The notes under the pieces are model-generated. The model saw only the letters and a program-made list of their open reading frames with translations, was not told the origin of the DNA and ran no database searches. Source: Intoshia linei (taxonomy: Eukaryota > Animalia > Orthonectida). Taken from it: a DNA stretch of 45,838 nucleotides. The first letter of the stretch is position 1; every line of letters starts with the position of its first letter. Positions 1 through 45,838 of this stretch are shown here, piece after piece. The stretch spans positions 1 through 45,838 of the forward strand of contig LWCA01000159.1 in NCBI GenBank assembly GCA_001642005.1, written 5' to 3'. The translations under genes were made by a program, and so were the position numbers.

Positions 1-275
1 GTCGAGTTGACACTGTCAACACTCGTTGTAGCGTATCGCAGTCCCACCATGCTTCATTTATTTCCAGAAACAATTTTATTTCCAAATTCGAAGAAAGAAA
101 TAAAATAAAATAAATAATATGAAAATATTTCTAAATACTATTTTGCAAATAAAATATAATACAACTAAAATAGTTTGATATTGTATAATAAAATATTAAC
201 AACTTTTCATTATTCTATGCAATTTTAGAAAAATAGAAACGCGTTTGTCACCAGAAAAATGATTTATTTAACATA

Positions 276-316
276 CTAGCTTGACTGTTATATACTTGGA
301 CAAACAGCATCCTAGT
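276..316 (-). mobile_element. Helitron 3' terminus fragment
   Basis: a|ctagcttgactgtta...caaacag matches the family's 3' hairpin plus CTAG end. Confidence 0.6.
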
Positions 317-576
317 ATATTCATTATAACCACATGACAGTTTTTTAAAAATGATTATGATATTGTTATCAATCTTCAATTAATTTAAATTTGTTTATAT
401 TTCAAAAAACCAATTTATTGCAATTATTTGAAAAATAATTTTTGAACAAACAATTAATTGATTTATTTTAATAATTATTACCAATTAATTGCAATTAAAA
501 TGGTTGCAATCAATTAATTTTAATCTCTGCTGATGAGTACCACGGCAATGTTATTGTGGTATAAATATAAAATTAC

Positions 577-3500
577 ATGAATAAATGTGTCCCCAATAAT
601 TTTCTAAGAAAGATTAATTAATTTATCGAAAACAAAATTACTCTTTTTAATTCTGGTAAAATGACAAATTTTAATTCCAATCCATCAGAAGCATCCTTTG
701 CACAATAAAATGTGTGACATGCATCAACATCTAAATGTAATGTACAAGAATATTTTAGTAAAACACTCTATTGATATTCCATGATTTTTTAATTTTTTTA
801 ACATAGTTTCACTTTCATTCATTCTCATCATTCCATTATTAATATGCAGGGCTATGATTTGTTCTTTTTTTAAAATTCTTTGTAGTAAAACTAGACACAC
901 TGTAGAATCTATTCCTCCGCTAACTAGGCACTATAATATATTATAAAACTAAAAATACTTAATTTTAATAATCTAGCTCATGTCCGAAATATGCATACCG
1001 CAAACCCTTGTATTGAAAAATATCTTATGACGGACAACTTCATTGTTTGGATGTGATTCGTCTTAAAATTTGTCGTAACATTGCTACCCATGCTGTAGTA
1101 TATTTGTGTATTGGCAGGTAATCATCATTATAAATATTAAATTTTACCAAAACTTTTTTATTCCCAATTTGAAGCTTTATATTTTCTAATATTTCTTGTA
1201 ATATATCCTTCAAATAAAATGTCTTTTCAATTGACATAAATTTGAATAAAAAATTTCTAAAAATTTCTAATCCATTGATAGTCAAATCTACCTATTTCAA
1301 ATAATTAAAATTTAATATAGAAAATTATAACTGAGGGTCTGATGATTCAAAAATTTACATTTAAATATCTTTACTTATATAATATGCTACGCAATATTTG
1401 TTTGTGTGTATGTGTTCCACATATTGAAATAACTACTGTCTTACAATTTTATAAAGTCCACATTTCAATTACAGTTTTTCCGGAACATATAATAAGATAA
1501 ATTTCAACCTCCCAAACTCACATCTTACGGGATAAAAACCCCAATTGTCCTTTTTTTTAAAAACAAAACAAGTTGGAGAATTTAAAAAAATATATACGCT
1601 GATACGGATTTAAAATCATAAACATTATCATAAATTTAAATTTAAAAAAATTATATGTTCAGGGCCAAAACCACAAATTACCCTTGTTTTTTTAATGAAA
1701 ATAGTCCTAGAATATAAAACAATTAACAGGTGGTACAGTTGTATCCTGTTAACACACACATAACATTTCAATCCGAATAAGTGACGACTTCACGGTCAAA
1801 AAAGCATTTTAGTATTCATATTTTCAAATATTTATCAAGTCCAAACATTGGCAAATTAGAGATAATATTGTAATTTATAATAAAAAAATACTTCAGGATG
1901 GAATTGTAATCCGATTATTGGTTTAGTTTTGTGTTGAATTCCTAAAAATGTATGTTATAAATCGTTTAAAACAGTGGTTATTATATTTCAAACTCCATGG
2001 ACCCCTATTTCATCCAAACTTTTTCAGTTAAAAATGTATATTGTAAAGCTAAAATGTAATATAATATAGCCTTGATAATGAAAACAACTGAAGAGGTCAA
2101 TTTATGAGATTGAAACCTAAATTTTTGATTCTCACTTAAAAAATCTACGATTATAAGTTTTCATTTTATAAATTGAAAAATTTTGGTTAAATTTTAATAA
2201 AATGTTAAAATGCGTATTTAAACATAAACATCAAAATTTCTCAGTTTGAAATATTTTGTACTGATTATGTATACATAAATAATAATAAATAAATAAATGA
2301 ATAAATAAATAAGTAAATCATGAAAAAAATATAATTTTAAATAATTAATTCATTAAATCTATTCTTTACTAACATACATATGAATTTGTATTCTCGTTCA
2401 TTTAAAAACAAACATTCGTATAATTTTTAAAACACATAAAGTGCCAAAGTCTCATTAGCATTAAAATGAAGGTTCAAAATAAGATATAATAACCATCTTA
2501 TCATATGTATTAATATAATAAAAGTACTTAATATGTATATAATAAAATGTACATAAAAATAACCTGTTATTAATTCAGACAATTTCGAAATAATTGTAAT
2601 ATTCTCGCTGCACTCTTTAACACAATCTCCATGAGATAACAAAACAGTTTGCATTTCAGATGTCAGCCCACTAAAATAATACATTAAACAACACATTATT
2701 ACATTTAAGGCGAACCTAAATATTAATTAAAATTTAAAAAAAATACATTTTCTACAGTTACGCAACAGACTTAACAGGTTAACAGACACAAACATTATCA
2801 ATCAGACATAGTGACACCTTAACTGTCAAAAAAGGACTTTAATATTCATGTTTTTTTATTTCCAAAGTATTTTATTCACAAATATAAAACAAAAAAATCG
2901 AAATAATTAACGGTCCTACAATTAAACAAAAAAAATTATTCTGTTGCAGCTTATTTCAGTTGATATAAATACAAAATTTCAACCCCAGAAATCTACGCAT
3001 TTCCAGTGAAAAATAATTTTTAATATATTATCAACCAATGTTTTTCAAATGTTTGAATGTCTATACATTTTCAATAAAGAGATGTAGGAAATCTCATAAA
3101 TTGATTCCATCGTTTTTTTATCATTACTACGCGATTTTTAAATTTCCAAAACTTTTGTGTTTAGAATCAATTATACTTTGTAAGTACAAAGAGTATTTTT
3201 CAAGCTAATCAAGTAAAAAATAGATTTAAGAATTTTTTGATATTTTTTATAGACACTCGTCTAATGAATCTTTGCAATTATTACAACTTGTACCAATGGC
3301 GAATCTAGGATTTTCAGCCAGGGGGCGAAATAATTATTAGGGGTCCAAACGCATGCAACTGTTGAGTTGTTCAACTGCACCAAAATCGACATTTTCGGCA
3401 AGTTCTCTTTCGATTATGAACAACGTTAAGTCCGATAATTTATCTTATCATAAAAATTAATACATAAATTAATGATAAATGATCTTTATATACATAGAAC

Positions 3501-6500
3501 CTAAACGATGGGTCCAAGAAATTTTTTTCAATTTTTCACTATGTTAATACACAAATTGAAATATCTTAGGGGCACATTTGTCACATCAAGCGGGCTGCCC
3601 CTCCTCCGTGCATCCCACCTAGATTCGCTACTGACTTGTACGCGAACTATATACCTTAGACCAGGGGTGTCAGACTCAATTTGATTGGCGGCTTAAATGT
3701 GAAAAAAAATTATTACGCGGGCCGCACAAAAAAAAATCTTTATACAAAAAATTATGTTAAAACTAACAGTTTTAATTAATTTATAATAATTTTAATTTTT
3801 ACAATAAATGGTTATAAGTCATAACGATTTAGTATGCCTAATTGGTTTACTAAATTGACTATGACGTTCAAAAATATAATTTAAAAAAAAAACACCCATT
3901 TTCAAAAAGTAGGCTCAAGCCCTTCTTGGGGTCACGGGTACGGTAATTCAACTTTTCATACATATACATGATAAAAAATATTTACTCAAAAATAGAACAG
4001 CTCAGATCAACCCATACGTTATTCGGACCATAATTCTTTTTCGTTGTATTTGATATTTCACAATTGAAATGGTAAGCAATCAACTATTAATAATGTAATA
4101 TAATTTATTAATTATAATTCACTACATATGTTCTTTGGTTCAGGACCGTGGAGAGGGGCTAGATGGGCCGTATTGCTTGGGCCTAATATTATAATTTATT
4201 AATAGGTAATGTTAAAAAATAACTTAAGTAAAAGTTATGATGACCAATGCGATTTAAAACTGTTATTTTCAATTTTTAGGTAATAAACGATTGATTAAAC
4301 ATTGTATAGACGTCCAAATTTAAAAAAAATTATATTGGGCCTACAATTTCTATCTGACCTAATGGCCTAATGCTGGCTCTTCACGGTCCTACTTTAGATA
4401 AGGCGGATTATTTGGATTTTTTTAAATTTACGGGTCAAAAAGCTCAATTGTACTTTTTTATGAAAATCAAACGAGTTGGAGAATTAAAAAAAATATATCT
4501 TCAGGGCCAAAACCCCTAATTACCCTTTTTTTAAATGAAAACAGCCCTAGAATTTAAAAAAATTTACAGGTTGTACAGTTATATCCTGTTAACACATAAA
4601 AATTTTCAATCGGAATAAGTGACGACTTCACGGTCAAAAAAGCATTTTAGTATTCATATATTTTTTTCCGAATCATTTTATTAAAACAATAAATTTAAAA
4701 TAATTAACAGTCCGAATTAAAAAAAAATTTATTCTGATAGAGCTTATTCCAGTTGATATAAATACAAAATTTCAACCCCAGAAATCTACGCATTCCCGGT
4801 GAAAAATAATTTTTAATATATGATCAACCAATATTTTTTAAATATTTCGATTAAAATAAAAATTGAAAATGTAAATATTGATCCTACAATTTCAAACAAA
4901 ATGTGCATTCTACGTCTACACATTTCTAAAAATTCGACTGAAATGTTTATAAAGTGAAGATTCGGTTAATTATTGATACACAATTGGTATTTTTAAGTAT
5001 TTATTAAATTGGTACTGAATATATGTCATCACATTGAAAATGACAAAATAAGTTTTTATAATTTTATTTTTTCTGGAATTTATGCTATTTATGACAATTT
5101 TTAGGATTGGACTGTTTTTACTTTATTTTTAATATTATACACACATTCTGTCTAATAAATTAAAAAAATGGGATAACTTCTTAATCTTCTTAACAATTGA
5201 TTAATTCACTTTAAAGTAAAAAGTAATGTGATATGATGGTTCCACCTGAAACAAGTTTGGGAACCACTCCTTTAAAGGATTGATAATATTGAATAGTATG
5301 ATTTTTAAGTTAGATTTTCAACGTTAATATATTTTTTTGATATAATAAAAATATACCATCGGCAGAGCTATGTGCTATTTGTACGTAGTACATAACAGTC
5401 AAACTAGTTTTTATATAATGAACAATCGATTAATTAATGTATAGACGTACCATTTTTTAAAAAAAAATTTATAGGGTCTACACTTTTCATTTGGCCTAGG
5501 CCTACTGCTGGTTCTCCACGGCCTGCATATTGTAAACAAACAATTTCAAATGATTTTATATAAACATTGTTATGAAACATGTTTTATCTAATAAGGATGC
5601 AATTTTTAAATTTGTCTACAAAAGACTAATCAATTGGTGACTAAAGAATCTTGACTATTTCCATAAATAAGTGATTCAGTGCACCCATTGTGGCAACCCC
5701 AGAAACAATAGTTCTAATAATGATAATAATAAATACAAACGTACAACGTATATAATAACTATATACATATATAATAATGTATATAATAACAACGTAATAA
5801 ACAACGATAATATGAAATCACTTTAATCGATATAGATAAAAAATTAAAATGTCATAAGTCAGGAAAATCTATCACATCTGAAATATCCATTTACCCGTTT
5901 TACCAAAGTCCTGTATATTTTATTATGTCTAGAAAAAACGCTCAGTGATAAATGTATGTTCATAAAGAGACTCTGAGAATGTTAGATATAATAATGAATA
6001 ATAATGAAAGTTATTAGAGTTGATTTATTATGCCTATACATAAACATAATTTTAGATATTTATATTTAAAAATTGTTGCATTAACCTGCATTCCATAGCA
6101 AATACCCAATATCGGAATTCCAAGGTCAAAAATTTTTAAATCGACATTTTCCCCTTGTAAATTCACAGACTGAGGTCCACCAGATATAACAATAGCACTA
6201 AATATAAAAGATAAATAATTTCAAGGTGAAAATACAAAATTCGTCTGACAGTAGTTAATATAGTAAGTACAAAGCGATTAAAACTTTGATATATCAAATA
6301 TAATTTAACGATAAAATCATAATTTGCATGCAATTTTAATAGAATTACGCATATTTTCCTTTAATTTTTTCAGCTGGTACATTTAGCGGTAATATATCTG
6401 TTTTTACATGTAAAGATCGAATTTTACGATCTATGACCTAACAATATACATTAGATTTAAATATTTATTTCAAATATCAACCTTTCCATATTGAGCGCCA

Positions 6501-6538
6501 GCATCTAAAATGGCTACGACAGAATTATTTGATTGCAT
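577..6538 (-). CDS. GMPS: GMP synthase (glutamine-hydrolyzing), 5' portion, 10 exons traced
   Basis: Phase-consistent GT-AG exons: 6538-6482, 6437-6349, 6197-6086, 4083-3986, 2670-2564, 1941-1892, 1291-1148, 930-765, 730-642, 603-577. Motifs: [33 protein letters not shown] (catalytic Cys), LLSHGD, GLQFHPE (His-Glu), [10 protein letters not shown] (ATP-PPase loop), [14 protein letters not shown]. No later exon found in 1-576, so the gene probably continues left of the window. Confidence 0.95.
1368..1822 (+). mobile_element. Non-autonomous Helitron family, 5' fragment
   Basis: Begins A^TCTTTACTTATATAATATGC...GTTTGTGTG; similar to copies at 18061 (+), 24578 (-) and 27081 (-). Confidence 0.75.
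2750..3045 (+). repeat. Internal Helitron fragment
   Basis: Matches about 4560-4840 (gatataaatacaaaatttcaaccccagaaatctacgcatt). Confidence 0.65.
3294..3633. mobile_element. hAT-type MITE
   Basis: TIRs CAATGGCGAATCTAGG / CCTAGATTCGCTACTG; perfect 8-bp TSD ACTTGTAC. Confidence 0.88.
4141..4391. mobile_element. hAT-type MITE (related pieces at about 5410-5525, 17832-18876 and from 34797)
   Basis: TIRs CAGGACCGTGGAGAG / CTCTTCACGGTCCTA; degenerate TSD ctttggtt / ctttagat. Confidence 0.7.
4395..5407 (+). mobile_element. Helitron copy, 5'-truncated with intact 3' end
   Basis: Ends in hairpin TGTAC-GTA-GTACA followed by TAACAGTCAAACTAG^T. This copy links the two repeat halves into one element. 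Confidence 0.8.
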
Positions 6539-6679
6539 ATTATAGTAAGCTGTTGATATTTAAATATTTGCTCAATTTACAAAAGTTAAAATATACCATA
6601 ATCTTCAAGTCTAATTTATAAAATAAATGTGTTGCTAGAATATTAAATTGTTTTTCATTTACCATATCTTTATATTTTC
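6539..6679. promoter_or_regulatory. Putative bidirectional promoter between GMPS and the BBS9-like gene
   Basis: Only 141 bp separate two divergent ATGs (6538 on -, 6680 on +). Contains GTTGCTAGAATAT at 6631-6643, a degenerate RFX X-box-like site. Confidence 0.6.
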
Positions 6680-9600
6680 ATGTCATTATTTGGATTGGAA
6701 AATATTTGGCAAGCTGTTCCAGACGAATATACAGAATTCAAATCTGAAACCAATCAAAGTCAATATATTGTTTGGTATTCTTCTTTGACTTGGTCTGATT
6801 CGCGTAATTGTGTTTTTTATTTTCATTATTGATATTATATATTAGATGACAATATTTTGCTAGTTTGTAATGATAAAGGGTTTTTCAAAATTTATGAATT
6901 CCCGAAAAATCTTGCTACACATTATACCGAAAGCTATCCAATTGTTTCGCCGTTAGAATTTAATACTAATGAAGAAATTACAGCTGTAGAGTATTATCCG
7001 AGGTAAATTAATTCTTTTATGAAGAGAACTGTTTATAAAAGCGAGTTGAACAATTCACAATGAAACTAGATCAAGTCTCCAAATTATACGGACTGTCATA
7101 ATTAAAAACTGACTTGTATGTTGGTTTCGCGCACAAACAGTAGCAGCTACTGAGTAGCTAACTTGACAATGGTGAGTTTCTATATTTTTTTTTATATAAC
7201 TCAAATTGAAGAAAAAATTAAATTCTAACCCATACGAGATTGATGATTTTCAAAATTGAAATGATTTCAAAATTTGATAGGGTTTATTAAGATATTTTTT
7301 TAATCCATTTTTATAATATTTTGAAGATAATTTTAGGTAAAGTGACCAGAAAAATACGTACTATCACTTTTAGTTTATTTGGTATAAATTTTAAGCCGAA
7401 TTTTTTTAATTGTCATCATAGATAAGTAGTTTTGGCTTTAAATTTAGTTAAAGGTTAAAGTTAAAGGATCGTCTGCAGCACTGTTTGATGATTGGTCGGC
7501 AAAAGGATATTCATCTATATAGACTTTTAGTGCCGGTTCGGGGCTAACAATATAATCACTGCTAGTGTAAAAATCATTTATTATTAAAAAAATTTTTTCC
7601 GATTAGAAATTATAGATTTAATCAACGGTGAATTGGTTTTATACTGGAATTATCAGATGAGCTTTATCGGAATAAACAGTATTATTTTCCACATCCTTAT
7701 CATTAACAGGTGGTATGTTCTGCTATATTTTTTGAGGAACTCGTTAGGTGTGGATATAGGGATTAATTATTTAAATAAAATGGTTGTTGTAATTTGATAA
7801 CATGAAAAATTTGGAATATAATTTTGATAATGATATGTTGCAGTGGCGACTCTGGCTAACCCAGATCACTCGGGCTAAGATTTCTATGACAACCACACAT
7901 TTTTTTTAAATTATATTCGAAAATAATAAATATCAAAAAAAATTTACAAATAAGAAGTAATTATAAACTAAATGTGAAAATTATAAATAGAAAATGAAGA
8001 TTCAAATTTTTTGTAACGATATTTGAAATTGACATAACTAAGATATAAATAATTTCTCATAATTATCAGGTGTACTCCGCTATATAAATTTAATCTATAG
8101 ATTTATTTACTAGGCGAATTTAAATATGCCAGATGTATATGTATTTAAATTGATTTAAACATTTATTCAAATGATTCGCTTACAATTGATGGTCATGAAT
8201 AATCTTTTCTGAATTTAAGACTCTGAATATATAGTTGTGTTTACATTTAAAATTAGAAATTCATTTAACAATTATTAAGAAATTTAACATTCGAAAATAT
8301 TAAATGTTTAATTTTTTTTAATATTTTTCTAATTTTTCAAAAACTATCGACTCGGGCTTTGCCCGAGTATTCTGAGTTGGTGAGTCGCCACTGATATGTT
8401 GGCTTAACTATATGTTAGTTATGTCTAACTATGATTATAAGGTTGTCTATGCTTTTTCGCAGTGCGAATAGTATTTTGGCGTACTTGGTTGGAATTTAAG
8501 GTGGATTGAGGCATAATAGGTACAGATATGTTACGACCACGAACAATTTCAGACGGAGAAACAGAATTGCGTGCAGTTGGTGTATTCTGTAATTCCATTA
8601 AAATATTTGCGATAAAATAACGCCAATTACAGAAATCTTTTTAACATAAACAACGCAATTTGTATTTAACAGTTTGATTTAAACGTTCAACAAGGCCAAT
8701 ACTTTGATATTTATAAAGAATAGAATGAGTTTTGTGGATACCATATTCTATGCATAATTGTTTAACCAATTTTGATTCAAACTGAGTACCGCAATCAGTA
8801 TGGATACGTGCGGGTACGCCATATCTAGTTATAATATTTGTTTTTATGTGTTCAATAACATTTTCTGTTGATAAATTTTAGATAGGAATAATTTCCGGCC
8901 ACCTAGAAAAATGGTTAATCATTACTAATAAATATTTTTTGTAATTATTGGATTCTGGGAAGGGACCAGCGAAATCAAGTTGCCATACTTCATTGAATCG
9001 AGATGCATTTTGTTGTTTAAGTGTTAAATAATGATGAAACCGGCCTGTTTTTTGTTGACTACAAATTGTACAATTTTTAATGAATTGTTTAACAGCTGCT
9101 TCCAAGCCTGTATCTGTATCAAGTAATTTGATAACAGGTGCAGATGATAATTTTTGTTTAAGAGTTTTGAATGCATGTATACATTTGTTATCCCAAACAA
9201 AGGGAATATTTTTTCTGAGTAATCGATTTAATGGTTCTGGAATGTCTGCAAAATTTTGAATGAAACGCCGATGATAATTAGCGGCACTGAGAAACATTTA
9301 TACCCTACGTTTATCCGTGTGATATTTAATAGCTTTAATGCTTTCAATTTTTGCGGGATCGATTTTAATACCTGCAAAACTAATGACGTGTCCAAGAAAA
9401 TGTACTTTATCTAATCCAATATAACATTTTTTTGTTTCAAAGTAAGGCTTCATCATGCAATTTTGATAAAAATATAGAAAGGTGTCGTCTATGATCTGAC
9501 AAAGACTTTGAGTAAATAATCACGTCATCTATGTAAACTTGAGCAACACTCAACCCGCGTAAGACGCCATCCATTATACGTTGACAAGTTGCAAGTCAAT

Positions 9601-12600
9601 TTTTTAAGCCAAATGGCATAACATTAAATTGATATAGTTTACCGCGTGGACCAACAGAGAAGGCAGTTTTGTTCTTAGCATTTGCTGAAAGGGGTATTTG
9701 CCAAAACCCTGAACAAAGATCAAACGTTGAATAATATCAATTTCCTTTCAGAGAGTCAAAAATAATATTTTGTCTAGGAATGGATAGGTGTCTTGTTTGG
9801 TAATGGAATTAAGGTTACGATAATCAACACAAAATATGTCAGTTCCGTCTTTCTTTTTTATTAAGACAGGAGGAACGATATTGACTACTTGTGGTTTTTA
9901 TAATTCCAGCGTTTAACATTTCTTTAACTTTACGGGCCACAATTTCCCGTTTATGCATGGGTGGTGAATAACAATGACCAACCACTGTTTTAGAATCGTC
10001 TTTAATATCAATGTCGTGAATATAATTTTTACAACGACCTGGTTTATTGGAGAAAACATATTTAAATCGGCTCACTATTTCTTCAAAAGATTTACTTAAA
10101 TATGCCATGTTGATATCACTTTTACTGTTTAATTGTGGATCACAAGAGTCAAAATTATTCGGTAACTTGTCCTTAATAAAATTAATTGGGTGACTTGATA
10201 AATTATTACGTAGTCTCAGAGGATTTTGCAATATATCAATGTTATGACTGACAGAAATCTAAACTTAAGATTGGTTTTGAAACATTTGAGATAACAAAAG
10301 TTATGAATAAAAGAATTATTTAAAGATTTTATAAAGATTTTGGTTTTTAGTGTTCCTTTATTTACTATTGGATTACAGTTAACGCCTGTAAACTTCTTAT
10401 ATGATAATTGGTCAGCTTTAAACACATTAGGTAAAAAGGAGGAGACAGCCCCTGTATCGATAAAACAATTAAGATCGCGTTTAACAATAGTACTGTTTGT
10501 ATAAAATAATGAAGTCGAATAATTAGAACTATTTATGGCTTCATAACAATAATCATTTATGTGTCCATTTTTATTACACTTAGAACATGAGGGAATCATA
10601 TGCTTCAAATTACAATTAGCAGTATTGCATTTCCCATGTAAATAATTATCACAAATTTTATTAGATTGAGAGTCAACAATATTCAGACTTGTCAATTTGT
10701 TTACATTTCTTTTATTTGTATTGAATTTGTTGGAATAACGAAAGTTGTTATCTGCCAAATTGTTTGTTTGTATTTGATTTGATTTTGGAGAATTAACCTT
10801 TAACAATTTAATCGTTTTATTCAGACCATTAGTGACATTTATAATGCTGGTATAGCCTGCCCAATTATAATTTTTTCAGACAATTGAGCACAATTTCATG
10901 ACAAATCAAATCACTATCAGTATTTTTATCACCAGGATAAACTATTTTGACCAATCTTTTAACTTTAACAACAAATTTACGTATAGAAAAATCAATTTTT
11001 AAACATACAATTTCAATGGAATCACATCTTGATTGGGCTGTCAAACCCTCAATTTGTTTTACTTTGAGTAATCAGTTTTTCAACATTGATTGGTAATTCG
11101 TCTTCCAGTAAGAGATCTTGTAAGCCAATTTCAAAATTAAATATTATTAATTTAACCTGATCAGTTTGGGATGCAAGTGACGACTCACTGCATATTCTGA
11201 TTAGTTTTTCCTGTTTTAATATCTGATCGTGACAAGTGCAATGGGCTGTAATTTGCAATCGTGTTGTACTTTTATTATATCTGTTGCAAGATTTTTTAGC
11301 CAAAAAATTCTTATTTTGTTATTGCTTTATAAGGTATAATATACCTTTCATTATGAATAATCTACTTTGTAAAGCTTTATATGGACCCTACATTTTTTCT
11401 TTATTTGCCATTTGTTCTTAACTTACTAATTTCTACATCTTGCGATTGTAGTTCATTTATTTTTAATTCTTCCCTTATTTGAATTGCATTTATACATATT
11501 TTAGATAATGCGTCTGCGTCATTATGAAGTTTACCTGGTCTGTAGATTATTTTTGTTTTATATTGTGCTAATTTTAGAATCGATCGTGCCCACTTTCCTT
11601 TTGGATGCTTTATCTTTATAAAGTATTGTAGTTGTGCAATGCACATTGTGCACGGTCTGTTATTATTATAGAATGTGTACCACTGCCATCATTTCTAATT
11701 CTGATGTTGTATAACACGTTTCTGCTGGTTTTAAATTTCTGCTAAAATATGCTATTGGATGTTCTTTATTTGGTCTATTCTATGCTAATATCCCTCCAAT
11801 TGCGAGCATAGAAGCATCAGTTTTTTTGATGAATGGTTTTGAATAATCTGGCATTATCAAAACATGTGATTTTACCATACATGCTCTTAATTGATTAAAT
11901 GCATTATCTTGTAATAGTGTCCATTTATATGGTTCTACTTTTCTCAACAATTTTATTAGTGCCAATGTTATATGTTCATATCTATGAGTGAATCTTCTAT
12001 AAAAATTACAGTCCTCGACTACTTTGTAATTGTTTTATATTTAAAGGTTTTGGATAATTATGAATTATTTCCCGGTATTTTTCAACAGGTTTGATTCCGT
12101 CTTGAGTTATTTTACACCCTACGTATTGTATTTCAGTCATGCTAAATGACATTTTGTTAAATTCATTGTAAGGTCTGCCTTTTTTAGAATTTCAAATAAA
12201 TTTGTCAATCTATTCAAATGTTGCTTTTCTGTTTTACTAAATATTAAAATGTCATCCTCATATTAGAAATTGTATTCCTGTTAGTCTTGCGAATAAATTA
12301 TTCATCACTCTTTAAAATGTCGAGGGAGCGTTGCATAATCCAAATGCCATTACGTTGAATTCATTATGCCCTCGATTTGTGCTAAATACGGTTTTTTCAC
12401 CATCTTCTTTTCTTATCGGAATTTGCCAATAACCACTGTTTAAATCTATTAAAGAGAAATATTTCGCATCATGTAAAAAATCCAGAGTTTCATCCATTTT
12501 GGGAAGCGGGTAAGAATCTTTTATTTTCACGTCATTAAGTTTTCTATAATTAATACATAATCTGATGCTATTATTGGATTTCTGAATCGGAATTATTGCA

Positions 12601-15600
12601 AATTACTATGGGCCCTGGCTGTGTTTAATATGCCCCAATTTGATGTGTTCATTTATTTCCTCTTGTACCTTGTATTGTACACTGTGAGGTATCTAATAGT
12701 TTTTCAACTTTATTGGCTGGTTTTTAGTTATTTCGATTATTAGTTATTTAGTTAGTTATTATGTCACGTTGTAGTTTTTCATTTCCTGTTGGTTCGGTGA
12801 ACTTTTTCTCTGTAAAACTATGTGACTATGGGACTATGTTTCTACAATTTCTCTTTGAATTTCCACGTTTCTTGCAATTATCACATTGATGGAGATATTT
12901 TAAATTAGTAATTTTACAATTCATAGCATATTTTTTCTTGCTTTTCGTATCAATGTGGAAGTTTACAATTAATATCAGATTTTTTTTTAATCCATCTTTT
13001 CAACGTCCAACAGTTATTTGTATCATGATTTGCCACTTTACAAATTATACAACCATTATCATTTTTTTATGTTCACATTGTAGATGGGTTTGGTGTCCCA
13101 CTGAAAACATACTTGAGGTTCCTATCGTTTCATTTTCTTTTAATTCAATTAACGTATTTATTACATCGTTGTACATCAAATTTTTATTTGCTGATAACGT
13201 GCTTTTTTATTATTGCTACCAACATCTATTTACTATTGTTGTTTTTTCCTCTTCTGTTGACTTTTCTTATATTATTTTCAAACTATCTTGAATAGTCTTA
13301 ACGATTTCTAATGGACTACTGTTTCAATTGACGTCAATATTTTTACTAGCCATTATTACCGATTGTTTTCGACATATATTTTTACTTTTTAATTAAATTT
13401 ATAAATAATTCTGTAGTTTTTTGGCAATTTTGTGCTTTCAATTACACATTGCCACGAATCTGGTAGTGCGAAAAGATTTCAATATTTTTATCATTAAATT
13501 CAAGACGACTATTATTTGCCCACTTTACTTTTTTTTTATACGTTTAGTAAATCAGTGATCCTTCACCCTAGTTTTTTCATATCGATGTTTTCTCCTGCCC
13601 CAGGTTTGTTTAATCCTGTCGTCGGCGCCATTTTATCTCTCCCGCCGTGGGAGCATTTAGTTACTTGGTGACCGAACTATATAGGGGTCTTCACATCGAA
13701 GTAATGACGAGGATTGTTACATTAATCCCCAATTTAAGATATACAATATTGCATTTTGTTTAACATAAGTTTCAGGATTACTGGATTACCTAAACTGTAC
13801 TCTTTGTCTGCTTTGGACTTTCAGGTATTAGCAGGGGCGGATCCAAGAGGCTAGTTAATGAGTTGCGAGCAACTTATTGCGAAGCAAGCAACATATTTAA
13901 TTTCGCTGAAGGCGAAAAACAATTTAGGGGCGTCTCTTTTAATTTCATTTAAAAGTTGTTATAAAATAGTTTCCAAATTTGTATTTTTTCGCAAAAAAAA
14001 AAAAAATTAAATAGTCCTAAATCAATTAGGTCCAGTCTTCTTGGATTAAGTATTGATAGTTGCTTTGACATTATTGTTTGATAATTCAAATATAAAATTA
14101 TCAATTATAGATGTAGATGTGCATGTAACAAAAGGCATCAAGTCACATGATCAATTGTTCATGTAATGTTATGCGCCATCTATATTGTTTTAATAAATTA
14201 AAACCTTTTTCAGTTATTTTAAAAAACATTAATTAAAATTTTTTTTAAAAAATTAGGGGTTCAACTGCACCTTCTGCACCTCTTGAATCCTTAATCGCCC
14301 CTAATTAGGAATATATTTATTTACTGGATAAACATAATTAGACTTCTAAACTTTGTTTTAATTTATGTTAAGTAGTTAAACTTATTTTATAAGTGGATAG
14401 GTTTTTTAACCTCCGTTTCGTTTAAGTCTATATTTCTTCTAGAAATCTTTTCTTTCGATTTCTGCTTTATTTTACTAATGTTTGCTTTCGCTCACTTTCA
14501 TTTCATTTTTATCATTCTTTATTGAACTTGATCACCATGTGACAGTTTAAAACTTAATATTTTTTTAACGTTTAAAAGTTTATAAATAAAGTCTTAGTCA
14601 ATGTTTTCTAAACATGGGACTAGGCCCACTAGTGGGGCGAGCAAAATTTGGTGGGGCCTGATAAATTTAACGAGTTTATTTGAATCATGAAAAATTTAGT
14701 TTAATTTAATGATAATTTTATACAATATTAGCTTGGTTGTTATGTAGTTTGTACAAACAGAAGCTAGTTCTTCCGAGGGCGGACGTTTTGATAGACTTTA
14801 AGTTTGTGAGGTTGTGATTTATGATAATATTCATGATTTGAAAATTTTCTATTCCGTTAATAAGGACTTTGATTGTATTAAATTGATAAAATGATATAAT
14901 TCTTAATTTTGTGAGTAATACTTTGCAAAATATGGCATGTGAAAATGATAACATACATTTTCGATCTTTATGAGATATTGAAATATTTTAGAAGGGTAAT
15001 TTTGAGTAATTCTGAGAGTAATTAACCATAATGAAAATTTTTCAATTATAATTGATATAAATCAATATAATTATAGGAGCCTGTTCATATTATTATTATT
15101 ATTATTAATCTATAAACAATTAATTTAGCATGGTGATTTCATATTAGTACTGTAGAGTCCTGTAATAGTTGTATCAAATCTGTTACCCGTATACGAGCCG
15201 ACACTCAGGCTGGGTAGGCAGAAAAATATTTTTAGTATGTTTATGATGGGTATGTAATGATACAGAGTTAAAATTTTAAAAAATGTTCATTTAATTAATG
15301 CTAATAATTTACTAAAATTGTATCGGAACTATAAAATGTGTAGTGGTTGATTAATAAGTTACCAAATAAAAAAATTAATAACAAAGTGCTTTTTTGACAC
15401 TGTAAGGCGTCACTAATTTTTTGTGTGTTAACTGTTTCTTATGAGCTTAAATTTTTTTTGAATCTTTTAACTTTTTCCATTTTTTAAAAAAAGTGTAGAC
15501 TGTGGTTTTGATCGTGAAAATGCACTTTTTTGAATTTGCAAGTAGGGATTGGAACTGACTTAAAAAATCGGAGTCAACTCAAATAAAGCTATTATTTACC

Positions 15601-18600
15601 TTATATCATTTTCTTTAATGGTGAGTTCACTTAAAAAAATTAATCTCGTAATTTTATTCAATCTATAAATTTTTTTAATATTTCCTAATTCATTATTTTA
15701 ATAGAATCAAATCTATTTTATACACTTACATTCCAATTAGCTAGTGAAAAATATACCATTAAAAATTGTTTCAACGCGTTTATGTGAATAATTCAAAATC
15801 TCAATCTTAATTTTAAGGATATATACTAAAAGTGTAATATATAGTTGTGAATATATATGTAATAATTATATAGGTGATAATGCTCGAGATTTTATTATCT
15901 GTATCACAGTTATATATTTTTTTATATTCTTGGAATGGTTTAATTTTTAAAAAAAAATCTCATAAAACTGTATTAGAAATTGGGCTTTTTTAAATTCTAA
16001 GACAGTTGACAGTTAATTTTTTAAATAAAGGTAACATACACAGACAATAAATTTTATGCAAGTATTAGATTTCTGATATATTCATTACTTTTTGTGGTTT
16101 TCGAATCTAATGCATTTTAGATATGGTCTATTTATGCGTTGAAACAGCGTTACGGAATGGTAAAAATCGGATAGTTTCGGTTCGTGCAGGACTCTACATT
16201 ACATACCTTTTAAAATAATGTCAAATGTTTGATTTTATATTTAGTGAATATAAAGATAGTCAAAGTTATGAATTTGTTGTTTTAACCCAATCGTATTGGT
16301 ATAAACTCAAAATAAACAGTATTTTTTAATTAATATAATGAGATTGAATACTTGCTTTTATATCTCGAAATTTTATAATACAAGTAGAGAAAGTTACATT
16401 TATTAATTTATTATTTGTAAATATAAAATTCTTATAATTAATAAGTGTTATTTATCATAGATAAAAAAGGAAAAACATCTCACGGAGATGAATGGATATG
16501 GAAAATTGGCATGAAAACTAAATTGGCATACCCTATACATGTTTTTGTGGGGTTTATGGGTATTTCATAATAATATTATTTTATTTGATGCTTTTACAAT
16601 GATTTTATTTTATCATATCTTTAATGAACATGAAATGAATTGTTCATACACAATCAATAGTCGGAAAAGTCATTGTATTTATTAAATTAGAAAAATACTC
16701 ATTAAAACAATGAGCGGGCGAATAAATCATGACAAAACTGTCTTACCATTTTGGGAAAACTTGTATACTAAAAACGCGTATTTAAATTCATACATAAAAT
16801 ATAATCGTCTCCTTGTATCATGTGACGTATTTAGGGTAATTACCCCAATTATACAGGCCTTTCATATTCTGGTATACGCTTCATAAGCGTAAATGTGGAC
16901 TGTATATAGATATTGGGTCGGTTTAGAAAATACAAAGTAATGTAGTTTTCCGTGAGGTAGGGCAATTTTTCCAAAGATACAATTTATAATGCCAATTATT
17001 ATTATCATTAAAAATAAAATGTTTGCTTATTTTTTCTCAGTAAAATTACGAACAATAATAATATGAGCAGAGCCGTTTCAGGCATGGGCAATATGGTCTG
17101 TACTCTAGGGCCACCCATTAAAAAGGGCTCCAAATTAATAAAAGTACTTTACACTTATATCTTAAAAAGAGGACCCCAATTTATTAAAAAATACTTCACA
17201 TTTATATCTTAAGAAACAGTTTATAAGTTTATAATATATTCAATAATATGTAATATAAGAATATTCAAAAAAGAAAGTAGGAAATCTTTGATTTTCTCTT
17301 ATTAATTTTCTAAAAAGGGGCCTTGAAAATTTTTTATTGCTTCGCTCAAAACTTTAAAGTGCCTCAGGCCCTTTTGTTAGCCCAGGGCCACCAAGTGGCT
17401 TAAGACGGCTCTGAATATGGGTGTCAGTCGGCACGGGTAAGCATTCGATTCAAATTTGTTACTGATATTCGGTGCATATTTTACAGATCGGATCATTTGT
17501 CATACATTATCTCATATATTAAACATTTAGATAGTAAAGCCGCCATAATAATAATTCAATTAATTAATGGTTACTTTAATATTTATCAACAAGAAACTCT
17601 AATTTTGTCATTTTGTATAACTGGAATCGTAAACAAAGCACCATTTTGTTTCAACCAAAATATTACATCAGACTTCAAAAATGATTGTTTATATCTTGCA
17701 AAAAATAACAATTTAGTGGCTATAAGGTGATATGTCTTTATTAATCAATGTCAAAATTATACTTCAATTTATTACATTGTAGTTTCATTTTTCAAATTTT
17801 ACATTTTATAATTATATTTTACTAGTATTATCAGGACGGTGGAGAGGGGTTAGGGACCACATGTCCCGGTCCTACAATCATCAGTGTACTACTCAGCCTA
17901 CTATTTTAATTTATTAATTAAACCTATTATGTTGGGAAACATCTTAAGTGTGTCAAAATTATTTTATACTAAAATAGAAGTGTCGTATAAACAGCCCGAT
18001 TAGTAAGTATACTATCATAATGGCAATGCAAAATTTTGATTTATTTTTAAAAAATGATAATCCTTACTTACATAATATGTTATGCAATATTTGTTTGTGT
18101 GTGTGTTACCGTTTATTTCAATAATTAACAGTCTTAAAATTTTATAAAGTCCACATTTCAATTACAGTTTTTTTTGGGTTGTTAGCAAAATAAGTTCCAA
18201 ACTCACATCTTACCGGTCAAAAAGCCCAATTTTCCTGTTTTTTGAAAATTAAACTAGTTGGAGAATTTAAAAAAATATATACTCTGATACGGATTTTAAA
18301 ATCATAAACATTTATAAATTAAAATTTAAAAAAAATATATCTTGAGAGCCAAAACACCAAATTAGCCTTTTTTTTAATAAAAACAGCTCTAGAATTTACG
18401 TTATTCATTTCTTCGATTTTATATTATAGTTTTCATTGACGTTTATTTTTCATTTTTGCCTCTAAGTTAAAGTGTCCAGAAAAAATACGTAAAACCAAAA
18501 CTACTTATCTATGATGACGAATGAAAATTTTCGGCTTAAAATTTATTCCAAATAAACTAAAAGTGATTCTACGTATATTTCTGGACACTTTATCTAAGTA

Positions 18601-21600
18601 ATAATTAACAATAAAAGTACTACTTTTATACTACTATTTTCTGGTCACCCTATCTAAGGGTCATTTAACGGGCCTACCATTCCAAATGAATAGGTGGTGT
18701 TATAAAATATTTTGTATGGTGAGATAAATTTTGTCACTCCAACAGGGTTATTTCGAAAATAATGTGAGTGTCACTTGATTAAACATTGGATATGGGAATC
18801 AATTTGTTTTTTAATTTGTATAAAGGGCAATAATGTTGATCTAATCCGGGTCCATTGTTTGTACTCCACGGCACTGGATACTTTATGTTATTTGCATATT
18901 TGAAAATTAACTTAATAGTACACTAGTTTTAAAACAATCAATGCTTTCAATAAAAAAGTTATCAATGAAACTAAGGTAAATATATAAATGTTATATCATC
19001 ATGTCATAAATAATATACATGTCTAATAATAAATATAACATGTCATAATAATAATCAATAAACCAAAATAACTCGAAAAACATGATTTTAAATAATAATG
19101 TAATGGTTCTTAACTTTTTTATCTCGCGAACCCTATACAGAGCCAAACTTATCATTTTCGAGCCCTCATACAACCCCTTCCCAAATCAAATAATTTCCGG
19201 AAACGATTCATAATGACATATAATAATAACAGTTTTAGTCACCTATCCACTACTCTTATTCATAGAAGGGTTTCAGGTAGGTTAGTTTCGACTCTGTCCT
19301 GTATGATAAACAACCAAAAAATTTTATGCCCCAAATTCAGTTATATTGTTAAATTTTGATCTCAAAAAAAGCTGGTACTTTTTTTTACTGTACAGTTTTC
19401 AATAACCTTTAATGTAAATTTTCATCGAACCTAGGGCGATATCGATATTAATGTGAAGACTACCTCGATAATATATAGTGCATGTGAATTTTACATTAAA
19501 TGTATATATTAAAATTTAGTTTGCTTGGTCATACAAAGTTTCTAAAGAAATTATGCAATTAAAATTGAATGATTCTAAAAAATGCATATATGTATTGAGT
19601 AATTTTATGATTAAAAATCTAATGTAATTGAAAATTTATAGCAAGATGGAACCTGATAACACTAAGTCAAATTGGAGAATGCTTAAAAATATTTGCATCA
19701 ACATTTCGCTGTCTTTATTTTGACATTTATAAAAAAAGTTTTTAATTTTTTTTAATTCTAATTTATAATTTTCGAGTCAAAAATTTTTTCTACTACGCAA
19801 ATTACGTTGACTAGGACTAACCTATAATGATTATATAATATTTTTAACAGAAAATTTGCAAGAAATGATATTAATTTGCGATTCAAACAATAGATTAATC
19901 ATTATGGACAATTTTACAGTTAAATGGATAGCCACTTATGAAACTGTAGGAATCGAAAAAATTAAAGTATTAAACATTGGGTAAAATTTAGTAGTTAATT
20001 AACTTACAGAAACATGGTACATGTATTTACAAGTTATGAGTGCTTTTCTTTGAATGAAGGGTAGGACCGATGGGTGAATACTTTTATTAGAGGATAAATA
20101 GATTAAATGAATAATTTATCAAATATGATATTCAACCAAAGCTTATCATAACATCTCAAAGTTTACCAACCCTTAAAAAATAATTTTTATCATTATTGTA
20201 TTAAAAATTCTCATTTTATCTAACCTTACAAGATAAAATGATTTAATCTCATCTTTATTGAATTTACTAAACAATCTGATACATTATCATTTTATTAGAA
20301 AATTGAATGGTGTAATATTTACTATTGATTCGACTGGATTAGTAAAATTGAATATTGCCAAAACTAATATAAAAATTAACAATGTTTTTAACCAAAAAAA
20401 TGAAGATTTCGATATTAATTATGCAGCAAAAAATTATGCAAAGTACAAATCAATCATTGATAATAGTGATATTATGACTGAAAATAGTAAGTATTTATAT
20501 TTATTTTATTTTAATATTTAATTTAATGTTTTAATGATTAAAAATTTAAATTTTAAATTTAACTTGTTGACGATTTTATATTTAGCTGAAAAACCAAAAA
20601 AATTTCTAAAAATTGATGTTGAAAAGGTTGAATATTTATAAATAATAATAAATTCATTTAGTCTGAAATAACTCAAGTAGAAGGCCATTTAATGTTGAGG
20701 ATAACGGTACTTTATACTTTAAAACTTTGGTCTAGAACTAAAACTTTGGACTTCATGAATTCAGTTTTGGCTACTTATTTTAGTATGCTGATTAAGTGAA
20801 TATTTTTAAAGTAACCAAATGATCCAGTACACGCAGAGCCATTTTAAGGCATGGGCAATATGGGCTGTAGCCCAGGGCCACTTATTAAAAAGGCTCCAAA
20901 ATTAATAAAAGTACTTTACATTTATATCTTAAAAAGAGGCCTCCAATTTATTAAAAAATACTTCACATTTATATCTTAAGAAACAGTTTATAATTTTTGA
21001 AGTCTAGGAATTTAAATAGCTAGAAAGAAAATAGTTTAAAGAATGAAAGTTCTGTGAAATGTTAAATGTGATGTCGATTGATGAGTTGAATACTTCATGT
21101 GATAATCTTACAGCAGCTTATAGGAAAGATTTGGAAAAAAATGATTTAGTAATAGAATGTCAACAATTTAAACATTATTTTGATTGGAAAAAAACACGCA
21201 ATAACATTTTTGTTATGTATAAAGTTATAAAAGGTGATAAATTGGAATCACTATTTCCTAATTTGAAATTTGCATGAGAATGTTTATTTTAATGATAGTT
21301 GCAATATGCAAAGGGTAAAGAACTTTTTTTAAACTAAAAATAATTAAGAATGAACTTCGAAATTGCTTAGCTCAACTTCGTTTGAATGCGCTCTCCTTAA
21401 TGTTAATTGACAATGATATCAGTTTTGATAGTATCATATCTGATTTCTCTCAGAAAAAAGTGAAAAAACAACATTTGTTAAGAATTTTTTGTGACTGCAT
21501 GGTGCATATTTTCAAATGAAAAAGTAAACTTTGTTCATAAATTAATGTAAGTAGGTTTTTGTAAAAGAAATAAAAGTTACTAGAAACCTACATAATATCT

Positions 21601-24600
21601 TTTAATGCTTTTATTAATACTCAATGAAATAAGACTCTAAGTCTCCAACCAACAGTATGCCTTGTCTTTTAAACAGAGGACCTATTTTTTTATCGCTTCG
21701 CTCGAAATTTTAAAGGGCCCGATCCTTTTTTTAGCCCAGGGCCACGAAGTGGCTTAAGACGGCTCTGAGTACACGTCAATCGGTATTATCTGTACAATGT
21801 ACACCAGCCATTCTCAACGGGTTCCATGAAAATTATACACATTTATTACATATTATAGACATTTTCCGTACATAAAGTCATATTTTCAAATAATGAAGTT
21901 GTTTATTCAAAGAAGTAAACAAATAAAACTGCCTTTAGTTTTGAAAAAAAGACTTTACGATTGTAAAATATGACGTTAACTATGAAAAAGTGACTTTATG
22001 TTAGTGATTTTTAGAAAAAAATTAATTCAAATAAACTAAAATTGATTAGGATCGACATTTTTTCTTCACATGATTGCTTATCTGCATATATTGTAAAATT
22101 GAATAATAACGTTAGTATTAAAATTTAAAAATTTGTTTAATATTAATAGTTCATCAACTTTATCATCTCGAAAAACTAGAGTACTCCATCTCATTTGACT
22201 ATCATTCGTTTCACACAAATGTAATGATTCATTAAAAATTGTAATTATTATTAGTTTTTTTCGGGGTCCCAGCGAAAAAGGGTTGAGAATGCCTGGTGTA
22301 CACTACATTTTTGGTATAAAAATTGTAAATAGATTAGCATTACTGCGCTACAAAATATTACCAATGTAGTTGTATCAATATATCATGAGATGTTTCAGTA
22401 TCTCAAAAATATCGACAAGCTATTGACAAGTTTAAAAGATTTGACAGCATTTCATGAATCAATTGGTAAGAAAGTGATGTAAAACTATTGTATGATGATT
22501 TTATATTGAAACTAGGTTGATTGTTAAGTACAACGTACAAACAACACCTAGCTCTGTGAGGTCACATTTTTATACTATCAAAAAAATAAATTCACTTTGA
22601 AAATGTCACTTAAAAATCCTACTATTCACTATTATCAATCCTTTAAAGGAGTGGTTCCCAAATTTGTTTTAGGTGGAACCATCATATCACATTACTTTTT
22701 ACTTTAACGTGAATTATTCCATCTTAATTTTTTTTGTTAACATTTGCGTGAAGAATTTTAAAAACAATTGTTATCCCATTTTTTTAATTTATTAGACAGA
22801 ATGTGTGTATAATATTAAAAATAAAGTAAAAACAGTCCAATCCTAAAAATTGTCATAAATAGCATAAATTCCAAAAAAATAAAATTAGTCCAATACTAAA
22901 AATTGTCATAAAGGTGTGAGTTTTGGAAATTGAAATTTATATTATTATATGTATAAATTGTAACCATTTAAAAATTCATTTTCTTGTTTAGTTTTTTTTT
23001 AAATTTTATTAAAAATTCCGAAGAAATGAATTATATAAATATTTACCCATATTTCTTTATTGGAAATATGTAGACGTTTAATGCACATTTTTTTGAAATT
23101 ATAGGATCAATATTTACATTTTCAATTTTTATTTTAATCGAAATATTTGAAAAATATTGGTTGAATATATTACAAATTATTTTTCACCGGGAATGCGTAA
23201 ATTTCTAGGGTTGAAATTTTGTATTTATATCAACTGGAATAAGCTCTATTAGAATAATTCTTTTTTAAATTTTCGGATCATTAATTATTTCACATTTTTT
23301 GTTTTAATAAAATATTTCGAAAAAAAAATTATATTATATCTACGTATGGTAGTAATTATTTTATAATAGAATCTAATGATATTGCCACTCAAGAATTTAA
23401 TTTTAAAGTACCAAAAAAATCATTTGGTATTTACATGGCTATAATTAGATCTCATATAGTTTTGGAATATTTTCATCTTAATGGTTCGTTTTATTTATAT
23501 GTTACCGTCCATTTGGATTTTGAGTCATTCTGAGGAATTTTTTTTGTAAGGGTTGGTAAAAGTGGATTTTGGAATGATGGATATTGAAAAAATTTAAACT
23601 TAAAGAAAATTCTTCATAATGACTGAAACTCCAAACAGACGGTAACATATACAAAATATAAAATAAATTTGCTTATTAAATTAATTTTACTTATTTTTTA
23701 TTTTTCTTTAATACAAGTTTTACAAGGTAAACAAAGTTTGTTTTCTCAAAAAAAGGTAGGACCACTGATTTAATTGATATAAATTAGATAAATATATGGA
23801 ACGATTTGATTGTAATGTTTTTCCAAAATTAACCCTTGGCGATTGGTTAAAGGTTGATGAATTTGAAAAAGTTGACGAAAATAAATCTAAAAGTGTTGTC
23901 AGTATTAATTTAAATGTTGGGAATTCAGTAAAGGATTTATTTAACGCGATTAAATCCAATTCAGGTTATTTATTAATTGATTATTTTGATATATTTTGTA
24001 CATAATATGAAGAATAATGCAGTACATTATTTTAGTAGTATATCACCTATATATTATATAGTAGTACGTTAGAGTAGTACATTAGTATATAGAGTGTATT
24101 ACACATGTATGTATGCCATTAAAATGTAAATTGTACAGTGAAGCCTCCACTATTCTTTTATTCCGTTAGTTGCTCAAAAAAACTTTTTTTGTAAAGGTAA
24201 AAGGGGTGCATAATCAATTTTTGGTGTGCACAGAGCCATTTTCATTTTTTTTAATTACATTAATAAAATTATTAGTCAAAAATTAATTTTGGCCTTGAAG
24301 ATATATATTTTTTAAATTTATGATAATATTTATGATTTTAAAATCCGTATCAGAGTATATATTTTTTTAAATTTTCCAACTCGTTTGATTTTCAAAAAAA
24401 AAGACAATTGGGCTTTTTGACCAGTAAGATATGAGTTTGGGAGGTTGAAATTTATTTTGCGAACACCCTGAAAAAAACTGTAATTGAAATGTGGACATTA
24501 TAAAATTGTTAGTGTTTGAAATAAACGGTAACACACATACACAAACAAATAGTGCAAAGCATATTATATACATAAGGATAAATATTATTACATATGTGAA

Positions 24601-27600
24601 AAAACGAAAATGGAGTGATGATTGTATTCATTTCGTCGATTCACTAAAATATATGATATTGGAGGCTTGACTGTAATTTAGTATTTAAATGAAAGGTTAA
24701 TTAATAATTTAGACTTGTCTTTTGAAAATTCATCCAATGGTGTATTTGATATTAAAGAATTGAATATACAAATTTGTTTTCAAATTGGTAGATTTAATTA
24801 ATTTTTGACCACTGCAGTGCACTGGTGACTCTAATTATAAATAACGGAATGAAAAAATTATATTTAAGGGTAGAAAATATTTTTTAAGTTTCAGTGACAG
24901 TAAATGTGTGTCCTTAACAGTTTATATACAGAAAAAAAAATACATAACTGAAATTCTTGTTCTAATCCTATAGGTCAAAACGTATTTTGGCATTTTTAAA
25001 CTAATATTTTGCAGTTCCGTTGATACGAATATTAAGAATCGTAAAATTTGATAAGTAGGAAATTATTGGCAGTGCCGAACCTACTAATCTCGAGGCATCT
25101 GAAAATTAAAAATAAGCTGCAAAAAAAAAATTTTGACCTCCAATTAACAAAACTTTATTCGAAATCTCCGATGAGGGTCTCGCGTACGGAATTTCACTGA
25201 TAATTGATTTACTTTTTTACTGAGAATTCAAAATTTTACGTTCAATCTCAGAAATTGACCTTTTTGCGGCGCGGTTAACTACACTTTAGTTTTTTTGTAA
25301 ACGGTTAGTAAGTAGAACTATCAAGCTAAAATACTGGAAAATCTGCATTAGGAACACTGTTGGATCTTAAAATTAAAAAAATTTAGATAATATTAAAGTA
25401 TATTATGAAAATTATTATGAAATTTTTCCGTTTATAAAATTTTCAATTCAACTGATGGATTTTGAAAAATTTTTCTCTGAAGATTCAGAGGAATCTATAT
25501 TTCTAATGTCTCAATTCAATGAAGCCTTTGCTAATTACTTTTCACTTCATAATAATGTAATTAATTTCCATAATATTTACTCCATGTCGTAAATTTAAAT
25601 TTTACCATAGTTTAACATATTGTACCCTCATTATGAGGGTATCATATCGTCAAAATAATTTATGTTGACCCAGAGTCGAATTTACTATTTTATGGTTAAC
25701 TTTTTGAAATTAAATTCACCATTACAATACATTTAATAGTTTTAAATAGATAATATCCATGTATAGTCAAGTGTTTGCTGAATGCCATACAATATCCCAA
25801 GAAATGCAAAACTTCCAAAGCAAATTTTTGAAATTAATTCATAACAACTCATCATATTCGCATGAAGAATATACAATGGGTATTAAATCAATTTGTAAAA
25901 ATGTAAGTTTCACATATTATAATTATACTAGGTTGACTGTTATGTACTACGTACAAACAACACCTAGCTCTGGCAAGGGCACATTTTTATTATACAAACA
26001 AATAAATTCACGTTGAAAATCCTACTATAGTGGAATTCGCTTATAAAAGATTACGCATCAGGACCGAGCAATTTGTCCCTTATAACCGGACGTCTCTTAT
26101 ATCCGAAAAATCAAAAAAGTAAAGACTTTAAATAAATAAAATGTTATGTAATATATATGTCGTATATAATTTGTATAACTGTGAAATGTACACATTCTAT
26201 GGGTTAGTCGTAGAATGTGTAAAACTTTCATTTATATTTTAGTTTAATTTTGGGTTTTAGTAATTTTTTTTAAACTAAAATTATAAGGGGGGTTTTTAGG
26301 AAATTTTTTTGAAACCAAACTTTCAAGGGAGGCTTTTAAGATTTTTTTTGAACCAAACTTTCAAGGGGGTTTTTTAAGTTCTTAGTTGATCTTCATTTTT
26401 TAATAAGTTACCGATGGTACTTCTTGGAACTGATATGTTATTCAATAATCCTCGATAAGATTTGGTACCGTTATAAGAATGAATTTTGTCCAAAATAATT
26501 ATTTTTTCTTCTAATTTTAGTGATTTTCTTTTTAACGCCATTTTGGAGGTTAAACTTTATTATTAAAACAATTAGTCGAAATGTTAAGGTTTCAAAAATC
26601 ATTTTCTACAAAAATGTAATAATTTATATTAAAAAAATTTTGAATATTCATTTTAAAAAACAAATTGCCTGTCCACTATAAGCGGATTTTTCTCCCTTAT
26701 ATTCCTCTGTGATTTATATACAAAACAAGCGTTTGATTCCGTTCCTAGCATTTTTTCCTTTATATCTTATATACGTCTCTTATAATGGGTGTCTCCTATA
26801 AGCGGATTCTACTGTATATGATAATGTTTATGATTTTAAAATCCGTATCAGTGTATATATTTTTTTAAATTATCCAACTCGTTTGATTTTCAAAACAAAG
26901 GACAATTTGGTTTTTGATCCGTAAGATGTGAGTTTGGGAGGTTGAAATTTATCTAATTATCACCTCCGGAAAAAACTGTAATTGAAATGTAGACTTTATA
27001 AAATTCTAAGACTGGTAGTAATTAAAATAAAGTGGAACACACAGACAAACAAATATTACGAGCATATTATACAAGTAAGGATATAAATCAGGCTCTTATA
27101 TATTATAAACTCGTTGCCGGTTGTCAATATTTTTAACAACTGTTTAGTATAAAATTTGCTTTTTATTTATTAATTTTAAAAATATTTGACTTTGAAAGGG
27201 TTTTTATTTATACCCGGTCAAAAATTACTGACTATTCTTAAATGATTTGGAAAGTGAATTAATAGATAATCTCCATGTTAAAAAAACATAATCTACTCAT
27301 ATCCTGTATTCTTTTTGATATTATCCTTACTAATAAATTCAAAGTTAGGTAAAAATGTGTCTGTCTGTAAACTCAATTTATTAATAAAAAAGAGTTTCAG
27401 AAATTCGAAAAAACAAAGTAAAATAAATTTCTGGTATAGAAATTAAAATAAATATTATTTTAAAAAATGTGCATATTCACGATCAAAAACCAAAAGGAGT
27501 CTTAAAAAATAAGATTTAATAATGTGTATCATTCTAACTTCCATCCTCTGTATATCTAGCTACTGGTTGTGCCAAATACATAACATACAAGCTAGTAATT

Positions 27601-27931
27601 TAAATAAAAAATTTTTTTATTTGATTTTTCTAAAATATAGATGATTGAAATATCACACAAAGTTGATAAAAACATCCAAATGAAAAACGAATCGCATTTG
27701 AAATTGACATGTTTTACCATAATGTACGAATTATTAATATCGAGGAACAAGGAAAATCCATTACAAACTAAATTAAACTCTATTTTGGATTCAATAACAT
27801 GTAACGAAGAATGTACAAAGCCATCAAAACAAAAAATGCGAATAAAAAATGCCTACTTGTATTACAATTCTGTTTACAAGGATAAGAAGCCGACACTTCA
27901 AAATTTAGTGAAAATGTTGATAAAAGATTAA
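6680..27931 (+). CDS. BBS9: BBS9/PTHB1-like BBSome subunit, highly diverged, multi-exon
   Basis: Exons 6680-6803 (MSLFGLENIW), 6846-7002, 16245-16318, 16461-16551 (TSHGDEWIWK), 17487-17726 (IIIQLINGYFNIYQQE), about 19520-19598, 19642-19738, 19851-19980 (NRLIIMDNFTVKW), 20300-20487 (LNGVIFTIDSTG), then about 20586, 22333, 23370, 23789, 24713, 25388 and 25751, and last exon 27641-27931. Segment order matches BBS9 as I recall it (MSLF..W, EHGNQ, ICIQSMDG..FEQE, LKWA, LKGVIVTLSDDG). One junction near 17726-19520 is unresolved. Confidence 0.75.
7841..8393. mobile_element. hAT-type MITE
   Basis: TIRs CAGTGGCGACTC / GAGTCGCCACTG; perfect TSD ATATGTTG; subterminal CTCGGGC repeats. Confidence 0.9.
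8402..11305 (-). mobile_element. Decayed Ty3/Gypsy retrotransposon A (gag-PR-RT-IN, RNase H deleted) in BBS9 intron 2
   Basis: CCHC knuckle CSKCNKNGHINDYC, protease FIDTGA, frameshifted RT (9300-10100), integrase WQLDFAGPFP with core running to about 8450. Many stops; no LTRs identified. Confidence 0.9.
11306..13630 (-). mobile_element. Decayed Ty3/Gypsy retrotransposon B (gag-RT-RNase H, integrase lost)
   Basis: PBS-like TGGCGCCGACGACAGG (13630-13615), knuckle CIICKVANHDTNNC (13051-13010), RT DLNSGYWQI and MAFGLCNAPSTF, RNase H TDASMLAIGGIL and IIYRPGKLHNDADALS. Confidence 0.88.
13832..14303. mobile_element. Probable hAT-type MITE
   Basis: Termini CAGGGGCGGAT / ATCGCCCCTA; TSD not clean. 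Confidence 0.55.
14718..15170 (-). mobile_element. Possible decayed non-LTR (LINE) 3' fragment
   Basis: ORF ...NHNLTNLKSIKTSALGRTSFCLYKLHN resembles the post-RT C-terminus of CR1/L2-type ORF2; weak similarity. Confidence 0.35.
17068..17413 (+). mobile_element. hAT MITE, CAGAGCCGT family (346 bp)
   Basis: TIRs CAGAGCCGT / ACGGCTCTG; TSD AATATGAG / AATATGGG. Confidence 0.88.
18061..18397 (+). mobile_element. Helitron 5' fragment
   Basis: A^TCCTTACTTACATAATATG start; colinear with about 1368-1715. Confidence 0.75.
18461..18598. repeat. Small foldback/TIR element (partial copy at about 7332-7440)
   Basis: taaagtgtccagaaa...tttctggacacttta inverted arms; reverse-complement match to 7332-7440. 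Confidence 0.6.
20834..21767 (+). mobile_element. hAT deletion derivative (934 bp) with transposase C-terminal remnant
   Basis: Same termini, perfect TSD AGTACACG. Internal peptides ECQQFKHY, FPNLKFA and RTFFKLKIIKNELR..RLNALSLM match the hAT dimerisation region. Confidence 0.9.
21805..22295. mobile_element. hAT-type MITE
   Basis: TIRs CAGCCATTCTCAAC / GTTGAGAATGCCTG; TSD ATGTACAC / GTGTACAC. Confidence 0.82.
22512..23330 (-). mobile_element. Helitron copy with 3' end
   Basis: Reverse complement of about 4660-5407; CTAG terminus at 22512. Confidence 0.75.
24136..24673. mobile_element. Tc1/mariner-pogo MITE containing a Helitron 5' fragment (about 24285-24578, -)
   Basis: TA^CAGTGAAGCCTCCA ... 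TGGAGGCTTGACTG^TA. Confidence 0.8.
25928..27081 (-). mobile_element. Helitron copy with both termini, centre replaced by a Tigger-like element
   Basis: 5' TC at 27081 and 3' CTAG at 25928; interrupted at 26028-26814. Confidence 0.75.
26028..26814 (-). mobile_element. Tigger/pogo-like deletion derivative
   Basis: TIRs TAGTGGAATTCGCTTATA / TATAAGCGGATTCTACTG flanked by TA. Minus-strand MALKRKSLKLEEKIIILDKI...VPRSTIGNLLK (from about 26541) is a CENP-B/Tigger N-terminal HTH. Confidence 0.82.
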
Positions 27932-27963
27932 ATTTTAATTTACAATTACATATTGTAATATAA

Positions 27964-30900
27964 TCAACTTATGGTACAACATGTCACACGAGATTTAATA
28001 TTAGTGGATTCTTCGAATGATTTAGCAAAATTTTCATAAAATGCCAAAATAATGACAGTTGGATTTTTTAGCTAAATTTATGTATAATAAAAATAAAAAT
28101 AAAAAAAGTAAAAATTTAATTTGAGGATTTGAAATTGAACATTGCAATATTATCGCTTACATTAATTTGTGCTATAGCTTTCTCAGTGATTAACTCACAA
28201 TCGTATAATGCAATGCGTCTTAATTTTGGACATTCTGCTAATAGTTCAAGAGATTTATCTGTAATTTTTTTACAATTTTCAATGTCGAGTGATGTTAGAG
28301 TTTTGTAATTAGTTGATATTATTCCACAAATACCATCGTCGGTTATGTTGACACAGTTTGATAAAATCTATATTAAAAATAGATAAATTATTTTTTGCCA
28401 GAAATGGTCAATATATTATAATATACACAGTATTTAATACGCCGCTGTTTTGTATGATATATATTTCTGATTCAAAGTGGTCGATAGGTCGCATGCGGCC
28501 CGTCGAATAAATTATTAATATGGCGTTAATAAATATAGAAAATGTATTTACCACATTTCTTAACACTTTTGTATTGATTGATAGTACAAGTAAGCACAAG
28601 TCGCTGATATTGCGGCAGTTTTCTATATCTACATTTTCAAGATATTTTGATTTCTAAATTTCATTGTATAAATGAAATAGTTTAACTATTACTTTAAAAA
28701 TTTCCATTAAGCCAGTATCTGTAAATTCAGAACAATTGCATGCTTCAAAATTTCTAAATTCAAAATTTATATTTAATATGGTAATATAATTTATAATGCA
28801 ATAATTAACATTGGGTTGGTATTTAAATTAAATTTAATCTATCACACCTAGTGTAGTCAAACTGGTTTACCGAAATAAAATATTCGACTTTAAAGGATTG
28901 CTAATAGTGAGTGAAGTATTTTTAATTAAGATTTTATTATTGAATTTATTTTTCTAGTAGAATTAAAAAAGTTTGCCCTCGGCAGCAGAGCCGTTTTAAG
29001 GTATGGGCAATATGGGCTATAGCTCAGGGCCCCTCATTAAAAAAAGCCCCAAATTAATAAAAGTACTTTACATTTATATCTTAAAAAGAGGCCCCAATTT
29101 ATTAAAAAATACTTCACATTTATATCTTAAGAATCAGTTTATAAGTTTTGAAGTGTGCCAATTCAAATTGCTAGAAAGAAAATAGTTTAAAGAATCAAAG
29201 TTCTGATAATTATTCAATTTAAAATAAAATGCTTTTATGAATACTCAATGAAATAAGACTCTAAGTCTTCAACCAACAGTATGTCGTGTCTTCTAAACAG
29301 GGGACATAATTTTTAATATCGCTTCGCTCGAAATTTTAAAGGGCCCGGCCCTTTGCTTAACCCAGGGCCACGAAGTGGCTTAAGACGGCTCTGCTCGGCA
29401 GAGCTAGGATGCGATTTTTACGAACTATATAACATTCAAGCTAGTAAATACATAAAACATAATAGTGCTGCCTTAGATGTAAAAAATAAATTAACAAGGA
29501 ATAATACATATTTTTTCTGATATTACCTTAAATAATTCAATTTTTTTGACAAATGAATGAGTCCAATATCGGTATATATTTTACTTCCTGAAATATATAA
29601 TGTATTTATGTTTTTACAGCTTCTTCCGATGCTTTTAAGAGCTTCATCGGTTAGATTCTAAAAATAAAATTTATCATGCATTACAGTAGCGGTTCCCAAA
29701 TCCCATAAATTATTTTTGAATACCGGTTCGTCTGATACAATGACTCAGTTTATGATTCATAAATTGTAAATATTCCATAGTTAAAATTCACAAAATAATT
29801 GAAAATATAAATGAACTTATAATAAGTTTATATACATATAATAATAGTAATAATAATAGTATAATACTAGTTTGACTGTTAAGTACTACGGACAAACAGC
29901 ACCTAGCTCTGTCGAGGGTACATTTTTATTCTACAAAAAAAATAAATTCACGTTCAAAATCTAACTTAAAAATCCTACTATTCACTATTATTAATCCTTT
30001 AAAGAAGTGGTTCCCAAACTTCTTGCAGGTAGAACTATCACATCACATTACTTTTTACTTTAAAGTGAATTATTTCATCTTAATCTTGTTTTGTTAACAT
30101 TTGTGTGAAGAATTTTAAAAACAATTGTTATCCCATTTTTTATATTATTAGACAGAATGTGTGTATAATAATAAAAATAAAGTTAAAAAAAATAAAAATT
30201 AAAGTAATTAATTAATTAAGTAAGTAATTAAATTAAAATAAAAGATATCCACACAAAATTATCCGACGTTTTAAGTCATCTAGAACTAGCATTTAAAACG
30301 ATCAATGGTGACGTCATACAGGGATGCATAAATAAATCTGATTCTGCAATAAAAAATTGCTACCAATAAATGTCCCAATTTAATGAAATTAGTCAGAAAA
30401 CAAAGAAGAATTATATGAATTTGAATCAGATTTGAATTCAAATAGAATCAGAAAATTGAATCAGGTAATACATGTATTTTAAATTGTATTTTAATTTTTA
30501 AATTGTTAGTATTTCAACAAAGAGATGTAAAAGTCGAACCAAACATTTTTTATCATAAATATTTGTCCTTTATTCATAAATATTAAATATATAGCTACAG
30601 TTTTAAAAATTAGATTTATGTTCTAATAATATGTATATTATTAATAATATTATTATTAAACATATTAATAATTATGAAAGATTTCATTTTCTCTAGCATG
30701 ATATCTGTCGATGACTGTTAATAAAAATTTACATATTTACTCTAAGGGCGACCAAAATTATTATGGCTTGAAAGCACACATAATGATAATAATAACACAA
30801 TATTACATATAAAAGAGTAAATATTACGCAGCAGTAATTAATATTGATAGTTGTTAATAGCGGAGATTCAGTTACTAAATTTTCAATAGCATCATCGGTC

Positions 30901-31885
30901 AGCTATAAATAAATTAGATCAAAAATGGTAAATTTAGAAAGTTAATAATCACCATTTCACAATAACTGCAGTTAAAATCGGAAATATTTTTACAGCCTTT
31001 TAATAATTGGGATATTCCATGTGATGTAAGCTGTCTACAGCAAGATATGTCCAAGACATTTAAATGTTTACAATTTTGACTAAAAGGATTAAATTATCAA
31101 GAAAATATATAAAATAACCCAAAATAAAATAAAGTTAAATCGGTAATTTTTTGAAGAGATTTTATATACAATTCTCTCAGTTTAGATGTGTGGCAAGTTA
31201 TTGATTCAAAAGCACTATAAATTTTTTTATATACAAATAATTACATTGTAAATTACTCATCAGTCAAATTACTGCATCCAGACAAATTCAGAATTTGAAT
31301 GTTTTTGCTACGGTCAACTAATCGTCTATAATTATAATTACATTGAATTTTTTAACAAAAAAAATTGCATAAGTTTACATAATTTGTTGATTAGCTAAGA
31401 AGGTACAATCATAAAATTCAAGGTGAGTTAAAAAATTGCTACATTTGTACATGATTGAATTTATGACGATAGTCTAAAATCGCATATATAAATTAAAATT
31501 AAATAAAAACTCGTAGTCTATATTGTTTATTTGTAAAAGAAATTTTTTTCCAATTCAATCCATCATTGCATAATCTGTACCACCTCTAATTAAATTGAAA
31601 ACTTAATTATAACTTTTTCAAATTTACCTTACTGACCAAAGACACATTCATCAAATTATGCTTATTGAGAAGCTGTGTTATTCTAAATTTTTAATGTACT
31701 CCCTTCATTACACATTTAAATTCACTTAAATACCTGACTAAAATTTCATTTGACAATGAATCCATTGTACATTTTGATTTAATCATTTGATCCTTTACAG
31801 AAGATTTAAGAAATTCAATCTTTATGCCTGGTTCAACTATCTTATTCTTAGATTTTTCGTAAAAACATTTTGAGAAAGAATTCAT
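27964..31885 (-). CDS. F-box/LRR protein, FBXL2/FBXL20-like, with C-terminal CaaX (CTIS*)
   Basis: F-box MDSLSNEILVRITQLLNKHNLMNVSLVSKRWYRLCNDGLNWKKI over exons 31885-31734, 31682-31628 and 31585-31511. Cys-containing LRR exons follow (LNLSGCSNLTD, LDISCCRQLT, NLTDEALKSI, ILSNCVNITDDG, LDIENCKKITDKSL, LYDCELIT). Last exon 28071-27964 ends RVTCCTIS*. Confidence 0.88.
28888..29444 (+). mobile_element. Diverged Helitron 3' portion carrying a hAT MITE
   Basis: tttaaaggattgctaatag...ctcggcag[MITE]ctcggcagagctagg...caagCTAG^T. Confidence 0.65.
28986..29393 (+). mobile_element. hAT MITE, CAGAGCCGT family (408 bp)
   Basis: TIRs CAGAGCCGTTTTAAG / CTTAAGACGGCTCTG; perfect TSD CTCGGCAG. Confidence 0.9.
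29867..30185 (-). mobile_element. Helitron 3' fragment in FBXL intron
   Basis: a|ctagtttgactgttaagtactacggacaaacagc..., colinear with the 22512 copy. Confidence 0.75.
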
Positions 31886-32215
31886 TTACATTTTACGTTA
31901 TAAATGTTTGTAAAATTCAAAGTCCAAATCCAAATTCTACTGTTGCTGAGTAAATGAATCATCTAATAAAAATTAACTAGCGACAGTCAGAATTTATCCT
32001 ATATTGTTATCCTACATACTCATAAATTATTAAGTGACTTTTTGCAAATTTGACACATGCTATATTATAATATTCAATACATTTGTTAATTGATAAACTA
32101 CGATTTCAATTAAATCAAAGTTCACGATTCCTTAATATGGAATCCCCATACACAGATTATACCCTAGCGATCTGGAGGTCACCGAAAAAAAAATTATTTG
32201 ATAATAAATTAAAAA

Positions 32216-32755
32216 CTAAGCTGACTGTTATGTACTACGTACAAACAGCATCTAGCTCTGCCGAGGGACATTTATATTCTACCAAAAAAATAAATTCACG
32301 TTGAAAATCTAACTTAAAAATCCTACTATTCACTATTATCCATAAACAAGTGGTTCCCAAACTTGTTTCAGGTGGAACCATCATATGACATTACTATTGA
32401 AAATCTAACTTAAAAATCCTACTATTCACTATTATCAATTCTTTAAAGGATCCAAACTTGTTTCAGGTGGAACCGTCATATCATATTACTTTTTACTTTA
32501 AAGTGAATTATTCCATCTTAATTTTTTTGTTTGTTAACATTTTGTAAAGAATTTTAAAAACAATTGTTATCCCATTTTTTTAATTTATTAGACAGAATCT
32601 GTGTATAATATTAAAAATAAGGTAAAAACAGTCCAATCCTAAAAATTGTCATACATAGCATAAATACCAGAAAAAATAAAATGATAAAAACCTATTTTGT
32701 CATTTTCAATGTGATGAATCATCACTGATAATATATATTCAGTACCAATTTAATA
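32216..32755 (-). mobile_element. Helitron 3' fragment with an internal ~96-bp tandem duplication
   Basis: Colinear with the 22512 copy; ttgaaaatctaacttaaaaatcctactattcactattatc occurs at 32301 and 32397. Confidence 0.75.
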
Positions 32756-32998
32756 TTTATTTTATTATTATTAATTTTTTATGTTATAAGGGGCTCGCGC
32801 ACACAAAAAGATTGAAAACCACTGCTTTATACTGAATAATGTTGATTTAATTCAATTTAAATTACTAAACTGTATAAGGTTCCCAAATTTAGCATTATCG
32901 CGTTTTAAATATTGCAAACGCATTATGCGTTGTAATTTTGGTTATTGTCAATTTTTAAACGGAATATATGTTTAGTTTACATTTTAAATTAAAATTTA

Positions 32999-34373
32999 AT
33001 GGATAAATTAAAATTTGAAACTGAATCTGAACGAGATGAAGCTGAAAAAGACGTAAATAAGAGTACAATTGAAGAAATATTATCAAACTCGGATAAAAAC
33101 ATTTTTGCTTTTCCTGAACTGAACACTGTCATTAACACTAAAAATCTTTTGAATACATTGAAAGATGATTTAATTTCTGAAAATGATATTGTTCGGAATA
33201 TTGAACAAAACAAAAATTTGCAGGGAGAATTGAATATGCAGGTTTTCTTTATTTATAGTACCTTAATCAGGATTGCGGTATGTCAAATTGAATAAAAAAT
33301 TTTTTCATGATAATCATATCAGTAAGAATGGTATACACTAGCGGTTCCCAACATACTTCACAGTTGGTACCCCTAAACTGAAAAATATAATTTGGTACCC
33401 CATAATAATTTAAATTTAGTGTAAGTATGACACCGTATCAATTAAAAAAAATGTTTAAAATGATAAAACTCTACTTGACCAAAAAGGGATAGGTGAAAAA
33501 TGATGATTGAACTGACGAAATAGGAACGTAAATATATTTAATATGCAACCTTAATTCGCAGAGATTATCAAATAGACACAAATATATAAGGAACTAAGTA
33601 GATTATTACAAATTAATTTTAATTTTCTATTATGTTTGGGAATTTAAAAAATATCTATAATTTATGAGTCATAGTATCAGACGAGCTGGTACCCAAAATA
33701 ATTTCTGGTACCCTTAGGGGTCCCAGAACTCCATTTGGGAATCGTTGTGGATTTCCGTTAAATTAAAAAGCTTTTACCAAACATTTTACTTGGCTTTGAC
33801 CCTTCAAAATTGATACTATCTCTGATTTCCAGTAAAAATTATTTAAAAATTTTAAAATGGTGTTTACCATAATTTATTTTTTTATATCAAAATAAAAGCT
33901 GAGATTTATAAAAATATACCATTTAAACTTTGAATAAACCGCGTTTTTCACAAGTGGATCGCTAACTGTATTTTTGGTTCAACATACTATACATCAATTA
34001 AACACTTAGGCTTCCTCAAAAATAAACAAAGAAAAATTCGATTCCGTTTACACGAGTTTACCAGACATACACACACCTAAAAAATTTCTTAAATTTAAAA
34101 ATAAAGAATATTTTGATAATCAAATAGAGGTATAATTCCTTTTTTAATTTTAAATAGTATAATACATATTTTGAATTTTAGCTCTCCATTGACTATGAAT
34201 ATCCATCCATGGAAGGTATTATCAATATGGATTATACTGATATAATTAATTCGTACAAATTCCCTTTTTCATACAATGAAAAATCAAAAATTGACCAAGA
34301 TTTACTTTTTTTATATAATAAAGAAATTGACAAAGAATATCAATTATTTGATAGCAATATGGCCGTAGATTAA
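32999..34373 (+). CDS. Two-exon acidic hypothetical protein (about 144 aa)
   Basis: Exon 1 32999-33241 (MDKLKFETESER...ELNMQ|gt) joins in phase 0 to exon 2 34182-34373 (ag|LSIDYEYPSMEG...NMAVD*). No recognised domain. Confidence 0.55.
33339..33748. mobile_element. hAT-like MITE in the orphan-gene intron (related fragment about 29687-29800)
   Basis: Termini TAGCGGTTCCCAA / TTGGGAATCGTTG; GGTACCC subterminal repeats. Confidence 0.6.
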
Positions 34374-35424
34374 AAATTTTTCAAATGTAATAATAAAATT
34401 TCCAATTTAAATTAATACATGTATCAGGAGTCGCCAAAGTGGTCCATACGGACCTCTAGGGATCCGTTAAAAATTATGAGATTATTGGGGTCCACGGCAA
34501 AAAAAGGTTAAAAAATCCTAATATACAGGACAATTCAGATTTTTTTTATATATAAATTAGTAAACACTGTTTACAGTTATTATAACATTTGGTGCCTTAA
34601 TTAAAACTTTCATTTGCCCACTTTTTTTCAACAAATAAATTGGATATAACTATTAATTACATCAATTAAAATTTAATAATAAAAATGTACATTTGTAAAA
34701 AATAAATAAAGATAAAATACAAATCATTTTTCAACAATTCGTTCTGTATTGATACCACTTTTTCCTATTTAAAATAATTAAATTATACATCTAAGACAGG
34801 GTCGTTGAGAGCCAGCAGTAGGCCCGGCCCAGATGGAAATTGTAGGTCCCTATAAAAAGCTTAATCGATCGTTCATTATTTAAAAATTAAAAATACCCGT
34901 TGGAAATCGCATAGGTTATCGAAATTTTGGTATACTTAAGAAATTTTTCAAGAATATTATTATAATCTTATTTTATTTATCATCAATTTTTGGACATCAA
35001 AGATTCCATTTTAACAACCACAATTATGCATAAATAAAACTTACGTATAAACACATTTCTGGAAAGGTTTTTAATGCGATTAAGAGTATTTCTAGAAGAG
35101 TATCGGTATTTTGTAAAGCAATTTGAATTTTCTATACAAAACAATAAAAATAAAGAATAATTTGATTGACCATTATTACAAAGAACAAAAAATGGCCTTA
35201 TAAACTAAAATTATATCAACGATTCCCTAAAACTTTGGGAAAGTAATCCATAAACCCACACGGTTTTTTTAGTTTCAAAATGTCTTTTCTTCATAATTAG
35301 ATTAAAAGTATCTCCCTAATTAAAAACACCAAGGTAACAATTTTCTGACGTAATTTGTGAAAATTTTAATTTAGTCATTCCTTAATGTAAACCCGCGGAC
35401 CAATACCAGTAATATTAAATTAAT

Positions 35425-38400
35425 TTAAAAAACGTGATAACTGTTAAAATAAGGTAAAAGTAAAAAATTACTTTGAAACCCATTTGTATTGACCCACATG
35501 AGTTTACTAATATTTCGAATCCATTCGTCTCTGACACTTTGATCTTGCATTTGAATTAAAAAGGTGTCATGAGGTCTCTTGTCTTTGCAAATTTTTCTTT
35601 TAAGGTTAATATTTTCATGGTAAACCAAATTAAATTTTTGAATAGACACATTTTCTTGATTTTCACATTGAAAATGTACACTTGAATTTAAACAATTTTT
35701 AGAGTCAATCATTTTAGATTTATACAAAGGATATACTGGTTTATTGCTTGAATAAGTTACGTCTATACAAAATTGAATATTATCTGGATTTTTCGAAAGT
35801 ATACGAATAGAAGAAATTTCTAAAAGTGAGAAAGCAAATTTAAACTTATTTACATTATTTTTATTTTTCGTAAAAATTAAAACTCGATCAAAAAGATACA
35901 TGTCCAAAACATTTGAACAAATTGGTACATAAACAAATCCTGACTTTGCTTCTACATGTAAAAGTTCATTTTTACTGTTACAAGATTTCGTATGTTTCCT
36001 GAGTATACTGGCCTTACCCTTGCAAATCAATTTTCCCTGTTTCTTTAAATTAATGGGACATTCAATCACAGAATAAGCTTCCAACAAGTCATTTCCGTGA
36101 CCAAGACATTTATTCATGCAATTTATAGCAGATTCAACAATTTCTAAAGTTGAACCAGTGACAATCTTGGTGAAAGATGTTAATATAAGAAGATACCGAG
36201 AAAGTCTTTGAACTGGCTCAAGAAGCAAGCTATTGATACCTAATGCATCATTCAATTTTCGCTGTTTTTCTTGAAATAATAAATAACCTCCATTCTGAAG
36301 AGCCTTTTCGGAACAAGGTTTATTGGCGTTGTAAATGGAATACAACATGAAGGATTCAATGTGGTTTAAAAAAATGTTACAAATTTCCGAAACTTTTAAA
36401 TTTTCACTAGTATTTTTTTGGCAATTTAAAATTTGAGGTAGGAAATAAACGTTGTGAAATTTATACAAGGCTTCAACATTAGAAAATATTTCATATTCTC
36501 GACAAGACCAGTACTGAGATCGTTCCAAAACGGGGATATAATGGTCTACAATTTTTTGTAATCTAGCAAGATAGACGTGTTCAGTTTCAATCAATTCGCA
36601 GACAATTTTTGCAATTGGGGTGGATTGGTTCATAATTGAGTTTAATCTTTGAGTCATATTTTTTGGCGCATTTTTTTTTAATTTAGCATCATGTATAGCC
36701 TCAGTGCTGTCATAACCTGATGAGCTATAAACATCTTCACATTTTTTTGTATTATCAAATTTTATACTAGAAAAATTGCAATTTTCAATATTTTTATCAA
36801 AGCAGTTTTTGACAATGTCGGTCAACATGCATTTGATTTCACCAATAAAATGATTAATATTATTAAAACTTGATTCATCAACCAATTTTTCAATTTTATT
36901 AATGAAACAATCAAAATTCTTTGAAAAAATATGAATGGAATTAAATATTAATGATATTATGTCAATTTGTCCATTTCGGTAAAAAGATAAATTACTAACC
37001 TTATTCTTGGACAATAATTGAACCTGTAACTTTTTTGAATCTATACAACGTACAATTTGCAATTTCTGGAAAATGTAATTGATAACAGCATCTCGCATTG
37101 TCATTACATTGGAATTTTTAAAAAAGACATTAAACTCTTCATAATTTTTGTCGTCGAGTTTTTTCATCCAATTGTAAAAATCGGAAATTGCTTGGATCCG
37201 TTTAATAACTTCCATATCCGCATTTTCATAATCAATATTTTCGGAAAAATGACAAATTTTTTCATACATTTTAACAAATTCAGACCATTTTAATATTGCC
37301 GTAGAGGCCATTGTTTCTAAATAAGCCAATGTATCATGGTATTGTGTCAAATCTGTAGATTCTAGATGTGATAATGAACATTTTAAATCATGGATACAAT
37401 CCAATGAAGACTCGTAAATAAATTGAACACTGGATACTTTGTTTGATATAATGTTAAACAATTTTTCGTCTACATTTTCAACATTTGATTCATATTGTGT
37501 ATCATTTTTAATATCCTTGTTCCAATGAGTTAACATTGATTTTACAATTAATTTTAAATTTTTAAATGACTTTTTATTCAATTTTTCATGTTTACATCCT
37601 TTGATACTATCGTCTCGGATTGTTTTAACTAAATTAGTACAATTTTTCAACTTTTTATTTAGCAAGCCTATTCCTCGATATGTTGTATCCATAGACCGCA
37701 GACATTGAATTAAAATGTTATCGCATTCCTAAAATTTTATTGAAAAAATGTATAAATATTTCATACTATACGAAATTTAATCCACAATTCAAGGTTATCG
37801 TCTCGTCTGTTACCAATTATTTTTGACAAATTTTCCTGGTTTATAAATTTGCTCAATTTTTCAACATTTTCGATAACATTCACTTTCTATTAAAAAATTA
37901 AATACATGAAATGTATATTGCAATATGCAAATCCCATGAACCCAAAAAATTTTTCAAATTTTTTTTGTGCAAATGATGTTCAAACACGAAATGTCTCATA
38001 AACTAGGAGGGGTTTATGTGGAACACATTGGCGACCGTGCTGAAATTTTATATGTTTTTAAACCATCAAATTACAAATTATCAATAAATTTCAAGTAATA
38101 ATCTTTACTTATATACAGGTATACCTCGATTAACGCGAAATTCGGTTATCGCGTTGTTTTTTTTGTGTCAATTCCTCAATTAACGCGGTGAAAAATGATT
38201 TTAAAAAAAATTTTTTATATTGAAATTATTATGAAACAGCTCTTTACTGAAAAAAATGCCCTCTTCAACATTTTTATCGAAAAATAAAATAGCAATGCAT
38301 AAATATAAGGTATTTTATATATTTAAAAAAATATATATATTTTTTTTAGGTCTCAAAGGATAGAATAACTGTCTTACTTGCTGGAAATGCTGATGGTGAT

Positions 38401-39212
38401 TTTAAATTGAAGCCATTAGTTATTGGTAGAGCCCAAAATCCAAGAGCATTACGAACTTGCAATAAAAATTATTTGCCTGTTATTTGGAAATCAAATAAGA
38501 AGGCACGGGTAACTCAAAGCATGTTTCAAGACAGGTTTAGCACATATTTTTACCCAGCAGTGGAAGAATACTACAAAATTAATAACTTATCAAATAAAAC
38601 ACTTCTCATATTGGATAACGCGCCTGGTCGTCCTAAATATTTGTGTGATATGTATGAGAATATCAATGTTATCTTTTTACCACCCAATACCACTTCCTTA
38701 CTTCAGCCCATGGATATGGGTATCATATCCACGTTCAAATCACATTACTTGAAAAATTTCAAGTGCTGTCGATTTAACTACTGGGGAAGATTCTATTACA
38801 CTTACAGAGTTTTGGAAAAACTATAATATTAAGGATGCTATATAAATACAATTATATTATTTAAATAAAATATATTAATTCATCGGTTCCCAGATGCAAA
38901 CCTGCGTACCACTACCATACTGCAGAAATAAAAAAATTTGATAAATAGTATTGATTCTGGTCAACTACTATAATAAAAAAACCTGAAGATCGCTATTGAA
39001 GTCATACAAATTATTGAGAAAATTATGCATTTGTTTATGATTATTTTTATTAATAATAATGTACACGGGTTGGTATTTTAAAATCTAGGAAAATAATAAA
39101 TAAACGCATAAAAAAGGATACAATTTTTTCCAATAATATTTGAATTAAAGTAAAATCAATGAATATAGACAAATCAACAATTACTGTAAATCCAAGAGAT
39201 TTCCGGACAGGC
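35425..39212 (-). CDS. RhoGEF with CRAL-TRIO-like N-terminus and DH-PH tandem (puratrophin-1/PLEKHG4-like)
   Basis: The 755-aa ORF has DH motifs (ELIETEHVYL, IFSNVEALYKFH, YNANKPCSE, LLEPVQRLSRY, HGNDLL) and a PH domain (NLKKQGKLI, YLFDRVLIF, RDEWIRNI). In-phase upstream exons: 37886-37767, 39084-38983, 39212-39122 (LGFTVIVD). True start and possible 3' exons (about 35045-35130) are unresolved. Confidence 0.88.
38116..38860 (+). mobile_element. Tigger/pogo transposon remnant (DDE_1 transposase) in RhoGEF intron
   Basis: TA^CAGGTATACCTCGATTAACGCG terminus; SKDRITVLLAGNADGDFKLKP, LLILDNAPG, FLPPNTTSLLQPMDMGII. Right TIR not found. Confidence 0.88.
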
Positions 39213-41181
39213 CTAAATACAATGTATACAAATAAAATTAGACAATTTTGTCAAAATAGAAATAAAAATTAACTACAAGTCACATTTACTCAAATCAGTG
39301 AAACGAAACAATTTAATTACATTTACCTGTCAAAATAATAAAAAAATTACAAAAAATAAATAATTATAAAAAATATTACTGCAATTAGTTATAAATGAGA
39401 TAGTATTACTTTGAATTAGAGCCCTGTAATAGGTCTATTTTTACTGGTCAGTGATCACTGCGTGTGAAGAAATATAAAATATTACCCGTTATGAGAATGT
39501 GGCGCAATATGGTAAAGAAAATTTAATATCGGTTAGTAATTTATAAAAAATTAAATTAATTTACGCGAGTGATTCATGGATGTATTCGAGGCCAGTAAGA
39601 ACTCGGTTCACATCAATTTTAAAAGATTTTAAATTCATGCAATTCGGATAAATAACTACTATGAATCTTGACAAAACATCAAGGTAGCCTATATAAAATT
39701 TTATATAAAAATTACATTTAACTGGTTAAGACGGTTCAAAAAATTAAAAAAAATATTACGAAAAATCTTAGAGAAAGTGGTTAAATTTAAATTAAAAGAA
39801 TATTACAATACATCTACAACAGTAAAGTGTTATAAGGATCAATTAACCGTCCTAACAGAGGTAAGCATGTATAAATATTAATTTTATAGTTTAAACCTGA
39901 AAAGGACATTATATGATCTCGATACAAATCTGCATCAAATTTCGGTAAATTTTGCATTTTTAAAATAATTGTACTTGGTAATGAGCAATGTAAAAATTAT
40001 CGATAATCATATGATGACAATTTGCAATTGTCAGTTAAAATCTTTTACAAAGCAAATGTAATGATTCAGCTATTAGAGACTTTTTTGTTATTTTCATGTG
40101 TATATGATGGTAATCACAATGTAATTTATATGTTTGGCGCATTTATATATTGATATAGTTACATTCTTTTTGTCATTAAAATTTTGAAAGAATCAAAAGT
40201 TTTGACTCAAAACTGAGTCGAACAAAGTAGTTTATTCGTTGATCTCATAAAACAATTCCATAGCGTTTAATATATTATCGGTATACCATGGCGGATATTT
40301 TAATAATAAATACATTGGAATGATATTGAATAAGCTGTTATACGGAGTGGAGAAGAGTTTTAATCGACACTGGTTCAGAAAATTCGTTCATGGGAAAAAA
40401 TCAGAACTTGAAAATAATTGCCAAGGAAAATTTAAGGATTGAAGGTATTATTGGTTATATTGTGGATAGTAATGAAATTACGATTTTAGAATTATTTTAT
40501 AATAACGAGATTTTTTATGAAAAATTTTTTATTTTGCCCGATTTCGAAATTTACAGTAAAAGTAAATTTGATTTAATTTTGGGGATGAATTTTTTACGCA
40601 TTCACGATTGTACTTTACAAATTAAGGAAAATATTTTAAATTTTAATAAAGAAAAATCGATCATAAATATATCTACGGATTTCATACATAATGATTTAGC
40701 TGTGATTCATAATAAAAATGACGATTTTATAATGATCCTGAGATATTGAAAGATAGACTATTAAATGAATTTAAAAAGGTGTTTTTGGTTGAAACTGGAT
40801 TTACGAATCTTATTCAACACAATATTGAGTTAATGGAAGGAGCAAAAGCAGTCCAAGGACCTTTATATAGTATACCAGGGAACAAAAGACAAGAAATCGA
40901 AAATTACCTACTGGAACTAATCGATAAAGACATTATTGAACCTGTAGAATCAGGAGACAAAAACAATTTTAGATCACCTTGTCTGTTGGTAAAAAAGAAA
41001 GACGGTAAAGATAGGTTATGTACAGACTTCAGAAGTTTAAATAAGATCACAAAAAAAGATCAATACCCTACACCAAACCCATAAGAAATTTTTGACAATC
41101 TAAAAAAAGTTAAATATAAAGTACTACCTTTTGGAGTAGTAAATGGGCCAATGACATGAGTGACAAAGATTAAGTGATAAA

Positions 41182-41518
41182 TAGGGCGGTTTTTTTAACC
41201 TATAAAATAAACAAATTATGTAACTTTATTAACCTATAAAAACTTTCTTATTACAAAAATATCAACTTCAAATTGGCAAATGTAAATTTCTATTTTGCAA
41301 TATATTTTTTTTCAGATCGACTGTTATGAAATTTTGGCATTCTAATAATAATAATACTATATCAATCTATGTCATATAAATAATATAAAATTAAAATGAC
41401 TTGTTAAATCGCAAGTGAATGTAAATAATTTTTGATATAACGATATTTATATTTTAAAAAAATGTTCTTTAAAATTACTTGTTTCACTATGTAACTTTAT
41501 TAACTTTTGGCCGCCCTA
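41182..41518. mobile_element. hAT-type MITE inserted in the RT of Gypsy C
   Basis: TIRs TAGGGCGG / CCGCCCTA; perfect TSD GTGATAAA. Confidence 0.88.
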
Positions 41519-41535
41519 GTGATAAACTATTAGAT

Positions 41536-43262
41536 CAGTGTTTCATAACCCATTTTGCGTTATCGCCCATTCTTTAGAATTTTTAAAAATATATTATTTT
41601 TATTGCCTAGTAAAAATAAAATTTTAATTTTAAAATGTAACGTTATATATATATTGTATGCACGAACAAATACATTTATTTTGTTTTGAACTGAATAGAA
41701 ACTAAATAATTGTATTATGAAAGTATTCTTAGAGAATAATATGATAATGTGATCTTTGCGCTTCATGATCGTTAACCAATCTTTTTATATCGTGTTCAAT
41801 TTTAGACAGGAATAAACAGGATTAATCCTTTTCTTCGACATTATGTGATTTACGACACTAAAACACTGTCAATAAATCTACCTTCTATGTCTTTTTCGAC
41901 ACCATTGATGTGATCAACAAATCTTTTTATATCAGTACAATTTGTTTTGTTTTTCATAGAATGCAATTTAAGAAATTGGTATAATTCCTTTTTTTGCAAT
42001 ATTATTACTAAAGATTTCTAATTTTTTAATACACTGAGATAATTTTGTTGCAGCAAATCAGTGTCAATTTATTTCCTACAAGGCACATACTTACACATAT
42101 AATTAGTGTTAGATAACTTATATTGTTAAACTCTTAATAAATTAATTATTATTAGGGCAGTTTTTTATGGCAAAATTCCATTTTTTATATGATAATCAGC
42201 ACGAAATTACAAGCATCATGATATCAATATCATGTTTATTAATTAGCTAATTAACAATTTATAAAGTCAATAAATGCCATAAAGTAAGTTTTTTTTTAAA
42301 TGCCATAAAGTCAATATTTTTTTTAAAGGATATTCGACTTAAAATAATATTTATAATATAATGAACAATAAAATTGAACAAATACCACTTTATCTATACA
42401 ATTTATTAAGAGAAGCGACATCTACAACAAATAGTGTTGAACAGAGTTTCAGTTTGTTAAAAAAATTGCTAAGTAAACAGGCAATTTTTACTTCTTAATG
42501 TTAAGAAGTTGTGTTATGTAAATGTTAATAATATTGTTATACTACAACAGGGGCCGTCATAGGGGGTCAATTTTGATTCTTTGGGGGTCGATTTGATTAA
42601 ATTTTATTAAAAAATATAAAAATAAATTTAAATTTTAAATGTAATTTGAACTTCAATGAAATATAAAATATTATATTATGTTTAAAATCTATTTGTTGGC
42701 GAACTATTGCATCTCAACCAATTAAAAAAGCTCATAAAATTTAAATAATAATGTTAATAAGAATGAATTTAGATTAGAAAAAAATTTTAGGGGTCGATTC
42801 AATACCAAAATTTTTTTGGGGTCGATTGATTAAAAGTCGTGACGTCCCCTGTACTACAATAAAGATTAATAATTTTCAACGTCTCTAATGATACAATGAG
42901 ATTAAAATCGTTTTTTTGATTCGGGGACTATGATAATATTGACATTAAGATGTTTTAAATATTGTATTGATTTAATGTAAGGCCTACGAGAGGAAGGTTT
43001 GGGGTACGATTCAGTTGGTATTACCCATAAAAACAACAAAAATTTTAAGGTCAGATAAAGTCAGTTATTTCATTTTTAGGTCAGTTTTTTTGTTATTCTA
43101 TAGGTCAATAAAAATTGGCCTAATTATCATTTAATAAATTCAATTTTTTTTATTTGATAAAATTCAATTTAATTTGTTGAAAAAAATTAAAAATATATAT
43201 TTTTTTATATATTTTCGCAACACCCAGTTAAAAAGTCAAATTGCCCAGTTTGGGAAACACTG
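41536..43262. mobile_element. hAT (Charlie-like) element inserted in the RT of Gypsy C
   Basis: TIRs CAGTGTTTCATAAC / GTTTGGGAAACACTG; flanks tattagat / gtttagat; internal remnant TNSVEQSFSLLKKL (about 42425-42470). Confidence 0.75.
42548..42851. mobile_element. hAT-type MITE nested in the 41536-43262 element
   Basis: TIRs CAGGGGCCGTCA / TGACGTCCCCTG; perfect TSD TACTACAA; GGGGTCGAT subterminal repeats. Confidence 0.88.
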
Positions 43263-45416
43263 GTTTAGATTATGCTACGGCATACTTGGATGATATAATA
43301 TATTCAGAAAATATTAATGAACATTACGAACACGTTCGTACTGTTTTAAATAGAATAAAAAAGTCAGGACTAACAGTAAATAAAAATAAATGTAAATTAA
43401 TGCCAGATAAATTAAATTTTATTGGACATACAGTTTCGAAAGACGGGATACGTCCTGATAATGATAAAGTAGAATCAATACAAAAAATGGAATGTCCTAA
43501 GAAAATCAAATCTTATTGGACATGTCAATTTACGCTGGAAACAGATATTTCGGTATTGGAGCAATGTTGCTACAAGATGGTAAACCAATCAGATTTGCAA
43601 GCAAAACTTTGGATGCAACACAGAAATTATAGTACTACGCATAAAAAAATTTTGGCGGTCTATTGGAGTAATTTTATAGATATTTATACGGTAAAAAATT
43701 TCTTGTGATTACAGACCATAAACCGTTAAAGGGAATATTAGAATCAAAGAAACACGTGGGTCGTATATTAAGGTGGATTCAAAAATTAGAACAATATGAT
43801 TACGAAATTAGTTATGGATTAGGAATTTTGAATAAAGGTGCTGACGTTTTATCTGGATTGCTTGCGCTGTGGTGTTATGGTAATGACAACTTGGGGATAA
43901 TGAAATTCCAAAAGGAAGATCAAGATTGTATAGAAATAAAACGCTATTTAAATGATAATAGTAGCCATATCCCCAGCAGTAATAAATATTTAAAGATTTT
44001 AAAATACATTAAATTGGTAGACAAAAAAATTGTTAACATTGAAAATAATAAATTGTTAGTACCTAAGGTAAACATAATGAATTAATAAAAAAAATTCATG
44101 AAGGTATAGGAGTAAATCATATGGCAATAAAGAAAACGTATCGAATAATGAGAAGAGCTTATTTTTGGCCAGGAATGTATTTAGACGTAAAGAAATTTAT
44201 AAACGAATGTGATCGTTGTTGTAAATCAAAAAAAGGTAGACCTAAACATATTGCATCGTTAAAACAAATGATTAAATCAAAAGTAAACGAGTTATGGCAA
44301 ATCGATCATGAAGGCTTATTCCCAATGTCCTCAAGAGGAAACCAATATTTATTAGTTTGTGTAGATAATTATTTAAAATGGGTAGAGGCTATTTCCAGTA
44401 TCGTCAACATTTGCATTAGAAACAGCTGAAGCTATATTTAATAATATCATCTGCAGATTCGTAGTTTCGAAAACAAATTCATTTCGATAAAGGTGCAGCT
44501 TTTGAGTCTCATTTAATGAAAAACTTATGTAAGATGTGTAGAATTATTAAAACATCCACATAAGCATATCACCACGAGGGTGTCGGTCTGGCAGAAAGAA
44601 CTAATAGAACAATAAAGGATTTATTAAGAGTTAAATAAAACTGGGATAATAATTTATGGGAAGATCAAATATCTGGTATTTTGTTAGCCTTACATAACTG
44701 TTATACAGAAGGAACAAATGTATTCCCGGCTAGTATAGTATACGGACACGAATTGGAAATCCCTAATCTCGACGAATATGATACGTCATTATATTGGTTA
44801 AGGGATAGAGAAAATGAAGTAATTAATGCTGAAAAACTAATTAATTATTTTACAAAATAGAACCGAAGGGTAAAAAAAAATTTTGATAAAACGGTACCAA
44901 ACGGGATGACTTATTGGAAAAATAATTATAGAATTAACGATAAGAAAGTAAAAAAATTGGACGACCCGTATGTCCCTAGGAATATTAATTGGATAGATGA
45001 GGAAAAAGACAATAATCCATGTTACGATAGGAAACAAAAAAATAATATCACACTTCTAAAATATTGTATATGTAAAATGTCGGAAAACGATACAGATTTC
45101 ATGATCGAATGCTCAGAATGTTTAAACTGGTTCCACGGAAAATGTATAAAAATAAAAAAGAGACATCTAGTCAATAAAAATTATTATTGTCCAGAGTATA
45201 AAATAAAAAAAGAAAAAAATAATTATGTGGATACGTATATTTTGGATAATCTTAATACGAGTGAAATGGCGTTAGCTGAAATAACTGATAATTCTAGAGA
45301 ATTATTAGGGAATCGAGAATCAGAAATAAGAGAAATTAGGATAAGAAAAAAATCTAAAAGATATGACGATTACATATTTTATTAAGTATAAATAAACTCA
45401 ATAAAGATGAGTGGAT

Positions 45417-45727
45417 TCTGGAATTTATGCTATTTGTGACAATTTTCAGGATGGGACTGTTTTTACTTTATTTTTAATATTATAGACACATTCTGTCTAA
45501 TAAATTATTTTAATGGGATGACAATTGTTTTTAAAATTCTTTACGCAAATGTTAACAAACAAAAAATTAAGAAGGAATAATTAATTTTAAAGTAAAAAGT
45601 AATGTGATATGATGGGTTCCACCTGAAACAAATTTGGAACCACTTTTTTAAAGGATTAATAATAGTGAATAGTAGGATTTTTAAGTTAGATTTTCAACAT
45701 GAATTTATTATTTTAATATAATAAAAA
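45417..45727 (+). repeat. Helitron internal fragment abutting the 3' end of Gypsy C
   Basis: Matches about 5071-5350. Confidence 0.7.
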
Positions 45728-45838
45728 GGCAGTCGATTTATTAGCCATCAAATAATAACATATGAAGTCAAATTAATTTTATTTAACTTCAAATTATATA
45801 TAATCAAATTAAATAATTTTGAATTTAAAATATTAAAT

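Follow-up and report, generated by a model that had tools for sequence, protein, structure and literature searches.

What does the 159-aa open reading frame (ORF) at the 3' end of this DNA encode, to what does it belong, and what might its product have done? The window, meaning the whole analysed stretch of 45,838 nt, comes from Intoshia linei (Orthonectida), a parasitic worm with an assembly of 41.6 Mb, and has a G+C content of 26–27%. The initial annotation read the ORF as the last pol segment of a Gypsy retrotransposon carrying a PHD finger where chromoviruses carry a chromodomain, and proposed that the finger may have guided integration to active promoters. The ORF contains the following features:

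44906-45385, plus strand: last pol ORF, 159 aa, with a GPY/F-like DPYVP, a PHD finger, the tail KRYDDY and a stop
44963-44977, plus strand: GPY/F-like DPYVP
45062-45199, plus strand: PHD finger, with Tyr at the position of the eighth Zn ligand
45062-45076, plus strand: YCICK, motif in the PHD of the window copy
45128-45145, plus strand: WFHGKC, motif in the PHD of the window copy
45182-45199, plus strand: YYCPEY, end of the PHD of the window copy
45356-45373, plus strand: tail motif KRYDDY, with the stop TAA at 45383-45385

The annotated PHD was borne out. In Pfam, PF00628 (PHD) matched residues 54–97 of the ORF (E 1.6e-8; 34.9 bits, with the cut-off at 24) and PHD_5 likewise exceeded its own cut-off; PHD families were the only ones matched in this terminal ORF, and PF00385 (Chromo) gave no match. 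Searched against PDB sequences with phmmer, the 159-aa ORF matched KDM7A (E 5.7e-12), PHF2 and PHF8 (both ~4e-11) and also BPTF, far better than chance would give. Of the Cys4-His-Cys3 Zn ligands the first seven are in place and the eighth has been lost, as first noted, its position being occupied by Tyr. The finger had been placed directly after the integrase core, which is slightly loose: DPYVP intervenes, and the PHD begins 28 codons past it. Its position after a GPY/F-like module is, as claimed, the one equivalent to that of the chromodomain.

Upstream of the ORF, Pfam and tblastn delimited an element spanning 40298-45398 on the plus strand, in the order PR-RT-RH-IN-PHD. Its parts and neighbours are:

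36106-36606, minus strand: RhoGEF domain
40298-41124, plus strand: 5' piece of the element, with a 94% identical copy at C3043:5857-6684, to which tblastn likewise assigns RTn and PR
40390-40749, plus strand: protease-like ORF, with weak Pfam aspartyl-protease matches
40746-41084, plus strand: RT N-terminal ORF (tblastn)
41169-43139, no strand assigned: dispersed repeats unrelated to the element, splitting RT (own-genome DNA search)
43241-44085, plus strand: RT C-terminal part with the YLDD region, then RNase H and the N-terminus of integrase, in two ORFs of different frames
44121-44429, plus strand: zinc finger (H2C2) of integrase with the first part of the catalytic core (Integrase_H2C2 E 1.2e-11, weak rve)
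44295-44315, plus strand: motif with the first catalytic Asp, WQIDHEG
44430-44860, plus strand: remainder of the core plus integrase C-terminal region, broken (three-frame translation; tblastn core match at 44471-44761)
44483-44503, plus strand: motif with the second catalytic Asp
44591-44608, plus strand: motif with the catalytic Glu
44681-44860, plus strand: integrase C-terminal ORF, in the same frame as the PHD ORF
45386-45415, plus strand: first part of a post-stop segment, which resumes at 45728 and runs to ~45760 once an inserted repeat is subtracted (~60–70 nt in total)
45416-45727, no strand assigned: 312-bp high-copy repeat, not Gypsy, with at least 15 copies of ~90–92% identity on other contigs

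The assignment to Gypsy held, with the order PR-RT-RH-IN and Pfam matches to RVT_1, RT_RNaseH (PF17917/PF17919), Integrase_H2C2 (PF17921) and rve. Within the RT/RNase H stretch, whose ORFs lie at 43241-43708 and 43705-44085, RVT_1 was matched at E 4.8e-11 and RT_RNaseH at E 6.8e-5. Database relatives of the RH-IN region were Gypsy pol proteins labelled K02A2.6-like, some of them with Chromo. The window copy is a dead, 5'-truncated and repeat-interrupted Ty3/Gypsy-type retrotransposon: its RT is split by ~2 kb of repeats, its integrase is frameshifted twice (~44410 and ~44470), and four in-frame stops lie between integrase core and PHD (44462 TAG, 44561 TAA, 44636 TAA and 44858 TAG). Stops aside, a single frame (coordinate mod 3 = 2) runs from the second catalytic Asp (~44470) through the PHD. 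The repeat units that split RT (e.g. 42141-42519) have dozens of genomic matches of 85–92%, confined to these sub-stretches. No gag-like ORF was recognised upstream of 40298, where family homology begins just before PR, an absence that in a 5'-truncated copy tells nothing of the family as a whole; no direct repeat of at least 40 nt was found within 34000-45838; the contig stops at 45838. A tRNA gene search found none, and inverted repeats amounted to AT-rich noise. The element had been described as lying just upstream of RhoGEF exons. The neighbour is there, its domain separated from position 40298, where the element begins on that side, by at least ~3.7 kb and with a pogo-like fragment between the two; as a single case it was given no weight.

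Whether the PHD belongs to the element was addressed with genomic copies. A sister copy, which with the window copy makes up family A, lies at C2865:24145-26318 (minus strand) and is 89% identical to window 43338-45398. It retains a stop-free frame of 222 aa leading from the region of the integrase catalytic Glu through the GPY/F-like motif into the PHD, and the suggested check for integrase and PHD in one ORF was thus positive, though the eighth ligand is Ser in this copy. At least three further families, at ~14 loci, carry integrase-PHD and share 30–50% amino acid identity with family A:

Family B: C2323, C2597 and C2412, with integrase-PHD-tail layout
Family C: C3159, C3187, C2348, C1808, C947 and others, with integrase-PHD-tail layout; C708 and C368 are PHD-only fragments
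Family D: C2233, a single copy, with linker and PHD followed by the contig end

Families B, C and D have Cys as the eighth ligand, and fingers with all eight ligands, the other item to be checked, were found in each of them (C2323 in B, C3159 and C3187 in C, C2233 in D). Apart from the eighth ligand, lost in both family A copies, no family departs from the others in its Zn ligands or in the motifs DFM and WFHG. Where B and C copies have kept their 3' ends, the integrase core is followed by a K-L-D linker, the PHD and a basic tail, P-x-K-F-x-D-Y. Flanks of the PHD-bearing copies are unrelated to each other, so the copies are separate insertions. Because the finger is in frame with integrase in C2865 and recurs, complete with its eight ligands, in no fewer than three related families, it is an element-encoded domain of pol.

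Three other origins were weighed against these copies. One takes the ORF for part of a host gene, or of a domesticated one, and GenBank does annotate a gene model on this contig, OAF70340.1, in which 258 aa join the integrase zinc finger, a piece from the C-terminus of integrase and the PHD ORF; that model, however, is made of retroelement pieces only, spliced around stops and frameshifts. The C2865 copy is moreover broken at places other than the window copy, differs from it neutrally and has also lost the eighth ligand; RT and PR lie collinear upstream, and no ortholog outside Intoshia was found among the best 150 profile matches or in word-indexed searches. The layout recurs in families B, C and D, contrary to what absence of the PHD from other copies, or a spliced host gene, would give. 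We regard a host exon as very improbable.

Chance uptake of a host PHD exon by one copy, with no transposing lineage ever having had the domain, could appeal to the nearest host PHD, that of the PHF8/KDM7-like gene (PHD plus JmjC) on C3131, at 45% identity. Four families diverged to 30–50% amino acid identity nevertheless share PHD, linker and tail at the same position of pol, and the unrelated flanks show that the loci are not segmental duplicates of a single one; such an accident is hardly credible.

The third alternative, Ginger1-like cut-and-paste DNA transposons, has a precedent in Ginger1-9_HM of Hydra, in which Ulp1 and a PHD follow an integrase-like transposase (H2C2, DDE, GPY/F), and several Intoshia loci do show integrase and PHD alone. 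Against it, six loci (the window, C2865, C2412, C2597, C2233 and C947) have RT, RNase H or both immediately upstream and in the same orientation, and no Ulp1, OTU or terminal inverted repeats were seen. We give this reading next to no credence and retain the Gypsy retrotransposon.

The ends of the element were compared among copies. The 60–70-nt post-stop segment of the window aligns to DNA that flanks the C2865 copy immediately 5' of its truncated end, where the 312-bp repeat is missing from the homologous segment; downstream of the C2865 copy, homology stops ~13 nt past the stop codon. In family C a 41-nt segment acts like the post-stop segment of family A. The post-stop segment might represent what is left of a terminal repeat. 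An 86-nt candidate terminal segment gave few, short genomic matches, and comparison of family C 3' ends yielded a common 3' region of ~500 nt and no clear LTR pair. Among the PHD-element copies found genome-wide there was no LTR pair, gag or primer-binding site, and no intact copy.

Gypsy fragments without a PHD occur in the same genome. In some of these, for example C1518 and C2524, the tail motif, of the general form P-x-K-(F/Y)-x-D-(Y/F), directly follows the GPY/F-like module, which gives the PHD the look of a domain inserted between module and tail. A further PHD-less fragment, at window 8452-9873 (minus strand), has decayed too far for a tail to be visible. For the integrase tree, tblastn pieces were projected on one query with stops as X, and X and gaps were stripped before realignment. 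All 15 Intoshia rows formed one starred clade (97/98), separate from the 15 external Gypsy proteins; within these 30 rows the PHD-bearing families were not recovered as one group. A single origin of those families may be entertained.

Selection and age were judged from coding changes and base composition. The two family A copies differ with a dN/dS of 0.87, i.e. neutrally, and the changes within their PHD are 7 non-synonymous and 0 synonymous. For the three family B copies dN/dS was 0.40–0.50, and 0.2–0.33 for the PHD alone, from small counts; these values suggest that part of the family B divergence arose while the family was active. G+C is 41–42% in family B (within flanks of 26%), 33.5% in family C and 29% in family A. 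Family A looks the oldest of the families.

To which class of PHD does the finger belong? The intact finger of family B was used for this comparison. Its best PDB sequence match was 2RI7 (BPTF PHD Y17E with H3K4me2), followed by wild-type BPTF, PHF2, KDM7A and PHF8; identity to BPTF/KDM7-family PHDs was ~33–42% over ~50 residues, with equal loop lengths. An AlphaFold2 model of moderate quality (mean pLDDT 69, core ~85) was submitted to Foldseek and returned the same ranking as the PDB sequence search: the strongest matches (E <0.001) were H3K4me2/3 readers, and Pygo came 40th. We infer that the PHD belongs to the BPTF/KDM7 (PHF2, PHF8, KDM7A) class of H3K4me readers. A weak alignment of the pre-PHD and PHD to the KDM7 JmjC region (i-E 1.9–26) was taken as chance.

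The methyl-lysine pocket was read from the alignment. The BPTF cage Tyr10/Tyr17/Tyr23/Trp32 corresponds to Tyr(Phe)/Glu/Met/Trp in families A–C. Three of the four cage positions (10, 23 and 32) fit PHF2/PHF8 (Tyr/Tyr/Met/Trp), and position 17 differs in being Glu; the host gene on C3131 reads Tyr/Tyr/Met/Trp. Of the original description, the H3K4me-reader type is favoured by the PDB sequence and fold matches; the full aromatic cage was not borne out, the pocket being Tyr/Glu/Met/Trp. BPTF Y17E prefers Kme2 over Kme3 (PMC4589357). The finger is accordingly best described as a predicted reader of methylated H3K4, perhaps favouring me2; me2 would be at least as likely a ligand as me3 because of the Glu at the position of BPTF Tyr17.

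What such a domain did for the element can be proposed by analogy. The usual account of where retroelements integrate invokes a tether between integrase and chromatin: LEDGF serves HIV, BET proteins serve MLV, and chromoviruses use their chromodomains. The C-terminus of the once-active parent Gypsy pol ran from integrase core through GPY/F-like module, element-encoded PHD and short basic tail to the stop, and we consider it probable that the role of the finger was to tether integrase to H3K4me2/3 chromatin. The PHD would have bound H3K4me2/3 nucleosomes, i.e. active promoter-proximal chromatin, and would have held the integrase-cDNA complex at marked nucleosomes, biasing integration. The tether role, and with it the presumed targeting of integration to H3K4me2/3 chromatin, is taken from the chromodomains of chromoviruses, for which directed integration was reportedly described by Gao et al. 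2008. In the window copy any function is gone, and all PHD copies found are truncated or broken; ~14 old loci in a compact genome are a sample unable to reveal a bias towards TSS.

An element-encoded PHD might instead not have steered integration and have acted after it or during expression, by keeping copies near active chromatin, opposing silencing, retaining the pre-integration complex or binding a non-histone partner. Transposon PHDs with no obvious integrase tether are indeed found, in various places, in CR1, Penelope-like Chlamys, Ginger1 and Chlamydomonas Gypsy-7a (RH-PHD-INT); the PHF2 PHD takes a non-histone peptide, that of VRK1 (PDB 7M10, 8F8Y); and Grau-Bove et al. suggest that captured readers may aid escape from host suppression. 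Against this stand the place of the PHD in the integrase C-terminal region after the GPY/F-like module, where chromoviral chromodomains tether, and the conservation of pocket residues in all families. We hold a non-steering role to be unlikely, while leaving it an appreciable chance, and continue with the tether.

A more specific version of the tether is offered tentatively, as possible and somewhat doubtful: an orthonectid radiation of Gypsy elements, some of which would have inserted, between the integrase GPY/F module and the conserved P-x-K-F-x-D-Y tail, a Glu-pocket PHD of KDM7/BPTF type that directed integration to promoter-proximal H3K4me2/3 chromatin. If true, this would mirror, in euchromatin, the way chromoviruses target heterochromatin, and the specificity switch engineered in BPTF Y17E would have a parallel in nature.

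Relatives outside Intoshia were sought. Among the best 150 matches inspected from a profile search against 1.84 billion representatives, those covering the full profile came from Intoshia only; the other matches checked were cellular PHD proteins (KDM5, BPTF/BAZ, SWIB-PHD) and one PIF1-helicase-PHD protein. Word-indexed searches, which are insensitive, returned Gypsy pol without a PHD or Intoshia proteins only. A metagenome scan gave four PHD-only contigs, with no RT or integrase on them. In the ESM Atlas, an 80-member H2C2-rve-PHD cluster, mostly from Mollusca, came up with a score of 0.81 and TM of 0.28–0.45, a weak similarity that serves as a lead only.

Novelty of a PHD in retrotransposons as such had been overstated, a Chlamydomonas Gypsy pol and cnidarian retrotransposon-PHD fusions having already been published. 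For a Gypsy lineage with an apparent BPTF/KDM7-type PHD after the integrase GPY/F module, no description was found. An H3K4me-type PHD at the chromodomain position would be a natural test of tether modularity, and would provide a natural PHD with Glu at a cage position for which an engineered mutant of BPTF is the only known example. The comparison also brought to light chimeric Intoshia GenBank gene models that contain retroelement pieces (e.g. OAF70340.1). Practical value is limited: the copies found are all dead, the host is not experimentally tractable and transposon PHDs are a known theme.

Among known systems, PHD and Chromo are, according to Grau-Bove et al. (bioRxiv 10.1101/2021.11.30.470311), the readers most often joined to RT/integrase domains, and further published transposon PHDs occur in CR1 elements, Penelope-like Chlamys elements and Rehavkus. 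Ginger1-9_HM (PMC2836005) likewise combines a Gypsy-like integrase with a C-terminal PHD; Ginger1, however, moves by cut and paste, is bounded by TIRs, lacks RT and has Ulp1 beside the PHD, whereas the Intoshia elements have RT and RH collinear upstream. The Chlamydomonas element Gypsy-7a_cRei (PMC9940879, PMC8557442) is likewise a Gypsy LTR element whose polyprotein contains a PHD. According to the figure legend, that green-algal element has its PHD between RH and INT (PROT-RT-RH-PHD-INT), whereas in the spiralian Intoshia it follows integrase. No sequence relationship between the Chlamydomonas PHD Gypsy and the Intoshia element was found. Another C. reinhardtii TE, REM1, is also said to have a PHD, reportedly from work of Perez-Alegre in 2005.

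The cnidarian fusions of the same preprint (Grau-Bove et al., bioRxiv 10.1101/2021.11.30.470311) likewise join an animal retrotransposon to an H3K4me-reading PHD; theirs is orthologous to PYGO1/2, whereas the Intoshia finger is closest to those of the BPTF/KDM7 family. Its best structural counterparts, BPTF Y17E (2RI7), PHF2 (3KQI), PHF8 (3KV4) and KDM7A (3KV5), include one that shares Glu17 with it, BPTF Y17E; BPTF and KDM7 PHDs belong to cellular chromatin proteins, whereas the Intoshia finger is a transposon's and a predicted reader. CopiaMBD of arthropods (PMC6673714) is likewise a retrotransposon lineage confined to one animal group, whose captured reader of a chromatin or DNA mark probably derives from the host's own genes. 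It belongs to Copia and carries a methyl-CpG-binding domain whose binding was demonstrated experimentally, whereas the Intoshia element is a Gypsy with a PHD whose reader role is predicted. Chromoviruses (e.g. MAGGY, Tf1) likewise place a histone-mark reader after the GPY/F module of a Gypsy pol and would have the presumed tether logic in common with the Intoshia element. Their chromodomain reads H3K9me heterochromatin, whereas the Intoshia element, which has no Chromo match, carries in its place a PHD of the class that reads H3K4me, a mark of active chromatin.

Besides the Gypsy copy that carries a PHD finger, host and mobile-element sequences were assigned in the window as follows (window positions; strand where assigned).

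8452-9873 (-): second Gypsy fragment, comprising RT, integrase finger, integrase core and integrase C-terminus
36106-36606 (-): RhoGEF (PF00621) domain, 92 bits, within a 767-aa open frame
38407-38826: 139-aa ORF, DDE_1 (pogo/Tigger-type transposase), strong match (E 3.4e-29)
41169-43139: cluster of further dispersed repeats, interrupting the RT of the Gypsy copy
45416-45727: 312-bp dispersed repeat, inserted directly past the end of the Gypsy element

The RhoGEF gene named in the initial annotation is the host gene containing the domain at 36106-36606, and the DDE_1 ORF sits between this gene and the Gypsy copy. The second Gypsy fragment is an unrelated one that belongs to a PHD-less family and, in the integrase tree, clusters with copies on contigs C2524 and C541. 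Within the RT-splitting cluster, the unit at 42141-42519 was found in more than 20 genomic copies (86-92% identity), and the stretch at 41169-41508 matched at least three further loci. The 312-bp repeat was recovered by DNA search of the same genome in at least 15 copies on other contigs, at about 90-92% identity; neither TIRs nor a tRNA-like head could be discerned in it.

With the 312-bp repeat excised, a 60-70-nt segment (45386-45415 + 45728-45760) directly follows the pol stop of the window copy, and this segment recurs just upstream of its 5'-truncated family A sister on C2865 (locus L019:2355-2440). A 41-nt segment behaves in like manner in family C, which shares the integrase-PHD-tail layout, when the C3187 copy is compared with those on C3159 and C947. 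Both segments may be what is left of short terminal repeats.

PHD-less Intoshia Gypsy relatives at two loci also terminate in the tail, P-x-K-(F/Y)-x-D-(F/Y), placed directly past their GPY/F-like module.

L031:5623-6300 (C1518): PHD-less Gypsy relative with tail motif
L036:6223-6900 (C2524): PHD-less Gypsy relative with tail motif

The tail is either older than the PHD finger or outlasts its loss.

Family B, of the integrase-PHD-tail layout, was represented by three copies.

L025:5576-7377 (C2412): family B copy
L017:3757-4576 (C2323): family B copy
L018:8971-9779 (C2597): family B copy

The G+C content of these copies was 41-42%, versus 26% in their flanks, with a dN/dS of 0.4-0.5; the family may have entered the genome late or through horizontal transfer. 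The C2597 copy (L018:8140-9779) is internally deleted, its RT leading straight into the integrase core a short way ahead of the catalytic Glu, and the C2323 copy starts no more than 8 bp from the point corresponding to this junction.

GenBank gene models on C2865 (P0001 = OAF71573.1) and C3159 (P0101 = OAF64908.1) mix host and retroelement pieces. One, of 2018 aa, fuses SH3, VWA, collagen and ASC sodium channel domains to RNase H, integrase and PHD; another runs in the order rve, PHD, RVT_1.

The host PHD nearest to the transposon fingers (45% identity) lies in a PHF8/KDM7-like gene.

L005:1471-2508 (C3131:11023-...): host PHF8/KDM7-like gene, PHD then JmjC in a single 346-aa open frame

At the second cage position of the methyl-lysine pocket, the transposon fingers of families A-C carry Glu and this host PHD has Tyr.
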